DNA from: Escherichia phage EK5
Sequence record: PQ805429.1
Reading direction: 5' to 3' (one strand)
DNA length: 64,000 bases
Part shown: positions 1 through 64,000 of the stretch, piece by piece
Numbering within the stretch: the stretch's first letter is position 1
Layout: every line of letters starts with the position of its first letter
Notes under the pieces: model-generated
Seen by the model: the letters and a program-made list of their open reading frames with translations, nothing else
Database searches by the model: none
What the model was told of the DNA's origin: nothing
Made by a program: the position numbers and the translations under genes

Positions 1-51
1 TGCTAATCACAATGGATTGTTAGAAGCTCTGAAAGAGCGTGGAATAGAATA

Positions 52-1544
<1,493 letters not shown>

Positions 1545-1548
<4 letters not shown>

Positions 1549-2438
1549 ATGAAGAGGTAAAAGCTTTAAAGAAAGCTCTTGCAATTAAAATCAAACATTT
1601 AAATTTCGTCAGAGATGAGTTGGAGGAGCTATCCAACTTATCAGGATATGAGTTACAGAATGAGCTTGTAGAGTTTCAAATCAATATTGATGGCGGTAAA
1701 TACGTAGAAACAACTAGAGCGATTTTACCTAAAGTTACTGGTAACAAAACTTCTCCAATAGACTACTCACATGACCACACGGAGCAATTAGAAATGGAAT
1801 CTCAAGGCAATCCAGCACTGACCAATATGGTGGGAGATTCCCATTATAAGCCTTTAGTAGTAATTCTTAATGGGCCTCCGGGTTGTGGTAAAGATACGAT
1901 AGCCAATGCTTGGGTTAATGCCCATTCATACCATCACAATTATTCAACCAAATCCTTCAAGGAGCCAATGTACAAGGTAGCTGCTGCTGCACTAGGCATA
2001 CCTCTAGAAAACTTTCTAGCACGCTATGAAGACCGTGAATGGAAAGAAAAACCTAGACCAGAATGGGGAGGGAAGTCTGTAAGAGATTTGATGATTTCTA
2101 CAAGTGAAGACTTCTTAAAACCTATGTTTGGCAACAATCATATGGGGGATCTTGCTGTAAAAAGCATCAAACAAGAAGGGCTAGGTCAGGATGATATTGT
2201 CGTGTTTACTGACGGAGGTTTTGATGCAGAGGTACGAGAACTAGAAAAGAATTTCCATGTCCAAGTTGTCCAAGTTCTTAGAGATGGTTGCTCTTTTGAT
2301 GGAGACTCTCGCTCATATATTGAAGGCGAACAGAGAAAAACATATCTACTGTTTAATGACTCAACTATTGAATCAGCAGTATCAGATCTAGATTGGATTA
2401 TTGCACAAGCTCAGGATGATATTTATGGAAGAAGTTAA
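1545..2438 (+). CDS. P-loop NTPase/kinase-like protein with N-terminal coiled coil
   Basis: Walker A VVILNGPPGCGKDT; ATG at 1545 overlaps upstream stop (ATGA), SD GGAGAG. Confidence 0.5.
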
Positions 2439-3243
2439 GCTCCCTGAAGTTGCTATAGTGGATGCTGACGTTCTTCGATATGAAGTGGGTGCTCTTACTC
2501 AGGAGCATCCCTTTCTTGACACAGGACGTGTTCCAGTTGATTACAATTTCATGATTGAACGACTTCAGTACAAGATAGATACAATCATTGCTCGCTCAGG
2601 TTGCAGCAAGGTTGTGTTCTACTTCAGCGAAGGTGGTAACTTCCGTTTTGATGTTGCTAAGCAGCAAGACTATAAAGCAAATAGACCTCCCGGAGAGAGA
2701 CCTTTTCACTGGCAAAATGTTGGTGATTATATTAAAGGTAAATATGAATACATAGATGTATTTGGGAGAGAGGCTGATGATGCACTAGCTGAAAGGCAAC
2801 GTAGGGATAAGAACACTATCATCTGTACTAGAGACAAGGATTTGTTGATAACTCCCGGATGGCACTACCGTTGGGCTTGTGGAGAAAGACAGAAAGAAGT
2901 TCCTCCTCACTATGTATCTGATTTAGTTTCATGGCAAAACTTCTTCTATCAGATGTTGATTGGAGATGGTACAGATAATATCCCCGGATGTGGGGAACGT
3001 AAAGAGGTTATGTGGGGTGGTAAACTTCAGCTTCGACGTCAAGGTATAGGGAAGAAGGCAGCAACTAAATTACTAGCTGATGTTACAGATAAGTGGACCA
3101 TGTATCATATAGTACGAATGGAATATTATAAGAAGTTCGATACTGAAGATGAAGAGAAGATGCTTGAGAATGCTAGGCTGCTCTTTGTTGGTCAGACTCC
3201 GGAAGATTTATTTGATTGGACATGGTTGGATAGAGAATGGTAA
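2425..3243 (+). CDS. 5'-3' exonuclease / flap endonuclease (T7 gp6 or T5 D15 type)
   Basis: PIN/FEN motifs YKANR, GREADDALA, TRDKDL, GDGTDNIPG, GIGKKAATKLL; start uncertain (ATG 2416 or 2425; ORF opens at 2401). Confidence 0.8.
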   Translation: MEEVKLPEVAIVDADVLRYEVGALTQEHPFLDTGRVPVDYNFMIERLQYKIDTIIARSGCSKVVFYFSEGGNFRFDVAKQQDYKANRPPGERPFHWQNVGDYIKGKYEYIDVFGREADDALAERQRRDKNTIICTRDKDLLITPGWHYRWACGERQKEVPPHYVSDLVSWQNFFYQMLIGDGTDNIPGCGERKEVMWGGKLQLRRQGIGKKAATKLLADVTDKWTMYHIVRMEYYKKFDTEDEEKMLENARLLFVGQTPEDLFDWTWLDREW

Positions 3244-3749
3244 CAGATTATAGATCTAGTAATACCCCAGAAGACATTAGAGATTTATGGCAAACTCCTA
3301 AATGGCTGTTTGATTTCTTTAACACAAGGTTTGAATTCTCCTGTGATATAGCATCTAGTGACAAGAATCATCTACTAGAAAAATATATAACAGAGGAAAT
3401 GAATTCTCTAACCTATGATTTCTCTGAGTTCAGAAACACTTACACTTGGTGTAATCCTCCATATTCAGATATAACTCCTTGGGTTGACTTGGCAATCAAA
3501 AACAAGAAACTTAAAGTTGGTACAGTTTTATTACTACCAGCTGATACTTCTGTTAAGTGGTTTACTAAGTGTATAAACCATGCTGATGAGATTGTTTTCA
3601 TAACAGGTGGTCGTGTGAGTTTCACAAGAGCAGATACACAGCAAAGTGTTAGTGGTAACACTAAAGGAAGTGTAGTAGTCATCTTCTCCACTGAAGCAGA
3701 GAGACGTAAGCTCTCAACCTCCTATATAGAAAGAGACTGGATAAAATAA
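3237..3749 (+). CDS. Phage-type DNA N6-adenine methyltransferase
   Basis: Catalytic NPPY motif (WCNPPYSD), N-terminal WQTPKWLF and C-terminal GGRVSF typical of the phage Dam family. Confidence 0.75.
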   Translation: MVTDYRSSNTPEDIRDLWQTPKWLFDFFNTRFEFSCDIASSDKNHLLEKYITEEMNSLTYDFSEFRNTYTWCNPPYSDITPWVDLAIKNKKLKVGTVLLLPADTSVKWFTKCINHADEIVFITGGRVSFTRADTQQSVSGNTKGSVVVIFSTEAERRKLSTSYIERDWIK

Positions 3750-3925
3750 GGATATTATAATGGGTAAATTTGATTATCGTTCATATGATGAAAACTCATC
3801 CAATCGTGAATCTCGTAAAGATCAAAAGATTAAACATCAACTGTTTGATCAGCGAACCGGTCGTATTCCTCGTGAGGGCAAAGTGAGCCATCGTGTAAAC
3901 AAACGAGTTTGGGAAGAAGCTGATT

Positions 3926-4327
3926 ATGGCGAAGTCTGAGAAGACTCGCTGTAGTGGAATGTGGACTGAAGCTCGTTATAACTCTTTCATCAAGTCAGGG
4001 ATTCGTTCTCTGACTAGAAAATGGAAGCCCATGTTCGATGCACTAGCAGACGCCAAGACAGAGCAGAAGATTAATCCAAAGACAGGCAGACTGGCAATGC
4101 ACTTTAAGTGTGCCATGTGTGGTTCTGACCACCCTGTAAAGGATATGGCTATTGACCACATAGAGCCTATAGTTCCTCTTGACCATGAAGCCACTTGGGA
4201 TGAGATCATCTCTCGTGCTCTGTGTGAGAAAGAAGGTTTTCAGGTTCTGTGTAAAGACCCTTGTCATAAGATTAAAACAAAAGAAGAGAATGATGCAAGA
4301 AAACAATTCAAAAAAGGAAATGAGTGA
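3926..4327 (+). CDS. HNH endonuclease
   Basis: CAMCGS...DHIEPIV...LC..PCHKIK arrangement (HNH Cys/His spacing). Confidence 0.55.
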   Translation: MAKSEKTRCSGMWTEARYNSFIKSGIRSLTRKWKPMFDALADAKTEQKINPKTGRLAMHFKCAMCGSDHPVKDMAIDHIEPIVPLDHEATWDEIISRALCEKEGFQVLCKDPCHKIKTKEENDARKQFKKGNE

Positions 4328-4547
4328 TGATCAAAAATCTACGCAACAAGTGCTTCGCTTTCGCTATCGCAATTGGAGAGGCGAGGTTGCTGACCGGTCC
4401 GTTATTCCACTCCGAACCTCCGTTGCTAGCTCCCGTTTTCATAACGGTGGCAAACCTTGTTGGATTATGACAGCGATAGATGTAGAGAAAGATGAGATTC
4501 GAGAGTTCAAACTCTCTGACATTATTCAGTATTACGATTTAATCTAG
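4320..4547 (+). CDS. Hypothetical protein
   Basis: ATG at 4320 overlapping the HNH stop; 75 aa; no recognised motif. Confidence 0.4.
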   Translation: MSDDQKSTQQVLRFRYRNWRGEVADRSVIPLRTSVASSRFHNGGKPCWIMTAIDVEKDEIREFKLSDIIQYYDLI

Positions 4548-4872
4548 GAACTGACATGATCACACAAGCAGATAAAAACAAGCTCTTCGACTTAATCCAT
4601 GACCTACTAGAAGCTCAGAGCTTTATTGATAATGCCGATACTTGGGAGATGGAAGCAGCTGGAAAAGCTTTTGATGAAAGTGAAGAGAAACTTACTAATT
4701 TTATAAACACAATCTAGGAGGGTATATGAATGAAGAAGTTGTTATCCTTGGAAGTAAATCGGATTGGTTCTATGGAGGCATCTCAGGATGCTTTGAAGAT
4801 GAACATCCAGACTTCTGAAGAGAATTGGGATGTATGACGAATTTGATGGTTTTTAAAACTTAGAAACAAATA

Positions 4873-4906
4873 AAGCCCCTTCCTTTCGGTTGGGGCTTTT
4901 CTTTTA
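4873..4906. terminator. Bidirectional rho-independent terminator between convergent blocks
   Basis: AAGCCCC ... GGGGCTT hairpin flanked by T-runs on both strands; sits between the rightward block and the end of the leftward late block. Confidence 0.6.
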
Positions 4907-7900
4907 TCACTCCTTAGGTCGAACTCTTACACGGAGTCTCGATTGACGCTTACTGCGTTCAAGCTTCTCTGACAATGAGCCACGTTTAATCTTAGGCTTC
5001 CCTTCGTCATTAAACTTCTCCAAGAACTGCAAGTACTCAGTACGATTTGTTGTCTTGTAAGAAGGAATCTTGATATCAGGATTCTCTTCAATCACACGTC
5101 TCATCTTCGCTACATCATCCCTACCAAGCAACTTACTCTTAGCCTGTTCAGCTGTAGAACCAAAGATTTTCTCCAGTGCTCTAGATTTGTTACCACCTGC
5201 GGACGAAGCACCAAGTTTAGCAATGGCAGAGTAATCATCAGCACTAAACCAAGCTACTGGATTATCACCATACTTCTTCTTGTTTTCAGCAGCAGTCTGC
5301 AATGCACGTACAAAGCGACGGTTGTTACCAGCCTTATCTGCACCATGAACCCTGTCTAAAACTTCAGCCACACTAGCCAACTCATCCAAGCTCTTCCCAC
5401 TCAAGAAAGCTTTCTCTACTTTATCAGCAAAGACCTCTTCCTGTTGTTTAATGCTTTCCAAGATATCAGAATTTGCTTGAGATTTTTCATCATCAGGCAG
5501 AGCAGAACGAATCTTCTCCATCTCCAATTCTTCCTCTTGCAGTTTCTTAATATCAGAGTCAACCTTCTGAGCCTCCTCAATAGCCTTCCTAGTATCCGCA
5601 TCCAAGTTATCAAGCTTACCTTCAGTATCTCCAGTAACCTTAACAATCTCTTTCTCGATAGGAGTCATTGATTCGTACTTCTTAGCAAACTTCTCAACAT
5701 CAGCTTCGATACGAGAACGAGCATTCTGATGTTCAGTAGGAGTCATAGGTTTCTCAAGAAGTGCATAACGGTTGTCCATATAGGAACCAGCAAACGCTTC
5801 AGCATCCTCTCTAGATATGCCCTTATCTTCCATAGTACGCATCAGGCGGCGATGAATGTCATCACGTTGACGTTGTACTGCCATAAGATCATTCTCACGC
5901 TCTTGGGCCGCTTTAAGCTCTTCACTGCGCTTAACTCTCTTGTCCACATCAAACTTACGGTTCATCTCTTCCGCTTGCTCGTACATCTTGTTCCACTTGG
6001 CCTGACGAGCATCTTCCTCTGCATCAGTTAAACGACGCTGACGATCAAGGTAATCTGACTCGGCGTTGTGGATACGTTCAATGTAACTACGGAACTTCTC
6101 TGGAGGAACTGGAGAGTTCTTGTCATGGTGAGCAGCCAACTGTTTCAATGTACGAGATTCCTGAGCCTCACGAACAGGTTTAGGTAAACCTTCCATCATC
6201 TTCTCAATCTCACTCTTCTGAGCTGCAATAGCCTCTAAAGTTTTACGTTCATTCTCAACAGCAGCCTTAGCATCTGAACGAGCCTGAGCCTTTTTCCTGA
6301 GGGTAGCAAGACGTTCTTCACGAGCCTGTAAGTGCTTAGCAGCAGCTTCGTATTGAGAGTTCTTGTTAGCTTTGTTGAAGGCATTCACTTCTCTGTTGTA
6401 GGTGTTAATAAACCCATCCCAAATATCCTTCATCTGACCAACTTCCAAAGCCTCTTCCCTACCAGCCTTCTCTGAAGATTTAAACTTCCCATCTACAAAG
6501 TCATTCATCAGCTTACGCATAGCATCTTTCTGAGCAGGACGTAAAGGTTCTGAATCAATCAAAGCATCAATCTCAGACTGAAGCTCTTTCTTCTGATCAA
6601 CCAGTTTAGGAGCATCTTTCTTATCGAAAGCTTTGTTCTCTTCTAGAGCTTGTTGGTACAGTCTATCAAACTCATCCTCACGCTGCTTCTGATACAACCT
6701 TTCAGCACGACGTTTCAGACTATCCAAGTTAGTTACGTTCCCACCTAAACCTTTCTCTTCAGCACGTAATGCCTTAGTAGCAATGTCTTCTGGCAGACCA
6801 CGTTCTTTAACCCATTCAGCAAAATTAGTTCGTACAGTGTTGTTCTTAGCAGTAGCAATACCTTGCTGAGAGGCCAGCTGGTTACGAGCCATTTCTTCAT
6901 GACGTTCAGTGTTGATAGCATTATCTTCCTGACGAATACGACGCATCAGTTCCTTAGGATCGCCTTTATAAGCCAAGAAGTTTTCAGCAGTAGCTTTAGC
7001 TTTAGCAGCCTTAGAGTACAGAGAACGAGCAAAGCGTTCTGCACGATCTTTAGTAGCCTGACGAGCAGCACTAGACATAGCAGCTAAACGTTCTACACCA
7101 CTTGCCGGTTTAACGTCCTGTACAGCTTCCTTAGGAGCTTTAGGAGCACGAGCAGGTAATGGCTCAGCTTTGACTGTTGGTTCCTCTACGGTTGGTTCTG
7201 GAGCCTGTGCGGCCTCTTCTTGAGCACGTTGCTGTTCCATTGCACGACGCTCCTCTAGAGGGTTACGAGCAGGGAGAGGTTCAGCCCGTGGAGCTTGTTC
7301 GACCGGAGCTTCTTGAGCTGCTGCTGCCTCTTCTTCAGCGCGACGCTGTTCAGCCTGACGGATAGCGCGTCTTTGCGCAACTAAATCACGAGCTGTGAGA
7401 GGGGTTTCTTGAGGAGTAGAAGAAGGAAGATTTTCTTCCGTCACAGTACTAGAAGAAGGCTCCCGAACCGGTTCGGTTTCCACGTCATTTTGCGTCTTAA
7501 ATTTAATGTCATCAACAACTGGTTCTTCTTCCATCTTAGCACGAGCTTCATCAGCAGTAGATTTAGCACGAGCAACTTCCAAATCACCACGAGCCAGAGA
7601 GCGGATAGCTTCACTATTAGACTCTTGTTGCTTAACACGTTGAGAACGGGCACGCTGAGAAGAGAAGCGATTCAGAGCATATTTAGCAGCACCGAGAGTG
7701 TTCATCACCAGACTAGGAGAAGAAGCCTCACGGAATCCATCATCAGTCAAGGAAGTCCAACCACGATCTTGGTTGCTCATGAATTTAGCTGTATTGTTCA
7801 GAGTGTAAGCATCTTGAATAGGATTAAAACCTTCAGGCATACCTTTCAGTTTCTTCAACCCACCAATAGCTTTCTTCATCTCTGGAGAAACATTATCAGC

Positions 7901-9328
7901 CATCTTCTGTAGTTCAGCAGCTTTCTCTACAAAGTTATTAAAGTCTTCACCATCACGAGCTTTGAATCGATTTGCTTCATTGTAGAAAGTCTTGTAAGCA
8001 TCAATGAAATCACGGTCAGCTTGTGTACGATTCTTAATATCAATCGGACTACCAGTAAAATCACCAGAAGCTCGGAGAGAAGTTAATTCACGGTCTAGGT
8101 TATCTAGAACATCTGTAAGAGCTTTCGTATTGTCTTTGGTGTAATCAGCCATTGCATCCTTCATAGCAACAGCCTGCTTCTGGTTGTGCTCGTTGTCAGC
8201 GAATGCTTTACCACGAGTCTTAGCAGGAGAAGCTAAAGGGTTGAGGCCCGGAATGTTGGAATGTTCTTTCTGAACGGAAGCAGCTTTCTCAGCACGAGCT
8301 TGGTCAGTATTAAGAATACGCTGAGCAGCAGGAGAGTCTACAGCAACAGCATCTGTAATACGGAATCCATTCTCATCCAGAAGGTTCAGAGCAGAAGCAG
8401 CGTTAGCAGTTTCAGCTTTAGAGTAAGCTTCTTTCAGTTCATCAATATTCTTAGCACTACGAATTAGTTCATCATCAGCAGCAATATCAGTCTTCGCATA
8501 CTCTGGAGTGTTCTTGAAGACAGTAGAATCCGGACGGCTAATCAAACCATGAACCCCACCAACTGCACCACCGAATGCAGCACCCATAGCCCCTTCTTCG
8601 ATAACACCTTCCAATGTCTTAGCTAGATCGTTGTCGTCGCCATACTTGTTCTGAACTTCAGCAGCACCCACAAGAGCACCACCTTTAGCACCAGCCACTG
8701 CGTTACTAGCAACGTTCTGACCAATACGTCCAAGTGTGGACTCAGCTGTACCAACAGCACCCGGAAGGATTCTCTGAGCCGCATAGTTAGCACCACCAAC
8801 TAAGGCTGCATCTAGAATAGACTTATCCTCTCCCTCTTCAGGGGTTTGGTCTGCATATGCACGACCTGTCTCACGACCTGCGATGATAGCAGCAGCAGCC
8901 AATGGGTTAGCAACTGTCAAACCGATATCACCAGCAACGCCAGCATACTGACCGACAGTTTTACCAATCCCATCCTCAATCTTATCCATACGTTCTTTCA
9001 GAAGGTTCTGAGAGTTCTCTTGGATACGCTTACCATAACTAGTTTGTGCTCCAGCTAGATTCTCACCAATCTCAACTAAACCACCAATACCTTTAGCAGC
9101 ACTAGCTGCAATATTTGCACCACCAGATTGAAGAGCATTTGACACACCTTGAGCAAACTCACCTATAGCACCACGTTCTTCTTGTTGTGGTTGTGCTACT
9201 GGTTGTTCCTCAGGAATAGAGCCACCTGCTGCCTTATATTGTTCTCTCATTTGAGCTTGTTGCTCCGGAGAGGCATTCAGATACGCAGGAGCTTTGGAAG
9301 CTTCTTCCCACGGTTTAATGTTAGCCAT
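4907..9328 (-). CDS. Large virion internal/ejection protein or tape-measure-like protein (1473 aa)
   Basis: Start at MANIKPWEE with SD AAAGGAG; long coiled-coil E/K/R/A-rich regions plus a G/A-rich hydrophobic segment; last gene of the late block. Confidence 0.55.
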   Translation of the reverse strand: MANIKPWEEASKAPAYLNASPEQQAQMREQYKAAGGSIPEEQPVAQPQQEERGAIGEFAQGVSNALQSGGANIAASAAKGIGGLVEIGENLAGAQTSYGKRIQENSQNLLKERMDKIEDGIGKTVGQYAGVAGDIGLTVANPLAAAAIIAGRETGRAYADQTPEEGEDKSILDAALVGGANYAAQRILPGAVGTAESTLGRIGQNVASNAVAGAKGGALVGAAEVQNKYGDDNDLAKTLEGVIEEGAMGAAFGGAVGGVHGLISRPDSTVFKNTPEYAKTDIAADDELIRSAKNIDELKEAYSKAETANAASALNLLDENGFRITDAVAVDSPAAQRILNTDQARAEKAASVQKEHSNIPGLNPLASPAKTRGKAFADNEHNQKQAVAMKDAMADYTKDNTKALTDVLDNLDRELTSLRASGDFTGSPIDIKNRTQADRDFIDAYKTFYNEANRFKARDGEDFNNFVEKAAELQKMADNVSPEMKKAIGGLKKLKGMPEGFNPIQDAYTLNNTAKFMSNQDRGWTSLTDDGFREASSPSLVMNTLGAAKYALNRFSSQRARSQRVKQQESNSEAIRSLARGDLEVARAKSTADEARAKMEEEPVVDDIKFKTQNDVETEPVREPSSSTVTEENLPSSTPQETPLTARDLVAQRRAIRQAEQRRAEEEAAAAQEAPVEQAPRAEPLPARNPLEERRAMEQQRAQEEAAQAPEPTVEEPTVKAEPLPARAPKAPKEAVQDVKPASGVERLAAMSSAARQATKDRAERFARSLYSKAAKAKATAENFLAYKGDPKELMRRIRQEDNAINTERHEEMARNQLASQQGIATAKNNTVRTNFAEWVKERGLPEDIATKALRAEEKGLGGNVTNLDSLKRRAERLYQKQREDEFDRLYQQALEENKAFDKKDAPKLVDQKKELQSEIDALIDSEPLRPAQKDAMRKLMNDFVDGKFKSSEKAGREEALEVGQMKDIWDGFINTYNREVNAFNKANKNSQYEAAAKHLQAREERLATLRKKAQARSDAKAAVENERKTLEAIAAQKSEIEKMMEGLPKPVREAQESRTLKQLAAHHDKNSPVPPEKFRSYIERIHNAESDYLDRQRRLTDAEEDARQAKWNKMYEQAEEMNRKFDVDKRVKRSEELKAAQERENDLMAVQRQRDDIHRRLMRTMEDKGISREDAEAFAGSYMDNRYALLEKPMTPTEHQNARSRIEADVEKFAKKYESMTPIEKEIVKVTGDTEGKLDNLDADTRKAIEEAQKVDSDIKKLQEEELEMEKIRSALPDDEKSQANSDILESIKQQEEVFADKVEKAFLSGKSLDELASVAEVLDRVHGADKAGNNRRFVRALQTAAENKKKYGDNPVAWFSADDYSAIAKLGASSAGGNKSRALEKIFGSTAEQAKSKLLGRDDVAKMRRVIEENPDIKIPSYKTTNRTEYLQFLEKFNDEGKPKIKRGSLSEKLERSKRQSRLRVRVRPKE

Positions 9329-9395
9329 AACGTCTCCTTTTATAAATAAAAATGTCCTACCCCCTATATACATTATGGAAGGCAGGACTTAGGTC

Positions 9396-11051
9396 TTATT
9401 GAGTAAACCAGCTAGTGTCTTCGACAGCTGATAAAGCACCATTAAGCTTAGGATTGGTTGCTGCACCACCAACTGCTTCTTCTGCTTGTTCAGAGAAAAC
9501 ACCTAGAGGGTCATAGAAACCACCAGAAGGGATTGCACGGTTAACCAATGCAGTAGCTCTCTTCTTATCCATACCAGAACCGATGTAAGCTTCAATCGTA
9601 GCTCTCTTAGCATCAGCAACACCTTTCATTGCAGAGGTGTGACCAACGTTAGCTTGCTTACGAGCATAAGCAAGAGCAGAATCAGTAGGACGCCATCCAG
9701 ACTTCAGTGCAAACTTGTTGCCAACACGAACGAAGATTGATGGGTCTTCTGCAAAGTGCCCCAAGTCTTCTTCGGTAAGAGAACGAGTAGCACCGATTTC
9801 AGCCCTTGCGGAGTTCATGATAGCCTGCATGTAAGCAGAACGAGCTGTCTGATAGTCTTTATCCTTAACAGCCTTATCAGCCAAATCCAAGTCTTTATTA
9901 GACTGGTTAAACAGGCCACCTTTCTCTGCCCACTGCTTAGCAACCGTACCTTCAGCTGTATTCTGAGCAAGACGAACTTCTTTCGGGTTAAAGTTAAAAC
10001 TCTGAGCAGCTTGTTCAGCACGTTCAGCCTTAACCTTATCACGATAACCAATCAACTCTTTCTGACGTTCAAAGTTCATGTTAGCTCTTTCTTCAGCGGC
10101 ACGACGAGTTTCATCAGCACGCTCACGCATAGTTTGCTCTTGAATCTGTTGACGTCTATCCCATTCAGCATTTTGTCGTTCTTCACGAGCAGCATACAGC
10201 GCTTCTTTCTGAGCAGGGTCTACAGCTCTCATCTTCAGTAGAGACGGGTCTCCGTTAGCAATAGCAGCTGCGATTGAGTCTTGAGAGAAGCCTTGTTCAA
10301 TCAGAGCATCACGGTTAGCTTCCAGTTGCTTCTTAGTCTCATCTTGATTAGCCATTCCCTGACCAATCTGGAAAGCTTCAATAGGAGACTTACCTGACAT
10401 AATGGAAAGACCTACACCCATCAAACCTGTGTAGAAACTGGAGTTTTGGTAGAATGGTTCTTTCTGTAGTTTGTTCCAAGCTTCCGAAGGGTCTTTAGCT
10501 TTCGCAACTTGCAAGATATCATTGTTAACACGTTCCTGATCTTTAGCACGAGTAGCAGCAGTCATTCCATCACCAGTGTCTTGTCCTTGAGCAAGAGTGT
10601 TAATCACACCTTGTGCCTGTTCCACCTGAGAAGGAGTAAACTCCATAGGACCAGCTTCTAACGGTTTAGTAGGAGGTGTTACCGGAAGAGGGTCACTAGG
10701 CATAAGCCCAGCATCCTGTAAACCTTGATCAGTGGATAGGTTAGGGTTAGACGCTACAGGGGCCGGTGCTCCAATATCAATACCCTGAAGACTGGTAGGA
10801 GTTCCTTGATTCTGCTGTTCCATAAGACGTTGCTGGAACCCCGGATTAACCATAGCATCCTGATCTTCTTCTGCCTGAGAGACAAGACCCGCAAGAGATG
10901 AAGGTACAGCAGGACGTTGATACATAGAAATATCTGCTGTCTGAGTTGGTCTAGCCATATAAGGAGAGGCCGAAGCCGCTCCCGGATTAACACCATAGAA
11001 AGTATTTCTCGGGTCACGACTTCTGACCTGAGCGTAAGTTGTCTGTTGCAT
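9396..11051 (-). CDS. Virion internal protein (551 aa)
   Basis: Position among internal/tail genes; no catalytic motif recognised. Confidence 0.45.
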   Translation of the reverse strand: MQQTTYAQVRSRDPRNTFYGVNPGAASASPYMARPTQTADISMYQRPAVPSSLAGLVSQAEEDQDAMVNPGFQQRLMEQQNQGTPTSLQGIDIGAPAPVASNPNLSTDQGLQDAGLMPSDPLPVTPPTKPLEAGPMEFTPSQVEQAQGVINTLAQGQDTGDGMTAATRAKDQERVNNDILQVAKAKDPSEAWNKLQKEPFYQNSSFYTGLMGVGLSIMSGKSPIEAFQIGQGMANQDETKKQLEANRDALIEQGFSQDSIAAAIANGDPSLLKMRAVDPAQKEALYAAREERQNAEWDRRQQIQEQTMRERADETRRAAEERANMNFERQKELIGYRDKVKAERAEQAAQSFNFNPKEVRLAQNTAEGTVAKQWAEKGGLFNQSNKDLDLADKAVKDKDYQTARSAYMQAIMNSARAEIGATRSLTEEDLGHFAEDPSIFVRVGNKFALKSGWRPTDSALAYARKQANVGHTSAMKGVADAKRATIEAYIGSGMDKKRATALVNRAIPSGGFYDPLGVFSEQAEEAVGGAATNPKLNGALSAVEDTSWFTQ

Positions 11052-11064
11052 ATATGTCTCCTAA

Positions 11065-12033
11065 TTAAGTACTAGCCAACCCACCGATTACACCCCCAGC
11101 TAATGCACCCCAAGGCCCAAAGGAAGAACCTGCTGCTGCACCACTCATAGCCCCACCTAAGAAGCCACCGCCACCACCAGATGTTTTAGTAGTTGTAGTT
11201 TGTCCGAGAGCGCCATTAAGTACACCTGCTGCACCGAGTTGGTTATTGATATCTTGCCATCCCCAATTAGCTGCGTTCTGAGCATTCTGGTAGGCATTAT
11301 CATATTCATTCTGTTGTTGCTGTTGTTGCTGCAACCCTGCATTCCATTGATTCATTATTTGCTGTTGAGACAAATTAGCACCCTGCTGACCTAGGTTAGA
11401 AAGGTTAGAACCAATATTAGAAAGACCAGAGAGAGCAGCTGCCTGATTCTGTCTATTACCAGAGAGGATGCTTTCAGCTTGGCTAATAGCCGAGTTATAG
11501 GCACTATTGGTAATATCTGTTGCTTGGCCTTGCATCTGATTCAGAGCATCACCTTGGGCAAAAGACTTAGCCATACGAGCACCTGAACCTTGTTGACCAG
11601 CAAACTGTTGAGCTAACTGAGGAAGAGCATTACGTGCCAAGTTCTGTTGAACCTGTTCATTATTAGCTGTAATGGCTGCCTGAACAGCATCGTCGTCATA
11701 CAGTTGACCAGCAAGAGCACCAATCTGTTCTCCAGTAATCCCTCCTTGTCCAGAGAGGCTCTGATAGCCTTTATAGGCGTTATCGAGATACCCTAACCCT
11801 TGACCTGCTGCATCCATATATTGCTGTGAGAGAGTGCCTAAAGCTCCAGATTGTGCTAGGTTATTAAGTGCCTCTGTCTGATTATTATTAAACCCTACAT
11901 TGTCACGATAAACATAATCCCCTGAACTAGTATTACCAATCTGTTGGTTAAGCTGGTCAATATACTGTTGAATGTATTCAGGGCGAATCATTTGGGAAGT
12001 AGTTTTACTACCCCCGCCTCCGAAAAGTCCCAT
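11065..12033 (-). CDS. Q/N/G-rich virion protein, paralog A
   Basis: Strong Q/N/G/A bias; N-terminus MGLFGGGGSKTT parallels the neighbouring gene. Confidence 0.5.
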   Translation of the reverse strand: MGLFGGGGSKTTSQMIRPEYIQQYIDQLNQQIGNTSSGDYVYRDNVGFNNNQTEALNNLAQSGALGTLSQQYMDAAGQGLGYLDNAYKGYQSLSGQGGITGEQIGALAGQLYDDDAVQAAITANNEQVQQNLARNALPQLAQQFAGQQGSGARMAKSFAQGDALNQMQGQATDITNSAYNSAISQAESILSGNRQNQAAALSGLSNIGSNLSNLGQQGANLSQQQIMNQWNAGLQQQQQQQNEYDNAYQNAQNAANWGWQDINNQLGAAGVLNGALGQTTTTKTSGGGGGFLGGAMSGAAAGSSFGPWGALAGGVIGGLAST

Positions 12034-12045
12034 ATCAAATCTCCT

Positions 12046-13098
12046 TTAGTTTGCTCCAAATGCCCCTAAGACACCACCTAAGATATTACTACCTGCTGTG
12101 GATAACCAGTTAGACTGACCTTTCTGTTGAGAAAGATTAGAACCACCAATCATAGGACCAGCCATTCCAGATTGCCCACCTGAGTTGTTATAGGAACTCC
12201 AAGCATTCTGAGTCTGTTGATTAGGAGAGAAAGCACCCATACGACCTGCAATACCTAATCCAGTGATACCAGCACCTAGGAGCTGTTGTCCAGTATTAAC
12301 CCCCGGAGCAGCATTCTTAATTGTATACCCAGCCATTGGGCTTACGCTATTTAATACATTAAGTTGGTTGTTAAGCTGATTCCACCCATACTGCTGAGAG
12401 CCAATAGCGTTCTGCCAATTAATATCAGCTTGAGCTTGGGCTTGTTGTTGTTGTAGATTACCAGCCATGAGTTGATTCTGGATAGCTTGTTGAGTTGCCT
12501 GAACACCTTGAGCACCAAGATTGAGATTCTGTCCAGCCAATCCTGACTGAGCGCCAAGTAAGCCTCTCTGGAAGTTTTGATCTTGTTGAAGAGCACTTAC
12601 ACCCATATTCTTACCACTGATAGTACGAGACAGGTTAGTGTTAGCACCATTCAAAGCAGCCCCTTGAGCCGCAGCCCTACGGAGAGAGCCAGAGTCAGAG
12701 CCATTGCCAAGAGAGACATTAGAAGCTGCTTTGCTAGTAGCTTGTGCAAGGGCTGAGTTATTCAAACCTTTACTAAAGTTATTAACCCCTTCAGCCGTTA
12801 CTCCACCACCATTAACAATATTCTGATACTGCTGGGCAAGAGCATTTAATTGGTCTAACCCTTGCTGTGTACGAGGCGTGTACATATCAGCCAATTGCTT
12901 CTGAGTAGTAGAAGCTGCTAAGTTGTTCAGAGCACCTTGTTGGTTGCCATTAAACCCAGCCAGCTGTTGGGAGATGAATCCCGGATCGTTGTTCTGCATA
13001 TTCTGAGCATTAGCAACAATCTGCTTCAGCAGGGCATCAACCTGAGAGGAAGGGGCCACTGTGGTTTTGCTAGAAGCTGATTTTCCAAATAAAGACAT
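12046..13098 (-). CDS. Q/N/G-rich virion protein, paralog B
   Basis: Same composition; N-terminus MSLFGKSASSKTT; tandem to paralog A. Confidence 0.5.
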   Translation of the reverse strand: MSLFGKSASSKTTVAPSSQVDALLKQIVANAQNMQNNDPGFISQQLAGFNGNQQGALNNLAASTTQKQLADMYTPRTQQGLDQLNALAQQYQNIVNGGGVTAEGVNNFSKGLNNSALAQATSKAASNVSLGNGSDSGSLRRAAAQGAALNGANTNLSRTISGKNMGVSALQQDQNFQRGLLGAQSGLAGQNLNLGAQGVQATQQAIQNQLMAGNLQQQQAQAQADINWQNAIGSQQYGWNQLNNQLNVLNSVSPMAGYTIKNAAPGVNTGQQLLGAGITGLGIAGRMGAFSPNQQTQNAWSSYNNSGGQSGMAGPMIGGSNLSQQKGQSNWLSTAGSNILGGVLGAFGAN

Positions 13099-13117
13099 AA
13101 GTCCTCCTTAAAGATTA

Positions 13118-13900
13118 TTACTTTACACCAATGCTAGCCAAACGTCTGAGCACTGCTTGTGTTTGTGGACTGTACTGAGAACCTGCTGCATGTGGTGCAC
13201 TTGCCCTCTGAACTGTTTGAGAAGTCGGAGGTTTACCAGCAAGCATAGCAGCTACACCTAATACTGCATTACCAAAGTTCTGTTGAGGCTTCTGATCTTC
13301 CCCTTCTTGTACTTCATCAGAGTAAAACTCTACCGGATTACCACCTAAAGCACCTGTCTTAGAAGCAGCAATCTCTGCCTGAGTGGGAGCTTGTGCAGCC
13401 TTCTCTCTGTCTAACAAGTCAGGGTTAAACTGATTGACTGGTTGAACAGCTTGCAAAGCTCCAATTGGGTTAGCAATCTGAGAAGCTGCATCACCGTAAA
13501 AAGGAAGAAAGTGTTTGTTGTTCATTGAGTCTAGAGCCTGAGGGGTAAACCCTTTCTTACCAGCAAACATCTGCCTAGCACCCCCTGTCCCTTCAGAGTA
13601 ACCAACCATTGCTTTCTTAACATCGCCATTAAAAGCTTTTAAGTTATCTCTGATATAACGAGCACCCATGTCAATATTCTTTGCTGGGTCCAGTCTATCT
13701 TCTAGTTTGTATCCATAGTCTTTAGCCAATCCTTTACTGATCTGCATTAAACCTACAGGACCAGTTCCAGAGGCTACTTTAGGACGTCCACTAGACTCTC
13801 TTTGGATTACAGCATGAATCAAAGCAGCAGGAATCCCATACTTCTTTGAAGCTTGCTGTACCATTGGGTCTAGTTCTTCGATACCCATTCTAATTGCCAT
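13118..13900 (-). CDS. Lytic transglycosylase (SLT domain) virion protein
   Basis: SLT motifs IQRESSGRP and GLMQISKGLAKDYGY. Confidence 0.8.
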   Translation of the reverse strand: MAIRMGIEELDPMVQQASKKYGIPAALIHAVIQRESSGRPKVASGTGPVGLMQISKGLAKDYGYKLEDRLDPAKNIDMGARYIRDNLKAFNGDVKKAMVGYSEGTGGARQMFAGKKGFTPQALDSMNNKHFLPFYGDAASQIANPIGALQAVQPVNQFNPDLLDREKAAQAPTQAEIAASKTGALGGNPVEFYSDEVQEGEDQKPQQNFGNAVLGVAAMLAGKPPTSQTVQRASAPHAAGSQYSPQTQAVLRRLASIGVK

Positions 13901-13909
13901 AATATCTCC

Positions 13910-14944
13910 TTATTGTATACTCCTGAATATCTTTCTAGCATCTAATACTGGAATACTCAACCCGAGGGCACCACCCCCTCCTAAATCATATTGACTACTC
14001 CAAGAGTAAATCATCCTTCCGAAACCTGTACCGAAAGAAGAGCCATTCATCATGTGAGATCTTGTGTGTTGAAAATACCAACCACTAGCCTTGCCCCTTA
14101 TTGCTCCTGCTCCGTAAGATAGTGGTATCATTGGATAGGCCAGAGATGTGTTACCGCCACTCATAGGCATAAATCCCTCAACACTAAAAGGGGTTCTATA
14201 TGTAGAAAATACACACTGAGACCCATTTGGAGAGAAGATATTTAAACCCCCATTGTGGGTTGGTACTCCAGAACCATCACAGAAGACGGCAATTCTAACA
14301 CCACCAATGTATCCTGTTTGGTTTGTGTTACCATTATCATGAGATCTGTTCTGGTACACATAAACAACCCTATTGGATGGATTGTATAGCAGCCCTGCTC
14401 CACCGTTACTCCAATTCGCGTAGACAGTTGCTCGGCTCATATCAAAACCACCAATATCTGGTATTTGAAGAGAACCATTTATGTCACCCTCCCAAGCCCA
14501 AATACATTGACCAACAACCCCAGAATCGGATATTGAGAAATAGTCAGCAGAGTTGGAGAATGTGATTCCATAATTCCTGTTAGCTCTAGGCCATATTTGA
14601 TACACATTAAAAGCCATATCAAATACCCAACCGTTTACATTATAGTCCATAGTAACTCTGAAGGTTGAGTTATTAATAACAGATATATCCGTTATCCAAT
14701 ACACATCAGACGTTACGTTAGGAGGTATGTATCTCTCCCAAACAACAGACCCTGTTGGAACTACAACTATCTGACCACTACCATCCCAACCACTTATAGG
14801 CAAGTCACAGGTATTTCCACTAAAAGAGAAATTCCCACTGACTCTATTTCTGAGTTGAGGGAATGTGCTACCACTATCGATGTAAATATCAGCAGGTGCC
14901 GCTGGACCCGGACCAACCGGGCGTGTCCATATTCCATATGCCAT
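13910..14944 (-). CDS. Tail fibre / receptor-binding-like protein
   Basis: Beta-rich G/S/N/W-rich sequence; position in tail module. Confidence 0.4.
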   Translation of the reverse strand: MAYGIWTRPVGPGPAAPADIYIDSGSTFPQLRNRVSGNFSFSGNTCDLPISGWDGSGQIVVVPTGSVVWERYIPPNVTSDVYWITDISVINNSTFRVTMDYNVNGWVFDMAFNVYQIWPRANRNYGITFSNSADYFSISDSGVVGQCIWAWEGDINGSLQIPDIGGFDMSRATVYANWSNGGAGLLYNPSNRVVYVYQNRSHDNGNTNQTGYIGGVRIAVFCDGSGVPTHNGGLNIFSPNGSQCVFSTYRTPFSVEGFMPMSGGNTSLAYPMIPLSYGAGAIRGKASGWYFQHTRSHMMNGSSFGTGFGRMIYSWSSQYDLGGGGALGLSIPVLDARKIFRSIQ

Positions 14945-14945
14945 G

Positions 14946-15980
14946 TTACCAACTCCCTATTCTTATGCGAAGAGTTCCACTCCCATCATAAAAATCTATT
15001 CTATTACCATTCATCCACAACTGAGAACCACCTGTACCACCCATAACAAAATCACCACCAACAGTAAGTCTCCAGTTAGAACCCCACATAGAACCAGCAG
15101 TGATTTTATCCGCTGATAAGTTCTGAATCTGAGCATTGGAGATAGATACGTTATCAATCTGTGCCCATTGGATCCTAGCGTTGGCAATCTGAGCAGTTGT
15201 GATGTTGACGTTCTTTATGTCAGCGAATTCCATCCTAGCTCGCCCACCCTCAAATACGAAGGGGGTATTCCCAGAGCTGCCATCACCAACAATAAATTTG
15301 TTAGCTGTTACTTGGAATTGACTGTTTGTTCCGTTGTTAGTTAACTTGACCCCAGCATATCTTCCGTTGACTGTAGAGTTAACACCCCACGTAGCTTCAT
15401 ACTCAGAGAGTTTCATATACTGAGAAAGGCTTCCGTTGATATTTTGCAGTTCTGTCTGAACAAGAGCAATCTCTTGACCTTGATCGTTAACAATACCTTC
15501 TACTGTCTGAATTTTAGTTGTGTTACCTTCGATGCTGGTCTTAAAACCAGATACAGTGCTTTCTAGCTTCACAGGGGGTTGAACAGAATTATCCCAAATG
15601 TCCTCAGTGGACAGGTTCCCCATCTGGGTTTGGATATCTGCAATAGCTGTTTCTATCTCTGTAGTAATTCTATTCTCAAGCTCATCAAATTGTAGATTCA
15701 TTGCATTAAGAGCTTTAATACGAACATCAATCTCTTCGTGAATTTCATCTATAGCTTGGAACATTTGGTTAGTAGCTGTGCTAACTTTTTGTAATTCATC
15801 ATACACGGCTACGTTATATGTTTCTGTGTCCTGTACATTATTGAGAAACCCAACGTTGTACGGGAGTGTGGTGTTGTTGCGACCAGTATTCTTACGAAAA
15901 CCACCTGCACCCATAAGTTCCTCCAAAACAATAAAAGGGGCACGAAGCCCCTTGTTGTTATCTCCGCCCGCCAACAGCAA
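14946..15980 (-). CDS. Tail fibre-like protein with repetitive C-terminal region
   Basis: Central coiled-coil region and C-terminal repeat-like NVNITTAQIANARIQWAQIDNVSISNAQIQNLSADKITAG. Confidence 0.45.
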   Translation of the reverse strand: MLLAGGDNNKGLRAPFIVLEELMGAGGFRKNTGRNNTTLPYNVGFLNNVQDTETYNVAVYDELQKVSTATNQMFQAIDEIHEEIDVRIKALNAMNLQFDELENRITTEIETAIADIQTQMGNLSTEDIWDNSVQPPVKLESTVSGFKTSIEGNTTKIQTVEGIVNDQGQEIALVQTELQNINGSLSQYMKLSEYEATWGVNSTVNGRYAGVKLTNNGTNSQFQVTANKFIVGDGSSGNTPFVFEGGRARMEFADIKNVNITTAQIANARIQWAQIDNVSISNAQIQNLSADKITAGSMWGSNWRLTVGGDFVMGGTGGSQLWMNGNRIDFYDGSGTLRIRIGSW

Positions 15981-18975
15981 ACTCTATCGTTAAACCATTG
16001 ATAGCAGCATTACTATTAACATCATTATCTATAACATTATAGAAAAGGTATGGATGGTTCAGTCTCACCGAGACATGCCTGTCAACACCGATCGTATATG
16101 TCTTAGATGTGTGTGGGTGTCCATATTCATTTGAGAATTGACTACCACCAGCTTCAAATATGTAAGTACCTGAACCAGTTGTCTGAGGTCGGAACCTGTT
16201 AATATGCTTCTGATTCCACTCATTCGTCACATTATCAAAATCTATACCAGTCCTCTCCAACCTCATTTCCAGAGGCTTCTCTATAACAACATCATTTAGC
16301 CTGTCATAGAAGTAATCAAGAGCACCCACATCCACTTGATAGAATCCCTTCAAGAATGAACCTACTATCGTAACCCTCTGTCTAAAGTTTGTTGCATCCT
16401 TTCTCCAAACGAGTTCTTTAATAGATGGGTCATCCCAAGTGATTTCTTGGAAGTCGGACCAGATTGGACCTCTTTCTAAAACAGGAGGATCAACCAGACC
16501 AATACACTGAGCATATGGGATAGTACGGAAGGACCAAGTATCAAACTCGTAGTTCCATACAGCAGCTTTAGTACAAGCGAAGCTTTCTTTTGGCTCCCCC
16601 GGACCTACATACAGAACCCAAACCTCTTTCTTATCCTGATGCAAGTGTACTCGAGTTGCTAAAGGGTTAACCAGACACACCTCGTTAATCAGCATGTTCT
16701 TGACACGGTTAGATGCAATTGATTTCTTAGTTGCACCGTTGTGTAAGATTACATCGTTCTGAGTAACTACGAAGTGACTACCTTCTACTTCAACCACACA
16801 CTCAGGAGCAAGGATACCAGAGTCGTTAAAAAGCTTCTTGAACATTAGAGGTTGGTACGTGTTATTAGTTGGAGAACCAATATACGTTTCAAACTCTGTA
16901 TAAACAAACAAGTAGTCTTTAAGAGGTAGGATATCAATCAAGCTACCATTAGAGTCAGCTAGGTCAATGTAACCAGCATACCCATTCTCTAGAGCCTGAG
17001 TCTGCCCTACGATATTAGAAGCTAAGTCCGAAGACACAACTCGATCATAGGCAAAGTCATCCCACAGTGTAGGAGCCTTGTTCTCATTGGCAAAGTTAGA
17101 CCAACGAAGACGAAGCGGGTAGTTAGTGGTAACACCAGAAGCATTAGCCTCTCTCATATTCAGAGCAAAAAGACGGTTGTTAAAAGATCTTACTCTCTCA
17201 CATTTCCAGTTAAACTTCTTGACTGAAGGGTTTCCATCATTATCAACAACTGTTTGCTCACCCCACCCCGGAAGGTCTACAAAGTATTCTGATTCGAATT
17301 CTTTTACCTGAGGAGTTTCATAGTGAGTTGTAGCAACTGCACAGTTAGAGATAACAGCGTGATACCAAGGATAGTCATCAAAAGCATCGTAATCTTTCTG
17401 AGTCATCTGACTAACAGTACAAGTTACATTAATCTCCCCTTTACGGAGAGCAACCAGTTTGATAGATTTACCAGTGACTGAAGTTGTAGAAACATAGCCA
17501 GTTTTATCAACAGACCATTGATAAGAATAATCACCTTCTGGAGAAGCCGTAGCTGTAATGACAATCTCTTCACCAACATCAAGTGAGGCGCTGACAACAT
17601 CTAAGGTTACAGATGACAAAGGGGTTGCCAGTAAAGAAGCTCTTGCAAAACCTTCAATGTCATTCACGTTAGAGTAGTCATAGAAGTTATTACCTTCGTA
17701 CATCCCTGACGTATCAATACCGGATGTAGGCTCAGCAAAATAAACCGTCTCTTCACTTTCAGGAGGAGTTACTACTTCTTCCTCTTGAGTTTCTACTGGC
17801 TCTGACACAGGAGCAGCAAATGCCATAGCACTTGTCCTCATTGTCCTTCCAGCTAAATCCACACGTACAGTACAGACAGCAACTCTGTTACCTTCTTCAG
17901 TGGTAGCTGTAATCTCAGTAAAACCAGCAAGTAGAGCGTTGATCGTCCCTTGTGTGCTAGTCCCTGATACTGTTGCAATATTTGGATTAGAAGAGGTCCA
18001 AGTAATATTTTGATTAGGGGCGTTAGCAGGAGAAAGGGTAGCAGTTAAGATATACTGAGAACCTCTACTCACAGTAACATCTGACTGGCTTAAAGAGATA
18101 CTATCAATCTGAGGGATGGAAACAACCTCACAAGAAGCAGTCTTAGTTCCGTTATCAGCAGTGATTGTTACATTACCTTCTCCATTCGCTGTAATGACAG
18201 CAGTTAAAGAGTTGGCGTTAGGGGTTACGGATACAATAGAAGCATTATTGCTGGACCAAGTTACAGGGGTCTTGCCAGTAACAGCCGTGAGAGTAGTAGT
18301 CCCTCCTTTACGAATTGTAACAGTATCTTGACTCAAGAAGATACCTGAATCACCATCGATAATATTAACAGCAATCTGAGCCACTACGGATTCGTTGGCA
18401 GTAGAGATAGTTACTACAAGATTACCCTCTTTCTCAAAAGATGTTAGAGTAGCAAGTTTAGAGTCACCAGGGTCTACCGTAATACTTCCATAGGATGAGT
18501 TACTAACCTCCCAAATAAGATCAGTGTTGTTAGCATCAGCAGGGAGAAGAGAAACCTCTAGATTCTTGGTCTGATTGAAGTTCATTGAGATAGTTGATTC
18601 TTTAGGAACAATCTGAGAAACAACTGGATAAATCTTAATTGAGGCAGAAGCCTTCTTAGTGACTGTAGCAACCTTACGGCTAATATCAGTCAAGCTTTCA
18701 TCTGTCAGTTTATATAACTTCTTATCCGTACCTACAACAAGAAAGCTATTACCTGCGCTATAATAATCGAAAGGCATAGAAACGAAAGACAGAGGGGTTA
18801 AATCCTTATCTTCATCTACATAAGAAAGAGGGGCATTGCCCCCCGTCTTAAATACTCTCTGCTCAACAAATCGAGCATTTATAGCATTAGTGAAAGCATT
18901 AGGAGCTAAGTCTGTCGGAGCCTGATCAGCGATAACGCCTACAGCACCTAGTGACTTTATTGGATACAGCGCCAT
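15958..18975 (-). CDS. Tail protein with bacterial Ig-like (Big_2-type) domains
   Basis: Several ~80-aa T/S/V-rich Ig-like repeats in the middle of a 1005-aa protein. Confidence 0.5.
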   Translation of the reverse strand: MALYPIKSLGAVGVIADQAPTDLAPNAFTNAINARFVEQRVFKTGGNAPLSYVDEDKDLTPLSFVSMPFDYYSAGNSFLVVGTDKKLYKLTDESLTDISRKVATVTKKASASIKIYPVVSQIVPKESTISMNFNQTKNLEVSLLPADANNTDLIWEVSNSSYGSITVDPGDSKLATLTSFEKEGNLVVTISTANESVVAQIAVNIIDGDSGIFLSQDTVTIRKGGTTTLTAVTGKTPVTWSSNNASIVSVTPNANSLTAVITANGEGNVTITADNGTKTASCEVVSIPQIDSISLSQSDVTVSRGSQYILTATLSPANAPNQNITWTSSNPNIATVSGTSTQGTINALLAGFTEITATTEEGNRVAVCTVRVDLAGRTMRTSAMAFAAPVSEPVETQEEEVVTPPESEETVYFAEPTSGIDTSGMYEGNNFYDYSNVNDIEGFARASLLATPLSSVTLDVVSASLDVGEEIVITATASPEGDYSYQWSVDKTGYVSTTSVTGKSIKLVALRKGEINVTCTVSQMTQKDYDAFDDYPWYHAVISNCAVATTHYETPQVKEFESEYFVDLPGWGEQTVVDNDGNPSVKKFNWKCERVRSFNNRLFALNMREANASGVTTNYPLRLRWSNFANENKAPTLWDDFAYDRVVSSDLASNIVGQTQALENGYAGYIDLADSNGSLIDILPLKDYLFVYTEFETYIGSPTNNTYQPLMFKKLFNDSGILAPECVVEVEGSHFVVTQNDVILHNGATKKSIASNRVKNMLINEVCLVNPLATRVHLHQDKKEVWVLYVGPGEPKESFACTKAAVWNYEFDTWSFRTIPYAQCIGLVDPPVLERGPIWSDFQEITWDDPSIKELVWRKDATNFRQRVTIVGSFLKGFYQVDVGALDYFYDRLNDVVIEKPLEMRLERTGIDFDNVTNEWNQKHINRFRPQTTGSGTYIFEAGGSQFSNEYGHPHTSKTYTIGVDRHVSVRLNHPYLFYNVIDNDVNSNAAINGLTIEFAVGGRR

Positions 18976-18984
18976 AATTCCTCC

Positions 18985-19788
18985 TTAGCTAATACGTCTC
19001 CAAATGTGAGCTGCTCTGAATGGTGGCAAAGTGTTAATAGGTTGACGAGAGATATCATCACGACCAAGACTTACACTACCAGAGATTGTATGAGTGTGAG
19101 TGTCGCTATCAGTTCTCTGACTGTAACCACCACCCGGACTATACCAGTTTGGTGAGCTGTTATGACCACTAGCATCTCCACGACCAAACACCATATTGTG
19201 ACTGTGAGTGTTACTGGATAGAGAGAAGCTGGAGCCATTAACTGTCATCAGAGGTACGTTCTCAGTTCGAATGGTATTGAAGACACGACCACCAGTACCA
19301 CCTGCTTGGAACTCAACTCTCTGAGCATTAGGGACAGAACCATCAGGGTTTACTACACCAGTACCCATAATGACACCAGTCACTTTAGCCCAAGAACCAA
19401 ACCCTAAGGAGATAGAATCACCGGGGTTAATATCTTCTTCAGTGATGTAGTAAGAACCAATTCGATAGAGCTTATTCTCCATCCAGTTCTTCATGAACGC
19501 TTCCATCTGACCTTTAGTAACAACATCCTTGTCACCAGTTCCCGGAGTAACGTTCTTGATCATAAGACCACCAACATCCATTGCATCACCAGTAAACTTG
19601 AGCTTCTCTGACATAATCTTAAAGGTGTCAGAATCTATATCAACCGGTTCTGTAACATTGGGGAATGTGTTCTGTAACGTTTGTTTAATGAGGCGGATTT
19701 GAGCCGCCCCTTCGTAGATGTAATCCCTGTCTCTAGGATAGAGTGGGTTTAAGTCGGTAATAACTACCGCATTAGTTTCGATAGCCAA
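18985..19788 (-). CDS. Tail fibre protein with phage tail-collar domain
   Basis: GSWAKVTG ... THTHTISG ... LPPFRAAHIWRRI resembles tail-collar domain hallmarks. Confidence 0.5.
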   Translation of the reverse strand: MAIETNAVVITDLNPLYPRDRDYIYEGAAQIRLIKQTLQNTFPNVTEPVDIDSDTFKIMSEKLKFTGDAMDVGGLMIKNVTPGTGDKDVVTKGQMEAFMKNWMENKLYRIGSYYITEEDINPGDSISLGFGSWAKVTGVIMGTGVVNPDGSVPNAQRVEFQAGGTGGRVFNTIRTENVPLMTVNGSSFSLSSNTHSHNMVFGRGDASGHNSSPNWYSPGGGYSQRTDSDTHTHTISGSVSLGRDDISRQPINTLPPFRAAHIWRRIS

Positions 19789-19800
19789 AAGGCACCTCCA

Positions 19801-20292
19801 TTAATATTTACCTTCGGTGTAAAGATTAGCTTCTGCAACTCTTCTATTATGAAGACCCTGACTTCTCTGCTTCTCTCCCTTGACCGTTATTTTATCCCAA
19901 CGAAGAAATTCGGAATAAACATCCCCCTTAACATCTCCATTGATTACCTTCCTTAACTTAGATGTGCTCAAAGCCCCACTGCCAACATTGAAGTTGAAAG
20001 AAGTGAGTGCATCAAACTCATGAACTAGTAAAGGAACCTTTATGTTCTTCTGAGTAGCACGAACAGAGTCTTGTGTGTCTCTATCTAGCAGAGCTAGACA
20101 ATCCTCTATAGAATACGTTAATCCTTGTCTAACCGGATAACCATTCATATCGCGCGTAGCCCCTACACATATAGTCCAGATACCTGCGGAATCTTTATAA
20201 GCCTTTGTTCTCATACCCTCATGCTTCATGATGAATTCCATTCCAGCTGGGCTTAAGTTTAGTTGTACAGGTGGCAATGCGACGTTATCCAT
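19801..20292 (-). CDS. Endolysin, T4-lysozyme-like (GH24)
   Basis: FIMKHEGMRTKAYKDSAGIWTICVGAT with catalytic Glu/Asp/Thr context. Confidence 0.8.
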   Translation of the reverse strand: MDNVALPPVQLNLSPAGMEFIMKHEGMRTKAYKDSAGIWTICVGATRDMNGYPVRQGLTYSIEDCLALLDRDTQDSVRATQKNIKVPLLVHEFDALTSFNFNVGSGALSTSKLRKVINGDVKGDVYSEFLRWDKITVKGEKQRSQGLHNRRVAEANLYTEGKY

Positions 20293-20321
20293 TTCTAACC
20301 TCCTTTTGTAGTCCCTTTAAA

Positions 20322-20540
20322 TTAAGGTAGTATCTTTCTCAGAGCGTTAGATTCAGCATCAGGGCAAATAACAACTAAGTTATTTTGAATTGTTCTCTGC
20401 TTGCATTGAGAGCTAAGCTTCTCTACTGGAGCAGGGACAGTTACTAATGGATGAACTGCGCCTACAGGAACTGCGGTGGATACCACAACACCTGCGCCTA
20501 AACATATTAAACCATATGCAGCTTGTTTCATCATTTTCAT
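20322..20540 (-). CDS. Small membrane protein next to endolysin (possible holin or lysis accessory)
   Basis: N-terminal hydrophobic segment MKMMKQAAYGLICLGAGVVVSTA; immediately upstream of the endolysin; SD GGAGACAC. Confidence 0.35.
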   Translation of the reverse strand: MKMMKQAAYGLICLGAGVVVSTAVPVGAVHPLVTVPAPVEKLSSQCKQRTIQNNLVVICPDAESNALRKILP

Positions 20541-20632
20541 TTGAGTGTCTCCTATATATTAACCTCTTGGGATATATTAGTTTCATTACTTACTAAGGGT
20601 ACTCACTACTAAAGCCCCCGAAGGGGCTTATA

Positions 20633-22831
20633 TTACCTCTCTGCTAGTTTTGCTTCTAGAACTTCAATACGCTTCAGAAGGTCTTGAACAACCTGCATAG
20701 TATCAAGGAGCATAGGAGCTGAGTCTAGCTCTTTCTGTTCTTGCTCTACACCATCATTGTCGTGGAACCTACGAGTCTTAACATAAAGAGGTTCTACCTT
20801 TTCTGCTTGCTGTGCAATAACACCGCGACGAGTTCTTCCTTGTTCATCACTGTTGTACACAAACGATTTGAAATCCAAACCTTTGATAGCCTTGATAGCT
20901 TTCTCAGGGGAAATATCTTGGATATTATGTTTTAACCTTTCATCTGACACAGGATTCAAGGCAAGGGTATATGTTCCAGTAGAGCTGGGTTGCCAAGTAT
21001 AATAGAAAATCTCATTCCTGTTTGGTCGAAGGGTTAGGCGACAACCGTATTTGTTGTCTTCATCACCTGCAACGTGCCAGCAAGAATCGGCAAAAGTTCC
21101 GGCGTCATTGTGAATCATACCAACGTGAGTTGTAGTCTTGTACCCTCCATTGGATGCTTGTGATGCACTTAGTATAGAGTTGAATGAGTAGTTAGACCCT
21201 ATCCCTTGGTTATCCATAGAGAATGTTCCTTTCCTAGCTCCTGTTTCACTCCAAGACATCAAAGTGCCAAATCTAGAAACATACCTATCAGAATTCAGTG
21301 TACCAGAATCGTCGAAAGCTAACTGCTTGGTAACTCCTTTAGTTTTATTGTAGACGTCAATGATTCCATAGTAAGCTCCGTTGATGTAGGCATCAGTTTT
21401 GAGAGTAGTAGAAGCTTCTACTTCTGAACCGATTTTATACTCAGAGACAACTGACCCACTAGAAACTTTCGTTCCGTTGGAAGGTCGTGTGGTGTCACTA
21501 TTAATAACAGACCAAGAAGTATTAGCAGCAACAAATCCACCGGTAGCACGAATAGTCCACACACCAACAAAGTTTCTCGGTATAATGTTATCAGAGATAC
21601 TATAACGACCATAAACTGGGTTGGACTGACTTGCGTCGAAGACTAGAGTATTATTACGTCCACCAACTGCACCGGACCCCGGAGGTATAGTGTCCCCCCC
21701 ACCAGCCGGATACAAACTGTTGTCCGTATAGAATGAATCCTGCACAGACGTCCCGAATATCCCTGCATAAGTCCCGGCTGATACACCAGCGACCTTACCC
21801 CTGATATTAGGTGCAGCAGAATCGTAGATAACACCATTGTTGGACGATATACCACCATCACCGCGACCAAATAGCTCCTTAATAGAACCGACCTGAACCC
21901 CGTTGCGGTCTGGAACGCGGAAAGTAGTAGAACCGTCACCAGTAGAGTACTGTCCACGTTTTTGGGCATCACTAAGCCATTCAGAATCTGAGATAGGGGA
22001 TAACAACTGTGCATAAGCCCAGAGATCTGGGTACTCTGAACGGTTAAGAAGCTGACCGTCTGATGTTACCTCAAAAGCTGGAATAAAAGCTCGACTATCA
22101 CGTAAATGGAAATCACCAATACCGAAGTTAGAGATACCGCTCATCGTAGGACCACCAGAGCCACCACCACTGTTTCGAAGCTGTCTCAAAGTGACTGCAT
22201 CATAATCACCAACTGCATCAGGAACAGTAACTGGTTGAGTGAAAGTTACCTTCTGGGTAAGTTGTTTGATATCAGAGTTAATCCCTGTACGAGTAACCCC
22301 AATAGTACGACCCTTGGAGTCTTTAACATAAGAACCAATTGCAGCAAAAGGCAAATCATCAATCTCAGGACGGTAACGTTTAGAATAAACTGGATACTTA
22401 GTTTCTACCCCAGAGTCATTCTGGTCAACAACCTGAAGACGACCAGCAGAATGAATCTCTACACCTCGAACTGAAGAGGCATAACTACCAATCTTGATTG
22501 AGTTATCAGTAGTAACTTTCATCATATCAACTGATTCTACACCATTAGCTCCAGTAGAACGGAATGGGGTATCATTAACAACCCAAGGGTCTTCTCGGAA
22601 CAAAGCACCAGACATAATAGGTTGAATTGAATCCAGCACAAAATCTTTAGATGCACCTTCTACTTTAGTCTGGTATGTAGCAGCCGCATCGGTTTTCTGT
22701 AAATATTTTCCAGTAAGGTCAATAGCACCTGCTTGTCCATCTACAGTAGAAACGCCAACAACAGCCGCATCTCTGGTTACAACTACATGAGGCATCATTA
22801 TGCCAGATTTGGGCATTAATTCTCTAGACAT
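20633..22831 (-). CDS. Tailspike/tail fibre with C-terminal S74 intramolecular-chaperone domain
   Basis: C-terminal SDERLKHNI ... GLDFKSFVYN matches the autoproteolytic chaperone signature (S-D-x-R-x-K); hairpin terminator downstream near 20611-20627. Confidence 0.75.
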   Translation of the reverse strand: MSRELMPKSGIMMPHVVVTRDAAVVGVSTVDGQAGAIDLTGKYLQKTDAAATYQTKVEGASKDFVLDSIQPIMSGALFREDPWVVNDTPFRSTGANGVESVDMMKVTTDNSIKIGSYASSVRGVEIHSAGRLQVVDQNDSGVETKYPVYSKRYRPEIDDLPFAAIGSYVKDSKGRTIGVTRTGINSDIKQLTQKVTFTQPVTVPDAVGDYDAVTLRQLRNSGGGSGGPTMSGISNFGIGDFHLRDSRAFIPAFEVTSDGQLLNRSEYPDLWAYAQLLSPISDSEWLSDAQKRGQYSTGDGSTTFRVPDRNGVQVGSIKELFGRGDGGISSNNGVIYDSAAPNIRGKVAGVSAGTYAGIFGTSVQDSFYTDNSLYPAGGGDTIPPGSGAVGGRNNTLVFDASQSNPVYGRYSISDNIIPRNFVGVWTIRATGGFVAANTSWSVINSDTTRPSNGTKVSSGSVVSEYKIGSEVEASTTLKTDAYINGAYYGIIDVYNKTKGVTKQLAFDDSGTLNSDRYVSRFGTLMSWSETGARKGTFSMDNQGIGSNYSFNSILSASQASNGGYKTTTHVGMIHNDAGTFADSCWHVAGDEDNKYGCRLTLRPNRNEIFYYTWQPSSTGTYTLALNPVSDERLKHNIQDISPEKAIKAIKGLDFKSFVYNSDEQGRTRRGVIAQQAEKVEPLYVKTRRFHDNDGVEQEQKELDSAPMLLDTMQVVQDLLKRIEVLEAKLAER

Positions 22832-22871
22832 TTAAATCTCCTTAAAGCTCCCCGAAGGGAGCATTATTGTT

Positions 22872-25652
22872 TCATTTAGAAGGCATCTCAACACGAAGGT
22901 CAATCCATCTTCCAGAAGGGATATCAATTGGTTCACCATCCACCACACCATCTATTACATTACTTGCAAAAGAAGGAACTCCCTCATGGGTTCGATGGTA
23001 AGTTTTCAGAGTAATATCACCTTCTTCATCAACTTCATAATCAACCCAAAGAAGAGGTAATCCGTTAGAGTTCTGAGGAATAGAAAAACCACCGTCATTA
23101 CCACCCCAAGAGGCATCAGAGTTAAACCCTAAGACTCCTGAGATTTTATAGACACCAACATCTAATCTTTCGGTTGTTGCTCCTTGGGCTTGGTCATTAA
23201 CTTCAGAAGACCCGTCAGATTTTAGTTTGACTATAGGCGATGCAATCTTAACAAAACCATTAACATCTACGGTAGTGTTCAAATCCCTTACTAAGAAGTC
23301 ACGCCAGTTTGTGATTAAAGAGGGGTCACTAGTCCTTTGTCTATAGCGAGGGGCTTCATATGTGATAGTAGAGAACCCTATTTGGGACCAGTTACCTCCA
23401 CGACCACCTTCAGCAATAGTCATTATCTCCGCATATGTGAAGGGTGCACCATTACCTCCCGGAAAAGGTGACGAGTCCCCGCTGTAGAATCCAATACCAG
23501 TTGGTAAATCATCACCACCGTAGTAGACTGAGGAACCGTACTGACAATGCATTGCCCCTAGTTTTTCAGAACCTTCGGCTGGAGTCTTCCCTCCTGTACC
23601 ACCACTTATTACCGGCAAAGCTATTCGAGAAGAGTCGGAGTTATTGAAATACCCCCAATCTGCATCTGTAATAAAGAAGGTATGTTCTCCAGAACCATCT
23701 AAGAGCTTAGTGTCAGTTGAACTCTGGATAAGTTTATCAACTTTCAGATTGACACGAGCAGCAGCTTCAGATATAGCTCCCGTACCACCTGACCCTATAG
23801 GGATTGGAGCTGTATTACCCTCTGTTGTTTGGTAGACAAAAGTGCCCTCATTACCAAGCATTAGCCGGTAATTTTTATTGGGGGATTGTATTGCAGTATA
23901 TCCGCTTATAGTTGAAATAGCACCAACACCAAGATTCTCCCTAGCTTCAGAAGCTGAAGTAGCTCCTGTACCACCCGATTCTATAGCAAAAGGTATAGTG
24001 TTTGAATCTGACTGGTTTATCAACTTAAAACTACCACTGTTTGCGAGCCGTATTTGTTTACTCCCATCTGGAGTACTCATAGAGCTGTAAAGATTATCAC
24101 CTTCCCCATTTATGGCATGAAATGTTTGTAAGTTTAAAGAAATTCTAGCATTACCTACATCACTGGCGCCTGTACCACCTTGGGCAACAGATAGAGGAGT
24201 AGTTAATCCGTTAAGAGAGGTGATATCTGAGTTTGCCCCGGATGCCGCTGCACCAACATTAGCAGCTGTGAGGACTACGTTACCATTAGCATCATCAGGA
24301 GCTTTTCCATTTACTGTTACAATGTAAGGAATCTGAGATTGAACACGCCCTTTGTAATTGGAATCCTTATCTGAGTCAGGAGAGCGGATAGCCTCACCAC
24401 CAGTCCAGTCGGGAAGTCGAATGCTAATAAAATTAGTAGAATCTGCATCAGTTATACCATCAGCCAGCTTACCCCAAGAGAAATATTGTCTAGCACCACC
24501 CTGCCACTCTGTCTCTGAGACAACAGGAAGCTGTCCACTAATAAGAGATGGGCCTAAATCTAGAGCAGACTCTTTTGATACCAAACGACCATCGGCAGGA
24601 AGAACTCCTGGGTAGGAGATATTCTTAGTTGGGTCATAAGGGAACATCACCATCTCACCAAGATACAGAGATGGGTTTCCTGTTGGAATGGTAATATCAA
24701 TGTTACCACTTGAGTCTGGAGAGCGAGAGTTAACAGTAAGGATTCTACCTTCAGTCTTAACAGGAGTTAATGTTTTGTTAGAAGCAACAGTATAAAATTC
24801 ATACTTAGTAGCTTCCCAAACTAAGACCTTCTCACCAACTTGGCGATATTGAGCGTCAGCATCAGCTTCTGCTTTAGATTGATATGTCTTGGTGGTTTTA
24901 TCAAACTTGTCATTAATCTCTTGACGACTGTACTGAGCAACGTTCAGAACATTTCCTAAACCTACCGTCTCTTTGTTAAGTGTTAGAGCAACCTCTCCAT
25001 CAAGAGCTGGACCGCCGTTAATAGAGACAGAACGAACAGATGGGATTAAGTTAGCAATGTTATCTAGAGTAGTTTTGTGGACGGTATTGTCATCTTTGTC
25101 AACATAGAAACCTAAATCACCTAGCTCTGGAACACCTGTAGGTGCTGTATCCAAATCCTTAACAGAACCATCTTTTCCGGGATCACCTTCTGGAATACCT
25201 AAAGAGATTACACCAGTGTTAGGATTAAAAGAGCCAGTAGCCGGAGTTCCCGGAGGGAGAGTTGTTACATCAACAGACATTCCTAACAGAACATCAAGCT
25301 GATTCTGGACTTCAATGAGTTTCTGGTTAATCAGGGCGACTGCGTTATTTGCATCAGATACTGCTGCATTAGTCTGAGCAATCAAGCTCATCAGACGAGC
25401 ATCTTGATCTTTAAAGTCCTGCTTAAGATCTTCAATATCTTGCTTCATCAGAACACCCTGTTGATACAGACGTTCTACTTCAGCGATCAAGTCATCAATT
25501 GTACCAAACTTAGATTCTGCTAACAGTGCCCAATATTTGGAGTCAGCTGCATATTCTGCTGCTTGCTTGTAAGCTCCGATAGAGCCTTCAGTAGCACCAA
25601 ACTGCCCAACGTTATTCACTGCATCAGGTGCTTGGTTATTATAAACGATCAT
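22872..25652 (-). CDS. Tail fibre protein (926 aa)
   Basis: N-terminal coiled coil, G/T/S-rich beta-repeat body; adjacent to tailspike. Confidence 0.6.
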   Translation of the reverse strand: MIVYNNQAPDAVNNVGQFGATEGSIGAYKQAAEYAADSKYWALLAESKFGTIDDLIAEVERLYQQGVLMKQDIEDLKQDFKDQDARLMSLIAQTNAAVSDANNAVALINQKLIEVQNQLDVLLGMSVDVTTLPPGTPATGSFNPNTGVISLGIPEGDPGKDGSVKDLDTAPTGVPELGDLGFYVDKDDNTVHKTTLDNIANLIPSVRSVSINGGPALDGEVALTLNKETVGLGNVLNVAQYSRQEINDKFDKTTKTYQSKAEADADAQYRQVGEKVLVWEATKYEFYTVASNKTLTPVKTEGRILTVNSRSPDSSGNIDITIPTGNPSLYLGEMVMFPYDPTKNISYPGVLPADGRLVSKESALDLGPSLISGQLPVVSETEWQGGARQYFSWGKLADGITDADSTNFISIRLPDWTGGEAIRSPDSDKDSNYKGRVQSQIPYIVTVNGKAPDDANGNVVLTAANVGAAASGANSDITSLNGLTTPLSVAQGGTGASDVGNARISLNLQTFHAINGEGDNLYSSMSTPDGSKQIRLANSGSFKLINQSDSNTIPFAIESGGTGATSASEARENLGVGAISTISGYTAIQSPNKNYRLMLGNEGTFVYQTTEGNTAPIPIGSGGTGAISEAAARVNLKVDKLIQSSTDTKLLDGSGEHTFFITDADWGYFNNSDSSRIALPVISGGTGGKTPAEGSEKLGAMHCQYGSSVYYGGDDLPTGIGFYSGDSSPFPGGNGAPFTYAEIMTIAEGGRGGNWSQIGFSTITYEAPRYRQRTSDPSLITNWRDFLVRDLNTTVDVNGFVKIASPIVKLKSDGSSEVNDQAQGATTERLDVGVYKISGVLGFNSDASWGGNDGGFSIPQNSNGLPLLWVDYEVDEEGDITLKTYHRTHEGVPSFASNVIDGVVDGEPIDIPSGRWIDLRVEMPSK

Positions 25653-25661
25653 ATTATCTCC

Positions 25662-26414
25662 TTATACACGAGAAGTACGAATACCATAAATATCAGGCAA
25701 GCTGCTCTGAAGTCGAGTCATGTTATTCGGAATTGCGATAGGTGAACCTGAGTACTCTTGTTTCTTATTCTGTTCTACCATTTCATCAAGGATAGCTTTT
25801 CCTAATGCTGACCATTTCTGAACACCATTATCATCTTGAACAAAGAGACAAGCATGACGTAGGGTGAAGTACAGAAGAAGTTCTGGTGCTATAGTAAGAA
25901 TAGTACTAGTATCTGTATCTTCATGGAATTCCGGTGGGTCTGCATAATAGCTAAGAATCACTGAGTTTTCTGCTGGAATCAAAGGGCTTCCATCATCAGG
26001 GTAGTACGGAGTATCTGCTTCGATGCTAGGGTAGAAAATGAAACGACTACCGAAACGAGCAAAGTTGACAGGTTGGTTATTCCAGTGAGATGGGTTAATT
26101 GTTCCATGCTGTCTACGATAGCTAATCTCTTCAGGAGAGGTTACTTGGAAGATTGTGCCATCTTTGGCTCTCATCATCCATTGAGCTTCTAAGTAATCAG
26201 GAGGAATGTAAGCTACTCCATCTTTAATATCTAAATACACTTCTTTTTCCAGAGGAGGAATACGTAAGTTACGATAAATCTCTTTCTCTGCAAAGTTAAT
26301 AAAGTTTGGAATTTGATTAACAAATTCGTCATCGTCCCTATCTGCCCAGAGGGCCACGGCCTTCTTTAGCCACCCATAGGTATTGATGGGGTATTGAACA
26401 TCTGGCATTGCCAT
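25662..26414 (-). CDS. Virion structural protein (possible adaptor or tail tubular component)
   Basis: Position between capsid and tail-fibre genes; SD AGGAGG; terminator and TAATGTATA motif upstream. Confidence 0.4.
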   Translation of the reverse strand: MAMPDVQYPINTYGWLKKAVALWADRDDDEFVNQIPNFINFAEKEIYRNLRIPPLEKEVYLDIKDGVAYIPPDYLEAQWMMRAKDGTIFQVTSPEEISYRRQHGTINPSHWNNQPVNFARFGSRFIFYPSIEADTPYYPDDGSPLIPAENSVILSYYADPPEFHEDTDTSTILTIAPELLLYFTLRHACLFVQDDNGVQKWSALGKAILDEMVEQNKKQEYSGSPIAIPNNMTRLQSSLPDIYGIRTSRV

Positions 26415-26515
26415 AGGTTGTCCTCCTTGTTATATGTAGACAAAGAATATACATTACACACTGGCTTGTATAGGTCTTAAAACGAAAAAACCCCGCCCGA
26501 AGGCAGGGTCTAGTT

Positions 26516-27028
26516 TTAAGCAGGTGTTACACCAGTAAAAGTGCATGTTGCATTGATGGATGGGTCAGCTGTCAAACTTGCTTGAACAGTAACTTCGCCA
26601 CTTGCAGCAGCATCTAAGGTTAACGCACCAGCGGCGCTTACTGTACCGGCTTCTGTAGGAGTTACAACAAACGTGTAATCCGCAGCAGCAGAGTTAGTTA
26701 CAGTAAACATGGTAGTGAAATTAGTGGAGGAACCACCAGTTTTACCCGTAATTGGACCCTTAGCTACAATAGTAGGAGCAGGAGCAACAATTTCAGAAAT
26801 GGTTGCTGTACCAGAAACACCTTCTAAAGTTGCAGTAATGGATACATCAGTGGATTGAGACGCACTCGGAGCAGTATACAAACCCGACTGAGTGATAGAA
26901 CCACCTCCTGTCACTGACCAAGTAAAGCCAGTTGTTTCGGTAGAACCATCACTTTTCTCCGCGCTTGCAGTGAACTGCCGAGTAGCCCCTGTCTCTAGAC
27001 TTGCTAAAGACGCAGGGCTAACAGTCAC
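26516..27028 (-). CDS. Ig-like domain ORF, probable -1 frameshift extension of the major capsid protein
   Basis: Big_2-like T/S/A/G-rich sequence; no SD before its GTG; the frame is open across the capsid 3' end and is the -1 frame relative to it. Confidence 0.55.
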   Translation of the reverse strand: MTVSPASLASLETGATRQFTASAEKSDGSTETTGFTWSVTGGGSITQSGLYTAPSASQSTDVSITATLEGVSGTATISEIVAPAPTIVAKGPITGKTGGSSTNFTTMFTVTNSAAADYTFVVTPTEAGTVSAAGALTLDAAASGEVTVQASLTADPSINATCTFTGVTPA

Positions 27029-27039
27029 ACTGTCTACTG

Positions 27040-28098
27040 TTACGCCGCCACCTTTCCCGCAGCAGTGAACAGAACGCCAGAAGCATACGGGTTGCGGTGA
27101 CGCAGACCAACTTCCATTTCAATCATCCACTTCTCGTAAGAACCATCTTTAGCCAGTTCAGTACGTTTCGGAGCACGCAGAACCATCTGAGTCCAGTCAG
27201 CGCTACGGAAGAAGTAAACTGCATCGGTAGGCATCCAACGGTTAACGATGATTTTGTAGCTCTGGCCCAGCGGGTCAGTGATGCTGTTAACTTCGTAGAT
27301 GAACTGCTTGGTGTTCTCAAAGATACGCTTACGTGAACCCTGAGTATTTTCTTGCAGACCAGCAAAGATCTTAGCATGAGCCGGGTTAATCATGATGATA
27401 TCTGCTTCAGAACCAGCGGTATACAGTTGCAGAGTCATATCAAAGATATCAGCTTCGTCGAAACCAATGTTAGTGGTCGGGTTAGAAGCATTCTGTGCAA
27501 CTTTAACAGTTACTGCACCAGTGTCCGGGTCAGCAGGACCATTCTTGGTCTTGTCAACAACGCCACCAGCCAGACCACCGTGAGCACACAGGAACTGGAA
27601 TGCACCAGTCTTACGAGCTGCATGGGTGTCATTCAGACCAACAACAGCAGGATCAGTTGCAGAGTTAGTCAGATACTGGTCAGCCAGAACGTCGGTACGA
27701 GCCTGACCGGACAGAAGGATTTTCTCGAGGTCACGCTTGATCTCTTTACCTTTCTTCTCCAGCTGATACATCAGTTCACGACCACGACCGTAGTTAGCGG
27801 TGGTGTTAGCAGTATCAGAAACACGAACAACCTTACGCAGAATCTGAGTAACGTTAGATTTGATAACAGTCGGTTTCATTTCACCGTCTTCAGCACGAGA
27901 GCCTTCGACGTGTGCGTTATTACCGTCAACGCTTGCCAGTGCATCGGTCTGCCAGCTAAAGATAGTCTGGTTGATAGACTCTTTACCGGTCATAGATACG
28001 AACGGGGTATCCTGAGGGGACAGAACAGAAATCCAGTTAGCAAAAGAAAGTTTTTTACCATTCTGGTCATACGATACAAATAAAGTTGGATTAGCCAT
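27040..28098 (-). CDS. Major capsid protein
   Basis: Follows the acidic scaffold gene; strong SD AGGAG; 352 aa. Confidence 0.7.
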   Translation of the reverse strand: MANPTLFVSYDQNGKKLSFANWISVLSPQDTPFVSMTGKESINQTIFSWQTDALASVDGNNAHVEGSRAEDGEMKPTVIKSNVTQILRKVVRVSDTANTTANYGRGRELMYQLEKKGKEIKRDLEKILLSGQARTDVLADQYLTNSATDPAVVGLNDTHAARKTGAFQFLCAHGGLAGGVVDKTKNGPADPDTGAVTVKVAQNASNPTTNIGFDEADIFDMTLQLYTAGSEADIIMINPAHAKIFAGLQENTQGSRKRIFENTKQFIYEVNSITDPLGQSYKIIVNRWMPTDAVYFFRSADWTQMVLRAPKRTELAKDGSYEKWMIEMEVGLRHRNPYASGVLFTAAGKVAA

Positions 28099-28138
28099 GT
28101 TATGTTAGCTCCTATACTATTAATAATTAATTTGTCGA

Positions 28139-29215
28139 TTAATCTACGAGGAATTTGAATGCGTCTTCGTGACTAACGCGACCCTCTGCGAATGCCTTGG
28201 CAACCTTAGCGTTGTCGGGCTTATTGGAAGTGCGAGACTTTGCAGCATCAGACTTCACAACCTTGCGTGGAGCACCGGGACGTTTAATCTTAGCCATCAC
28301 CTGTTGCTTACCTTTATCAAATTGGTATGCTTTGTGGAGAGCTAGGAAAATAGACGGACGGTTTTCCTTCAATACTTCTTCTTCAGTAGCACCTAAGTCA
28401 ATTGCGTATTGCATTAAGTTTTGATATAAGTTTTCATCCCAATTTGGAATCTCACGTTTCAGAATATTAACACATTCAATACTCTTGGCTTGGAAAGCTT
28501 CCTGCTCTTTAGCTGCTGCTTCCTGCTTAATACGGACCTGAGCCTGTTCAAGCTGTTGACGGCGAGCTGTGTACTTCTCTAGGAAACGTTTGTTTTCAAC
28601 ATATGCTTGAGGATCTTCTACTGCAAGCTTGTCCCAATCAAAACCGTTATAATCTTCAATTACTCGGTCTGCTTCTAAAGACGCTAGTTCTAATACATCC
28701 TTCAAACCTACTACACGTTCCTCGAATGCTTCCATATGACGCTGAAGAGTTGATTCTCGTTCTGTCATATCAGCACCAGTAAGATAGCCATTAGAAAGTT
28801 CTTCAATAGTCATCTCACGTCCATCAGGAAGGGTGATAACGGTTTCGTAGTCTACATCAAAGACTTCACCTTCACCGTCAGCAGAATCATCTTCATACTC
28901 TGCATCGCTTGAATCTTCTTCCTCTTGTTCTTCTGCTTCAGAGGATTCGTCTTCATCTTCTTCGACTTCGCCTTCCTCTTCACGATCTTCCCAACCATCT
29001 TCATCTTCGAACTTAAGCTCATCGCTTTCACCGAGAAGGTCGGTATCAAAGTCGAAATCGTCACCGTCTTTTTCCGGGAACTCATCGTCAATGTCCACTT
29101 CTGGTTCTTGTTCAGATTCTAATCGACCGAGTTCTTCTTTGAAAGAACCTTTCAGGTCATCCAGTTGGAGGAAAGATTTAAAATCGTTCGGGTCAATATA
29201 ATTATCTTGTGGCAT
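28139..29215 (-). CDS. Scaffolding protein
   Basis: Extremely acidic D/E-rich N-terminal half and helical C-terminal half, between portal and capsid genes. Confidence 0.55.
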   Translation of the reverse strand: MPQDNYIDPNDFKSFLQLDDLKGSFKEELGRLESEQEPEVDIDDEFPEKDGDDFDFDTDLLGESDELKFEDEDGWEDREEEGEVEEDEDESSEAEEQEEEDSSDAEYEDDSADGEGEVFDVDYETVITLPDGREMTIEELSNGYLTGADMTERESTLQRHMEAFEERVVGLKDVLELASLEADRVIEDYNGFDWDKLAVEDPQAYVENKRFLEKYTARRQQLEQAQVRIKQEAAAKEQEAFQAKSIECVNILKREIPNWDENLYQNLMQYAIDLGATEEEVLKENRPSIFLALHKAYQFDKGKQQVMAKIKRPGAPRKVVKSDAAKSRTSNKPDNAKVAKAFAEGRVSHEDAFKFLVD

Positions 29216-29451
29216 TATGAAACATCTCCTGCACTATTGATAGCAGCTTTTATGACCTCTTTTAAGCTACCCACCATTTTATACTTTTGATAACAATCTT
29301 CGCGTTTCTTATTCTCATGAGGTTCAGTTTGAACTATCTCTGTCATGAGTCTTTCTTTCAATGCCTCTAATGCTGCGTCAAGACTGCCGTTAAGATTGAG
29401 AGCCGCCAAAGCGGCGGCGTGCTCTTTATTGAATTGATGCCTAATGTTCAT
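29215..29451 (-). CDS. Hypothetical protein (78 aa)
   Basis: Small ORF between portal and scaffold genes. Confidence 0.35.
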   Translation of the reverse strand: MNIRHQFNKEHAAALAALNLNGSLDAALEALKERLMTEIVQTEPHENKKREDCYQKYKMVGSLKEVIKAAINSAGDVS

Positions 29452-29460
29452 TCGACGTCC

Positions 29461-31704
29461 TTACTTTTTACTTCCAAGACGTTTGCCTGGAATCCGTGAA
29501 TCTTTGAGAGAAGCTTGTTGCTCTTTCTTAGTTACATTAGCTTCTTTCTTTTGGAGTTCCAAAGTTTTGTCCTGAACACGAGCTTGCTGAACAATCTTCT
29601 CTTGGTCTACCTGATGAGACATAACCATCTGCAATTCTTTCAGTACAGATTCATACTGACGGACCTGCTGTTGCATAAGAGCTAACTTGTGCTTAGCTTG
29701 TTCCAGAGTTGCATTGTTATCCTCTTTACGGTTTTCCAGAGTCATAGCATCTGCTGCATTTTCTTGCTTGAACTGCAACTCTTCCTGACGCAGACTTAAC
29801 TCATCCGCAGCTTTCTGCTGTTCGAATGTAGTACGTTCACGTTGGTCGAATGCATCAGCAATCATCTTCTGAGAGGAAGCCTGTACGTTCTCAACCTGAG
29901 CTTTAGTCATCTCGAGCTGGAGGATTTCCATCGGAGAAGGTTCTGGAGGCTGATACTGTTCCAGAGGCAGAAGGTATTTATGAGTATCTTTAATACCCAT
30001 CAACTCAAAGATTTGTGCAGTCATGTAACGGTCTTGCTCCAAACCAAAGAGAGGCGCTAACTGTGCATCTGCTGCAATCAGCTGTTTCAAGCTAATCAGT
30101 TTCTGTGCACGTTCTGCTTTCTCGTTAGGAGAGATAGCTACAACAACTTGGAGGTTGTGACGAGCTGGTAATTGTTTTGGATTTACCTGAATCATACCAC
30201 GAGGGGTTTGTACCTCGATAGGAACTTCACCATTTTCTCTGATAAGGTTGTAAATACCACGCATCAATTCAACCATACCATTGTGAGCAATGTTACGACA
30301 TACCATACGGAGACGGTTCTGTGCAGCATTCATCATCAAGCCTACGGTTGCATAAGCGTTATCATTCTTAAACACATCAGGGTTGATACCCATGCCTAGT
30401 TTGGTTACACCGGTACGTGTCTCTTTAAGCTCCTCAGACATGCCTAGAAGGCCGTCAATACCTTGAGGTAGGTTATGGTATGGGAACAGGTCAATAGCGT
30501 CCTGACGTTCCATTTCAACCACTCCACCGGGACGGTTATCAAGCAGAGAGCGACGGTCGTATGCACCAACAAGAGCTTTGTATCGACCATAGTTAGCATT
30601 GTTGACGTTATCAATATAACCACGAACTAACGCGGTACGTAAATCTTGAATATCTTTCGTAATGTCATAGACCGATTGACCATAGAAGGAACCCGGAATC
30701 GGATACGGACAGAAGGTTACAAACGGAATGTGAGTTACTTCTTCAGTGTGAAGGATATGCTCACCAGCTTGGATAACCTGATAGAGTTTAGACTCTTTAT
30801 TCTTATCTAGAACACCAGTACGAATGTAGTGCTCGTAAACCCAAACCATAGAAGCGATATCTTCGGTATCTGTACCAATATCAGCATCAATGTCCTGACG
30901 CCAGTCAGTACGAGACCAAGCAACTGTAGATTGAGTGGTGTCCATCGTATCTGTCCAGTCGTTGAATGCTTCAATCTCATCTTTAGGGAAGCCCATAGCA
31001 ACCAGATCTTCTTTAGAACGACGTACACGATGACAGAAGTATTGTGCATCTGCAAAAGAGGTAGCATGTTCGTCAACAAAGATTTGCTCTGAAGGAACAT
31101 ATTCAACTTTCACACGTTTAACAGTTTGTTCATAAGTAACTTTAACATCTACTGTACCATCTTCATTTTCTTCAGTGAAGATTTCCAGATTCTTGAGTCC
31201 ACCAGCTTCTAATCCCTGAACATATGCAGCCAATGCTTCCGGTGGTACACCTTCAGCTTCTTCAGTTTGAGTAGAAGTTTGTTCATCCCAATAATACTTG
31301 ATAAAAGAGTTACGAGTAACCAGACATTCTTGTGCAGCAGAAGAGATAATATTGTATCCCGGATTGTCACGCAGAAGAATTTGGTTAACCAATTTAGTTG
31401 CTACATCAGCAGCATCAGAATCCTGTTGGTTGTCAGCTACGAAAGTAACTGCTTCATCACCAGAACAGAATACGTTAATAATATCTTGCAATGTACCGTT
31501 AACAGATTCCCAAACAGTACGATCTACCCAACTAGAGCTGCCAGCAGTTACTGGTGCAGGTAAGTTACCATAGAAATATTCCCAAGCTTCACGAGCATAA
31601 CCCTTAACAGCCATGTCCACGTAGCCTTGAGCGTAATTAAAACGACGTTGAAGGTCAACACGTAACTCGTCCAACACCTCTTCACTATATTTTTGCTTAG
31701 CCAT
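29461..31704 (-). CDS. Portal protein
   Basis: 747 aa directly downstream of large terminase; helical K/E-rich C-terminal tail. Confidence 0.7.
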   Translation of the reverse strand: MAKQKYSEEVLDELRVDLQRRFNYAQGYVDMAVKGYAREAWEYFYGNLPAPVTAGSSSWVDRTVWESVNGTLQDIINVFCSGDEAVTFVADNQQDSDAADVATKLVNQILLRDNPGYNIISSAAQECLVTRNSFIKYYWDEQTSTQTEEAEGVPPEALAAYVQGLEAGGLKNLEIFTEENEDGTVDVKVTYEQTVKRVKVEYVPSEQIFVDEHATSFADAQYFCHRVRRSKEDLVAMGFPKDEIEAFNDWTDTMDTTQSTVAWSRTDWRQDIDADIGTDTEDIASMVWVYEHYIRTGVLDKNKESKLYQVIQAGEHILHTEEVTHIPFVTFCPYPIPGSFYGQSVYDITKDIQDLRTALVRGYIDNVNNANYGRYKALVGAYDRRSLLDNRPGGVVEMERQDAIDLFPYHNLPQGIDGLLGMSEELKETRTGVTKLGMGINPDVFKNDNAYATVGLMMNAAQNRLRMVCRNIAHNGMVELMRGIYNLIRENGEVPIEVQTPRGMIQVNPKQLPARHNLQVVVAISPNEKAERAQKLISLKQLIAADAQLAPLFGLEQDRYMTAQIFELMGIKDTHKYLLPLEQYQPPEPSPMEILQLEMTKAQVENVQASSQKMIADAFDQRERTTFEQQKAADELSLRQEELQFKQENAADAMTLENRKEDNNATLEQAKHKLALMQQQVRQYESVLKELQMVMSHQVDQEKIVQQARVQDKTLELQKKEANVTKKEQQASLKDSRIPGKRLGSKK

Positions 31705-31765
31705 CTATTCTCTCCCTCGGTTGATAGCTTAAATAAAAGAAGGGAGGACAAACCTCCCCCTTACT

Positions 31766-33307
31766 TTAGTAGCTCTGATTCCATCTGCTTACGTTTGCCT
31801 CATACAGAGAAGCACTTCCGTAGCTAACGTCATGCTTAGAGCGACCACGATGTGTAACAGAGCACGCTGAATAGCGCATTGCATCCATTAAGTCATCATG
31901 TTCTTTAATAATCTTACCAACCTTACGGTGATATCTAGCTTTCTCTTCGAATAGCTTAGCGTTAGCGGCTGTGTTAAAGACTTTAAAGCGTCCACTCATC
32001 ATTCTTTCTCGGATATCTGTGATTCCCGGTTCTACAAAGAAGTTCTTTTTACCATCCATTCCAATTTTGTTGTAGAAGGTCTCACTCTGTACGTTAACTC
32101 CTGCATTCTTATAGAATTGAGCAACAGATGAACCACTACCTTTCTCAATATTGTCCGCATCGTGCGGTAGGATGACAGGAATCCACTGACCACGACCATT
32201 AATAGCTGGAGCATGATACACTGGAGTAAAGCCACCTTCTTTATATGAGTCGTAAACATAGATAGTATCCGTGTTTGCGTCGTAAGCTGTCCAAACAGCA
32301 GCAGTTGGGTGATCAATACCAATATCAATTGCACAGACACGTTTCCACGTATCAGGAATTTCGAATGGTTCACATTTAATTGTGTCATCCGATACATCAT
32401 ATATCAAACCACTTCCTAACAATGGCATACCTTTCGAACGCATCTCTAACTGCCACGCTGGAATACCTTCAGTCATATCTTTTATATCTTGGTCAGTGAT
32501 ATGTCCACCTAGGTCTGCATGAGCATCCCACCAAGAAGCATTCTGGAAATATAGAGAACCTGTGTTCTCATCCCCTTCACCTTTCATAAATTTATCTACC
32601 AGTTCAGTTAAACCGTTCTCTGGTGTAGCTGTAATTGTAACTAGACCTTTAGTTGTGAGTGTACGTGTGACGCACTGTGCGAATATAGCCATAGACTCGT
32701 ATGGATCTTCTTCGTCTAACCAAATGTAGTCAACTGTTGCACCCATCAATGTGTGTTCACCCTGTTGGGTTGAACGGAATTCTAATGTACTTAAACCGTC
32801 AAACTCTCCTCTTTCATTTTGATGTTTGATTTGTACGATTTGAAGTTTGTTACCATCTCGTTCTATCGTGTCAATGACGATAGCATCACGAGGAATGACA
32901 CCTGTCCCCAATAAATTTGTATCCTTTCCGATAGGTGTACCAAACAATTCCTTTTGCAATACTTTCCTTGTGGAATCCCCTGTAATACCAACTGCCCATG
33001 CTAAGATAGGTCTTTTAAATTTATATCCTGTCCACCAAGTTGGGTAGCGACCTGTGACATGACAAGCAAACTCGTATGCCTCGCTATAAGATTTACCAAC
33101 ACGGTTCGCTGCACACAAGAATCTAAAGCGATGCTTCAATCCTGCTGCATAAAATTTCTTTTGGAAGTCATACGCCTTGAAAGACAAAATCTTATTATAC
33201 TTCCTCCATTGGTCGCGCTCTTTCAACATATTCAATAGTGCTTTCTTTTCCTCTACACTAAGATTGTTACCAGTTAGAGCTTCATAAATTTGTTTATCTA
33301 ATGACAT
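31766..33307 (-). CDS. Terminase large subunit
   Basis: Walker-A-like CAANRVGKS and C-terminal nuclease motif CAIDIGIDHPTAAVW. Confidence 0.85.
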   Translation of the reverse strand: MSLDKQIYEALTGNNLSVEEKKALLNMLKERDQWRKYNKILSFKAYDFQKKFYAAGLKHRFRFLCAANRVGKSYSEAYEFACHVTGRYPTWWTGYKFKRPILAWAVGITGDSTRKVLQKELFGTPIGKDTNLLGTGVIPRDAIVIDTIERDGNKLQIVQIKHQNERGEFDGLSTLEFRSTQQGEHTLMGATVDYIWLDEEDPYESMAIFAQCVTRTLTTKGLVTITATPENGLTELVDKFMKGEGDENTGSLYFQNASWWDAHADLGGHITDQDIKDMTEGIPAWQLEMRSKGMPLLGSGLIYDVSDDTIKCEPFEIPDTWKRVCAIDIGIDHPTAAVWTAYDANTDTIYVYDSYKEGGFTPVYHAPAINGRGQWIPVILPHDADNIEKGSGSSVAQFYKNAGVNVQSETFYNKIGMDGKKNFFVEPGITDIRERMMSGRFKVFNTAANAKLFEEKARYHRKVGKIIKEHDDLMDAMRYSACSVTHRGRSKHDVSYGSASLYEANVSRWNQSY

Positions 33308-33376
33308 ACTTCCTCCAGTTTAAAAATAGAAAAGGGAAAGTCCCTTCGTCAAAGAACCTCCCCTTCTTTCCTTTAC

Positions 33377-33850
33377 TTAACTCTCGTCCGCTTCCTCCCC
33401 CTTTTCAGCGTCCTCAGAGTTGTCTTCTTCTGGAGGCATAACGTCGATACCAAGTGCTCCAGTCAAGAAGTCCTTGATTTGTGCATTCAATGATTCTTCG
33501 TTGATTACATTCTCTTCCTCAATCTTAACTTCAACAGAGGCCGCCTTAGGATATACCAGATCTGCAACTTTTGATGCAGCCTTGAATCTAAGATCAGGTG
33601 GAATATTAGGATCTTCGTAAATTTGAATTAACACTTCATCAGGAGACAAATGACTTGCAGCAACACGGTCCAACATTAATTGTGTCAGTTTACCTCTACT
33701 ACCTCTGGGTCGTCCGAATTTATTTCCCTTTTGAAACTTCCCATTGCTTGGGTTCATACCACGGCTTTCGAGTTCTTCCGTTACTCCGGGTAATCTTCCT
33801 GTAATCTCAGCTACCTGTGCAGGCGTGAGTTCTCCGTTTTCTCCAAACAT
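33377..33850 (-). CDS. Putative terminase small subunit
   Basis: Upstream of large terminase; N-terminal HTH-like LTPAQVAEITG; acidic C-terminus. Confidence 0.45.
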   Translation of the reverse strand: MFGENGELTPAQVAEITGRLPGVTEELESRGMNPSNGKFQKGNKFGRPRGSRGKLTQLMLDRVAASHLSPDEVLIQIYEDPNIPPDLRFKAASKVADLVYPKAASVEVKIEEENVINEESLNAQIKDFLTGALGIDVMPPEEDNSEDAEKGEEADES

Positions 33851-33906
33851 TTTATACTCCTTCTACATTATCAACAACACAAAAAGCCTCCCAACGGAGG
33901 CAAATA

Positions 33907-34539
33907 TTACTTACAATCACCAACGGACAGGTTAAACATCTTACCAAGAGCGATCGTCTCACCTTCCCACGGAAGTTCTACGCCCTTCTCTTCCTCTAAA
34001 AGAATAGAGCCGTCGACCAAAAATTTTTCGTAGTCTCGCAGTGCGTCGTCTACTAGCTCACTCTTGTGAATCCACGTAATTGTTTCTGTACCATCCTCTT
34101 CGATTCGAACATCACGATGCCATTCATCTTTGGAGGTAATGTAATCATGGAGCATTTCATATTCAGCTTCTTCAATCATCTCAATCATTGCGCGAGCATA
34201 ATCAGGGAGGTGATCATGTTTAGTAGATTCATATTCAACTACTTCCAGAGTAGAAGGCTTAGCCCGTGCAACTTCTTCAAGTACTTTTGAGCGATCTTTG
34301 TAGTAGTTCTCATATTTATCACCAATAGTACCGACTTGAAGTCCACGGTATTGTTCTACTAAACTCATCATATCTTTCTTCTCCGTAATAGTTGGTTTAA
34401 GAATACTTCCACTATATAAATCTTGTACAGCTAGTCCTGAAATATTTCCCATAGTTTCTAAATGCTGTAAGCTACAACCGGAGCGGCACAGCTGTGAATT
34501 GTACTCGTTAAGGTCCATCGCTTTGATTAAATTATTCAT
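33907..34539 (-). CDS. Hypothetical protein
   Basis: ORF with SD at the head of the leftward block. Confidence 0.4.
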   Translation of the reverse strand: MNNLIKAMDLNEYNSQLCRSGCSLQHLETMGNISGLAVQDLYSGSILKPTITEKKDMMSLVEQYRGLQVGTIGDKYENYYKDRSKVLEEVARAKPSTLEVVEYESTKHDHLPDYARAMIEMIEEAEYEMLHDYITSKDEWHRDVRIEEDGTETITWIHKSELVDDALRDYEKFLVDGSILLEEEKGVELPWEGETIALGKMFNLSVGDCK

Positions 34540-34786
34540 CCATCTCTCCCTTGCTATAATCTTTGTATGTTTCTACTTTGTAAGTGCGGAATGCTCTGAA
34601 GAAGAGCCAACCTAAGCTACTCACATCAATAGTAATATCGAAATCTGTTTCATCATCTAAGTCAACAAGTCGACCTAAACATGTAGCTTCCATCCCTTCT
34701 TCAGAGTCACTGTTGATTACGAAAGCGTATGTCTCTGTTCTGAACCGAGGCACCATCTCTGATAAAAAGTCTAATACTAAATTCAT
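34532..34786 (-). CDS. Hypothetical protein
   Basis: First ORF of the leftward block. Confidence 0.35.
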   Translation of the reverse strand: MNLVLDFLSEMVPRFRTETYAFVINSDSEEGMEATCLGRLVDLDDETDFDITIDVSSLGWLFFRAFRTYKVETYKDYSKGEMDE

Positions 34787-35891
34787 AATTCTTCTCCTCT
34801 GAATAAGAGTATAAAGGGCACATCATAAGACCTACCCGTAAAGGCCACCTCACATTAACACCCGTGAGAATACCTGTATTCATTTTCGTAGTCTTCTTCA
34901 GAGAAGCTACCGTATTCATCTTCTGTCATACATCCCTCTGATAAAGTTAAGACATAAAGGGGACGTCATCTTTGATGACTACTTCACATTAAGGCACCCC
35001 CATAAAGGCCATGTCACGTTAAGGCCTATCCATCCATGTGCTGTGTTTAAGCTTACCACATTTACTACATCTCCAAGTGGACTTATAAAAGGTGTGAACT
35101 CTTTCATCCCCGTAAGCTTTGCGTATCCGATAGTACTCATGATCACATTTGAATTGCTTAATGATTAACTTAATTTTCCACATAAGTTCTCTTTCAACCT
35201 TATATATAAGAGTTTAAAATTCTGATTTGACCGAGTGGGGCTAGCCGCTTCCCGCGCGTTTCCTAAAAAGGGGGAGTCCTCATTTAAAAAAGGGTTATTG
35301 GCAATGCCTTTACCTTCCCTTTCAACGTTCCACCTCTCCCCGTGCCTACTCCCCGTAATTATTCCCCCGTGTATACTACCCAATACATTAGCTACCCGTT
35401 TATTTAGTACCCCTTTAAAGAGTGAGAGAAAGGCTAGCACTGTATAAACTAGTACAGGCACAATCATAACAGGTCTAATAATACCCATAAGTAATAGTCG
35501 CAGCTCCCCATAGTTTGAGTGTAAATAGTTTCAATAGTAATGATTATGAGTGCAATAATGATGTATGTATTAATTAAGTGGAAAGATTATGTTTCTTTTA
35601 ATTGTTTCTTTTATTCTTTCCTTTTTCAGCGTACATGAGCGTAGCGAATGGTCTTTGATGTTTGAGTTAACTAATTATTTAAGTGGTATATTATTACCGC
35701 ACTATCTTGCATGTTTCCCCGTGGTCTGTCCTGCGGTTGTTGTATCCCCGTTTGTCCTGGTCTGTTGGTCTGTTACCCGTAGTGTTATAAAGTAACAATA
35801 AGAAGTAAGCTGATTCTCTGAGTATGGAAAGTTTAGCAAATTAAATTCCTTTAGTTTTCAGTGAGTTATAGGAAAGTTAGAAAATAAATGG

Positions 35892-35919
35892 TTGACAGCC
35901 TTTTCCTTTATTATATAGT
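35892..35919 (+). promoter_or_regulatory. Sigma70-type early promoter
   Basis: TTGACA, 16-nt spacer, TATAGT; about 45 nt upstream of the first rightward gene at 35964. Confidence 0.55.
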
Positions 35920-35963
35920 TGCGATTGTAGTTTGTAGTTTTCATCAACCATAAGGAATATCAA

Positions 35964-36836
35964 ATGTCTAAAGTAGCAATTAACCACTTGAACAAAGCAA
36001 ACGAAAGCCTTTCCTCTTTAGGCTTAACCGTTGGTAGTCCTGATGCGTGGATGGAAAACGAAAGTGCACGTAAAGGATTCAAAAACTCAATCATGTTGGC
36101 TTGCTTGATCATCAATTCTACTGCGAACGCTTTACAGTGTGAAGATGAAAGCACGTTCAAAGAGAACGGTTTTACCGATATGCAGGACGCTATTAATTGC
36201 TACATTCAGGCTAATTTAGATAGCTGGAATCAGAAAGATTGGCCTGAGTCGTGCCGTGATGTGAAAGCTGAATTATCCCGCTTGTCTGTCATGGTTGAAG
36301 CATGGAACAAGAAAAACAAGAAACAGCCAATCAAGCCTACTGTTGCAAGTAAGATTATGAAGTCTGTTAATCTGGCAAGTTATGCACTGGTTGCAGCTAT
36401 TGGTGTTAGTGCACTGGTCACATCTCTTTCTGATAAGGCTATCGCTAGTCCTACTCCTGCAACTGATGCCGCTGATGTTTTCGCTAGTTCCATCAATAAG
36501 GGTTGGATGATTTGCAACGGTGCGGATAGTGATGGAAGTACTATTGTATTAAAAATGAAGTTTAGCAACGTAACTAATGATGGCGTTCTCTTTCAGTCTA
36601 AGACACTAGACAATCAGCCTAACAATGATCTAGTTCTCAAGCGCACCGATAGTGACTCGGATATGGTTACATTTGGCACTGTACAACGTTACGAAGACGT
36701 TAAAGCTGTAACCAATCTAGTGAGTTATGGTCCGGTTAATGAGTCGATGATCGCCACTACCGTTTATAATAACGCTGATAACGCTGTTTATACCGTTCAC
36801 GTTAATTTAGCCAACTGCATTAAGGCTAGTAAGTAA
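35964..36836 (+). CDS. Early protein with central hydrophobic segment
   Basis: First gene after the promoter; predicted TM VNLASYALVAAIGVSALVTSL. Confidence 0.5.
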   Translation: MSKVAINHLNKANESLSSLGLTVGSPDAWMENESARKGFKNSIMLACLIINSTANALQCEDESTFKENGFTDMQDAINCYIQANLDSWNQKDWPESCRDVKAELSRLSVMVEAWNKKNKKQPIKPTVASKIMKSVNLASYALVAAIGVSALVTSLSDKAIASPTPATDAADVFASSINKGWMICNGADSDGSTIVLKMKFSNVTNDGVLFQSKTLDNQPNNDLVLKRTDSDSDMVTFGTVQRYEDVKAVTNLVSYGPVNESMIATTVYNNADNAVYTVHVNLANCIKASK

Positions 36837-36860
36837 ATAACCTATTTTGGGAGTGTAAAA

Positions 36861-37112
36861 ATGGCTATCAAAGAAATTAAGTTATCTAATGGCTTTTCTT
36901 GTTTTGTTGGTGGAAGCTCTATCCTGTTTAATACACTTGATGGTCAGATAATCTTGCCTGTTATCACTTTTTGCAGGATGGAATATCAGCCTCTTAAAGA
37001 TTGGCTAGCCTTTGCTGATTTCGAAATTACCCGCGATGATTTCAGATCAATCTATATTGACGGTGATTTGTCGCTGGCTAACCTGCTTAATCATGGTCTG
37101 ATTGGGGGATGA
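36861..37112 (+). CDS. Hypothetical early protein
   Basis: ORF with SD GGGAG. Confidence 0.4.
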   Translation: MAIKEIKLSNGFSCFVGGSSILFNTLDGQIILPVITFCRMEYQPLKDWLAFADFEITRDDFRSIYIDGDLSLANLLNHGLIGG

Positions 37113-37318
37113 TACCAATGGGAAATGAAACTATCGCGCTAATTGATACGCATAATTACGGTGGCGTTACGTTATCCTTTGATGAATCAGCCGACGTTGG
37201 CTATTTGTCTTTTCTTTCCAAAGGTGAGATACAAAATATACGCTTTCCTATTGTCTGTTTAGTGCAAGATTATATAACCGTTGGGAAGTATTTAGCCCAA
37301 CGCGGGATTCTCCTGTAG
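37109..37318 (+). CDS. Hypothetical early protein
   Basis: Start overlaps upstream stop. Confidence 0.4.
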   Translation: MIPMGNETIALIDTHNYGGVTLSFDESADVGYLSFLSKGEIQNIRFPIVCLVQDYITVGKYLAQRGILL

Positions 37319-37474
37319 CTGGAAGAAGTGGAACAGATTAGCGTAGCATTTTTTGGTGAGGATAGCAACCAATGATTCATGATTATTTTTGGCGTTGCTT
37401 GTTCGTTGTTACAGTGGCGTTATTCGTCGCTGATATGCTTTATTCTTACATTCTCTAACTAAAGGTTTATTATC

Positions 37475-37840
37475 ATGGGTGTTATCAAGTTTGTAGTGAA
37501 AGTATTTGTAGGCTTCTTTCTGGTTGTTCTCCTGTTAGGTGTCCTGCTGTCATCTATGGGTAGCGTTAAGGCTGCAACATTTTCCCCTGATACGGTTGAC
37601 GGTTTACAGTGCACCTATTTGATAGAAAACTATGAAACTGGTAAAAAGTCACCTAAAGTTATTATTTTACATGTGAATGATTTCGAACATGTACAATCAT
37701 ACGATAAAACTATTCAACTGGTAAATGAAACTACCGGTAAACAAATTACGGTGGATCACTTGATGCGCTCATCGTTGACGCTCTTTGATGAGTCCATGAA
37801 TGAAATGGCATCCGGTAACGGTCAATGTGTAAATCCATAG
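37475..37840 (+). CDS. Early membrane/secreted protein
   Basis: N-terminal hydrophobic segment FVGFFLVVLLLGVLLSSMGSVKA; terminator follows. Confidence 0.45.
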   Translation: MGVIKFVVKVFVGFFLVVLLLGVLLSSMGSVKAATFSPDTVDGLQCTYLIENYETGKKSPKVIILHVNDFEHVQSYDKTIQLVNETTGKQITVDHLMRSSLTLFDESMNEMASGNGQCVNP

Positions 37841-37915
37841 GCTTAATCTTTCTCCTGTATTGTGCCGTAGTCATGCCTATGGTCATAATTTATCTGATTC
37901 TCTAATCCTTCCTGT

Positions 37916-37945
37916 AAGCCTCCTAGTGAGGCTTTTCTCTTTTAT
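37916..37945 (+). terminator. Rho-independent terminator
   Basis: AAGCCTC-CTAGT-GAGGCTT hairpin followed by TTCTCTTTT. Confidence 0.6.
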
Positions 37946-38099
37946 GAGGTGATTGTATGCCTTACTCCCTTTTAGCTCGTTGTGATGCGTTTTAGGCCGC
38001 TAAATATCGCTTTACAAGCCGTTTTCTATGATGTATCGCGTGCGCCTGCTCTTTTACCTTCCTATAGTGAAAAAGTTTAAAATAATTTGCTTTACCCTA

Positions 38100-38127
38100 T
38101 TGCAACCTCATCTGATTAGCGTATACT
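38100..38127 (+). promoter_or_regulatory. Sigma70-type promoter in ORF-poor region
   Basis: TTGCAA, 16-nt spacer, TATACT. Confidence 0.45.
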
Positions 38128-38748
38128 TCATTTCATCGGGTACGATGTAAAACATACAAGGCAAGAAATTGCCCCGCTCTTTAAAAATATGATTTGTCTT
38201 ACGGGTGGCGGCGACGTCATTACTATAAGGCGCTCAGTTAATCGGTAGAATTGATTCCTGATTCATACGTGACGCAGGCGGACAATAAGCAATATCAATA
38301 AGCCTTATTTGTTCGATACTTTCAAAAGATTAATGCTTGAAAGCGCACTAGATTCCCTGAAAGACAAATCAGACTTATCATCTTGCCCTTTCGCATAGAT
38401 TCACGCGAGATAAGGGAAAGGAATTAAAAGAAGATGATAAAAAGAGTTGCAAACGTGGTTAAAGTAGTCCATACTAACCACAAGTTAGCAAAACATCGCT
38501 AACTAGTTCCCAAATCAACGTATCGCGGGAAAGGTGGCACATAGTGCAGCGATTAGTTCAGGTGTAGGCGGCCTGTTAATGAATCAGTAAGCCTTCAATG
38601 TGACAGTGATTAGCAGACACTTTAAAAGGCTAAACGCTCTTTAACAATATGAGTCATAAGTTAAGCCTCACCGCTTAATCTTCAATCAAATAAAGCTGAT
38701 TGATATATCCTCCCAATAGCGGGAACGACGAAAAAGATTAAAAAGCGG

Positions 38749-38777
38749 TTGACAGCGAAAACAACATGATTCATAAT
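38749..38777 (+). promoter_or_regulatory. Strong sigma70-type promoter with A-rich upstream element
   Basis: TTGACA, 17-nt spacer, CATAAT, preceded by AAAAAGATTAAAAAG; no ORF with SD within about 900 nt downstream. Confidence 0.55.
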
Positions 38778-39700
38778 GAGCACTCACTAAGCAAATCATC
38801 GCTTCAGTGAAAAGCGTAACAACGGCTAACAGTTGCATAGTGTGAGAAAGCACACTGATAGATTTACCGCTCTTTAATAATTTAAACATTCTCCTATATC
38901 GGTTGAATATGCTTGATGATAATAACCATCGGAAAGCATACCAGATAAAACGGCGTAAAACTCCCTAAATTATCAGGGTAAACAGTTTTACATTCCCTTA
39001 CTGGAAACGTCACCATTGATAAACGGATTCATTGAGTACACGCAAAGACTTGAGCTAATCGCCCACGGTTAAGGGTAGCGGCGGTCATTGCTAACACGGT
39101 GCTACAGTGAAAGAAGTTAATCAGGGTAGGCAATCCCGACGAATTAACGCTCAATTGAGAGCGGCGGGGAGTGGTTAAAAAGTGGCAAATTGCTATTTAA
39201 CAATAAGGTTTAGTGTGAACGTTTACAATGTGAACGGCTTGAGATTCATCTTATGATGAAAGTACATAGTCGGTTTATGTAGTAAACTTGCCGAAAGATA
39301 TAAAACGTCGGAACATTAGACGGTCAATGACTCTTTCGCAATAGTATCCCGTAGTGGGCGATGACTAGCGATTGAGAGTTGATATAAAAGGATAGGCGAG
39401 AGCGAAAGCAAAGTAAACGATATTGCCGACGGTTACAATAACGTAACTAATTAGAGTCGGACGCACTGCCTTATTGTGATGATTGATCATCGCTATCAGG
39501 TCGGCTTCGTTTATAGCGACTAATTAAAGATACCAGATGAAACATCACGGATAAGGGGGCGGCAAGGTTAACTCCTGATAAGACCGCCCCGCTTACCTAT
39601 AACTACTTAACAACGAGTGGTTATAGTTAAGTTAATAGTGACTTAAACAAGCTCATAGAGAGCGGGGCAATAGCGCCCTTACAATTGAAAGGTGAATATT

Positions 39701-40600
39701 ATGGCTAAAATCTTTACTCTGGTTAACGAATCCGGTTTTAATGCTCTGGCTAACAACATTCGCAGTAATAACGCGGCGATCAAACAAGATGTTTCTAACT
39801 TCCTGTTAGGTCATTTGCAGCACTTTCGTAGCAACGGTAAGAAGTTAGATGTATTGCAGGCGGCGGTTGACTTCCTGTTAACCGAACGTTTCCGCGATAT
39901 GGATGTTATTGCCACCGCGATTACTTTCTTAACTCCTATCAAGTTTAACACCGATGCGGCAAATGGTCGTAAAAAGTGGATTAATCTGGAAGGTGAGGCG
40001 AAAGCTAAAGAAGATGCGAAAGAAGCGCAAATTAAGGCCAAAATGGAACAAAACCGCGCTCGCTGGTCAAACGCTTTCGAAAACTTTGCATTAGGTCGTG
40101 CAATTGAAGTGGATAATCCTAACTTCTACAAAGGTTGCAATGACAACGTGGCGGCACACCTGCAAATTCCGGCGAAAAACAAGGAAGATTTTAATCAGGA
40201 TATTTACGCTTTGGTTGAACGCTTGAATGCAATCCGTATTGAAGCCAAATTACTGGCTGATGAGCGCAACGGCGCAACCAGCGATAACACTATCGCCCTG
40301 AGTGAAGAAGTTGGGAAGGTTAAAAAGTCCTTTGATTCACTCATCAAGAAAATCACGGCCTCGACGGTAGCGATCTCGGATGATTATCTGATGAACGCAT
40401 CAAGCAAGGAATTAGAATCACTCGATTCATACGCTGATGAAATGGAAAAGACTGTTGCAGCTATGCAGGAGAAGTTAGAAAGTCTGCGCGGTCGTATCTC
40501 TTCAACGGTTGCTACCCGTAGCGAACAAGCGGCGAAAGCAGAAGAGGAAGAAGTATTGCGTAAAGCGGCTGAAATTATGGCGGCACGTCAAGCGGCATAA
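39701..40600 (+). CDS. Hypothetical protein (about 300 aa, helical, C-terminal coiled coil)
   Basis: ATG 39701 with SD AAAGGTG; terminator follows. Confidence 0.5.
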   Translation: MAKIFTLVNESGFNALANNIRSNNAAIKQDVSNFLLGHLQHFRSNGKKLDVLQAAVDFLLTERFRDMDVIATAITFLTPIKFNTDAANGRKKWINLEGEAKAKEDAKEAQIKAKMEQNRARWSNAFENFALGRAIEVDNPNFYKGCNDNVAAHLQIPAKNKEDFNQDIYALVERLNAIRIEAKLLADERNGATSDNTIALSEEVGKVKKSFDSLIKKITASTVAISDDYLMNASSKELESLDSYADEMEKTVAAMQEKLESLRGRISSTVATRSEQAAKAEEEEVLRKAAEIMAARQAA

Positions 40601-40623
40601 GTAAGACAATTTAAATAAACATA

Positions 40624-40658
40624 AGGCGCTATCTTAACGGGTAGCGCCTTTTCTTTTA
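40624..40658 (+). terminator. Rho-independent terminator
   Basis: AGGCGCTA ... TAGCGCCT stem followed by TTTCTTTTAT. Confidence 0.6.
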
Positions 40659-40702
40659 TCAGTGCATTGATTCAGTGCATTAATCAAAGAATCTAATTAA
40701 AG

Positions 40703-40930
40703 GTGACGATCATGTTAATTACACATACCACGATCTATAGGAATCTTGTCAACGGTCAACATTACCGACTATCTAAAAAGTATGGCGTTGAATGTAAATG
40801 TGTTATTACCGGTGAATGGTATCCGTCGCCAATGAAGATTGAAACGTTGGAACGTGAAGCGATCAGCTATATTATCACGCAAGAAACAACGTTAGGTCGT
40901 ATCTTAAGAAAGTTGGGATTGAGAAAATGA
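40703..40930 (+). CDS. Hypothetical small protein
   Basis: SD AAAGGTGA before ATG. Confidence 0.4.
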   Translation: MTIMLITHTTIYRNLVNGQHYRLSKKYGVECKCVITGEWYPSPMKIETLEREAISYIITQETTLGRILRKLGLRK

Positions 40931-41151
40931 TATTCAGTAGCAATTTTGGCAAGTGTCCTATTTGTGAGAAACATCGCAGCACGGGAAACCATCGCAAATG
41001 TAGTAAGATATTACAGCGCCAACGTGATAACAAACATTGGGATACTGTACACACTAACCAGCGTAAAGAAGAAGTTAGGAAAATGGCTGTTAAAGCGTCA
41101 TTTGCTCAATCCACCCGTATTGAACACATTCAAAGGTATCAAGCATTATGA
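40927..41151 (+). CDS. Small Cys-containing protein (possible zinc-binding)
   Basis: CPICEKH ... HRKC; start overlaps upstream stop. Confidence 0.4.
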   Translation: MIFSSNFGKCPICEKHRSTGNHRKCSKILQRQRDNKHWDTVHTNQRKEEVRKMAVKASFAQSTRIEHIQRYQAL

Positions 41152-41357
41152 TCACTAACATTTCAGAATTTAAGAAAGCACCTTCCCGCTTGTTAGGCCG
41201 TCGTGTTGTATATCTTTACAGCAATAAAGGTAAATGTACAACTGGACGAATTACAACGGTGAGTAGTGCTAACAAGAAACTGTTAAAGTTATGCGTAGCT
41301 ATGGATGACGGTACAATCCTGCTACGCAGTTGGAAATCGTTTAGTTTACTAGATTAA
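41148..41357 (+). CDS. Hypothetical small protein
   Basis: Translationally coupled ORF. Confidence 0.4.
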   Translation: MITNISEFKKAPSRLLGRRVVYLYSNKGKCTTGRITTVSSANKKLLKLCVAMDDGTILLRSWKSFSLLD

Positions 41358-41426
41358 GTTATTTGTTCAAGCCTATCGCCTTGATGGGCTTGCCCGATAT
41401 AACTTATCACTGAAAGGAATAAGATT

Positions 41427-41870
41427 GTGGCTAAATCTAAAATCAGCATGAAGGGCGGGCGTTGTTTTGCTATCTCTGAACTAGAGAAAGAGAAACCGAA
41501 GGCAACTAATCACGTTAGTAAGCGTAGTTTAAAACGTCGTGCTGCAAAGGCTGAGGCTGAATCCCATGTTCCTTCCAGTGTGGCAAAGCGTGTAGGCCAT
41601 CGTGTCCATCGGGCTGATGCGTTGTTGTTGGCTGATCATAAACGTTCTTTGTTAAAGAGCGGGGGAGCTAAAACAGAAGAGGAGAAGAAGTTAGAAATCT
41701 TCTGTAATGGTCGCACCCGTGGTAAACAGAAGTTTAAAGGTAGCACGAAAGACCCGCAGGCTTTCCCTAAGACAAGCCAGTGTGCACCTGATGTTTTCTA
41801 CGCAGATAGTAAACACAAGTGGGGCGTTGAAAAATACATTGACCCCATCAAAGAGGCAAGGGTTAAGTAG
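41427..41870 (+). CDS. Basic K/R-rich protein
   Basis: K/R-rich composition; start may be ATG near 41448. Confidence 0.4.
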   Translation: MAKSKISMKGGRCFAISELEKEKPKATNHVSKRSLKRRAAKAEAESHVPSSVAKRVGHRVHRADALLLADHKRSLLKSGGAKTEEEKKLEIFCNGRTRGKQKFKGSTKDPQAFPKTSQCAPDVFYADSKHKWGVEKYIDPIKEARVK

Positions 41871-42087
41871 TAGGAATATAGCCCCCTCTTTTAGTACTAT
41901 GACGCTCTTTCTGTAGCGTCGTGCCCTCTCCCCATTTGAAGCTTCCGCATAGCCGCCTTTGAGCGGCTTTTTGCGTTGCTGTAAGTGCATTTGCGAGTGT
42001 ATTTATAGCAACGGTCATGTGTTGCTTTCAGGTTTGCCCCGGCTACGGCTGGGGCTTTTTTATGTCTACTGTATAGGAATCTATGAA

Positions 42088-42768
42088 ATGAAAGCAATTG
42101 TATTATCCTCAATCCTAGCTCTGTCCATAATGGCATCGCCTGTTTTTGCTAAAAGTGGAAACAATGGCAATGGCAATGGAGGTTGTGGTGTAGGTCAATC
42201 TACCAATGGTTGCGGTATCGGAGATTGGTTTAAAGGTGAAAAAGGTGATCAGGGAGAGAAAGGCGACACTGGCGCTAATGGCATTGATGGTAAAGATGGC
42301 ATTGATGGAGAACAAGGCGCTCAAGGTGAAAAAGGTGATTCTGGTGCAGATGGTAAGAAAGGCGAAACTGGCCTAACTGGTGCAGCAGGTTTGAATGGCG
42401 TTGACGGATTAAATGGCAAAAACGGTAAAGATGCAGATATGTCTGCCGTTAATGCTAACGCCAAATCCATCAAAGCTCTGGAACAATCCACCAATAAACG
42501 TTTTGCTTCTTTGCAAAAACAAGTAGACCGTAACCGTGATCATGCCTCTGCTGGTATTTCTGGCGTGGCTGCAATGGCTAACATCCCGCAAGTAAGTCAA
42601 GGATCTGCTTTCTCTGTTGGTGCTGGGGTAGGTGCTTACGATGGTGAATCTGCTCTTGCTATTGGTGTTAGTGCTCGTTTCAATGAAAACTTAGTAACTA
42701 AAGCATCAGTGGCAATGACTTCAGAGAGTGACGCTGTTCTGGGCGCTGGTGTAAGTTACGAGTGGTAA
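42088..42768 (+). CDS. Secreted collagen-repeat protein with YadA-like C-terminal anchor
   Basis: Signal peptide MKAIVLSSILALSIMASPVFA; Gly-X-Y repeats; C-terminus ISGVAAMANIP ... VGAGVGAYDGESALAIGVSARF ... GAGVSYEW; real start is internal to the listed 41959 ORF. Confidence 0.6.
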   Translation: MKAIVLSSILALSIMASPVFAKSGNNGNGNGGCGVGQSTNGCGIGDWFKGEKGDQGEKGDTGANGIDGKDGIDGEQGAQGEKGDSGADGKKGETGLTGAAGLNGVDGLNGKNGKDADMSAVNANAKSIKALEQSTNKRFASLQKQVDRNRDHASAGISGVAAMANIPQVSQGSAFSVGAGVGAYDGESALAIGVSARFNENLVTKASVAMTSESDAVLGAGVSYEW

Positions 42769-42785
42769 GATAGTGCCTCTCCCGA

Positions 42786-42812
42786 AAGGGAGGGGTGTTT
42801 CTATAAGCATCT
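42786..42812 (+). terminator. Rho-independent terminator
   Basis: CCTCTCCC-GAAA-GGGAGGGG hairpin followed by TGTTTCT. Confidence 0.55.
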
Positions 42813-42878
42813 TTTCGAGGGTGTTTATTGAAACAACAAAACAGGAGGTAGCAAGTTCTGATAACAACGGCACAGCTA

Positions 42879-43268
42879 ATGTTGACATTGACTATTTATT
42901 ATGAGGCAGGGAATCAGCCAACCGCATGTAAGGCTTTAGTTGCGGATACCGTGATAAATAGAATGGCCCAACGAAAACTGACCGCTGAACAGGTGATAAG
43001 ACAGAAGAACCAGTTTGAGTGGATTCCGGTACTATTAAAACAGGAGAAACCTTATAAACGTTATGTAAAGCTGATTCGTGATAAAAATCCGATGACTAAG
43101 CAAGCCATTGGAGAAAGCGAGCGACTTGCTAAACGTGCCCTTAAGAAGAATTATGTTCCGCTGTACAGTGGGACTTACTTTCAGAGTAAGAGCGAAGGGG
43201 TGCCAAAATGGTATGCCAATCCTATGTATTGTGGTGATTTAGTGTTCGATAATAGCTCTAGGGAATAA
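42879..43268 (+). CDS. SleB/CwlJ-like cell-wall hydrolase (Hydrolase_2-like)
   Basis: TIYYEAGNQPTACKALVADTVINRM ... QFEWIP resembles the SleB-family core. Confidence 0.45.
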   Translation: MLTLTIYYEAGNQPTACKALVADTVINRMAQRKLTAEQVIRQKNQFEWIPVLLKQEKPYKRYVKLIRDKNPMTKQAIGESERLAKRALKKNYVPLYSGTYFQSKSEGVPKWYANPMYCGDLVFDNSSRE

Positions 43269-43467
43269 TCACTAGTGCCAGATTTGACAAACTAAATTCC
43301 TTTATAAACCAACCACTTAGTAAATTTATCGAAAAAGATGGTAGTATTCTGGGACTATGGGTAATGCTCTGTATATAGACCCTTTGAAAATTTCTTAGAA
43401 AATAAGTTTACTAAATATAACTTACTTAAATAATATTACTTTTAATCTCTGATAAAGGGTAAATAAT

Positions 43468-43764
43468 ATGACTTTAGAAGTATATAAATTCCTTTTTGTA
43501 AGCTGTTTAACTATCAGCGTTCTAGGATTTATTGTTCTCAGAAACAAAGCAGCAAGCTGGGAAAGAATGTATAAATCCCTAGTTCGAGTGGATGAGATGT
43601 ATAACGAGAAGGTTAAAGTAACACTCAACGATCTTATTATGCAAGTTGAAGACAGAAACAAACGTCTTCAGAACCTCAATCATGAAGTGTTGCGACTTGC
43701 TCGTGCTAATGAAGACTTACGAGTGGCTATTGCTAAGCAGCAGGAGATTAACAGTGAAAGTTAA
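43468..43764 (+). CDS. Membrane-anchored coiled-coil protein
   Basis: N-terminal TM FLFVSCLTISVLGFIVL followed by coiled coil. Confidence 0.45.
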   Translation: MTLEVYKFLFVSCLTISVLGFIVLRNKAASWERMYKSLVRVDEMYNEKVKVTLNDLIMQVEDRNKRLQNLNHEVLRLARANEDLRVAIAKQQEINSES

Positions 43765-43990
43765 TATTAAATCTGATTATACAATGCTTCGATTAAATAA
43801 CATGAAGCCGGGCGTTCTGTTTGAGCGTAAAGAATCCCTTTACATTAGAACCGACACATTGTACGCAGACAATTATGTCAACTGTGTTGATGTGGTAACT
43901 GGAAAGCTCATGCCTTTTAAACGGGATGAAGTCTGCCAAGTACGTAGTGATCTCCACATAACTAACATAGGGGCTAAGGATGAAGATTAA
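43754..43990 (+). CDS. Small-protein family A, copy 1
   Basis: GTG start with SD AGGAG 7 nt upstream; shares MK(I/V)...G.VF pattern with six other ORFs. Confidence 0.45.
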   Translation: MKVNIKSDYTMLRLNNMKPGVLFERKESLYIRTDTLYADNYVNCVDVVTGKLMPFKRDEVCQVRSDLHITNIGAKDED

Positions 43991-44237
43991 TCTTGAAGTA
44001 AATGAACCGTCTTTGTGTGTTGGTGATCTCAAACTTGGAGATGTATTCCAAATCAGGGAAACACGAGCAGATTTCTACATGGTTGTTCAGCTATTTACCT
44101 CACAGATTGAAGAGACCAAGCCTTCTGATGGTGGTTGTGTCGTCCTTAGTCTAACAAATAAGCAAGTCCTTAAGCTCAGCTCGAAAAGCAAGGTTGTTCT
44201 TCTTCATGATGTTGTTATTACTAACAAGGGTAAGTGA
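43980..44237 (+). CDS. Small-protein family A, copy 2
   Basis: MKINLEVNEPSLCVGDLKLGDVF; start overlaps upstream stop. Confidence 0.5.
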   Translation: MKINLEVNEPSLCVGDLKLGDVFQIRETRADFYMVVQLFTSQIEETKPSDGGCVVLSLTNKQVLKLSSKSKVVLLHDVVITNKGK

Positions 44238-44456
44238 ATGGAAATTAAAGTAGTTGATTATCCTAAATATGCAAATGCAGAAGACGTTAAAAGTGGTGAT
44301 GTTTTCTCTTACGATAGACGTTTCTGGCTGATGTTAGAAGATAAAACTCCTGATGGTTTGTGTAAGGCCGCCGATCTGAACAGTGGTTCTGTTGAAGTCT
44401 TCGGTTTATCAACCACTGTTATGCCCCGTCCTGATCTGTGTTTATCCCAAAAGTAA
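44238..44456 (+). CDS. Small-protein family A, copy 3
   Basis: MEIKVVDYPKYANAEDVKSGDVFSYDRRFW; closest to copy 4. Confidence 0.5.
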   Translation: MEIKVVDYPKYANAEDVKSGDVFSYDRRFWLMLEDKTPDGLCKAADLNSGSVEVFGLSTTVMPRPDLCLSQK

Positions 44457-44944
44457 CATCGACTTATAGCCCTTGTGTTTATCAGAGGGCTATGTGAGGG
44501 TGTTCCTCATTAACTTATTAATTCAGGCATATGCCACACCGCTAGGGAGAGCTTGCTCGAACATCCGGTGTTAGACTAAAACCTGTCAATTTTCGAAAGA
44601 CTTTCTGATATGTAGGGGTACATATTGGTTTGGGATTCAGGAGACTTCCTAGGGGTAGGGAGTCTTCACCAGTTGGAATAAGAGATAGCTCTAGAACCTG
44701 AACTCTTAGGCAGAGAGGGTCGGCAATGAGTACGCGGTCAGAATTAGTCTACTGACTAGAGCTATCCCTTATATTAACTGGCAATAATGCCTCCACTAAC
44801 AAAGAGAGATAGGTATGAAAGTATCAACCAAACGTATGAACCGCCCTGAACGTATGGATGTAGTAGCTAATGGTGCTCTGAAACTGGAAGGCTTTTGGAT
44901 TCATGCAATGTCAGCCATCCGTAACAAACAAGGCAATTGGACCT

Positions 44945-45154
44945 ATGCCGGTTAAGACAACCCATGTGATAGGTATGCGAGAGATCATTCGCATTGCCTT
45001 GATGGAACACACAGAACGCAACATTCAACTAACGCAAATCTCTAAGTGTCTTAATTGCTCAAGAGATGTGGCTAAGGAGTTGATGTTTGCATTCCTGTAT
45101 AATGCAGAAGACGAAATGCTACAGAATCATCTGATTCGTTGTGTTAGTCAATAA
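44945..45154 (+). CDS. Hypothetical protein
   Basis: ATG 44945 inside the listed 44903 ORF; terminator follows. Confidence 0.4.
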   Translation: MPVKTTHVIGMREIIRIALMEHTERNIQLTQISKCLNCSRDVAKELMFAFLYNAEDEMLQNHLIRCVSQ

Positions 45155-45159
45155 AGAGA

Positions 45160-45188
45160 GGCTGCCTTCGGGCGGCCTTTGTTGTTTT
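45160..45188 (+). terminator. Rho-independent terminator
   Basis: GGCTGCC-TTCG-GGCGGCC hairpin followed by TTTGTTGTTTT. Confidence 0.6.
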
Positions 45189-45232
45189 AATTAAGGGTCA
45201 GCTCTTACTTAAACTAACAAGAGGAAGCTAAA

Positions 45233-45409
45233 ATGTCTAAGCAAACAATCAAACATACGCAAGCTGGTTACTCTTATGTCAACTCCCCTTGCTGTGGTGC
45301 TCGTGTCAATCTGGTTAAGGAAGAGGTTCGTATCGTTCAGCGTGGCGCTACTGTTGTTCGCTCATGCTGTGTCTGTGGTAATGACATTTTTATCAAAGGT
45401 AAAGTATGA
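45233..45409 (+). CDS. Small zinc-ribbon protein (58 aa)
   Basis: SD GAGGAAG; two CC pairs (SPCCGARV and SCCVCGND); below the ORF-track size cutoff. Confidence 0.4.
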   Translation: MSKQTIKHTQAGYSYVNSPCCGARVNLVKEEVRIVQRGATVVRSCCVCGNDIFIKGKV

Positions 45410-45657
45410 AAAACTTTCAAGCTGCACCGATAACTAAAGTGATCGAAGTTGATGATGTGATGATGACTGTTCCTCTGAACACTCGTTACATTGCAATTGA
45501 CAGGATGGGTTATGTATGGGCTTGGAAGATTAAGCCTAGCTATAACGCACTGTTCGACGAGTTTGTTTGTACTGGTATTTACAGTCCTACATTCTTGGGT
45601 TTATTTGGAGAGTTCGAAGGTCAGTATAAAATCATCACTCTCCCTGCTTGTGCTTGA
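45406..45657 (+). CDS. Hypothetical protein
   Basis: Start overlaps upstream stop (ATGA). Confidence 0.4.
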   Translation: MKNFQAAPITKVIEVDDVMMTVPLNTRYIAIDRMGYVWAWKIKPSYNALFDEFVCTGIYSPTFLGLFGEFEGQYKIITLPACA

Positions 45658-45664
45658 GGTTAAT

Positions 45665-45826
45665 ATGTTCAAGTGGCTAAAGCGTGTCTTTCATTGTCAT
45701 GATTGGAAGATTATTAATACTCGCCCTCTGGTCTATACAGATTCGGATGGGAACAATGACAAGGGCACACGTTACGTTATTCAGTGTAAGGTGTGTGGTG
45801 ATGTTAGTCATCGTGATGTAATCTAA
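45665..45826 (+). CDS. Small-protein family B, copy 1
   Basis: MFKWLKRVFHCHDWK ... CKVCGD; SD GAGG. Confidence 0.5.
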   Translation: MFKWLKRVFHCHDWKIINTRPLVYTDSDGNNDKGTRYVIQCKVCGDVSHRDVI

Positions 45827-45835
45827 GGAATCATT

Positions 45836-46000
45836 ATGATCAAATGGTTCAAACGCTTCTTTCATTTCCATGAGTGGGAAGATCTTCATACTTATGAACT
45901 GACGATCACAAATAAACTTACTGACAGAGAGCGACAAGGGTTGCGTATCTACTCTCGCTGTAAAGTGTGTGGTCTGCACAAGAAAACAGATCTGATCTAA
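45836..46000 (+). CDS. Small-protein family B, copy 2
   Basis: MIKWFKRFFHFHEWE ... CKVCGL; tandem to copy 1. Confidence 0.5.
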   Translation: MIKWFKRFFHFHEWEDLHTYELTITNKLTDRERQGLRIYSRCKVCGLHKKTDLI

Positions 46001-46008
46001 GGGGTGTT

Positions 46009-46218
46009 ATGTTCTTTCGTAAGAAAAAGCCCGAAGATTCTGGATGTAAACATGAGTGGGTGATCACTGAGAACCTACATATCACCCACGCTAAAGACAC
46101 TCCGGTCGAGAGAAAAGAATCTCGTGTATCTCGTATCTGTAAACACTGTTTGAAAATAGAACAGCATAAAGTTCCCGGTCATATCGGTCACGATGTAGCC
46201 ATTCGTATCTTTAGTTAA
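46009..46218 (+). CDS. Small-protein family B, copy 3 (divergent)
   Basis: CKHEW ... CKHC; SD GGGG. Confidence 0.45.
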   Translation: MFFRKKKPEDSGCKHEWVITENLHITHAKDTPVERKESRVSRICKHCLKIEQHKVPGHIGHDVAIRIFS

Positions 46219-46227
46219 ACAAATCTA

Positions 46228-46303
46228 GCACCCTTAGCTCAATGGACAGAGCAGCGACCTTCTAAGTCGTTGGTTACAGGTTCGAGTCCTGTAGGGTGCA
46301 CCA
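46228..46303 (+). tRNA. tRNA-Arg (anticodon UCU, reads AGA), CCA encoded
   Basis: Hand-folded cloverleaf: acceptor GCACCCT/AGGGTGC, D-stem GCTC/GAGC, anticodon stem GCGAC/GTCGT with loop CTTCTAA, T-arm ACAGG-TTCGAGT-CCTGT, discriminator A then CCA. Confidence 0.9.
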
Positions 46304-46322
46304 ATCAACGTAGGAGGTAGTT

Positions 46323-46622
46323 ATGAGTTGGGGTGGTGTAATATCCTTAATCTGTATCTTCCTTGTCTGTGTGGCCCTTACAGGCTGCGTACAGAGCCGT
46401 CCTGATGGATGGTGTGCAGTAGCAGTGGATGGTATTTGTGTATCTCGCTGGCATAAAGGTGAGAAGGTTCCTTCTGGTGAGATTGATATGCGCTGGAACG
46501 GAGCAACCTGCTCTAATGCTAACCCTTCTATCAACGAAGAGAAGTCTACGCCAGACAGTGTTGTGATTGATACAGCGTTGTGGTGTGGTGGCTCTACAGT
46601 TACCACTGGTAAGGAGTGGTAA
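46323..46622 (+). CDS. Cys-rich lipoprotein
   Basis: Strong SD GGAGG; signal peptide with lipobox LTGC. Confidence 0.6.
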   Translation: MSWGGVISLICIFLVCVALTGCVQSRPDGWCAVAVDGICVSRWHKGEKVPSGEIDMRWNGATCSNANPSINEEKSTPDSVVIDTALWCGGSTVTTGKEW

Positions 46623-46623
46623 C

Positions 46624-46872
46624 ATGACAGCTCATTATTGGAATACAAAGAAGCTCCTTGAAGAGATGGCTGGAGTTAGTAGAGTACAGCTAATCTCTAT
46701 GCTTCGAATGGATGCTCGCTCCTTACGCTTCCAAGTAAAGATTGGTAACTTCAGTGATGGCCTTTATTACACGCTGAAGGAAAGGATTAAGAAGACACAC
46801 TTCATTATATATGGACTCAAACCGAGAACATATGTTAACTACATGTATTGGGATACATGCTACGATAATTGA
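46624..46872 (+). CDS. Hypothetical protein
   Basis: ATG 46624 with SD AAGGAG, internal to the listed 46567 ORF. Confidence 0.4.
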   Translation: MTAHYWNTKKLLEEMAGVSRVQLISMLRMDARSLRFQVKIGNFSDGLYYTLKERIKKTHFIIYGLKPRTYVNYMYWDTCYDN

Positions 46873-46879
46873 GGTTATT

Positions 46880-47101
46880 ATGAAACTAGACTCTAAGCAG
46901 TCACTTAAAACCGTTGAGCTGTCCAGCCTTCCAAACGGAAGTGTTTTTGGTCATGATAAACACTTCTGGATTAAAACAGACATCATAAACGATGGATATA
47001 TCACCTGTGTCAATCTTTGGAACGGCTCAGTGGATGGTTATCGCCCTAGCGCAAAGGTAGTCCCTCAACCTGATGCAAAGGCTGTAGGTTTAGTTTATTA
47101 G
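46880..47101 (+). CDS. Small-protein family A, copy 4
   Basis: MKLDSKQSLKTVELSSLPNGSVFGHDKHFW, closely similar to copy 3. Confidence 0.5.
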   Translation: MKLDSKQSLKTVELSSLPNGSVFGHDKHFWIKTDIINDGYITCVNLWNGSVDGYRPSAKVVPQPDAKAVGLVY

Positions 47102-47436
47102 GGAGTATGTATGAGTTGTTTTGGTGGCGGTGAAGTAGATGACGATGATGACATGGAATCCAACGGTACATGTCCTGATTGTGGATGTGAGACGTTTGAT
47201 GGGGTGTCTGTTTATCCTGCCTGTAGTTACTCACCAGTGATCTGTAAAACATGTGGTGATCAGCCGTGTGACCAATCTTGTTAAGAGAATCTTATGACTG
47301 AAGAATTTTTAGAGTGGTTTGGGAACACCTTCAAAGATTATCTATTCTCTCCAGAAGACTTTGAAGAACTGAAAACCTACACTTGGTTGGCTTGGAGAGA
47401 TAGCCGACGAAAGTTGAACAAGTAAGAGATGATTAA

Positions 47437-47694
47437 ATGGGTTTACTTGATATTTTTATCTCAGTTTACTTTATTGGAGTATTCCTTTCTGTCTTAGTGA
47501 TGAAACTGCTATACAAGAAAGGTCTACTAAAAGGGGTCATTACAACAGGGTCTACCAGCTCTGAACCTGATGAGATGATGGTTGTTCTCTTAATTGTGTT
47601 GTGGCCTATCTCAATACTGTCAGGAGTTTTTTATCCAATAGGTTGGCTTCTGTTTAAAGCATATGATGCAGTTATGCATTTTATCTTTAAGTAA
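47437..47694 (+). CDS. Small membrane protein (two TM helices)
   Basis: Two hydrophobic helices. Confidence 0.45.
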   Translation: MGLLDIFISVYFIGVFLSVLVMKLLYKKGLLKGVITTGSTSSEPDEMMVVLLIVLWPISILSGVFYPIGWLLFKAYDAVMHFIFK

Positions 47695-47984
47695 TATCGT
47701 GAAGGATTCTTACGAGAGTCCTTTGAGATAGGACTTCAGATCTCCTATCAAACTAACATTCATGTAACTAGCCCATAAGGGCGTTACCCTTTAATAACCC
47801 AGCCCACTAAGGGGGCGGGAGTTTAGTGCTGGATTAGCATAACGCTTATTCCTACAAAGGCAACCGATTGTTAGATCTTACATGCAATATTAACTAATAG
47901 GATAAGGGAGGATTCGTCCCCTCCCCCTATTTTATTGAATCTTTATCTAAGCAAGTCTTATATAAACGTTTAATTGGAGGATGT

Positions 47985-48296
47985 ATGAAAGCACGAAGAA
48001 CTATATGGACTCCGATGCAGATTGAAAATCTTCGGAGACTGATCAAAGAGTACTCGGTTCAAGAAGTTGCTCAGATTATGAATGTAACGGAGAATGCTGT
48101 TAACACAGCTTGCACTAAATTCGGAATATCAAGAGCTTCAATCCGAGTCAAGTGGTCTAAAGAAGAAGATCAGTTCCTTATCCGTAATGCCGGGTTTATG
48201 TCTATTCAGAGAATGGCTGACATGCTTGGTAGAAGTTATGCTGCTGTACAGAACAGGGCATGTATGCACCTTAATATTAGCCTCAAACTTAAATAG
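47985..48296 (+). CDS. DNA-binding protein with duplicated HTH-like repeat
   Basis: Two repeats W(T/S)..E...L ... (V/M)A..(M/L)....AV..(A/R). Confidence 0.4.
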   Translation: MKARRTIWTPMQIENLRRLIKEYSVQEVAQIMNVTENAVNTACTKFGISRASIRVKWSKEEDQFLIRNAGFMSIQRMADMLGRSYAAVQNRACMHLNISLKLK

Positions 48297-48304
48297 GAAT
48301 CAAT

Positions 48305-48553
48305 ATGAAGATTACTCACAAGAAAGAAGAAGTGTCCACGGTTGATATCAACTCTCTTCCTAGTGGAGCAGTATTTAAATTCCCTGAGAGTTCTACTCTC
48401 TATGTCAAAGGGTCTGTGTCTGAAAGTCCTAATGTAACCGTTAACTCCGATCGAGCAATCACTCTTCGTCTATCTGATGGTAACGTAACAGCCCCTTCTA
48501 TCTGGTGCCGAGTTGTCCCTGTATCGGCAGAACTTTTGGTGGATAATACATAA
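48305..48553 (+). CDS. Small-protein family A, copy 5
   Basis: MKITHKKEEVSTVDINSLPSGAVF. Confidence 0.5.
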   Translation: MKITHKKEEVSTVDINSLPSGAVFKFPESSTLYVKGSVSESPNVTVNSDRAITLRLSDGNVTAPSIWCRVVPVSAELLVDNT

Positions 48554-48798
48554 TGAAAATCATCCCAAAGAAAAAGGATAATACGGTTCGATTGGAAACA
48601 ATCATTCCCGGAAACCCCTTCGTAGTTCAGCACGGAAGTGCCTCTCCTCAGTATTATATGAGGGTTGAAAATGCTTCTGGTAACATCCGTATAGCCAGTG
48701 GCTGGGTTCCTGTAGTAAATCTATCCACAGGTGTACTGTCTGTTAAAGGTCTTGATGATCAGGTAGAAATGATTCGTATGTCTGTGGTTCAGGAGTGA
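48553..48798 (+). CDS. Small-protein family A, copy 6
   Basis: MKIIPKKKDNTVRLETIIPGNPF; overlapping start/stop with copy 5. Confidence 0.5.
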   Translation: MKIIPKKKDNTVRLETIIPGNPFVVQHGSASPQYYMRVENASGNIRIASGWVPVVNLSTGVLSVKGLDDQVEMIRMSVVQE

Positions 48799-49046
48799 GA
48801 ATGAGCACGATACATATTAAGGTTCACAACAAAGAAAAAAAGAAACTCTTTGTTAAAGATCTATCAACCGCTGACATCTTTACTTTAAAAGATGATGACA
48901 GTCAGGTCATTTATTTGATGATGCCTCTATCTGGTGGATATCGCAGAGCAGTTAATTTAGGTACAGGCGAACCTCGTCCTGTTTCTGACACTCTTGAAGT
49001 TGGCGAGAAGTTTGCCAAAGCAGAGATCATCTTAACTCCGATGTAA
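48795..49046 (+). CDS. Small-protein family A, copy 7 (divergent)
   Basis: KDLSTADIFTLKDD; overlapping start/stop with copy 6. Confidence 0.4.
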   Translation: MRMSTIHIKVHNKEKKKLFVKDLSTADIFTLKDDDSQVIYLMMPLSGGYRRAVNLGTGEPRPVSDTLEVGEKFAKAEIILTPM

Positions 49047-49279
49047 GGGTAAGTAAGTGAAAACAAAAGCATATTCTTATGATGATATGATCAACCAGAA
49101 AGGCTTCGGTCAACGCCAGCCTGACGGTTCAATTATCTGGTTTGTAAACGGACAGAAAAAGGTAGCTAAATAAGCCCTCTTCTCTCCTCCTTTTAGTACT
49201 ATGACGCCTCTCTGTGGGCGGCCCAATTTGCGTAGGGAATTCCCTCTACGCAGCCATGACTTTTTAAGGAATTTCCCCT

Positions 49280-49513
49280 ATGTCTAAAGTAAGTGCAATT
49301 GATGCAATCCGTCAACCGTTCCAGTTCCAATCCAAATCAACCCAAACCTTCAGCGAACCTAAGCAAATTCGCTTGGGTGGCACAGAGAAAACTGTGTTCG
49401 ATCTGGCTAAAAACAAGAGCGTTACCGTAGTTGATGGTGGCACTCTGGTTAACGTTTCTCATCGCATCCGCACTGGCAAAACTGCCAAAGATCGTGCTAA
49501 GAAAGGCGAGTAA
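49280..49513 (+). CDS. Hypothetical protein
   Basis: ORF downstream of the conserved 18-mer element. Confidence 0.4.
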   Translation: MSKVSAIDAIRQPFQFQSKSTQTFSEPKQIRLGGTEKTVFDLAKNKSVTVVDGGTLVNVSHRIRTGKTAKDRAKKGE

Positions 49514-49728
49514 TGATAACACTTGTGTCGATCGTTTACAGAATACACTACCGTCTAGACAAAGGTAAGACCTATAAGTGCAAGAGTAAGACAGGCAATA
49601 GATGCTCTGTAGAAAACAACTCTGGTCAATGGGTGGATGTACCTTGTTGTTGGTTCAGGAAAGACTTGACTAACAAAGAAATTGACGAAATCCTTAGTGA
49701 TGATTTTGTAAAATCAAGTGATTTTTAG
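49513..49728 (+). CDS. Hypothetical Cys-containing protein
   Basis: Start overlaps upstream stop. Confidence 0.4.
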   Translation: MITLVSIVYRIHYRLDKGKTYKCKSKTGNRCSVENNSGQWVDVPCCWFRKDLTNKEIDEILSDDFVKSSDF

Positions 49729-50118
49729 TTGTAGTAACGCCTATAGCCTTCTTCGGAGGGCTATGTGAGTTATTCTGACTCAACTAACCTAATCTTAATA
49801 TATTTCCCGTATGGGGCCGATGCTAGGGAGAGGAACATTCCTCGAACATCCGTCGGATAGATATTTTAAGAGCAGGTTATCCACAGATATTGGGTAATAT
49901 CTTTTTGTATTTAAAGCTTGACTCTTTTCGGAGAGTCCTTTTTTAAATTCAACGAGAGGAAATATGTCTAAATTAGATTTAAAACTGCTAGCAGCAGCGG
50001 TAGTGATTTGTGCACTAGCACTGGTAACGCAGAGAACATCTGGATTTATTCAGTGTTTCTTTTCTGGGCAATCCACTTATCAGTGGGTTATTGACGAGTG
50101 TAAACAACAGGAGTAAGT

Positions 50119-50481
50119 ATGAATACACGTCCCATCAAGGGCAACGTTAATATTGAAACTCTGAACAAGGTTGCATCAAACCTCGGTGGTATGTCCAACG
50201 AAGAGCTTGAGCAAGAACTTGCTTGGATTGCAAATGGTATCAAGGTTGCTAAAGGTAAGATTGCTCGTGAGCAAAGTAACATGAAAGCTCATAAGTATCT
50301 AATCCATCGTGCAAACGTGTTACCGGAGCGGGTTGTACATCTTGCCCGTAAAAACTACGCAGAAGCAAAGAAAGCTCTGGAAGAAGCTGAGTTCCAGAAG
50401 CATCAATTTATGAACAACTATCGAAACTTCCGAGATATTCTTTATATTCGTAAGTCGATTGAGTTGATTAAAAACCAATAG
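50119..50481 (+). CDS. Hypothetical protein
   Basis: SD AGGAG; helical. Confidence 0.45.
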   Translation: MNTRPIKGNVNIETLNKVASNLGGMSNEELEQELAWIANGIKVAKGKIAREQSNMKAHKYLIHRANVLPERVVHLARKNYAEAKKALEEAEFQKHQFMNNYRNFRDILYIRKSIELIKNQ

Positions 50482-50492
50482 AGGTTGGTATA

Positions 50493-51692
50493 ATGTTTCC
50501 AGTAACATTAGAAGATACTGAAGGTAATGTTTTAACAGTCAACCCTCCTTGTTATGGGTTCCTTCAGCTTCGCAACTATAACGGTGGCGTTGATGAAGAC
50601 GATGAAGAGTATGATGACTACTTCGACCCTAACATGTATGAGGCAACTCATGGATGGAATATGCACGTTCGAGTGTGGCATGAAGAAGCTAACGTTCGTA
50701 GTGCTGATGGGGAAGAGTTCCTGTTAAGCCGAGAGATGGATATGTGTAAAATCAAGCATATCTGGAACTCTGGAACTCATATGAAGATGTTAGGTTTTAG
50801 ACGTTGGCGTGATGAAAAGCATGTAGCTGAAGCTTTAAGTTGGTGTTCGTATGAAGATGAAGACACGCCCCCTAAGAACAACATCGAACGTTGGAACGAC
50901 AAAAACCCTGAGCATCGAACCACACCTCGTGCTGTACTGGAAGCTATGGAAGCATTTGTGGACAAAGATCGTCCCTCCTGTTTACGCTGGCACGATAAAG
51001 GTTTTATGGGGGTAGCAACTGAGAATATCCCTGCTGATCGTTGTCTGTTCTATTTGATGTTAGACCGAATCTTCTATTGTGAAGATGAAGAGAGTCAAGT
51101 TGAAACCTTCCTCCATAAATGGTTGGTTGAAGGCTGGACAATCCTTCAGGCTTATGTTTACTCACGAATGGTTAGCACTTACACTAACCTCTTAGGGGAA
51201 ACGAAAGCAACTCTGGTTGGTAATGATTGGGATGCTTGTATCTTCCCAGCGTCGCTGTTTACAGTTGGCATGGCTAATAAATACGCTGAAGCATTTCAAG
51301 TGCCTTGGCGTCAACAGTCATATAGAGATGGATGCGGTCATTTCCGTGATGAAGACTTTAAGTGGATTCATTACGAGAATGATGAAACAGCAGAATTACG
51401 AGTTAACAACTCAATGTTCTTGCCAGTGATGCACCCCGATCTAGTAAAAGACGGGTCAGAGACACTTAAAGGTGATAATCTTTTGGTTAACTTTACCCGT
51501 CGCGTGTCTAAAAATGAGAAAACAGCTAACAGGTTAATCTACGGCATTCGTGCCGAGGCTAAAGACCTGTTCAACATCTACAACATCATTCAGCGATTTA
51601 GTAGTGGAACTCTGGACCAAAGTTCGGAGTATTCAGTGATTCCGTCCTCTGAGTGGGATGGTATTATGAGCGGATTATTTTTAGGAAAATAA
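50493..51692 (+). CDS. Hypothetical protein, first gene of the amidoligase cassette
   Basis: 399 aa, tightly packed with downstream genes; no motif recognised. Confidence 0.45.
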   Translation: MFPVTLEDTEGNVLTVNPPCYGFLQLRNYNGGVDEDDEEYDDYFDPNMYEATHGWNMHVRVWHEEANVRSADGEEFLLSREMDMCKIKHIWNSGTHMKMLGFRRWRDEKHVAEALSWCSYEDEDTPPKNNIERWNDKNPEHRTTPRAVLEAMEAFVDKDRPSCLRWHDKGFMGVATENIPADRCLFYLMLDRIFYCEDEESQVETFLHKWLVEGWTILQAYVYSRMVSTYTNLLGETKATLVGNDWDACIFPASLFTVGMANKYAEAFQVPWRQQSYRDGCGHFRDEDFKWIHYENDETAELRVNNSMFLPVMHPDLVKDGSETLKGDNLLVNFTRRVSKNEKTANRLIYGIRAEAKDLFNIYNIIQRFSSGTLDQSSEYSVIPSSEWDGIMSGLFLGK

Positions 51693-51702
51693 AAGGTTAG
51701 TT

Positions 51703-52674
51703 ATGTCAATCTCCACAACGATCGTACCTCTTAATCTTCAACAGGATTTAGGGGAACAGAAGTTCTTAGGTCGTGGGTGCTTCGGTATCCACAACTACAT
51801 GCAAGGTCAAGTCATATATGATGTTAATGACGAATGTGTAATGGAAGATGGGCGCCATAAACGCTTCAACCGTGACATTAACTTGCAATTGGAGATGTTG
51901 AATTACTGGACCCACTCTTTTCATGGTCATGTTCCATCTGATATTGAAAAGAACTTGATTGAAACAGCAGACATTATGAATTCTATGTCTTGCTATCGTG
52001 ATGTATTTACTATCACTTCAGCGAACAGTGTTGCTGTCAATCTTCGTGAGCATCCAGCAGATCAGATCTTCACAGGACTTATGCTCTTCCGTAGTATTCT
52101 GGAAGGGCAATATCGTGGAATGGATTTCCTAGCAGAAGGAATTGAAGACAGGGAAGAGTGGCTGAAGCGTAAACGCATCGGCATCGCTCTAGTGTTAGCT
52201 GGGTTGGGTCGTGACTTCTTCGGTGGGTGGTCTCAACGAGGAAGAGCCAATGGGAGTAGCGAGAGCACCTCTATTGTTATTAACAACAATATGTCAGCAG
52301 CAGCTTTCCTTCCTTTGGTTGTAGACTCTGATGAATATACGAAGCAAGTATGGGTTCAAAACCCCTTCGGTGTTGGCGACAATGAGAATGGTTATGTTCG
52401 TAACCACAACCAAGATGCCTTACGAAGATTTGCTCGTGCTAAAGATCAAGACCCAGACGAGTATGAAACAATGTCAGAGTGGTTAAGACTCTGGTCCAAC
52501 TGTTATGGTCACAAACGTGAAGCAATAGACGACAAGTTGGGAAACATTACGGTACAAAACTTTACATCCCGACTGATTCAAAGAACTGGAGCAGATTCCG
52601 GTCTTACTCTTGAAGAAGTTGGTAACACAATCTCATCTCTCTTTTCTGAACTAGTGGAGTATTACAATGACTAA
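51703..52674 (+). CDS. Hypothetical protein (cassette)
   Basis: 323 aa; overlaps the next gene start. Confidence 0.45.
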   Translation: MSISTTIVPLNLQQDLGEQKFLGRGCFGIHNYMQGQVIYDVNDECVMEDGRHKRFNRDINLQLEMLNYWTHSFHGHVPSDIEKNLIETADIMNSMSCYRDVFTITSANSVAVNLREHPADQIFTGLMLFRSILEGQYRGMDFLAEGIEDREEWLKRKRIGIALVLAGLGRDFFGGWSQRGRANGSSESTSIVINNNMSAAAFLPLVVDSDEYTKQVWVQNPFGVGDNENGYVRNHNQDALRRFARAKDQDPDEYETMSEWLRLWSNCYGHKREAIDDKLGNITVQNFTSRLIQRTGADSGLTLEEVGNTISSLFSELVEYYND

Positions 52675-62633: not shown

Positions 62634-63947
62634 ATGATTGTTATCCCGATTAACCAAATTGAAGATAAGGTTGCTCAACAACCTGATATCACTGTTGGTC
62701 GTCACTTCATTGAACAGTTGATTAACAACAACTTGATTCCAGATGGTATCTGTCCCATCATTACTGGTGGGGCTGTTCGTGATGCTGTCCTTAATAACAT
62801 AGCTCCACATGACATTGATATCTTTATTGTCAGAGGACAAACACCAAGAACTCAAAACACTTTCATCCCAACTGATCGTTGGCAAGAGCTTGGACGGGAG
62901 ATTGAAAGTAATGTGAAGGAATGGCTAGAGTCACAAGATATTGAATATGCATCACTTCTTGCTGAAGCTACAAACGAATCCTATGCTGGGGGTTCTCAAT
63001 TAACATTCACTGATATTATTGAGTTTCAGTGGAATGGGGTTCGTATCCAATTCATGTTTAATTATCCTACTTCTATTGAAGAGGTATTGGATAATTTTCC
63101 TATGATGTGCCGTGGTGCGATGACTCTTGACAACTTATTCATGACTTCTCACGGATATTTGGCTATGACTTCCCCTTGTCCAGTGGTTGTCTCTAGTCGT
63201 GAAATCAGGTATGTTCACAAGAAGTGGCCTAACTCGCAAGTGTTGAGATTTTCCTCTCCAGCAGCTGCACATCAATACATGGCCCAAACTCGATATCTTC
63301 CCACACCTCAACCGGTTAGCCAACTGGTCAACGAACGAGGTCAGGTTGCTCTTATTGAGGATACAACAAGTGCTCAATATTGTGTTAACCGAGACATGAG
63401 TCTATTCTTTGGGATCCCTTATGAAGAGATTCTGTTAATGTCAAGCGTTCACGGGTCTGGTCAGATTCGTGCGTATTGGTCTGAAGGGTTGACAAATTTA
63501 ACAACTAACACGGGTGGTGATCTGCTTGGTCGAGAAGAGGAACCTAACCGACACAATGCAATTGAAGGGGTCTTTGTAGCCCCTGCAATGCGTAGAGCAC
63601 AAGAGTCACGAAGAGTAAGCCCTACTCGTAGAACATCTTTTGAAGAAACTCTCGGTATTACAAGTGATTCTATGGAGCGATGGATGGCTAGACCCTCTCG
63701 TGGTCGACCAAACGGCTTAACTGTTAGCGCACGTCAGTTCTCTGGTCAGGGTTTCGCTGTTGGTGATATCAACGCACCTGTTAGGGCTGTGTGGACTGAT
63801 GAAGATATGGAACAGGATTTGGGAGATAGTCTCGCTGATCAATTTGTTGCCAACAACCCTGAAGTGTTGCAGCCTCAAACCCGTATAGTTCGGTTTGCCG
63901 ATGAAGCGGGTCGTGGAATCTCTTTTGACATGGAAACAAATAACTAA
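62634..63947 (+). CDS. Pol-beta superfamily nucleotidyltransferase-like protein
   Basis: ITGGAVRDAVLNNIAPHDIDIF fits the G-[GS]-x(9-13)-D-h-[DE] motif and resembles the GGAVRD head motif of CCA-adding/poly(A) polymerases; ATG 2 nt after the exonuclease stop. Confidence 0.45.
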   Translation: MIVIPINQIEDKVAQQPDITVGRHFIEQLINNNLIPDGICPIITGGAVRDAVLNNIAPHDIDIFIVRGQTPRTQNTFIPTDRWQELGREIESNVKEWLESQDIEYASLLAEATNESYAGGSQLTFTDIIEFQWNGVRIQFMFNYPTSIEEVLDNFPMMCRGAMTLDNLFMTSHGYLAMTSPCPVVVSSREIRYVHKKWPNSQVLRFSSPAAAHQYMAQTRYLPTPQPVSQLVNERGQVALIEDTTSAQYCVNRDMSLFFGIPYEEILLMSSVHGSGQIRAYWSEGLTNLTTNTGGDLLGREEEPNRHNAIEGVFVAPAMRRAQESRRVSPTRRTSFEETLGITSDSMERWMARPSRGRPNGLTVSARQFSGQGFAVGDINAPVRAVWTDEDMEQDLGDSLADQFVANNPEVLQPQTRIVRFADEAGRGISFDMETNN

Positions 63948-64000
63948 GGAATAAGAATGAGTTTACTAGGAAGTATTGAACTGCATGATGTAATTGACAA

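Follow-up and report, generated by a model that had tools for sequence, protein, structure and literature searches.

Two genes in the genome of Escherichia phage EK5 are preceded by the same 9-mer, TAATGTATA, which raises the question whether this sequence is a promoter element and, if so, which RNA polymerase reads it. The analysis was carried out on 64,000 nucleotides of the phage (sequence record PQ805429.1), hereafter called the window, and the features discussed below are collected in Table 1. On the minus strand, two exact copies of the 9-mer were found, one at 9375..9367 and the other at 26456..26448, and none occurs elsewhere in the window. The first is separated by 38 nt from the ATG at 9328 of a 1473-aa ORF (4907-9328) and the second by 33 nt from the ATG at 26414 of a 250-aa ORF (25662-26414). 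The original prediction, made from the sequence alone, had placed two minus-strand copies 34-39 nt before these start codons, the second just after a terminator, and both statements were borne out, a terminator-like hairpin at 26511..26488 lying directly upstream of the second copy.

The number of copies is in itself uninformative. In the whole window, 2 exact copies were counted against 0.70 expected, a value reached or exceeded in 16 of 100 shuffles and not significant, and one-mismatch copies showed no enrichment (16 versus 20 expected). On these counts the 9-mer might have occurred twice by chance in an AT-rich genome and have no function. The placement of the copies argues against this reading, as both are intergenic, co-oriented with the downstream gene and located 20-60 nt before its start codon. 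This target zone comprises about 3% of strand-positions, and the calculated expectation for copies falling in it is 0.02 (P ~2e-4). Of the proposed genome-wide search with positional enrichment, the positional part was thus confirmed and the numerical part was not, and the significance of the 9-mer derives from position and orthology only. A second exact 8-mer, AAGACCTA, is common to both copies and lies at a fixed spacing, 14 nt upstream in each. In addition, the 9-mer is conserved in relatives whose flanks have diverged: at the upstream site of the 1473-aa gene it was exact in 13 of the 13 relatives inspected, and at that of the 250-aa gene the relatives inspected carry either exact TAATGTATA or TAATGTATT, even where the flanking genes and gp13 are just 78-80% identical.

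The window comes from a Kuravirus (Gordonclarkvirinae) and shares about 97-98% identity with many Escherichia phages of the phiEco32 group. In comparison with phiEco32 (NC_010324) it is reverse-complemented and circularly permuted, with genes running from 37 to 27 on the plus strand, from 26 to 1 on the minus strand and then from 128 to 73 on the plus strand, and the 250-aa and 1473-aa genes match phiEco32 genes 13 and 26 in length and order. Six gp36-dependent promoters have been found experimentally upstream of phiEco32 genes 6, 13, 26, 40, 58 and 68, all sharing one conserved element, tAATGTAtA, with transcription starts 6-8 bp downstream (PMC8948821). Table S3 of that paper, which covers six phiEco32-like phages, gives TAATGTAgA for P6, TAATGTATA for P13, P26, P40 and P58, and aAATGTATA for P68. 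The 9-mer has been called the experimentally determined consensus (PMC4331800), the SU10 genome paper says likewise, and AATGTA is centred at -11.5 (PMC12276001). The similar motif of sigma-encoding coliphages mentioned in the original prediction corresponds to this published consensus (PMC4331800, PMC8948821).

Both sites in the window carry this consensus with its invariant AATGTA core as exact TAATGTATA, both precede the homologs of genes 13 and 26 in the orientation of these genes, and the upstream sequences align base for base. Compared with phiEco32 P13 and P26 (Pavlova et al. 2012; Lavysh et al. 2022, PMC8948821; Xu et al. 2025, PMC12276001), the same 9-mer precedes the same downstream genes, the flanks differ by 0 and 1 base over about 50 nt, and the sigma factor and its co-activator are 100% identical. 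The window P13 is identical to that of phiEco32 from the terminator/-35 box through the leader, with one base different in the ~130-nt upstream region. The P26 region differs by a single base, C for T at -17 (position 9377), and nothing substantial distinguishes the two systems. The two TAATGTATA copies are therefore almost certainly the -10-type elements (-15 to -7) of late promoters homologous to P13 and P26. This orthology effectively refutes a chance origin, which we regard as extremely improbable also because the 9-mer equals a promoter consensus derived by experiment. The element is already known: promoters of its class have been characterised both by experiment and by structure, and the phage carrying it here is nearly identical to the model phage.

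Table 1. Promoter elements, associated hairpins and relevant genes in the window.
Feature	Position	Strand	Basis
Phage sigma factor gene (gp36 homolog)	515..1159	+	214/214 residues identical to phiEco32 gp36
Hairpin AGCCCC..GGGGCT with T-run after gene 26, A-run flank; shape of a bidirectional terminator	4863..4900	-	Terminators on both strands at the corresponding location in the SU7 record
Gene 26 homolog (1473 aa), in the unit transcribed from P26	4907..9328	-	ORF list; length and position as phi32_26
15-bp hairpin (9388-9354, loop AUGUA) followed by ATTTTTATTT, P26 -10 at its apex; putative terminator by shape	9344..9388	-	Folds, alignment, pair counts
Predicted P26-homolog start ~G9360, leader ~32 nt	9359..9361	-	AATGTA at -11.5, starts 6-8 bp downstream
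-10-type element TAATGTATA (-15 to -7), P26 homolog	9367..9375	-	Exact; identical to phiEco32 P26 at 26014
AAGACCTA box, -37 to -30 of P26 homolog (putative -35 region, includes -34A)	9390..9397	-	Invariant in 10/10 relatives aligned
Candidate gp36-type promoter before holin: TTAGTAGT (-39 to -32) and TAATGAAAC (-15 to -7); predicted start ~20573	20580..20612	-	Conserved boxes and spacing; matches RRNAS-N18-AATG
Gene 13 homolog (250 aa virion structural protein), first in P13 unit	25662..26414	-	ORF list, phiEco32 comparison
Predicted P13-homolog start ~G26441, leader ~27 nt	26440..26442	-	Published geometry
-10-type element TAATGTATA, P13 homolog	26448..26456	-	Exact; P13 in Table S3 of PMC8948821
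AAGACCTA box, -37 to -30 of P13 homolog	26471..26478	-	AAGACC and spacing kept in relatives
Intrinsic terminator-like hairpin after head-gene block, immediately upstream of P13	26488..26511	-	10 pairs and T-run; -23.2 kcal/mol, z -4.0
-10-type element TAATGTAGA of P6-homolog late promoter	33862..33870	-	Identical to phiEco32 P6; TAATGTAgA/P6 in Table S3, PMC8948821
Terminator-like hairpin GCCTCCGTTGGGAGGC with T-run just upstream of P6, containing P6 -35 region	33886..33901	-	z -2.9
gp79 homolog, sigma-70 holoenzyme inhibitor and gp36 holoenzyme co-activator	58957..59205	+	82/82 residues identical; function from PMC12276001

The same genome encodes both cognate protein factors, gp36 with its DNA-contact residues and the co-activator gp79. 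As gp36 is identical at 214 of 214 residues, every DNA-contact residue named in PMC12276001 is present in the window, namely E79, H80, Y83, R84, W90, S91, S94, N95, Y186 and R187. In the published work, the gp36 N-terminal domain contacts A-14 (N95), A-13 (S91), T-12 (S94) and G-11 (E79 and H80), W90 and Y83 stack at the fork, and in the P68 cryo-EM structure the C-terminal domain contacts positions -37 (R187) and -34 (Y186) (PMC12276001). The gp79 protein displaces sigma-70 region 4, stabilises the gp36 C-terminal domain and raises in vitro transcription from P26, the gp36-dependent late promoter used in those assays, about four-fold (PMC12276001). The suggestion that the 9-mer belongs to a late promoter, and that the sigma factor of the phage may recognise it, was thus upheld by the homology to P13 and P26 and by the complete identity of the gp36 encoded at 515-1159.

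According to the literature, the switch operates as follows. Early in infection, the genes for the sigma factor (515-1159 in the window) and gp79 (58957-59205) are transcribed by the host sigma-70 RNA polymerase. By displacing sigma-70 region 4, gp79 shuts off host and early transcription, and gp36 associates with the core polymerase of E. coli. The N-terminal domain of gp36 reads A-14, A-13, T-12 and G-11 of AATGTA, with the DNA opened from -11, and the C-terminal domain, stabilised by gp79, contacts the -35 region (-37 and -34). In the window, starts would fall about 7 nt past the 9-mer, at ~9360 and ~26441. The sequence comparison shows directly that the promoters and both protein factors match those of the characterised system, and the start sites, timing and unit boundaries given for this phage are those that the comparison predicts. 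The structural and lysis functions encoded downstream, together with the published class of P13 and P26, point to a late class for the transcripts. Directly upstream of the phage sigma gene, a sigma-70-type promoter, TGGACA-18-TATAAT, was observed at 464-493 on the plus strand, in agreement with the SU10 description.

The TAAT of the 9-mer could also end a TATAAT-like -10 hexamer (CATAAT at P26, TGTAAT at P13), in which case the sites would be host sigma-70 promoters or would be read mainly by sigma-70. The P26 site in phiEco32 and in Suseptimavirus relatives indeed reads TATAATGTATA, containing a perfect TATAAT, the GenBank record of 4E8 has a 'promoter' ending at this site, a sigma-70 scan gives the P6 site a score of 9/12 as TTGGGA-16-GATAAT, and the authors of the SU10 paper suggest that the first late genes are expressed in two ways. 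However, the consensus scan called no site at 9367-9400 or 26448-26480, and no TTGACA-like -35 hexamer occurs at 17 +/- 1 nt from these hexamers, the -35 and -10 elements of sigma-70 promoters being 16-18 nt apart. The window itself has CATAAT at P26, owing to the C at -17, a base carried by the window and LAMP and replaced by T in phiEco32 and most relatives. Moreover, gp79 shuts off sigma-70 transcription during late-gene expression and the gp36 holoenzyme transcribes P26 in vitro (PMC12276001). That the sites are sigma-70 promoters, or are read mainly by sigma-70, is accordingly very unlikely.

The P26 copy of the 9-mer is also part of a hairpin. The sequence GTCCTGCCTTCCATA-ATGTA-TATAGGGGGTAGGAC, followed by ATTTTTATTT, folds with -21.8 kcal/mol in the window, where the C at -17 that converts the overlapping TATAAT also opens one pair. 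In Suseptimavirus-type relatives the stem is a perfect 15-bp helix (z -2.3 to -3.1). Across the 6 distinct sequences, 97.8% of cells were paired, and the 5 pairs that vary do so on one side and all stay paired; for this pair count the shuffle control was uninformative. No double-sided compensatory change was found among the 6 sequences, and covariation consequently does not prove the hairpin, the support coming from one-sided, pairing-preserving changes only. The copy at 9367-9375 might then be there mainly as a palindrome, TATA-ATGTA-TATA, that caps the terminator hairpin of the preceding operon, its match to a promoter being secondary, as the 15-bp stem, the 5-nt loop, the T-run and the retention of pairing in relatives would indicate. 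Against this interpretation, terminator and promoter roles are not mutually exclusive, P26 is reported to work as a gp36 promoter both in vivo and in vitro, the AAGACCTA box in common with P13 is correctly spaced and not part of the hairpin, and the hairpin itself is the structure for which compensatory evidence was not obtained. A primary role as a hairpin tip thus has hardly any probability, and the copy is better described as the -10 element of P26 lying within a putative terminator. As the predicted P26 start falls in the 3' arm, P26 transcripts would lack the hairpin, and read-through transcripts from gene 25 would meet the terminator. With the P26 -10 at the apex of the terminator ending the P13 operon, read-through would terminate and P26-initiated transcripts would escape. 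At P13, the stem of the upstream terminator differs in sequence among relatives, with pairing kept.

The 8-mer shared by the two sites falls in the -35 region. In Bas89, EK010 and TH42 the 14-nt spacer of P13 has diverged, yet AAGACC and its 17-nt distance to AATGTA are kept. When the six phiEco32 promoters are set in register, A occurs at -34 in all of them and purines at -37 and -36 (RRNAS). Both window promoters have A at -34, and at -37 they have A as against the G contacted in the P68 structure. Promoters of the P13/P26 type have been described as single-element (PMC8948821), the -35 contacts having been demonstrated for P68 only (PMC12276001). The conservation of AAGACC at the right spacing is suggestive of a -35 element at P13 and P26. 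The phiEco32 middle promoters P40, P58 and P68 have the same AATGTA core and the same gp36 holoenzyme as reader; they are of the middle class, not the late one, lie outside the window, which ends in the gene 73 homolog, and differ in their -35 regions (e.g. TTGGTAGT in P68, versus AAGACC at the window P13 and P26). AAGACC (-37 to -32), being distinct from the middle-promoter -35 regions, could help to set late timing or strength. A further AAGACCTA, abutting TAATGTTTA at 432-448, was rejected as a chance match; it is located within the coding sequence of the gp37 homolog, no spacer separates the two elements and the 9-mer core is broken.

Two one-mismatch variants of the 9-mer, noted in the original prediction near 33862 and 20553, were located at 33870..33862 (TAATGTAGA) and 20561..20553 (TAATATATA), and had both been dismissed as too close to their start codons to be promoters. 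For the first the dismissal did not hold, as this is the homolog of the published P6. At gene 6, the P6 homolog and the Shine-Dalgarno sequence overlap, and the published geometry predicts a start at ~33855, downstream of that Shine-Dalgarno sequence and only ~5 nt ahead of the ATG annotated at 33850. Because of this proximity, the transcripts would mainly serve gene 7 onwards, or would provide a near-leaderless gene 6 mRNA, or translation would begin at an internal start (Met32), codon 32 being the next in-frame Met of gene 6. The dismissal of the second variant stands for a different reason: TAATATATA has A at the contacted -11G, and its place is taken by unrelated sequence in Bas89 and EK010 and by a changed one in ES17. 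It is probably a chance occurrence.

A few other occurrences of related sequences were recorded. The crude gene calling leaves an apparent gap that contains GAATGTATA (43565-43573), but in phiEco32 the counterpart of this sequence lies within the annotated gene 116. Outside the window, phiEco32 has a further exact TAATGTATA at 36704-36712 on the plus strand, in the gene 40/41 spacer. This copy is preceded by an TTGGTAGTAGATAT block, the same block with the same spacing as at P68; it is antisense to the middle genes and is absent from the published list of six promoters.

Scans of IMG/VR, for which gp13, the N-terminus of gp26 and the endolysin served as queries, returned only 5-6 phiEco32-like contigs each, the endolysin matches coming mostly from unrelated phages. 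In a distant clade with gp13 about 55% identical (contigs L066 and L067, 82-90 kb), TAATGAATA-type motifs are located upstream of late genes at equivalent places (L066 positions 1474, 2771 and 9961; L067 positions 1439 and 9962), which suggests that the sigma factor of this clade reads AATGAA rather than AATGTA. At L066 position 2771 the motif abuts the ribosome-binding site, as it does at P6.

A candidate for a further promoter of this type was identified before the holin gene. It consists of the block GTAATGAAACTAnTATATC, in which TAATGAAAC occupies 20588-20580, and of TTAG(T/G/A)AGT at -39 to -32. In 10 genomes the two conserved boxes are held at fixed spacing, with three different spacers between them. 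The pattern RRNAS-N18-AATG occurred 4 times against 0.24 expected in 1059 nt of late-cluster intergenic DNA; three of these four matches are the known promoters that yielded the pattern, so that only the fourth is independent (P ~0.2 alone). As the distant clade uses TAATGAATA at its P13-equivalent site, AATGAA cores do exist in the wider family. The SU7 record has no promoter annotated at the holin site. From these conserved boxes, the TTAGTAGT-N-TAATGAAAC block may tentatively be proposed as a seventh gp36-type promoter, although we consider this rather unlikely; if it is one, a weaker, AATGAA-core promoter (20612-20580) would drive the holin and endolysin genes. It is similarly doubtful that the AAGACC -35 box of P13 and P26, the P26 -10 at a terminator apex and the seventh gp36-type promoter will all hold together. 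The ATG within TAATGAAAC could open a small ORF ahead of the holin gene; this ORF lacks a ribosome-binding site and is out of frame with holin.

For the annotation of this phage, the analysis places three gp36-dependent late promoters and hence late transcription units. The phiEco32 gp36/gp79 switch applies unchanged and no new biology is added, the points that might interest specialists being the location of P26 within a putative terminator, the AAGACC box common to P13 and P26, and the candidate promoter of the lysis genes. The homologs of P6, P13 and P26, each of which lies just after or inside a terminator-like hairpin, would split the late region of the window into three units. P6 would drive genes 6-12 (packaging and head), up to the terminator at 26511-26488, P13 would drive genes 13-25 (tail, lysis and ejection), and P26 would drive gene 26, the unit ending at the hairpin at ~4900-4863.

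Other phages achieve a comparable redirection of the host enzyme by different means. In Salmonella phage 7-11 and Cronobacter phage GAP52, a phage-encoded sigma factor likewise directs the host core RNA polymerase to late genes that occupy equivalent genome positions. However, their late promoters have a bipartite consensus, GTAAtg-N16-aCTA, read by SaPh711_gp47, the sigma factor is just ~15% identical, and these phages have no gp79 homolog and no middle class (PMC8948821). The AsiA/MotA system of T4 is similar in that a small phage protein disables sigma-70 region 4 and a second phage protein supplies promoter specificity (PMC12276001); T4 keeps sigma-70 and adds MotA, whereas the phiEco32-type system replaces sigma-70 by the phage sigma factor. 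Finally, gene 26 and the last middle gene converge, and the hairpin at 4863-4900 lies in the interval that separates them.

Follow-up and report, generated by a model that had tools for sequence, protein, structure and literature searches.

Attachment of an Ig-like tail to the capsid protein by ribosomal frameshifting is already known for phiEco32-like phages. The shift is credited to the 2008 work on phiEco32 by the papers on SU10, Privateer and YF01 and by the RefSeq record of phage Paul (NC_070992), in which the capsid gene is given as a joined coding sequence (CDS) with the note 'Frameshift at GGGAAAG' and the phiEco32 product is treated likewise (citing PMID: 18294652). For SU10, the genome paper describes slippage at GGGAAAG, 'as in phiEco32', by which the Ig-like CDS is joined to the major head protein, and its proteomics table lists forms of 38.5 and 55.4 kDa, the 55.4-kDa entry being 'CDS 9+10' (PMC4281155). 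The same signal was reported for Privateer, where the gel showed two bands and mass spectrometry identified the minor capsid protein in virions; the authors add that the frameshift product has been observed in phiEco32 and SU10 (PMC7881722). In the YF01 paper, the frameshift is considered a feature of the whole Kuravirus-like group (PMC9965538).

The earlier note on this DNA had drawn a parallel to T7-like phages, and the literature draws it likewise. Like the shift predicted in EK5, those of T7 10A/10B and T3 gene 10 are -1 shifts in short-tailed phages, located towards the end of the capsid gene; in T7 and T3 they yield a C-terminally extended minor capsid protein at roughly 10%. The T7 slip site is G GUU UUC. 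Both the slip site and the capsid family differ from those of EK5, whose capsid protein belongs to SU10_MCP, and the T7 extension measures about 53 aa compared with 178 aa in EK5. The extension of T3 gene 10 is Ig-like (PMC9965538).

The window, that is, the whole 64-kb stretch of EK5 DNA analysed here, is by its sequence that of a Kuravirus (a phiEco32/SU10-type coliphage of the Gordonclarkvirinae); full-length matches were obtained with YW01 (99.6% identity), phiEco32 (98.7%) and SU10 (98.3%). A 24,953-bp record deposited as 'Mycolicibacterium phage J1' (MZ417522.1) has 96.6% nucleotide identity to the coliphage capsid region and is probably mislabelled or contaminated. The structural genes of EK5 are ordered as follows:

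29461-31704, minus strand: portal gene, first in the structural gene order
between portal and scaffold, minus strand: small open reading frame (ORF)
28139-29215, minus strand: scaffold gene, from the ORF list
27040-28098, minus strand: major capsid gene (0 frame), 352 aa, 38.7 kDa, HK97 fold
26516-27028, minus strand: 'Ig-like' ORF, with its start as annotated at GTG
26478-26511, minus strand: intrinsic terminator, 3' of the Ig-coding frame
25662-26414, minus strand: adaptor gene, followed by the tail fibre gene

Only one terminator-like site with a real T tract was found on the minus strand, 3' of the Ig frame (26511-26488), and the SU10 and Paul records annotate a terminator at the equivalent position. 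The interval from the capsid stop to the Ig region contains no terminator-like site with such a tract. In Bas86, an HNH endonuclease gene (locus L011, 3626-4138) is located between the Ig-coding region and the adaptor gene; it is absent there in EK5.

The capsid protein matches the Pfam family SU10_MCP (PF17236) with 258.8 bits (cut-off 24.1) and over its full length (residues 1-352) differs from the solved SU10 major head protein 7Z45 at 3 of 352 positions (E=9e-236). On the minus strand, the 3' end of its gene reads ACT GCT GCG GGA AAG GTG GCG GCG TAA and contains these elements:

27052-27058, minus strand: slippery heptamer G GGA AAG (X XXY YYZ), with the 0-frame codons GGA AAG
27042-27040, minus strand: capsid stop codon TAA

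The heptamer and its X XXY YYZ register, as claimed in the earlier note, can be read directly from the sequence, and the capsid gene has no other in-frame X XXY YYZ motif. It had been placed seven codons before the stop; its closeness to the stop holds, but the count does not, as three sense codons follow the heptamer and GGA is the fifth codon before TAA. The string GGGAAAG occurs 8 times in the window versus 7.3 times expected, a chance frequency, so that the case depends on context and not on frequency. What gives the slip site weight is the frame and position in which it lies, together with the open -1 ORF and the conservation of the site.

In the -1 frame, the sequence continues into the Ig-coding region:

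26516-27058, minus strand: -1-frame extension, 180 codons from the heptamer, with its TAA stop at 26518-26516
27044-27052, minus strand: Gly-Gly-Gly linker (GGT GGC GGC) in the -1 frame, overlapping the last three capsid codons
26804-27037, minus strand: Big_2 bacterial Ig-like domain (PF02368), residues 8-85 of the -1 product
26522-26773, minus strand: second beta-rich module, with a weak Big_2 match of 17.8 bits, below the cut-off

The -1 frame is open over 26 codons overlapping the capsid C-terminus, in agreement with the stretch of about that length noticed before, and stays open to the TAA at 26518-26516. Likewise, the extension of roughly 180 aa proposed previously was recovered as 180 codons from the heptamer. 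In the predicted fusion, 178 aa follow capsid residues 1-349; the product has 527 aa and 55.6 kDa, a net gain over the 352-aa capsid protein of 175 aa and 17.0 kDa. The predicted trans-frame junction reads ...FTAAGK-GGGVTVDSVTVSPASLASLETGATR, with tryptic cleavage after ...TAAGK. The Big_2 match scores just above threshold (24.8 bits versus a cut-off of 22.8, E=2.2e-5) and covers profile positions 2-75 of 79; the second module is probably a divergent Ig-like domain. A single-sequence AlphaFold model of the 180-aa extension is all-beta at low confidence (pLDDT 54.5), too low to serve as a query for fold comparison. The best database match to the fusion is the 892-aa frameshift-annotated capsid protein of YF01 (86% identity, 99% coverage).

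Compared with phiEco32, SU10, Paul and YF01, EK5 has the same gene at 98-99% nucleotide identity, the same heptamer 3-4 sense codons before the stop, a Gly-rich linker and a Big_2 extension. Nothing material differs but the length of the extension (the YF01 protein totals 892 aa) and an interruption in the SU10 record. The Proteus phage Privateer (Grimontviridae) resembles EK5 in its SU10_MCP capsid protein, its GGGAAAG and a 171-codon -1 extension with Ig domains; it differs in that the heptamer directly precedes the stop, the capsid is only about 57% identical and the extension consists of I-set and Big_2 domains, where EK5 has Big_2 and a divergent module. As the same GGGAAAG shift has been published and annotated in GenBank, the finding in EK5 is correct but not new.

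We consider it highly likely, judging from sequence comparison, that programmed -1 frameshifting by ribosomes reaching the 3' end of the major capsid gene produces a capsid-Ig fusion. Most ribosomes would terminate at the TAA (27042-27040) and release the 352-aa HK97-fold capsid protein. A minority would slip back by one base with GGA (Gly) in the P site and AAG (Lys) in the A site, and both tRNAs would re-pair with GGG and AAA, a step that a downstream hairpin may stimulate. The shifted ribosomes would then read the Gly-rich linker, the Big_2 Ig-like domain and the second beta-rich module. The resulting 527-aa, 55.6-kDa fusion could co-assemble as a minor capsid species, with its Ig-like part presumably displayed on the outside of the head.

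Directly observed are the anatomy of this site, its conservation and the lack of signals for independent initiation. The heptamer is kept in 10 Gordonclarkvirinae (ShigP1, phiEco32, SU10, Paul, NJ01, EP335, Bas86, EK010 and IMG/VR contigs) and in two Privateervirus loci, Privateer and Cronobacter phage CsaP_009. Every relative that has G GGA AAG lacks any other in-frame X XXY YYZ motif in the capsid gene. In the Gordonclarkvirinae relatives, three IMG/VR contigs among them, the heptamer lies 3-4 sense codons before the capsid stop, and linkers of 3-4 G/S-rich residues are found between capsid and Ig-like domain. The -1 frame in these relatives spans 180-547 codons, the SU10 record excepted: the extension has 180 codons in EK5 and phiEco32 and 374-547 in EP335, Bas86 and Paul. 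In Privateer and CsaP_009, which belong to a different family (Grimontviridae), the heptamer is retained even though the C-terminal capsid residues differ; the start of the open -1 frame coincides with the heptamer in Privateer and lies 6 codons before the capsid stop in CsaP_009.

An alignment of diverged relatives shows a coding signature in the 30 codons that begin at the capsid stop. Variable columns at positions 1, 2 and 3 of the -1-frame codons number 8, 5 and 21, respectively, and the variable codons comprise 13 with synonymous and 10 with residue-changing differences. Across these 30 codons, the -1 frame contains no stops, and both other frames do. The third-position bias and the stop-free -1 frame indicate -1-frame translation of this stretch, ahead of any start codon. 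The -1 frame evolves under purifying selection, with changes biased towards third positions.

These data bear on the possibility that the Ig-like region is a separate gene, translated by re-initiation 11 nt past the capsid TAA at a GTG and released as a free Ig-like decoration protein of 170 aa and 16.5 kDa, which would attach to the capsid without a covalent bond. Its proposed start is:

27026-27028, minus strand: GTG, given in public records as the start codon of a separate 'Ig domain containing protein'

Most public records annotate the region in this way, the GTG is close to the capsid stop, and the authors of the SU10 cryo-EM study considered that gp10 might be a minor capsid protein held in place loosely (PMC9509320). 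Against such a start, no Shine-Dalgarno (SD) sequence precedes GTG 27028: its anti-SD duplex has a calculated energy of -1.7 kcal/mol, compared with a window background median of -2.2 kcal/mol and with -6.2 to -11.4 kcal/mol for six neighbouring genes. The earlier note's remark that the Ig-like ORF has no SD is thus borne out. The codon itself is not conserved: of nine relatives compared, seven have GTA or ATA instead (GTA in Paul, EP335, Bas86, EK010 and the IMG/VR relatives L019 and L020; ATA in NJ01), and the next NTG in those seven occurs 17-48 codons into the domain. Moreover, both the coding signature and the Big_2 homology reach upstream of the GTG, the domain match starting 3 residues before it; the heptamer is conserved across subfamilies; and related phages possess in-frame capsid-Big_2 fusions. 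GTG 27028 is probably an internal Val codon, and we regard separate initiation as very improbable. With a conserved slip site, an unconserved start codon and a coding signature that begins upstream of any start, the sequences favour the -1 frameshift fusion, as the earlier note had suggested.

SU10 provides the material for a second alternative, in which the heptamer and the open frame are a decaying or non-expressed remnant kept by descent, and the long form is little made or not incorporated. The cryo-EM structure of SU10 revealed a uniform capsid, with density for neither a minor capsid nor an Ig-like component (PMC9509320). According to the YF01 authors, SDS-PAGE of SU10 gave no band of the long form, which they attribute to a premature stop in the -1 frame (PMC9965538). 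The SU10 record indeed has a 1-nt insertion about 23 nt after the heptamer (KM044272, about 8413-8436; locus L003, 2167-2190), where GACACTGTCTACTG stands in place of the GACAGTGTGACTG of EK5 and phiEco32, and its -1 frame is closed after 13 codons. This insertion fits the lack of the long form in the cryo-EM data but is at odds with the 2014 listing of a 55.4-kDa form; either the sequence is in error or the frame has really been lost. SU10 may be an exception among these phages. An insertion of this kind is absent from EK5, where the -1 frame is intact, as it is over 171-547 codons in EK5 and every relative examined but SU10. That Privateer virions contain the long form (PMC7881722) and that changes in the -1 frame, which is under purifying selection, fall mainly at third positions also speak against decay, and the exchange and expansion of the extension among relatives implies that it is used. 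A remnant is accordingly a most unlikely explanation, and expression of the fusion by frameshifting is preferred.

Two regions downstream of the slip site could fold in ways relevant to the shift:

27016-27046, minus strand: predicted hairpin and candidate frameshift stimulator, starting 6 nt after the heptamer
26968-27032, minus strand: larger stem-loop, alternative or adjacent, inside the Ig-coding region, found by minimum free energy (MFE) and alifold consensus folding

The core of the first is a perfect 7-bp helix of UAACAGU (27042-27036) and ACUGUUA (27025-27019), 9 nt downstream of the heptamer. Folding predicts this hairpin for EK5 and for five diverged relatives; its calculated energy alone is -10.8 kcal/mol. 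All four third-codon positions in the core are invariant compared with variation at 21 of the other 26 (hypergeometric P=0.0046). Single-sequence fold z-scores are weak (-0.85 to -2.7), and no covariation was found in this hairpin among the relatives compared. Privateer and CsaP_009 have a hairpin as well, beginning 7 nt downstream of the heptamer. In EK5, the capsid stop codon UAA supplies the first three bases on the 5' side of the 7-bp core. The larger stem-loop, in which pairs 72-86 and 73-85 are changed on both sides, begins at least 19 nt after the heptamer and was rejected as a canonical stimulator for being too far away, a downstream structure of this kind being expected 5-9 nt from the slip site.

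A third structure, a 7-bp hairpin of CUGCUGC and GUGGCGG (27065-27045), has the heptamer as its loop and was also remarked on by the SU10 authors (PMC4281155). It was rejected as a canonical stimulator because its 5' arm would lie inside the ribosome at slippage; the pairing is retained no more than partially in Bas86, EK010 and L019, and may be a mere by-product of Ala codons followed by Gly codons. The hairpin at 27016-27046 is a better candidate for a stimulator. No upstream SD-like stimulator in the style of dnaX was visible in the 20 nt before the heptamer.

Related phages arrive at capsid-Ig proteins by other routes. Salmonella phage 7-11, GAP52, BUCT695 and PKM.Lu.22.1 share with EK5 the end product, SU10_MCP joined to Ig-like domains, but differ in having a duplicated gene, no heptamer and no recoding: a second SU10_MCP paralogue is fused in frame to Big_2. 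These paralogues are located at:

L006, 4020-5777: second capsid paralogue of Salmonella phage 7-11
L013, 4026-5126: second capsid paralogue of GAP52
L014, 4031-5263: second capsid paralogue of BUCT695
L016, 4022-6358: second capsid paralogue of PKM.Lu.22.1

Each lies directly downstream of the main capsid gene and has its own SD; in 7-11 it follows a terminator. The protein database holds many metagenomic SU10_MCP proteins of 412-775 aa, three of them with a Big_2 annotation.

A further arrangement was found in Lahexavirus-like phages:

L007, 3909-4184: Aeromonas phage 4_4572
L025: LAh_8
L022-L024, 4412-4930: IMG/VR loci

No X XXY YYZ heptamer is present in the capsid genes of 4_4572, LAh_8 and L022-L024. 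These genes end in ...G GTA AAG NNN TAA, and their -1 frames, open for 87-168 codons, code for either Ig_3/I-set or a pair of Big_2 domains. A GC-rich hairpin with a tetraloop follows in L022-L024, beginning 6 nt past AAG. The record of 4_4572 annotates only a short separate ORF; the sequences used for the other loci came without annotation. As far as the genomes indicate, Lahexavirus-like phages probably use an unannotated -1 shift relying on A AAG; no paper naming 'Lahexavirus' was among the matches listed in the frameshift literature. A joint picture, which we offer tentatively and rate at somewhat below an even chance, is that covalent attachment of Ig-like domains to part of the capsid subunits would be ancestral in the whole SU10_MCP clade and achieved interchangeably by slippage at G GGA AAG in Gordonclarkvirinae and Privateervirus, by non-canonical slippage at G GUA AAG in Lahexavirus-like phages, and by duplication and fusion in 7-11, GAP52 and BUCT695, with the stop-codon hairpin as the stimulator in Kuravirus.

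To what had been published, the present analysis adds that the annotated start codon is not conserved, that relatives have a duplication route to the same product, and that a Lahexavirus-like shift is probably present and unannotated. The Kuravirus CDS recorded as 'Ig domain containing protein', with a GTG or an internal ATG start, would be better represented as a joined, frameshifted capsid CDS, the form already used in the records of Paul, Privateer and YF01. Ig-like extensions of the capsid may adhere weakly to cell surfaces or mucus, a candidate function of relevance to phage therapy.

Follow-up and report, generated by a model that had tools for sequence, protein, structure and literature searches.

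Savalia et al. are said to have described, in 2008, a 193-bp direct terminal repeat (DTR) in phiEco32, and Dunn and Studier reportedly described, in 1983, the 160-bp DTR of T7 with flanking short-repeat arrays named SRL/SRR. To our knowledge, the function of the CCTAAAG arrays of T7 has never been pinned down, so that an analogy with T7 gives architecture, not function. Arrays of short sites recognised by small terminases are found at packaging sites, such as the R sites of lambda cosB and the pacL/pacR boxes of SPP1. Sequence-specific binding has been described for the TerS of PaP3 (PMC7672466), and in T5 the injection-stop region of the terminal repeat has 8 DnaA boxes in an ordered arrangement (Davison preprint 10.1101/866236). 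The record of Cronobacter phage A24, whose TerL is 60% identical to that of EK5, the phage examined here, begins with 230 bp in which we found four TTATCCACA DnaA-box consensus sites; two of the four belong to the 127-bp DTR of A24. Among the Kuraviruses, termini were established by restriction mapping and primer walking for phiEco32, from 454 read ends, which were blunt, for SU10, by PhageTerm for Paul and from whole-genome nanopore reads for YF01 (PMC9965538; PMC4281155; PMC6787329).

Here we compare these systems with a locus of Escherichia phage EK5 (PQ805429.1) within a window, by which we mean the whole analysed stretch of 64,000 nucleotides. The window is a Kuravirus (phiEco32-like) genome with about 95% identity to Shigella phage ShigP1 and Escherichia phage phiEc_1, and 97-98 Kuravirus records match the region in question. 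An original prediction had described this region as divergent and intergenic, with strand-skewed short direct repeats, and had offered a packaging signal, terminal-repeat-adjacent sequence or a replication origin as its function.

The genome-end junction of EK5

We hold with high confidence that 34.8-35.96 kb is the end-to-end join of Kuravirus genome ends in a record assembled or deposited permuted. The reading as a whole, in which this DTR junction carries co-oriented arrays that most likely act as a polar cis-signal, we consider probable. The junction and the packaging genes comprise the following features.

35243..35435, no strand: single collapsed copy of the DTR, 193 bp, by homology to the phiEco32, YF01 and Paul DTRs
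35240..35245, no strand: boundary GCT|AGC, with a predicted terminase cut at 35242|35243, the right genome end in phiEco32 orientation
35433..35438, no strand: boundary GCT|AGC, with a predicted cut at 35435|35436, the left genome end in phiEco32 orientation
31766..33307, minus strand: TerL, 99-100% identity to annotated Kuravirus TerL
33377..33850, minus strand: putative TerS, 157 aa, from a published HHpred match to PaP3 TerS (PMC9965538)
33857..33870, minus strand: gp36-type late promoter TAATGTAGAAGGAG, preceding the putative TerS

The stretch 35243-35435 is 92.8% identical, end to end, to the DTR of phiEco32, a sequence of 193 nt repeated exactly at the two ends of that record. Homologous sequence of full or near-full length, with 86-97% identity, is present in 13 more Kuravirus junctions, and in YF01 and Paul it carries a DTR annotation. 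By alignment and gene order, the sequence to the left of 35243 corresponds to the left-end unique DNA of phiEco32 and that to the right of 35435 to its right-end unique DNA. The contexts of the two boundaries, TGACCGAGTGGGGCT|AGCCGCTTCCCG at 35242|35243 and GAGAGAAAGGCT|AGCACTGTA at 35435|35436, are letter-identical to the PhageTerm-derived boundaries of Paul. The records of phiEco32, ES17, WFI101126 and YW01 start at, or a few bases from, 35435|35436, and those of phiEco32 and YF01 end at the homologous boundary bases, where that of phiEco32 also starts. Thus, DTR homology, boundary identity and flank matches together support a permuted record with its physical ends here, a possibility that the original prediction had raised; the comparison with related phages that it had proposed as a check placed their ends at this site and found the repeats kept in 16 relatives. 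The window contains one copy of the DTR and, judging from its relatives, EK5 virion DNA should carry the repeat at both ends; the true genome would then be 193 bp longer than the assembly, with 35435|35436 as its proper opening point. Permutation and the collapse of one DTR copy affect genome-length and synteny comparisons as well as annotation, since the minus-strand open reading frame 35165-35488 and others called over the join are artefacts.

Both DTR boundaries have GGCT|AGC in common. The CT|AG core at 35242|35243 is kept in most relatives. As a boundary core, CT|AG is not universal, with CT|GG in 172-1, CC|AG in phiEc_1 and CT|AT in TH06, rybdy3 and EC.W2-6. Neither the cohesive ends of a cos site nor the variable permuted ends of a headful pac site agree with the relatives, whose records have the exact 193-nt repeat at fixed ends, and SU10 reads indicate blunt ends. 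No conserved ATG-initiated reading frame of at least 40 aa starts inside the DTR, and its predicted DNA fold was not better than that of shuffled sequences (z +1.2). The YF01 authors reported DTR positions of about 130-170, in phiEco32 orientation, as highly conserved (PMC9965538); this part is 35266-35306 of the window and contains the TAAAAAGGGGG / TAAAAAAGGG pair, which the SU10 authors described as CCCTTTTTTA repeats (PMC4281155). A search of IMG/VR for the DTR core returned 2 contigs only. Sequence (86-97% identity), 193-nt length, boundaries, flanking DNA and TerL are all shared with the DTR region of phiEco32 and other Kuraviruses, from which EK5 differs in nothing essential. The 193-bp terminal repeat of the genus is already published, and the region is another isolate of a known system.

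The Kuravirus putative TerS resembles PaP3 TerS by HHpred (PMC9965538). We took the assignment from the literature since the 157-aa reading frame had no match among Pfam, NCBIfam and PDB sequences, and its single-sequence AlphaFold model (pLDDT 57) was too poor for a fold search. In TerL, identity falls from 92% to 61% with nothing between; the next tier, at 56-62% identity, consists of Grimontviridae together with Proteus, Aeromonas and Vibrio phages, and more distant relatives are LUZ24/PaP3-like (39%) and P22-like (32%). The record of Salmonella phage SeKF_80 has neither a DTR nor the motif array.

Co-oriented motif arrays in and around the terminal repeat

The short repeats of the original prediction, namely five CCCCGT, three GGTCTGT and three TCAC(A/G)TTAA copies (the last at 34850, 34984 and 35014), were all found where it had placed them, and its strand skew was borne out in that every copy of the three sets lies on the plus strand. 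A sixth CCCCGT is located at 35108, and ACCCGT variants extend the series, so that three arrays can be listed.

34834..35113, plus strand: left-flank copies, ACCCGT at 34834 and 34860 and CCCCGT at 35108, the last inside a small gene
35338..35399, plus strand: intra-DTR array, CCCCGT at 35338, 35351 and 35365 (spacing 13 and 14 nt) and ACCCGT at 35394
35717..35780, plus strand: right-flank A-poor array, CCCCGT at 35717 and 35746, ACCCGT at 35775, GGTCTGT at 35723, 35759 and 35767, and GTCCTG at 35728 and 35754

The repeats are therefore not just beside a terminal repeat, as had been proposed: the DTR is indeed located here, but three of the five CCCCGT copies lie within it. Similarly, the A-depleted, pyrimidine-rich stretch described earlier does have a skewed composition, but it consists of two separate patches, one C-rich and G-poor (35306-35412; C 39%, G 9%, A 19%) and the other A-poor (35701-35790; A 10%, T 41%), with 31% A in the 265 bp separating them.

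Over the whole window CCCCGT is not enriched (10 copies, 9.2 expected), and six of the ten copies fall within 644 bp. Clustering was tested with 300 dinucleotide-preserving shuffles, none of which reached six CCCCGT in 650 bp (maximum 3), ten CCCGT in 950 bp (maximum 5), three GGTCTGT in 60 bp (maximum 2) or three TCACRTTAA in 180 bp (maximum 1). At the EK5 junction, all ten copies of (C/A)CCCGT are on the plus strand, distributed over the DTR and its two flanks, and across 17 Kuravirus junctions CCCGT is present, in these same three places, in 9-12 copies on the plus strand and none on the minus strand. The polarity of the array does not change across the point of divergent transcription, and this agrees better with a polar DNA process than with one tied to transcription.

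Of 15 close relatives, 14 have the intra-DTR copies at DTR positions 96/109/123/152, as does Paul, and in SR02 the copies are shifted down by one base; the intervening spacers vary among relatives. The diverged Bas89, which is about 70% identical here, has ten CCCCGT copies with diverged spacers, and four of these copies are within its DTR, again at other spacings. The right-flank array is kept in close relatives with one to two copies of ACCCGTAG; in NJ01, MN05, 172-1 and Bas89, CCCCGT is retained and the remainder of that array is rearranged. On the left, a 21-nt block around 35108 is identical in two otherwise diverged alleles of the small gene. Since this CCCCGT is part of a gene, coding constraint could account for its conservation. 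The Kuravirus papers covered here make no mention of the co-oriented (C/A)CCCGT array or of the shared GGCT|AGC boundaries.

Early leaders on the two sides of the junction

The sequence around the DTR and its arrays contains the following genes, repeat units and candidate promoters.

34812..35022, plus strand: local unit TAAAGGSSAYNTCAY, repeated four times (34812, 34839, 34955, 35003), found only here in 64 kb
35019..35183, minus strand: small conserved early gene, phi32_1 homologue, 54 aa, Cys-rich with C...CxxC (phrog_7696, E 6.6e-17)
35199..35238, minus strand: conserved block abutting the DTR, by alignment; candidate sigma-70 promoter reading leftward into the left-end early frames
35506..35581, plus strand: conserved block A, by alignment; holds a candidate extended -10-like element TGCAATAAT at 35551-35559 (promoter scan)
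35673..35701, plus strand: block B, AATTATTTAAGTGGTATATTATTACCGCA, conserved by alignment; carries a candidate promoter (promoter scans), either the extended -10 type TGGTATATT or TTAACT-16-TATTAT
35892..35919, plus strand: strong sigma-70 early promoter TTGACA-16-TATAGT, 11/12 consensus positions
35964..36836, plus strand: first rightward early gene, phi32_128 homologue, 290 aa (phrog_36409, E 3e-200)

On the left side, TCACRTTAA proved to be the 3' extension of the TAAAGGSSAYNTCAY unit (0.24 expected in 64 kb; 0/100 shuffles), which occurs in 2-5 copies in relatives, at indel junctions of small-ORF cassettes. Copies 1 and 3 of TCACRTTAA contain the TAA stop codons of leftward small reading frames. 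The unit thus sits between small leftward early ORFs, and the region is not purely intergenic: the conserved minus-strand gene 35019-35183, also annotated in ShigP1 and phiEc_1, lies inside it, and more mini-ORFs are possible. Nor does the neighbour on the left appear to be the late block that had been supposed. In the published assignment for SU10, genes 69-125 and 1-3 are early and a late promoter lies between CDS3 and CDS4; by this homology and the position of the late promoter, the small leftward ORFs would belong to a left-end early leader. The block 35199-35238 is almost invariant in 16 of 16 aligned junctions including Bas89 (35211-35237 nearly so), and the SU10 authors considered the homologous stretch a potential sigma-70 promoter upstream of CDS1; it matches the consensus weakly and was not reported by our promoter scan.

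Two readings of TCACRTTAA as a regulatory site were rejected. Read as TTAAYGTGA, it offers AATGTG or AACGTG, which miss the gp36 consensus AATGTA / tAATGTATA expected about 6-8 nt upstream of a start; true gp36-type matches are located elsewhere, AATGTATA at 9367, 26448 and 43566 and TAATGTAGAAGGAG at 33857. As a CRP-type site it provides, judged by eye, a TGTGA half-site only.

On the right side, a non-coding leader of about 530 bp contains the two promoter-like blocks, the A-poor array and the strong early promoter. Block B is almost invariant in 15 close relatives and recognisable in Bas89. The promoter at 35892-35919 is kept in relatives, and its homologue in SU10 has been listed as the early promoter preceding CDS125; the EK5 promoter is predicted to drive the rightward early genes. 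An Rfam search of 34300-36300 with E up to 1 gave no match, and neither the left leader (minus strand, z -1.5) nor the right leader (plus strand, z +0.1) stood out from shuffles as a structured RNA. No tRNA was found in the junction region, the only one of the window being a tRNA-Arg at 46228.

Candidate roles of the arrays

Our best guess is that the arrays are a polar packaging or end-recognition signal. In such a scheme, replication would yield concatemers with one DTR per junction, as in T7-type phages, the terminase would make its cuts at both GGCT|AGC boundaries, 35242|35243 and 35435|35436, and DNA synthesis would duplicate the repeat, leaving a blunt-ended DTR at each virion end. The one-strand (C/A)CCCGT array would serve as the polar cis-signal that marks and orients the junction, read by a DNA-binding packaging or end-processing protein for which TerS is the prime candidate. 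We put forward this putative TerS or packaging role of CCCCGT tentatively. The more specific proposal, that the array lets the Kuravirus terminase, via its PaP3-like TerS, find and orient the junction before making two blunt GGCT|AGC cuts, is doubtful enough to be offered as a possibility.

The comparison with T7 bears on this proposal. The collapsed T7 junction (NC_001604) contains 13 CCTAAAG on one strand and none on the other, with three inside the DTR, two on one side and eight on the other. The two phages have in common a short exact DTR, a motif of 6-7 nt that is present in 10-13 copies, in the DTR and both flanks, and is confined to one strand, early promoters for the host RNA polymerase a few hundred bp inside the end, and a gp4-type primase-helicase. 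They differ in the motif, CCTAAAG versus CCCCGT, and their DTRs are non-homologous, which makes T7 an architectural analogue and not a member of the same system. Moreover, the T7 terminase lineage is distinct from that of EK5 TerL, and Kuraviruses have no phage RNA polymerase, an enzyme that has been implicated in T7 packaging according to the SU10 authors (PMC4281155). With the small-terminase arrays of lambda, SPP1 and PaP3, EK5 shares repeated short sites flanking the terminase cut, the pairing of TerS with these sites being a candidate one here. Those systems, however, produce cohesive ends or headful cuts rather than exact blunt DTRs, and the number and spread of the motifs (about 950 bp) are larger in EK5.

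Alternatively, the arrays might act in DNA entry or end handling, with a host or phage protein that binds the co-oriented motifs of the first-entering end and pauses ejection, or protects this end, until the terminal early promoters are transcribed, comparable to the injection-stop region of T5 and to the transcription-dependent entry of T7. We consider this unlikely. The right-flank array does lie about 475-540 bp from the predicted physical end, upstream of the 35892-35919 promoter, strict motif polarity is also compatible with directional entry, and the terminal DnaA-box arrays of T5 (10.1101/866236) and A24 set a precedent, sharing with EK5 ordered short motifs in or beside a terminal repeat and a non-coding leader near the end. 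The motif of those arrays, however, is the DnaA box TTATCCACA; the EK5 window has no DnaA-box cluster, and its junction has no DnaA boxes. The EK5 motif is also present on the left-end side and inside the DTR. We know of no E. coli factor with a CCCCGT site.

A replication origin within the region, or coinciding with it, is improbable, and the original prediction gained no support on this point. CCCCGT would then represent iterons, 35436-35700 an AT-rich unwinding element and the GGTCTGT block primase priming sites. The cumulative GC skew has its minimum at 35-36 kb, but the coding strand changes at the same place, so that the skew is not diagnostic of an origin. The stretch 35436-35700 has 69% A+T and lies between motif arrays, and it also carries the promoter-like blocks. 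A T7 gp4-like primase-helicase is encoded at 60291-62081 (PDB 5ikn, E 1.5e-32), but the alignment leaves out the primase zinc-binding domain, which sets template specificity. Likewise, the GGTCTGT block contains four (G/T)(G/T)GTC, the T7 type of primase site, and five CTG on one strand, but (G/T)(G/T)GTC is equally or more dense elsewhere (five in 90 nt at 27474, four at 63453), and we rejected a T7-type primase-site cluster since its density is not exceptional. DnaA boxes (TTATNCACA, at most one mismatch) number 63 in the window against 73 expected, with three one-mismatch matches in the region that form no cluster. No initiator gene was identified, and motif copies spread through the DTR and its two flanks are more than an origin would require.

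Equally improbable, in our estimate, are operators for the terminal early promoters, through which, for example, a phage regulator of the early or middle class would shut off the two divergent early units, with the TAAAGGSSAYNTCAY (TAAAGG...) units as regulator sites or as processing signals between small early ORFs. The arrays adjoin promoter-like conserved blocks and a homology-supported early promoter, and within 64 kb the TAAAGGSSAYNTCAY units are confined to this region, where they precede the Shine-Dalgarno sequences of small ORFs by about 20 nt. Early transcription of phiEco32 is actively shut off, but the published shut-off acts through gp79 on RNA polymerase, not through DNA sites (PMC12276001). 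The orientation of CCCCGT is constant across oppositely transcribed units, four motif copies lie in the promoter-less DTR, and TTAAYGTGA fails the gp36 consensus. Operators or processing signals in RNA are further opposed by the insignificant RNA structure of the leaders (z -1.5 and +0.1) and the lack of an Rfam match.

Chance, low complexity or a contig-join artefact can practically be discarded: CCCCGT has no window-wide enrichment and the junction is an assembly-collapsed repeat, but the clusters exceed 300/300 shuffles, and 16 relatives that were sequenced independently, among them some with mapped ends, have the same motifs in the same places, so that the conservation data refute this reading.

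With the terminal repeat of the genus known, the one mildly new element is a CCCCGT array that is conserved and strand-polar and that matches the terminal arrays of T7 in architecture; it provides a way to test how phages with an exact DTR recognise their ends and duplicate them. If the polar packaging or end-recognition role is true, the CCCCGT array would be a convergent counterpart of the T7 CCTAAAG arrays, and Kuraviruses would provide a second independent system for testing what terminal arrays do.

Probable physical ends of the genome

BLAST queries with window segments 34000-37000 and 34800-35960 against GenBank phages matched 97-98 records, all from Escherichia and Shigella podophages of the genus Kuravirus (phiEco32-like, Gordonclarkvirinae), with ShigP1 and phiEc_1 the closest at about 95% identity. 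Several of these records have their own end or start within the query region: those of phiEco32, SU10 and YF01 terminate exactly at window position 35243, and those of ES17, WFI101126 and YW01 start at about 35435-35441 in window coordinates. The phiEco32 record carries an exact 193-nt direct repeat at both ends, which aligns over its full length with 35243-35435 at 92.8% identity and has one copy in the window. Leftward of 35243 the window continues as phiEco32 positions 194 onward, through genes phi32_1-4 to the terminase, and rightward of 35435 as the unique phiEco32 DNA that lies before the right-hand repeat, as far as gene phi32_128. Because the two flanks continue as opposite ends of phiEco32, this homology indicates that the window carries a head-to-tail genome junction with one collapsed copy of the direct terminal repeat (DTR).

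The homologous stretch is labelled 'direct terminal repeat' in the YF01 record and 'direct terminal repeat predicted by PhageTerm' in that of Paul, whose boundary contexts are identical to those of the window (TGACCGAGTGGGGCT followed by AGCCGCTTCCCG, and GAGAGAAAGGCT followed by AGCACTGTA). Mapped 193-bp DTRs have been published for four relatives, phiEco32, SU10, Paul and YF01, the termini being located by restriction mapping and primer walking in phiEco32, by a sharp drop-off of 454 read ends, indicating blunt ends, in SU10, by PhageTerm in Paul and by full-length nanopore reads in YF01, and 192-193-bp DTRs have been assigned by similarity in 30 members of the group (PMC9965538; PMC4281155; PMC6787329). 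Since the repeat is homologous to these annotated and mapped DTRs, the original prediction of a permuted record with its physical ends here is supported; the termini of relatives do not map elsewhere, and the repeats are conserved among them. Junctions with the 193-bp DTR have been described before in Kuravirus, so the novelty of this feature is low.

To compare junctions, we aligned 16 of them: those of the window and of 14 other records, and that of phiEco32, which was reconstructed from the two ends of its record. Paul was added later as the seventeenth. Both DTR boundaries of the window fall at the centre of GCTAGC, with GGCT/AGC common to both (the slash marks the boundary), and the CT/AG core is usual, though not universal, among relatives. 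All 16 aligned junctions keep GTTTAAAATTCTGATTTGACCGAGTGG almost unchanged immediately outside the left boundary; GAGTGAGAGAAAGGCT, immediately inside the right one, is nearly invariant, and we consider these blocks candidate cleavage-site contexts. For SU10, its authors also list the left-boundary stretch, which lies upstream of CDS1, as a potential sigma-70 promoter. In EC.W2-6, 172-1, NJ01 and MN05, an insertion of about 42 bp at this boundary duplicates the GTTTAAAATnCnGATTT block, which abuts the DTR and whose duplicate keeps the 17-nt spacing to a TATATA element; the duplication would fit a second copy of a weak leftward promoter. Mechanical ORFs at 35165-35488 (- strand, 107 aa) and 35235-35447 (+ strand, 70 aa) span the DTR boundaries and are impossible on a linear virion genome; some relatives have comparable ORFs annotated as CDS, examples being 1-6bf and Paul (CDS_001).

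Sequences flanking the terminal repeat

The region had been described as intergenic; it is not purely so, a conserved gene lying in its left part (34800-35242). The right part (35436-35963) is non-coding; relatives show indels there that are not multiples of three. It contains the A-poor motif array, and no Rfam family or unusual RNA fold was found in it.

Features flanking the DTR
34855-34929, - strand: possible 24-codon highly acidic ORF, MTEDEYGSFSEEDYENEYRYSHGC, with a good Shine-Dalgarno sequence
35019-35183, - strand: conserved Cys-rich gene of 54 aa (phrog_7696, E 6.6e-17)
35506-35581: strongly conserved block with an extended -10-like element, TGCAATAAT
35673-35701: strongly conserved block with an extended -10-like element, TGGTATATT
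35892-35919: near-consensus sigma-70 promoter TTGACA-16-TATAGT (promoter scan), corresponding to the early promoter listed for SU10 CDS125

The acidic ORF is about 95% conserved even in Bas89; about half of the relatives lack it, as a cassette. The three predicted copies of TCAC(A/G)TTAA were recovered at 34850, 34984 and 35014, all on the + strand, and form the 3' portion of a longer local unit, TAAAGGSSAYNTCAY, which occurs at 34812, 34839, 34955 and 35003 and nowhere else in the 64 kb (0.24 expected). Relatives have 2-5 copies of this unit, three of them in 14-nt tandem in SGF2 and DE5; the copies lie at the edges of indels by which small-ORF cassettes come and go, and two small ORFs have their TAA stop within TCACRTTAA. 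We regard the units as probable repeats of the left-end early leader, with a cassette-boundary or regulatory role, and as having no relation to the terminal repeat itself. TCACRTTAA was rejected as a promoter for the phage sigma factor gp36, as its transcribed-strand form TTAAYGTGA mismatches the consensus AATGTA / tAATGTATA, true matches to which are located elsewhere in the window. An 18-nt mini-hairpin, GTCATCTTTGATGACTAC (34965-34982), varies as a presence/absence indel: the window, TH06, phiEc_1, ShigP1 and EC.W2-6 have it, phiEco32, 1-6bf and FH3 lack it, and in SGF2 it is inserted into a different TAAAGG unit.

Two further loci were seen in the window. An early-block ORF of 269 aa (41959-42768, + strand) encodes collagen triple-helix repeats together with a YadA-like membrane anchor domain (E 2.9e-19), and such a trimeric-autotransporter-like protein is unexpected for a lytic podophage. 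A cluster at 52667-57310 (+ strand) holds phiEco32-type COOH-NH2 ligase, amidoligase and glutamine amidotransferase genes, and the Pfam family that matches bears phiEco32's name.

A co-oriented CCCCGT array

All five CCCCGT copies of the original prediction were confirmed by motif search (35338, 35351, 35365, 35717 and 35746), a sixth was found at 35108, and the three GGTCTGT copies lie at 35723, 35759 and 35767, all on the + strand. Across the whole window CCCCGT is not enriched (10 copies versus 9.2 expected); six of the ten are packed into 644 bp. Against 300 shuffles of the window that preserved dinucleotide content, every observed same-strand cluster exceeded the shuffle maximum: six CCCCGT per 650 bp (maximum 3), ten CCCGT per 950 bp (5), three GGTCTGT per 60 bp (2) and three TCACRTTAA per 180 bp (1). 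The skewed composition is likewise present, not as a single stretch but as two patches, 35306-35412 (C 39%, G 9%) and 35701-35790 (A 10%), with ordinary A-rich DNA between them.

The window, 14 close relatives and Paul have CCCCGT at DTR positions 96, 109 and 123 and ACCCGT at position 152; in SR02 each lies one base lower. The spacer bases between copies vary. To the left of the DTR lie one CCCCGT and two ACCCGT. To its right, between +470 and +545, every genome carries two CCCCGT and one or two ACCCGT, which in most sit among GGTCTGT and GTCCTG within the A-poor block; in NJ01, MN05 and 172-1 this block is rearranged and the CCCCGT copies are retained. Bas89, only about 70% identical here, has ten CCCCGT, four in the DTR and three per flank, with unrelated spacers. 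No minus-strand CCCGT occurs in any of the 17 junctions, of about 1.4 kb each. Since copies persist where spacers diverge, it is the motif itself that is conserved, and not its surroundings. A block of about 21 nt around CTTTCATCCCCGTAAGCTTT (35099-35119, within the 54-aa gene) is identical in two otherwise substantially differing alleles, and may preserve either a DNA site, the CCCCGT copy, or a recombination joint.

The polarity of CCCCGT is uniform across the point at which transcription diverges. Together with conservation of the motif over its context, this points to a protein-recognised DNA signal of a directional DNA process, not of transcription.

Possible role of the array and comparison with other phage ends

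Most likely, concatemers would carry one DTR per junction, the terminase would cut at both GGCT/AGC sites, and DNA synthesis would supply the second copy of the DTR, a step also proposed for T7. For the packaging machinery, the co-oriented CCCCGT copies would indicate where the junction lies and which way it points. Their obvious reader, which we name tentatively, would be the small terminase (TerS):

33377-33850, - strand: putative TerS, by published HHpred similarity to PaP3 TerS only

Our own searches for the TerS identity of this gene gave no confirmation. Directly upstream, the sequence at 33857-33870 (- strand) reproduces exactly the gp36-type late promoter core of SU10, TAATGTAGAAGGAG, and by this homology marks the start of leftward late transcription.

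In the T7 junction, which we rebuilt in collapsed form from NC_001604, a 160-bp DTR is accompanied by 13 CCTAAAG on one strand and none on the other (three in the DTR, two on the right-end side, eight on the left-end side). The architecture is the same as in the window, whereas motif and DTR sequence are unrelated and the large terminases (TerL) belong to different lineages, the next-closest to the window's being LUZ24/PaP3-like and P22-like. By this analogy, the junction appears to work like a T7-type one outside the T7 sequence family. The TerL of Cronobacter phage A24 (MW343794, Grimontviridae) shares 60% identity with that of the window. A24 has an exact DTR of 127 bp, and in place of CCCCGT its first 230 bp hold four perfect matches to the DnaA-box consensus, TTATCCACA (at 41, 62, 154 and 221, two within the DTR), with TTATGCA variants lying further in. 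The arrangement resembles the array of DnaA boxes described in the injection-stop region of T5 (preprint 10.1101/866236).

An entry-pause or end-protection signal is a weaker explanation of the CCCCGT array. So is a replication origin with priming sites (the original prediction had named an origin): the phage encodes a T7 gp4-like primase-helicase, but the array shows no unusual density of T7-type priming sites, a DnaA-box cluster is absent from the window and the GC-skew minimum falls where the coding strand switches. Operator sites for the terminal early promoters are a weaker explanation too, given a polarity that ignores the transcriptional divergence.

In the literature searched, which lay outside the primary phiEco32 papers, we found no description of the co-oriented CCCCGT array or of its convergence with T7. 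What remains of interest is a conserved, strand-polar CCCCGT array that is convergent with the terminal arrays of T7. By analogy, terminal arrays of lineage-specific short motifs seem to be a recurrent feature of such ends, and the proteins that read them probably differ between lineages.

Follow-up and report, generated by a model that had tools for sequence, protein, structure and literature searches.

The window analysed here, a 64,000-nucleotide stretch of Escherichia phage EK5 (PQ805429.1), comes from a Kuravirus, i.e., a phiEco32-like coliphage. Between the stop codon of a gp125 homologue (37840) and the ATG of a gp124 homologue (39701), it contains a gene-free stretch of ~1.85 kb (37841-39700) without a credible ORF. 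This is the spacer already known between phiEco32 genes 125 and 124, for which a promoter cluster has been published. The spacer adjoins a first small early operon, ~2.8 kb from the genome end. A terminator scan revealed an intrinsic terminator at 37916-37944 (AAGCCTCCTAGTGAGGCTT followed by TTCTCTTTTA), which putatively closes this operon (gp128–gp125 homologues); in the SU10 paper, too, the homologous gene is followed by a putative terminator. The neighbouring early proteins yielded no function in Pfam or PHROG. All further features given with coordinates below lie on the plus strand.

Coding Content of the Spacer

The original prediction described 1.8 kb of this DNA as ORF-poor, and our data bear this out. 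The longest entry in the ORF list for 37840-39701 has 67 aa and lies on the minus strand. In the 3' 0.85 kb, stop-free stretches reach a maximum of 66 codons in any frame across 14 genomes and are not conserved, and variable alignment columns of the same part are spread over the three codon positions without 3-base periodicity (103/117/107, p = 0.62). Given that neither a conserved ORF nor codon periodicity was found in the window's spacer, coding DNA was ruled out. Conserved ORFs in related phages had been named as evidence that would speak against the prediction; the only one is the 66-aa cassette gene SU7_114, which is present in some relatives and absent from the EK5 window. ORFs annotated in the spacer by some records disagree with each other and comprise spurious "cathepsin" or "hypothetical protein" calls.

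Candidate Early Promoters

The phiEco32/SU10 literature locates sigma70 early promoters in this spacer. The first candidate, P1 (38100-38127; TTGCAA-16-TATACT, 9/12), has an A/T-rich tract upstream and a predicted start at ~38134. It is kept in phiEc_1, ECBP2, KBNP1711, and 4E8, and the other relatives carry a different near-consensus promoter at the same place. P2 (38447-38475; TTGCAA-17-CATACT, predicted start ~38482) is kept in phiEc_1, 4E8, ECBP2, KBNP1711, and MN05, and is replaced elsewhere by TTGACA-16-TAGAAT or by a TAAGCT version that is listed as an SU10 promoter. P2 had been overlooked in the original prediction. P3 (38749-38777; TTGACA-17-CATAAT, 11/12, predicted start ~38784) is letter-for-letter identical to the published predicted SU10 early promoter listed at 73511 and is kept in all 14 genomes. 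The two rightward sigma70 promoters that had been proposed (38100-38127 and 38749-38777) are thus both present, backed by the 14-genome comparison and the SU10 match.

A generic promoter scan was not significant on its own, with 11 promoter-like sites against 11.9 expected from shuffled sequences. P1–P3 are credible because the comparison among genomes, and not the generic scan, supports them: throughout the 14 genomes, a near-consensus promoter lies 14-160 nt upstream of nearly every copy of the motif described below, counted from the −10 hexamer. Together, these sequence features support strong promoters of the host sigma70 type that would be read early.

A Perfect BoxA Downstream of Each Promoter

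BoxA is the NusB/NusE loading site in rrn-type antitermination, and E. coli uses it for ribosomal RNA. The repeated motif of the spacer, CGCTCTTTAA-N-AAT, had been noticed and left unidentified; it is a perfect match to the published gamma-proteobacterial BoxA consensus, GYTCTTTAANA (PMC5725501). Three occurrences had been reported, and there are exactly three on the plus strand, at positions that were correct within 1-2 nt: BoxA-1 (38176-38186, GCTCTTTAAAA), BoxA-2 (38636-38646, GCTCTTTAACA; with flanks CGCTCTTTAACAAT), and BoxA-3 (38869-38879, GCTCTTTAATA). Exact copies of the string CGCTCTTTAAHAAT are found at 38175, 38635, and 38868, each of them on the plus strand, compared with 0.10 expected by chance, and none of 100 shuffles reached four matches to it at ≤1 mismatch. 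The whole window holds six BoxA consensus matches (0.57 expected), three of which lie outside the spacer. A further BoxA-like sequence with one mismatch (TGCTATTTAACAAT, 39191-39204) is situated within 27 invariant nt and is predicted to be base-paired.

Conservation of the motif follows the RNA consensus. The spacers of the 14 genomes comprise 57 BoxA instances, all on the transcribed (plus) strand, and consensus position 10 is variable among them (A 29, C 20, T 7, G 1). The 31 nt around BoxA-3 are invariant in all 14 genomes, apart from the position that is N in the consensus and a single base on the 3' side of BoxA. The 13 relatives, which represent three genera, carry four to five perfect copies per spacer, arranged as promoter-leader-BoxA units. 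Each BoxA is followed by 0.1-0.8 kb of ORF-free RNA, with starts predicted from the promoters. The first early operon, whose translation begins near the operon start, has no BoxA, and this fits a role specific to untranslated RNA. By sequence, strand, and position, we therefore identify the spacer motif as BoxA, for which Nus binding and Rho resistance are predicted. Several 78-nt windows with C > G, i.e., possible Rho-loading sites, are found in the untranslated RNA.

The same arrangement could be read as a set of decoys, with abundant BoxA RNA and strong promoters depriving the host rrn operons of NusB/NusE and RNA polymerase by titration and thereby contributing to host shut-off. Three to five perfect rrn-type BoxA copies behind strong promoters would suit this idea, as would the known shut-off of host transcription by phiEco32. 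However, gp79 already explains the shut-off, and decoys would need neither conserved 0.8-kb structures nor read-through into an operon, which makes this reading improbable. Its narrower form, a promoter cluster titrating host RNA polymerase, had been part of the original prediction and found no specific support, as the promoters precede conserved RNA elements and lead into the early operon.

Hairpins Beside BoxA

In the first unit, a small hairpin with a GNRA loop (GGCAA-GAAA-TTGCC, 38160-38173) ends 2 nt upstream of BoxA-1 and occupies the boxB position of rrn leaders; equivalents precede BoxA in other units. Leader L3 (38785-38868) forms three hairpins, the last of which (38839-38856, AGTGTG-AGAAAG-CACACT) is separated from the downstream BoxA-3 by 12 nt and resembles boxB by position. 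Compensatory variants of its stem are found in relatives (ACGTG/CACGT, GAGGTG/CACCTC, and GAAGTG/CACTTC), and the two other hairpins of L3 covary as well. The upstream hairpin of an rrn-type nut-like site is hence present, while some units have leaders of only 14-24 nt without a clear hairpin. Inspection by eye downstream of the three BoxA copies revealed no TGTGTGGG-like boxC element. The layout differs from that of lambda N-type nut sites in that the hairpins lie upstream of BoxA, and a non-exhaustive search among the neighbouring early proteins found no N-like arginine-rich antiterminator.

Small RNA Modules Are Exchanged at BoxA

The RNA between the units is modular. Module A1 (38187-38374) is an untranslated, conserved element of ~150-190 nt that ends in a decayed promoter; RNAalifold predicted 41 pairs, 6 of them compensatory. 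It shows 75% identity to a cassette of the unrelated phage PJNS034, where it sits between two BoxA copies, and it is absent from 4E8, SU7, NC-B, Bas86, and TacPo2. Module A2 (38375-38440) is an irregular 66-nt hairpin with the lower stem TTATCATCTT/AAGATGATAA. It is near-invariant in 12 genomes, with one base different in the phiEco32 copy, and its outer stem covaries from ATCATCTT/AAGATGAT to ATCGTCTT/AAGACGAT; a possible role is that of an RNase III site or a 3'-end stabiliser. Leader L2 (38483-38635) comprises ~150 nt of structured RNA from P2 to BoxA-2. It is a variable cassette, missing from several relatives, and its core, GCGGGAAAGGTGGCACATAGTGCAGCG, is identical in TH34/TH42, which are only ~75% identical overall. 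Module B (38647-38748) is an untranslated RNA with two local hairpins that ends in an A-rich tract before P3, and it is kept in all relatives.

Promoter-to-BoxA leaders are non-homologous or swapped between genomes at BoxA copies, and mosaic junctions between genomes coincide with BoxA. EK5 itself has one unit fewer than its relatives: a 109-bp promoter and BoxA unit of phiEc_1 has been lost exactly between two 16-nt motif-containing repeats, with BoxA-1 as the junction. BoxA copies are recombination points because they are the only sequence common to all units, and they would be the sites where cassettes are gained, lost, and exchanged. The coincidence of junctions and motif might also suggest a DNA-level site, bound by a phage regulator or dedicated to recombination, with a merely coincidental likeness to BoxA. 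We consider this very improbable. An 11-position RNA consensus is matched perfectly and the copies vary at its degenerate position; spacer copies occur on the transcribed strand only, nearly all downstream of a promoter; the motif is identical to a T7 leader sequence; and recombination at the sole shared 14-16-mer is expected without any dedicated function.

Block C, a Structured RNA of 0.82 kb

The last BoxA is followed by block C (38880-39700), a multi-domain structured RNA of ~0.82 kb that extends to the start of gene 124. RNAalifold predicted 238 pairs, 71 of them compensatory, compared with 35.8 ± 3.5 in shuffled and 6-12 in slid controls. The covariation score was 0.259 (0.131 shuffled, 0.04-0.06 slid), and the minimum free energy (MFE) z-score was −8.3. 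The structure is strand-specific, with 98.9% of cells paired on the plus strand and 87.6% on the minus strand. Covarying long-range helices include 38881-38894/39166-39179, 39009-39024/39116-39131, 39200-39226/39413-39477, and 39287-39292/39395-39400. Block C thus combines covariation beyond controls, strand specificity, and no coding signal, as expected of a structured non-coding RNA, and the suggestion that the region could hold non-coding RNAs is strongly supported by these features.

Both ends of block C are predicted to take part in closing pairings. Near its 3' end lies an invariant inverted repeat, termed anti-BoxA (GCTCATAGAGAGCGG, 39651-39665), which was found in all 25 Kuravirus-like loci. 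Its segment TAGAGAGC (39656-39663) is complementary to BoxA GCUCUUUA, and pairing that extends into the flank of BoxA-1 would give a helix of 16 bp. In the consensus fold, anti-BoxA pairs with BoxA-3, a pairing that is absent from the single-sequence MFE fold; both sides of this helix are invariant and so beyond the reach of covariation. In addition, consensus, MFE, and centroid folds all place the region comprising the gene-124 Shine–Dalgarno sequence (SD; AGGTG) and the ATG at 39701 (39690-39703) in a helix with GATAGATTTACC, a segment (38857-38868) that directly precedes BoxA-3. The TH34/TH42 variant GGTAAATTATC keeps or improves this predicted pairing.

Searches for known families placed block C outside them. 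At the gathering threshold of Rfam 15, only a tRNA-Arg at 46228 passed in the whole window, which was also the only result of a tRNA/tmRNA scan; in a permissive search of 37700-39800, the best E-value matches reached 18-22 bits, far below gathering scores. A match to a described Rfam family was rejected on these grounds. Two conserved 21-22-mers of block C matched only Kuravirus in IMG/VR, apart from one chance match in a coding gene (L018); a 20-mer recovered 7 more Kuravirus-like contigs and 3 chance matches from metagenomes; and no match was obtained among 5,426 E. coli genomes. An nhmmer profile and a covariance model of one domain, applied to PJNS034, TacPo2, T7, and 7-11, found nothing beyond BoxA. 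A shorter block C homologue in the PJNS034/TacPo2 leader was therefore unsupported by either model. In the databases searched, block C was found only in Gordonclarkvirinae, where its position directly upstream of gene 124 is invariant. The early end of the related phage 7-11, for which the authors of its description postulated an undefined antitermination strategy, showed no BoxA; the device is thus not shared by all phiEco32-like phages.

A replication origin had been a further proposal for the region. ColE1 RNA II is a structured replication primer, and the T7 primary origin lies behind promoters. With its promoters and its long structured untranslated RNA, the spacer resembles ColE1 RNA II in outline, and an origin activated or primed by transcription, as in ColE1 or T7, is conceivable. 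Still, neither DnaA boxes, iterons, tandem repeats, nor an AT-rich unwinding element were found in the region, its GC content is ordinary, and the GC-skew minimum, which tracks gene orientation, falls on the genome end with its diverging transcription, ~2 kb upstream. We regard an origin as highly unlikely.

Discussion

Strong host-type early promoters, each with its own BoxA, appear to drive conserved, folded non-coding RNAs in the EK5 spacer. The original interpretation holds with respect to non-coding RNAs and rightward promoters; titration and an origin fall away, and the motif had not been recognised. We propose that the spacer is probably an array of early units, each composed of promoter, leader, and BoxA, which would allow a Rho-resistant polymerase to produce the structured RNAs and to enter the early operon. 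The host sigma70 RNA polymerase would read the units rightwards immediately after infection, each unit providing a strong promoter, a short and often hairpin-bearing leader, and BoxA. In the nascent RNA, BoxA would bind NusB/NusE (S10) and, with NusA, NusG, and SuhB, would give rise to a faster, Rho-resistant elongation complex of the rrn type. Modified in this way, the polymerase could escape Rho-dependent termination over 0.8-1.6 kb of untranslated RNA and run on into gene 124 and the downstream early operon. Rather than filler, the untranslated RNA is a series of modules with conserved folds, namely A1, the hairpin A2, L2, B, and the multi-domain block C of 0.82 kb. Anti-BoxA and the leader/SD pairing would close the large RNA into one domain, similar to the flanks of pre-16S rRNA, and this closed domain could serve to mark where processing occurs, to regulate gene-124 translation, or both. 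BoxA is documented to shield long untranslated transcripts, such as rrn operons and CRISPR arrays, from Rho, and rrn complexes act as RNA chaperones that bring the 5' leader to its downstream complement. As structured RNA is a poor Rho substrate, BoxA may mainly serve elongation speed, RNA folding, or Nus recruitment.

Block C may exist as an RNA in its own right or form the leader of the gene-124 operon. A real possibility, if short of a probable one, is that the structured RNAs, block C and the mobile module A1 above all, are trans-acting non-coding RNAs for host takeover or counter-defence, which BoxA would only help to deliver. Made in bulk at the start of infection from strong promoters, they could, e.g., sequester an RNA-binding protein, a nuclease, or a ribosomal or Nus component. 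Block C has a large size, multiple domains, and single-stranded motifs that are invariant; A1 is an autonomous cassette, shared with the unrelated PJNS034 and tied to no particular gene; and modules come and go between close relatives like accessory or counter-defence loci. On the other hand, block C shows no similarity to any Rfam family and always lies upstream of gene 124, with ends predicted to pair with the ribosome binding site of this gene, which fits a role in cis. More tentatively, block C (perhaps also A1 and L2) might represent a new class of large phage RNA, a stable trans-acting particle of the first minutes of infection. We would be equally cautious in suggesting that it is made via the host rRNA machinery, i.e., promoter, BoxA, Nus/SuhB, and a pre-rRNA-like 5'-3' closing helix, or that it captures a host RNA-binding, ribosomal, or defence protein, for example. 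If true, the BoxA-bounded units would constitute a mobile "RNA gene cassette" system swapped between unrelated phages.

Alternatively, block C could be a leader that acts purely in cis, with a long and structured 5' UTR by which gp124 translation is timed or limited and the mRNA stabilised, an option we find possible yet doubtful; sequestration of the gene-124 SD until processing or refolding, which belongs to it, is to be viewed with the same reserve. In the lambda N leader, BoxA is followed by an RNase III site. The leader of T7 gene 0.3 has the same order of BoxA and RNase III site, and both the invariant synteny of gene 124 and the pairing of GATAGATTTACC with its SD/start in consensus, MFE, and centroid folds are in line with a cis function. 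However, ~800 nt of multi-domain RNA with many invariant loops far exceeds the needs of known bacterial translational leaders, and such a leader would not account for A1, L2, and B, downstream of which further promoters follow.

The array shares features with several known systems. Compared with E. coli rrn (boxB-boxA-boxC, NusA/B/E/G-SuhB-S4), the BoxA sequences agree fully over GCTCTTTAA-N-A, BoxA has a small hairpin on its upstream side, strong promoters precede a long, highly structured untranslated RNA, and a predicted long-range helix links the leader to a stretch that follows the structured RNA on its 3' side. In contrast to rrn, where a promoter pair shares one leader BoxA, the spacer belongs to a lytic phage and carries 3-5 tandem promoter and BoxA units; its RNA is without rRNA similarity, the unit runs into protein-coding genes, and no boxC was recognised by eye. 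In the T7 early leader (A1, A2, A3, CGCTCTTTAACAAT, RNase III site, gene 0.3), the 14-mer of BoxA-2 is found in identical form 63 nt downstream of the A3 start. T7 likewise has three strong sigma70 early promoters clustered near the first-entering genome end, a structured element before the first gene, and an A-rich upstream sequence, which the spacer matches in the manner of the T7 A1 promoter. Unlike the spacer with its own BoxA per promoter, T7 has one BoxA for three promoters and a leader of ~100 nt after it, whereas the untranslated RNA of the spacer spans 0.8-1.6 kb, forms complex conserved folds, and is located behind a first small operon.

T4-type PeSL cassettes are repeats of an early promoter and a stem-loop that mediate modular shuffling. 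Here, too, variable cassettes are bordered by early-promoter/hairpin units that occur repeatedly and mark the junctions of recombination, and in relatives the small gene SU7_114 forms one of the cassettes; however, the shared element is BoxA, and most cassettes are not ORFs but RNA modules. Lambda-type nut sites (boxA CGCTCTTA plus boxB, N-dependent) resemble the spacer in joining BoxA and a GNRA-type hairpin on an early phage transcript and in the termination-resistant polymerase that is predicted for the spacer; they differ in that the spacer hairpin is upstream of BoxA, and that the spacer BoxA has the full rrn consensus and would work without N. In CRISPR-array leaders and the suhB 5' UTR, where BoxA protects a long untranslated transcript from Rho (Stringer 2020; Baniulyte 2017), the same consensus is found just after the promoter. 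Those are chromosomal single copies, in contrast to the phage-borne, multiple BoxA copies of the spacer, which are coupled to large structured RNAs. Like GOLLD, ROOL, OLE, and HEARO, block C spans hundreds of nt with multiple domains and support by covariation, and GOLLD and ROOL are phage-associated as well; unlike them, it has no match in Rfam 15, was found only in Gordonclarkvirinae, and lies with BoxA in the leader of an early operon.

A BoxA behind each promoter appears to be undescribed for phiEco32-like phages, and the same applies to the structured RNA encoded by the spacer DNA. In the literature searched, which lies apart from the primary phiEco32 papers, no entry pairs phiEco32 or Kuravirus with BoxA or non-coding terms; a paper on svsR and Kuravirus is unrelated to the spacer region. 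Many such phages are under development for therapy, with inconsistent annotations of the spacer. PhiEco32 is a model for phage control of the host RNA polymerase, yet the largest of its intergenic regions has so far counted as a promoter-bearing spacer. The 0.8-kb RNA supported by covariation is new and occurs in an easily grown, genetically tractable phage, so that its function is directly testable; for large bacterial non-coding RNAs, direct functional tests are rarely possible. The BoxA behind every promoter offers a testable answer to how polymerase crosses 1-2 kb of untranslated DNA, and with it a lytic phage would join the short list of BoxA uses outside rRNA.

Genomic Context and Coding Content

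The longest ORF between the stop codon of the gp125 homologue (37840) and the ATG of the gp124 homologue (39701) encodes 67 aa on the minus strand, which agrees with the original observation of an ORF-poor region. The 1,841-bp stretch originally noted is 99.9% identical to Escherichia phage phiEc_1 and is matched by 97 phage records, all of them phiEco32-like podoviruses of the Gordonclarkvirinae (Kuravirus, Suseptimavirus, and Nieuwekanaalvirus). In phiEco32, the counterpart is located between phi32_125 and phi32_124, roughly 2.8 kb away from the right end of the genome, and is read inwards from that end. It follows that the assembly of the window is permuted and that the physical end of the genome falls near 35.2 kb. 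According to the maps of phiEco32 and 4E8, the direct terminal repeat is to be expected at about 35200–36000. The cumulative GC skew reaches its minimum in this stretch, which also holds several short tandem repeats (35388–35940), and the first early promoter is expected immediately upstream of 35964. A tRNA-Arg (anticodon TCT; 46228–46303) is the sole tRNA typical of phiEco32-like phages.

Annotation of the spacer is nearly absent from public records, and the few ORF calls are mutually inconsistent. NC_018835 (NJ01), NC_070989 (CHD5UKE1), and OQ540978 carry proteins across it (a "cathepsin L-like cysteine proteinase A" and up to 10 "hypothetical proteins"), which look like over-annotation because there are no conserved ORFs. 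In the 14-genome alignment of block C, the region from the last BoxA to the gene-124 start (38880–39700), no conserved open frame was found, and variable columns were even over the three phases (p = 0.62). A replication origin, also proposed originally, was rejected, as DnaA boxes, iterons, tandem repeats, and a local skew change are all absent from the region.

Promoters and BoxA Motifs

Both predicted promoters were recovered, namely P1 (TTGCAA-16-TATACT; 38100–38127) and P3 (TTGACA-17-CATAAT; 38749–38777), together with an additional one, P2 (TTGCAA-17-CATACT; 38447–38475), and a good-quality intrinsic terminator at 37916–37944. A simple promoter scan revealed no enrichment over shuffles, so that the promoters gain their credibility from comparison with relatives and from the literature. 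The SU10 genome paper describes three sigma70 promoters in the spacer, as in phiEco32, and a terminator after the preceding gene, and its supplementary table includes a promoter identical to that at 38749; the promoter cluster is already known. Titration of host RNA polymerase by such a cluster, or of Nus factors, is possible in principle, but is unsupported, and host shut-off has already been attributed to gp79 in the literature. Upstream of the Kuravirus unit-2 promoter, phiEc_1 carries CAAAAAAGAGTATTGACA (L001 4362–4381), which is nearly identical to CAAAAAGAGTATTGACT upstream of T7 promoter A1 (L022 452–470). This likeness may have arisen by convergence, or both may follow a common design of strong promoters that includes a UP-like A-tract element.

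The repeated motif, CGCTCTTTAAHAAT, has three exact copies, at 38175, 38635, and 38868, all on the + strand (0.1 expected), and each of them (BoxA-1 to BoxA-3) perfectly matches the gamma-proteobacterial BoxA consensus GYTCTTTAANA (Baniulyte et al. 2017, PMC5725501). Judged by its sequence, the motif is BoxA. T7 carries the same 14-mer, CGCTCTTTAACAAT, at 812–825, upstream of gene 0.3 and 63 nt past the A3 start. The spacers of all 13 related genomes contain four to five perfect copies each, without exception on the transcribed strand, and variation among 57 instances falls at the degenerate position of the consensus (A 29, C 20, T 7, G 1). A near-consensus sigma70 promoter lies 14–160 nt upstream of nearly every copy, with leaders that vary in length and sequence between units and between genomes. 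A small hairpin with a GNRA-type loop terminates many of these leaders directly upstream of BoxA, and compensatory changes are seen in the hairpin preceding the last BoxA (AGTGTG/CACACT, ACGTG/CACGT, GAGGTG/CACCTC, and GAAGTG/CACTTC). Hairpin and BoxA follow each other in the same order in rrn leaders, with BoxA as the essential element. A site acting at the DNA level is contradicted by the strand bias of the motif, by its position behind promoters, and by how exactly it fits an RNA consensus.

No BoxA was found in the first early operon, where translation sets in close to the beginning. Outside the spacer, three consensus matches are probably due to chance: 41650–41660 (−), antisense within a + strand gene and kept in only 3 of 14 genomes, and the GTTC variants 16413–16423 (+) and 31900–31910 (+), where genes run on the minus strand according to strand composition. 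A lambda-like partial BoxA below consensus, CTGCTCTTTTACC, is located between the operon-1 terminator and P1 (38055–38067); MN05 has CGCTCTTTTATC at the corresponding place.

Modular Architecture of the Spacer

Comparison of sequences shows that the spacer is modular, with joints marked by BoxA. The window lacks a 109-bp unit of phiEc_1 comprising a promoter (TTGACA-17-TATAGT), a hairpin, and a BoxA, by precise deletion between two 16-nt BoxA-containing direct repeats, CCCGCTCTTTAAAAAT (window 38173–38188 versus L001 4324–4448). All close relatives retain this unit, and its promoter is included in the SU10 list; its absence from the EK5 record is due either to recent recombination or to a collapse in the assembly. 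The module A1 (38187–38374) and the P2 leader (38458–38634) vary in presence among relatives, with breakpoints at BoxA copies or at the promoter starting the next unit. In the unrelated phage PJNS034 (65.7 kb), A1 has a counterpart of 75% identity, between two BoxA copies within that phage's own 1.8-kb ORF-free region; TacPo2, a relative of PJNS034, has a single BoxA and no A1 at the corresponding place. Such independent mobility, together with how large block C is and how well its loops are conserved, tends to favor RNA products with a function of their own, possibly acting in trans, a reading to which we give tentative weight.

The ORF-free regions of PJNS034 (L014 3000–4821) and TacPo2 (L021 3000–4623) span 1.6–1.8 kb between packaging and early genes in this unrelated group of 65-kb phages. 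They contain sigma70 promoters in tandem, copies of BoxA, and a paired BoxA-like site that is degenerate; about five CATGCCA repeats at the left end are possible pac or ori signals. In common with the Kuravirus spacer are only A1 and the BoxA-2 motif with its 3′ flank, both of them in PJNS034. SU7, NC-B, Bas86, TH34, and TH42 carry a different cassette between BoxA and the next promoter, with a 66-aa ORF (MNVYTFSSKDTQITCTSINVTN...; SU7_114, L003 2579–2779; also L004, L005, L012, and L013) that is intact in all five with conservative changes only. This ORF, which the window lacks, probably represents a genuine small early gene.

Block C Is a Conserved Structured RNA

The block C alignment covers 0.85 kb, starting shortly before the last BoxA and ending at the gene-124 ATG (14 genomes; mean column identity 89%). 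RNAalifold predicted 238 pairs, with 98.9% of cells forming standard pairs and at least one compensatory double change in 71 pairs, compared to 35.8 after column shuffling and 6–12 with partners slid by 1–3 columns. The covariation score was 0.259, versus 0.131 ± 0.005 for shuffles (0 of 500 reaching the observed value) and 0.036–0.061 for slid partners. Covarying long-range helices comprise 38881–38894/39166–39179, 39009–39024/39116–39131, 39200–39226/39413–39477, and 39287–39292/39395–39400. As G-U accounts for 11.5% of paired cells and the opposite strand would pair only 87.6%, it is the + strand transcript that folds. The predicted 919-nt P3 transcript folds at −281.9 kcal/mol (shuffles −222.9 ± 7.1; z = −8.3). 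A covariation-supported + strand fold and the missing coding signal strongly support the original idea of non-coding RNAs.

Conserved structure is seen in smaller modules as well: A1 shows six compensatory pairs, the 66-nt hairpin A2 (38375–38440) is near-invariant across the 12 genomes listed (one base different in phiEco32) with a covarying outer stem, and the core of the P2 leader is invariant even in TH34/TH42 (75% identical). Two degenerate BoxA-like sequences in block C, TGCTATTTAACAAT (39191–39204; invariant) and GACTCTTTCGCAAT (39326–39339), are predicted to be base-paired, and the stretch around each is strongly conserved; they may be left over from earlier unit boundaries or have a structural role.

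Near the 3′ end of block C, the 15-nt GCTCATAGAGAGCGG (39651–39665) is invariant in all 25 Kuravirus-like loci examined and complementary to BoxA (8–10 bp with BoxA-3; 16 bp with BoxA-1 and its flank). We hypothesize a closing helix joining the ends of the block C RNA, resembling pre-rRNA, in which the Nus-modified complex holds the leader and brings it to its complement past the 16S 3′ end, generating an RNase III stem; comparable processing is conceivable here. The pairing of GCTCATAGAGAGCGG with BoxA is absent from the single-sequence MFE, and since both partners are invariant, it is beyond the reach of covariation. A further predicted pairing, present in consensus, MFE, and centroid folds alike, joins GATAGATTTACC, directly upstream of BoxA-3, to the gene-124 Shine–Dalgarno/start region, and the TH34/TH42 variant of that region keeps it. 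Together with the fixed position of block C next to gene 124, this would suit a cis-acting leader, a role to which we give similarly tentative weight as to action in trans.

Proposed Mechanism and Distribution

The explanation we favor, and consider probable, is BoxA-driven, Rho-resistant transcription of structured RNA into gene 124. Host sigma70 polymerase would initiate at P1, P2, and P3, and BoxA in the nascent RNA of each unit would recruit NusB/NusE and other Nus factors. The resulting rrn-type complex would resist Rho, synthesize untranslated structured RNA over a length of up to about 1.6 kb, and proceed into gene 124, matching the documented role of BoxA for rRNA and CRISPR arrays. 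The analysis demonstrates the arrangement of the sequence elements, their conservation, and the RNA structure, while Nus binding, Rho resistance, processing, and the role of the RNAs are inferred. Several C-over-G windows in the spacer RNA could otherwise load Rho.

Among phage records, IMG/VR, and metagenomes, block C was found only in Gordonclarkvirinae; seeming outliers proved to be chance matches. No homologue was found in E. coli genomes, and a profile and covariance model detected no relatives in PJNS034, TacPo2, T7, or 7-11, the early end of 7-11 also lacking BoxA. In the literature covered, we found no link of these phages with BoxA or structured/non-coding RNA; the two primary phiEco32 papers may already mention BoxA. 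Compared with Rfam 15, in which the spacer RNA has no match, the 0.8-kb structured RNA appears to be a new family. BoxA antitermination itself is a known mechanism; what is new about it here is the tandem array of promoter–BoxA cassettes that, in a lytic phage, drives a structured RNA of 0.8 kb.

What the first reader, a model, noticed from the sequence alone, without database searches (positions are those of the whole stretch)
42088..42768. Phage-encoded collagen-repeat protein with YadA-like anchor
Seen in sequence: signal peptide, 30-plus Gly-X-Y triplets, then a C-terminal segment ending GAGVSYEW that resembles the beta-barrel anchor of trimeric autotransporter adhesins. It has its own SD and is bracketed by terminators. 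Inference: an outer-membrane surface protein expressed in the infected cell, possibly for superinfection exclusion, receptor masking or aggregation; unusual in an apparently lytic phage.
Basis: partly seen in the sequence, partly recalled or inferred. Interest (0 to 1): 0.6.

Follow-up and report, generated by a model that had tools for sequence, protein, structure and literature searches.

The report
Phage collagen-stalk trimeric autotransporter gene
A lytic E. coli phage of the phiEco32 group carries a small accessory gene for an outer-membrane-anchored, collagen-like surface fibre; the gene has been annotated since 2008, but nobody has tested what it does for the phage.

Summary
The ORF at 42088-42768 (+) is real. 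It encodes a 226-aa protein with four parts: a Sec-type signal peptide, a 28-aa cap with two cysteines, 22 uninterrupted Gly-X-Y triplets (not 30-plus), and a coiled-coil helix followed by a YadA-type four-strand anchor. The anchor is well supported: Pfam PF03895 E=2e-19, sequence matches to the solved YadA and Hia anchors, and an AlphaFold model whose top PDB fold hits are the Hia, AtaA and YadA anchors.

The window is a Kuravirus, 98.5-99.9% identical to phiEco32 and phiEc_1. The gene is phi32_119, annotated "agglutinating adhesin" in 2008. A 2013 paper noted it as a yadA homologue in virulent phages.

What I add:
- It is an optional cassette in the sigma70-transcribed early arm, present in 15 of 99 related records. 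In others it is cleanly absent or replaced by an HTH gene.
- The stalk varies from 12 to 37 triplets between near-identical phages, in 18-nt units.
- The coding sequence is under purifying selection.
- Relatives sit among early or replication genes in at least four other virulent phage lineages.

The protein's identity is secure (about 0.9). Its function is untested. My best guess is a steric shield on the infected cell that excludes phage adsorption (0.35), ahead of cell aggregation (0.25). Interest is moderate to low.

The parts
41951..41973 (+). First upstream terminator-like hairpin (AGCCGC-loop-GCGGCT) plus T-run, downstream of the phi32_120 homologue
   Evidence: -15.4 kcal/mol, z = -3.67.
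42036..42061 (+). Second upstream terminator-like hairpin: 8-bp G+C-rich stem, UACG tetraloop and T6. It is conserved in phages with and without the cassette.
   Evidence: (-18.6 kcal/mol, z = -3.78).
42065..42837 (+). Variable cassette: leader, adhesin gene and downstream hairpin. It is exactly absent in phage ES17. In SGF2-type phages its interior (42089-42746) is replaced by a 99-aa HTH_37 gene.
42067..42075 (+). TACTGTATA, one mismatch from the phiEco32 gp36 middle/late promoter element tAATGTAtA (TATTGTATA in SGF2). Its function is unproven. The expected transcription start would fall after the Shine-Dalgarno sequence.
   Evidence: 16 matches in the window against 20 expected by chance. 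Consensus from PMC8948821. Alignment.
42075..42078 (+). Shine-Dalgarno AGGA, 9 nt upstream of the ATG
   Evidence: Read directly from the sequence.
42088..42768 (+). CDS of 226 aa plus stop: a collagen-stalk trimeric autotransporter, orthologue of phiEco32 phi32_119
42088..42150 (+). Signal peptide, aa 1-21 (MKAIVLSSILALSIMASPVFA), signal peptidase I type with no lipobox
   Evidence: An equivalent N-terminus is present in 37 of 38 relatives.
42151..42234 (+). Distal cap, aa 22-49: Gly/Asn-rich, with a cysteine pair (C33, C42). An alternative cap (HSDKC...C) occurs in other alleles.
   Evidence: Exactly two Cys lie before the collagen in 30 of 38 relatives.
42235..42432 (+). Collagen-like stalk: 22 uninterrupted Gly-X-Y triplets (aa 50-115), no proline, 22 of 66 residues charged, about 19 nm long if it forms a triple helix
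42278..42308 (+). GIDGKD 18-nt repeat unit. Its copy number accounts for the stalk-length differences within the KSGNNG-cap alleles that carry it (22-34 triplets). KM01 (12) has lost this segment, and the 37-triplet EcP-vB allele also differs in cap and proximal collagen.
42433..42585 (+). Conserved GKDADM collagen-to-helix junction and a long helix (model aa 119-164) forming the coiled-coil neck and pore-traversing segment. It includes the invariant AGI(A/S)GVAAMANIPQV.
   Evidence: pLDDT 74-87.
42586..42765 (+). YadA-type membrane anchor: four beta-strands per chain (aa 175-184, 187-197, 202-211, 216-224), with C-terminal G-x-x-Y-x-W ending in Trp
42775..42796 (+). Downstream hairpin: 9-bp stem, GAAA loop and a weak U-tract. 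It is retained after the HTH gene in SGF2.
   Evidence: -18.4 kcal/mol, z = -3.70.

Best explanation
WHAT IT IS (confidence about 0.9). The gene encodes a minimal type Vc (trimeric) autotransporter carried as an optional early-arm cassette of a virulent Kuravirus.

Inferred biogenesis, from established knowledge of trimeric autotransporters:
1. Host RNA polymerase transcribes the gene soon after infection as part of the sigma70-driven early arm, reading through leaky hairpins.
2. The 21-aa signal peptide sends the chain through Sec.
3. Three C-terminal four-strand segments are assembled by BAM into one 12-strand outer-membrane barrel.
4. The three helices thread the pore.
5. The passenger emerges on the cell surface as a coiled-coil neck, then a proline-free, highly charged collagen triple helix (about 19 nm here, 10-32 nm in sister alleles). 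A small cap at the tip probably closes it with disulfides between its two cysteines per chain.

WHAT IT DOES (inference, about 0.35; the confidence value given for this explanation refers to this functional claim). There is no head domain, only a length-tunable rod. I therefore propose that it forms a brush on the infected cell, and later on its outer-membrane debris, that keeps other virions from reaching the membrane surface. That would amount to superinfection exclusion and protection of progeny from being wasted on debris, functionally like T5 Llp but steric rather than receptor-specific. Stalk length would be tuned to the host's surface-glycan layer or to tail length.
For: Identity:
- Pfam YadA_anchor E=2e-19 over the full profile, and Collagen E=3e-9.
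- Sequence matches to the solved YadA and Hia anchors.
- The AF2 model shows a helix plus four strands with pLDDT 71-87. Its top five PDB fold hits are the Hia, AtaA and YadA anchors, with target-normalised TM-score 0.65-0.84.
- The signal peptide, cysteine pair, GKDADM junction and C-terminal Trp are conserved across 38 relatives.

Not a virion part:
- It lies among early genes. SU10 CDS 69-125 are early and driven by sigma70 promoters (PMC4281155), and gene order places it there.
- Infectious relatives lack it, including ES17 and SU10, whose virion structure is solved (PMC11990801).
- Homologues in N4-like, RF1-like and P778-like phages sit among RNA polymerase, DNA polymerase, dUTPase and nrd genes.

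Functional, not junk:
- 11 synonymous-only versus 4 amino-acid-changing variable codons in the last 135 codons across 9 alleles.
- All repeat-number changes are in frame.

Accessory, conflict-type locus:
- The slot is empty, adhesin or HTH in different phages.
- In N4-like phages TerB, or TerC plus TelA, lie nearby. From my own knowledge, ter operons are linked to phage and colicin resistance.

Shield idea:
- The passenger is only a rod plus a 28-aa cap.
- Kuraviruses must bring their short tail fibres and nozzle to the cell surface after first binding O-antigen (PMC11990801).
Against: - No experiment exists on localisation, trimerisation or any phenotype.
- No promoter was found for the cassette, and two terminator-like hairpins sit just upstream. 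Expression level and timing are therefore inferred only from position.
- The collagen part has no proline, so triple-helix stability is unproven.
- Only about 15 of 99 related phage records keep the gene, so any benefit is conditional.
- Wild hosts already carry O-antigen, which itself shields outer-membrane receptors, so an extra steric brush may add little.
- The default phenotype of short trimeric autotransporters is adhesion or autoagglutination, which favours the rival explanation.
- There is no PADLOC hit and no homology to any known exclusion protein.
Confidence: 0.35

Rival explanations
1. Aggregation or adhesion factor. The fibre makes the infected cell sticky, binding neighbouring cells or surfaces either rod-to-rod or through the variable cap. 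Progeny are then released next to fresh hosts.
For: - Family precedent, from my own knowledge: YadA, Eib, UpaG, EhaG and AtaA mediate autoagglutination and biofilm formation.
- The distal tips are mosaic and variable across the family: two caps in Kuravirus, a roughly 60-aa tip in N4-like phages, and coiled-coil tips elsewhere. That pattern is typical of binding modules.
- Length polymorphism could serve to project the tip beyond O-antigen.
- The collagen is periodic and highly charged, with 22 of 66 residues charged.
Against: - There is no recognisable head or lectin domain, and the cap is only 28 aa.
- Homotypic rod-rod binding would only join infected cells, which gives no obvious benefit.
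- I know of no precedent for a virulent phage inducing aggregation this way, and no literature was found.
Confidence: 0.25
2. Virion component. This reading follows the automated labels 'tail protein', 'tail fibers protein' and 'recognition of host receptor'. The collagen repeat would be a tail-fibre shaft and the C-terminus a trimerisation module.
For: - PHROG 26246 is labelled 'tail protein' (E=6e-102), and many collagen-repeat PHROGs are tail fibres.
- RefSeq and several GenBank records use tail labels.
Against: - The Sec signal peptide is conserved in 37 of 38 relatives, and the C-terminus is a bona fide outer-membrane beta-barrel anchor. Both are incompatible with cytoplasmic virion assembly.
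- The gene lies in the early arm, not the structural module.
- It is absent from infectious relatives, including SU10, whose virion structure is solved.
- Homologues in other phages are never in tail operons (PMC3728262).
Confidence: 0.03
3. Factor directed at the animal host or environment. It would provide serum or complement resistance, anti-phagocytosis or tissue adherence for the infected bacterium, as with the prophage Eib proteins or the Glaesserella VtaA proteins.
For: - Collagen-bearing VtaA autotransporters are virulence-associated (PMC6211672).
- Moreno Switt et al. listed the phage gene as a putative virulence gene.
- NCBIfam gives partial hits to Scl and Lcl collagen-like adhesins.
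Against: - The phage is strictly virulent, with a short infection cycle, and the cell dies, so there is little time or benefit.
- There is no lysogeny and no evidence of transfer to hosts. No DNA match was found in 5,426 complete E. coli genomes.
- No known integrin- or complement-binding motif was identified.
Confidence: 0.05
4. Envelope-modifying helper for the phage's own cycle, for example modulating outer-membrane integrity or lysis timing together with the adjacent SleB-like hydrolase and the transmembrane/coiled-coil protein.
For: The next genes are a Hydrolase_2 (SleB-like) protein at 42879-43268 and a 98-aa protein with an N-terminal hydrophobic segment and a coiled coil at 43468-43764.
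Against: - Those neighbours are present in all relatives whether or not the adhesin is, so they do not depend on it.
- Holin and lysozyme are conserved late genes elsewhere in the genome (PMC4281155).
- The gene is dispensable in most Kuraviruses.
Confidence: 0.05

Closest known systems
Trimeric autotransporter adhesins (type Vc secretion): YadA, Hia, AtaA
   Same: - N-terminal Sec signal.
- C-terminal helix plus a four-strand anchor matching PF03895 over its full length.
- Sequence and fold matches to the solved anchors 2lme, 2gr7/2gr8/3emo and 9vnj.
- The closest anchors, at 55-66% identity, are chromosomal autotransporters of Enterobacterales such as Leclercia, Enterobacter and Cedecea.
   Different: - Very small: 226 aa against 450 to over 3000.
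- No YadA head, neck or stalk repeats, and no extended signal peptide region.
- The passenger is a collagen triple-helix repeat with a tiny Cys-pair cap.
- It is encoded by a virulent phage in its early region.
Glaesserella (Haemophilus) parasuis VtaA, and chromosomal collagen-stalk autotransporters such as that of Ewingella americana
   Same: - Collagen triple-helix repeats placed directly before the YadA anchor (PMC6211672).
- The Ewingella protein (L018 5236-7020) even shares the GKDADM junction and the AGIAGVAAMANIPQV helix.
   Different: - The bacterial proteins are much larger: Ewingella 594 aa, and VtaA carries YadA head and stalk domains and an extended signal peptide.
- They are chromosomal and, for VtaA, virulence-associated.
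- VtaA collagen is Pro-rich (for example AGPTGPQGPAGPTG), whereas the phage stalk has no proline.
phiEco32 phi32_119 'agglutinating adhesin' and the yadA homologues of FSL SP-058/SP-076 (PHROG 26246)
   Same: - The same gene: 98% nucleotide identity and the same 22 triplets in phiEco32.
- The N4-like Salmonella phage versions share about 55-60% identity over the collagen end, junction, helix and anchor.
- The same observation, that the gene is not near tail genes in virulent phages, was published in 2013.
   Different: - The phiEco32 and Bas90 records start the CDS at an upstream TTG that runs through the terminators, which hides the signal peptide.
- The N4-like versions have a larger, roughly 60-aa tip and 26-57 triplets.
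Phage-encoded outer-membrane exclusion lipoproteins (T5 Llp, Cor of phi80/N15). Functional analogy only, from my own knowledge.
   Same: Made by the phage during infection, targeted to the outer membrane, dispensable, and proposed to stop further adsorption and loss of progeny on debris.
   Different: No sequence or fold relationship. Llp and Cor are small lipoproteins that block one receptor (FhuA). Here the proposed action is steric and has not been demonstrated.
Prophage-encoded Eib immunoglobulin-binding proteins of E. coli (from my own knowledge) and lambda morons Bor and Lom
   Same: Phage-borne outer-membrane proteins carried as accessory cassettes. Eib proteins are trimeric autotransporters.
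   Different: Those are expressed from prophages in lysogens and benefit the living host, for example through serum resistance. This gene sits in a strictly virulent phage and has a collagen passenger rather than a coiled-coil one. No match was found in E. coli genomes.
Bacterial and phage collagen-like proteins (Scl1/Scl2, BclA, Lcl, phage tail-fibre collagen repeats)
   Same: An uninterrupted (Gly-X-Y)n repeat rich in charged residues and without hydroxyproline. There are weak NCBIfam and PDB hits to Scl, Lcl and BclA. Repeat number is polymorphic.
   Different: - Anchoring is by an outer-membrane beta-barrel, not LPXTG, exosporium or virion attachment.
- The stalk has no proline at all.
- The trimerisation and registration module is C-terminal (coiled coil plus barrel).

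Membership tests
Trimeric autotransporter (type Vc), YadA-anchor family | C-terminal YadA-like membrane anchor domain (PF03895) above the curated threshold | tested here: met
   69.7 bits against a cut-off of 22.7, E=2.1e-19, covering profile positions 1-60 of 60. phmmer matches the YadA anchor 2lme at E=5.9e-8 and the Hia anchors.
Trimeric autotransporter (type Vc), YadA-anchor family | Per-chain topology of one pore-traversing helix followed by four beta-strands | tested here: met
   The AF2 model has a helix at 119-164 and strands at 175-184, 187-197, 202-211 and 216-224, with pLDDT 71-87. Foldseek top five hits are 3emo, 2gr7, 2gr8, 9vnj and 2lme, with rmsd 1.8-3.0 A.
Trimeric autotransporter (type Vc), YadA-anchor family | N-terminal Sec signal peptide | tested here: met
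   The n/h/c regions and V-x-A cleavage motif were found by inspection. An equivalent N-terminus is conserved in 37 of 38 relatives. No dedicated predictor was available.
Trimeric autotransporter (type Vc), YadA-anchor family | C-terminal beta-signal ending in an aromatic residue for BAM recognition | tested here: met
   The protein ends ...GAGVSYEW (G-x-x-Y-x-W). The terminal Trp is present in 37 of 38 relatives.
Trimeric autotransporter (type Vc), YadA-anchor family | Obligate homotrimer forming a 12-strand barrel, localised to the outer membrane with the passenger on the surface | not testable with these tools
   Needs multimer modelling or, decisively, fractionation, heat-modifiable SDS-PAGE, and protease shaving or immuno-EM.
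Trimeric autotransporter (type Vc), YadA-anchor family | Passenger built from canonical head, neck or stalk modules (YadA_head, YadA_stalk and similar) | tested here: not met
   Pfam finds only Collagen and YadA_anchor. This is not obligatory for the family, since VtaA also carries collagen repeats, but it makes this an atypical headless member.
Collagen-like triple-helix proteins | Long uninterrupted (Gly-X-Y)n and a Pfam Collagen hit above threshold | tested here: met
   22 uninterrupted triplets, aa 50-115. PF01391 gives 36.9 bits against a cut-off of 27.2.
Collagen-like triple-helix proteins | Actual formation of a stable triple helix | not testable with these tools
   The stalk has no proline, 22 of 66 residues charged, 3 KGD and 1 KGE. 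The monomer AF2 model has low confidence there. CD spectroscopy, melting or collagenase tests are needed.
Phage moron / autonomous accessory cassette | Present or absent between otherwise collinear, near-identical phage genomes | tested here: met
   Window 42065-42837 is exactly missing in ES17. It is replaced by an HTH_37 gene in SGF2, 172-1, SR02 and pEC-N1203. 15 of 99 records carry it.
Phage moron / autonomous accessory cassette | Own promoter and own terminator | tested here: inconclusive
   A downstream hairpin is present but has a weak U-tract. There is no sigma70-like promoter. The only candidate is a one-mismatch gp36-type element that is no more frequent than chance.
Virion tail or tail-fibre protein (PHROG/RefSeq label) | Encoded in the structural/late module and assembled in the cytoplasm into virions | tested here: not met
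   It lies in the early arm, has a signal peptide and an outer-membrane anchor, and is absent from infectious relatives, including structurally solved SU10. Virion proteomics for phiEco32 could not be read.
Known superinfection-exclusion or defence proteins | Homology to a described exclusion or defence family | tested here: not met
   No PADLOC family matches at E<=0.01. Pfam, NCBIfam and PHROG give only autotransporter and collagen hits. This lowers 'is an X', not 'works like an X'.

The most novel reading that the evidence does not exclude
Virulent phages of at least five unrelated lineages (Kuravirus, N4-like Ithacavirus, RF1-like 45-kb myoviruses, P778-like phages, and several jumbo and T4-like phages) share a dedicated family of headless collagen-stalk trimeric autotransporters. 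They would deploy these early on the infected cell as a length-tunable surface brush. This would be a new, steric class of phage-encoded exclusion or anti-adsorption system (or an aggregation system). Stalk length would evolve rapidly by 18-nt repeat slippage to match host glycan thickness or competitor tail length.
Probability: 0.3. Interest if true: 0.65.

Novelty: already known. Interest (0 to 1): 0.35.

Why it matters
If the fibre really is displayed on infected cells, it would show that strictly lytic phages remodel the outer surface of their host during a 20-30 minute infection, using the host's own Sec and BAM machinery. That bears on superinfection exclusion, on competition between phages in therapeutic cocktails (many Kuraviruses are therapy candidates), and on how progeny avoid being wasted on debris.

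It is also a compact natural scaffold: 226 aa that join a proline-free collagen helix to a coiled coil and a beta-barrel. That makes it useful for surface display or for studying collagen folding.

A practical point follows for databases. The current labels 'tail protein', 'tail fibers protein' and 'recognition of host receptor' are almost certainly wrong. They could mislead host-range prediction, and 'adhesin / virulence factor' flags could wrongly disqualify phages from therapy.

As it stands, however, the gene itself has been annotated and remarked on for years. Nothing here demonstrates function.

Tried and rejected
1. Lysis-cassette idea. I asked whether the outer-membrane protein works as a spanin-like partner of the adjacent SleB-like hydrolase and transmembrane/coiled-coil protein. 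Rejected, because those neighbours persist in phages lacking the adhesin and holin and lysozyme are late genes elsewhere.
2. Own promoter. The sigma70 scan found none between the terminators and the ATG. The gp36-type element TACTGTATA is a one-mismatch hit no more frequent than chance, and it is badly placed relative to the Shine-Dalgarno sequence. Left as unproven.
3. Recent capture from the E. coli host or a prophage. There is no DNA match in 5,426 complete E. coli genomes. Plasmid hits cover only the anchor, at 54% identity.
4. Foreign base composition. GC is only slightly above the neighbours and is explained by Gly codons, so this is uninformative.
5. Primary phiEco32 papers. Savalia 2008 (PMC2587145) and Pavlova 2012 (PMC3275717), needed for virion proteomics and the expression class of gene 119, are not held. 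Class was inferred from position through the SU10 paper instead.
6. Literature on function. Four searches on autotransporters, YadA, phage, exclusion and collagen found no experimental study.
7. Defence-system homology. PADLOC returned nothing.
8. AF2 monomer model. The N-terminal 115 residues have low confidence (pLDDT below 50), as expected for an obligate trimer, so no conclusion can be drawn about the cap or the collagen.
Full report
**Observation.** The ORF is real and the reported coordinates are correct. It runs from ATG 42088 to the stop at 42766-42768 on the + strand and encodes 226 aa.
- An AGGA lies 9 nt upstream of the ATG.
- The N-terminus MKAIVLSSILALSIMASPVFA|K has the n/h/c layout and V-x-A motif of a signal peptidase I substrate, and no lipobox.
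- The Gly-X-Y claim needs correcting. This allele has 22 uninterrupted triplets, aa 50-115, not 30-plus.
- The C-terminal resemblance to a YadA anchor is a strong homology, not an impression. Pfam PF03895 scores 69.7 bits against a cut-off of 22.7 (E=2e-19) over all 60 profile positions. PF01391 Collagen scores 36.9 bits against 27.2.
- phmmer against PDB sequences finds the solved YadA anchor 2lme (E=6e-8) and the Hia anchors.
- An AlphaFold2 model built on a 38-sequence alignment gives a long helix (119-164) followed by four strands, with pLDDT 71-87. Its five best PDB fold matches are the membrane anchors of Hia, AtaA and YadA, with target-normalised TM-score 0.65-0.84.
- Terminator-like hairpins do bracket the gene. 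Two lie upstream, at 41951-41968 and 42036-42055, each with a T-run. One lies downstream (about 42775-42796) with a poor U-tract. Fold energies are -15 to -19 kcal/mol, with z about -3.7.

**Where the window comes from.** The region is 98.5-99.9% identical to Kuravirus phages phiEc_1, Bas90 and phiEco32.
- The gene is phi32_119, annotated 'agglutinating adhesin' in the 2008 phiEco32 record. It is labelled 'YadA-like protein' in EcP-vB and 'tail protein' in RefSeq and Bas90.
- Moreno Switt et al. 2013 explicitly noted yadA homologues in phiEco32 and in the virulent N4-like Salmonella phages FSL SP-058 and SP-076. They also noted that these genes are not near tail genes (PMC3728262).
- The existence and family assignment of this gene are therefore already known.
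- I found no experimental work on its function.

**Anatomy.** After the signal peptide comes a 28-aa Gly/Asn-rich cap with two cysteines (C33, C42).
- The collagen-like stretch that follows has no proline and 22 of 66 residues charged. It would be about 19 nm long as a triple helix.
- An invariant GKDADM junction leads into the helix, which contains the invariant AGI(A/S)GVAAMANIPQV, and then into the four-strand anchor ending G-x-x-Y-x-W.
- Across 38 diverse relatives, 37 have a signal-peptide-like N-terminus, 36 have GKDADM and 37 end in Trp. Thirty have exactly two cysteines between the signal peptide and the collagen, and the rest have a coiled-coil tip instead. Triplet number ranges from 11 to 57.
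- Conserved cysteines and a signal peptide fit an exported protein, not a cytoplasmically assembled one.

**Genomic context and variation.** The gene lies in the rightward (window + strand) early arm.
- In SU10 and phiEco32, CDS 69-125 are early and driven by sigma70 promoters, three of them in the spacer upstream of the phi32_124 homologue (PMC4281155; PMC8948821). The adhesin is the sixth gene downstream of that spacer.
- The window has strong sigma70-like sites at 35892 and 38749.
- No sigma70-like promoter lies between the upstream hairpins and the ATG.
- A TACTGTATA at 42067-42075 is one mismatch from the gp36 element tAATGTAtA. Such hits are no more frequent than chance, and the predicted transcription start would fall after the Shine-Dalgarno sequence. 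Expression by read-through of early transcripts is therefore the default inference.
- The gene is an optional cassette. ES17 lacks exactly window 42065-42837, with the upstream terminator abutting the hydrolase leader.
- SGF2, 172-1, SR02 and pEC-N1203 carry a 99-aa HTH_37 protein in place of 42089-42746. They keep the same leader and, tellingly, a decayed remnant of the adhesin's last codons plus its hairpin. The HTH gene therefore replaced an ancestral adhesin.
- Fifteen of 99 matching records carry the adhesin.
- Among carriers, stalk length is 12 triplets in KM01, 22 in the window and phiEco32, 28 in phiEc_1, 30 in Ec3-ASingh, 34 in Bas90 and 37 in EcP-vB.
- From 22 to 34 triplets the alleles differ only in the copy number of an 18-nt GIDGKD unit. 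KM01 has lost that segment. EcP-vB also carries a different cap and a partly different proximal collagen segment.
- All length differences are in frame. The repeat breaks several assemblies.
- In the last 135 codons, 11 variable codons are synonymous-only and 4 change an amino acid, conservatively. This indicates purifying selection.

**Distribution.** tblastn finds relatives in 65 phage records: Kuravirus, N4-like Salmonella phages, jumbo phages (GAP32, fHe-Yen9, Munch), T4-like SKML-39, and Aeromonas, Pantoea and Erwinia phages.
- Where I looked, the gene sits among early or replication genes. In FSL SP-058 it lies between RNA polymerase subunit genes and dUTPase. In RF1-like 45-kb phages it follows DNA polymerase I. 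In Yersinia phage P778 it lies between nrdD and nrdG.
- In the big protein collection, the best 120 hits are almost all Collagen plus YadA_anchor proteins on phage-sized contigs.
- Chromosomal relatives exist in Enterobacterales. Some share only the neck and anchor (Leclercia, 66% identity). A few are larger collagen-stalk autotransporters with the same GKDADM junction, such as that of Ewingella americana in a non-phage context.
- No DNA-level match was found in 5,426 complete E. coli genomes.

**Mechanism.** The domain identity, the topology of the anchor, the conservation, the early-arm position and the accessory status are shown.
- Inferred from established autotransporter biology: Sec export, BAM-dependent assembly of a 12-strand trimeric barrel, and surface display of a coiled-coil neck plus collagen rod capped by a probable disulfide knot.
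- The biological role is speculative. The passenger is a headless rod of tunable length and the locus behaves like a conflict-type accessory slot. Kuraviruses must bring their short fibres and nozzle to the membrane surface after binding O-antigen (PMC11990801).
- On that basis I favour a steric brush that blocks irreversible adsorption on infected cells and debris (0.35).
- Aggregation or adhesion, the default phenotype of short autotransporters, is nearly as likely (0.25).
- A virion role is very unlikely (0.03), given the signal peptide, the barrel anchor, the early location and the absence of the gene from infectious relatives, including structurally solved SU10.
- A lysis role is disfavoured. 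The neighbouring hydrolase and transmembrane protein are kept when the adhesin is missing, and holin and lysozyme are late genes.

**Comparison and novelty.** The protein meets every testable defining feature of the YadA-anchor trimeric autotransporter family. It lacks the canonical head and stalk modules.
- Collagen repeats next to the anchor are already known from Glaesserella parasuis VtaA (PMC6211672).
- Functionally it may resemble T5 Llp or Cor (my own knowledge), but there is no homology and no PADLOC hit.
- The gene is essentially identical to an annotated phiEco32 gene that has been discussed in print, so I rate the finding as already known.
- The additions here are the cassette boundaries and replacement history, the repeat-number polymorphism, the family-wide conserved features, and the argument that the 'tail protein' labels are wrong.
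- Interest is moderate to low (0.35). It is a reasonable lead for a first functional study of a recurrent accessory gene in virulent phages, but not a surprise to specialists.

Noticed in passing
L004 3186-3485 (Shigella phage SGF2), equivalent to window 42089-42746: In SGF2, 172-1, SR02 and pEC-N1203-2Af.1 the adhesin body is replaced by a 99-aa HTH_37/XRE-type protein that uses the same leader. A decayed remnant of the adhesin's last codons (TGGTGTAAGTTACaAaTaGTAA) and its hairpin remain downstream. The same HTH gene is about 74% identical at the DNA level to a gene in T4-like Enterobacter phages.
   Followed up: partly
L001 4573-5370 (phiEco32 phi32_119) and L005 3060-3977 (Bas90_0117): These database records start the CDS at an upstream TTG, giving 265 and 305 aa, so that it runs through both terminator hairpins. 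This hides the signal peptide. The RefSeq and PHROG labels 'tail protein', 'tail fibers protein' and 'recognition of host receptor' for this family look wrong.
   Followed up: yes
Records MT129653 (MN03), MW929182/MW929183 (FS2B), MT127620 (PGN6866) and PQ818763 (ShigP1): Assemblies end, split or contain an N-run inside the GIDGKD collagen repeat. Stalk length is therefore unreliable in short-read assemblies, and some annotated 'adhesins' (for example the 125-aa one of MN03) are truncated artefacts.
   Followed up: partly
window 42879-43268 (+): A 129-aa SleB-like cell-wall hydrolase (Pfam Hydrolase_2, E=2e-7) lies in the early arm, with no obvious signal peptide and a poor Shine-Dalgarno sequence. 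It is conserved in all relatives and is separate from the late holin/lysozyme pair. A strong AGGAGG at 42846-42851 lies 27 nt upstream of its ATG with no start codon nearby.
   Followed up: partly
window 43468-43764 (+): A 98-aa protein with an N-terminal hydrophobic segment and a coiled-coil tail has no Pfam or NCBIfam hit. It is labelled 'DNA helicase' in several records, which seems unfounded. It is preceded by an AT-rich trough (GC 0.28 at 43250-43550) and a promoter-like site at 43407-43434.
   Followed up: no
window 37841-39691: A roughly 1.85-kb stretch has no ORF of at least 100 aa. It contains strong sigma70-like sites (for example TTGACA-17-CATAAT at 38749) and several hairpins. It corresponds to the spacer that holds three early promoters in phiEco32 and SU10. 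A further near-consensus promoter lies at 35892, at the divergent junction.
   Followed up: partly
window 46228-46303 (+): A tRNA-Arg (anticodon TCT) gene, as annotated in phiEco32.
   Followed up: no
L006 6454-6903 (FSL SP-058 TerB); L094 7849-8832 and 11896-12999 (TerC, TelA): In N4-like phages the collagen-YadA gene lies within a few kb of tellurite-resistance-family genes (TerB, or TerC plus TelA). This is an envelope-stress and phage/colicin-resistance-associated gene set that may belong to the same accessory theme.
   Followed up: no
L018 5236-7020 (Ewingella americana ATCC 33852): A chromosomal 594-aa autotransporter has a long GxDGxD collagen stalk, the same GKDADM junction and the same anchor helix, in a non-phage neighbourhood. 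It is a plausible bacterial source lineage for the phage genes. Similar partial matches occur in Yersinia and Rahnella.
   Followed up: partly
Plasmids AP022232, AP022423 and NZ_OQ821049: Small mobilizable plasmids (9.5-12 kb) and a 56-kb plasmid of Enterobacter, Klebsiella and E. coli encode YadA-anchor proteins about 54% identical to the neck and anchor. In the E. coli record the gene sits next to an HNH endonuclease.
   Followed up: no
window 42067-42075 and L004 equivalent: A TAnTGTATA element (TACTGTATA here, TATTGTATA in SGF2) lies between the terminator and the Shine-Dalgarno sequence. It resembles the gp36 middle/late promoter consensus tAATGTAtA. It is conserved with the cassette leader but is not statistically distinguishable from chance.
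   Followed up: partly
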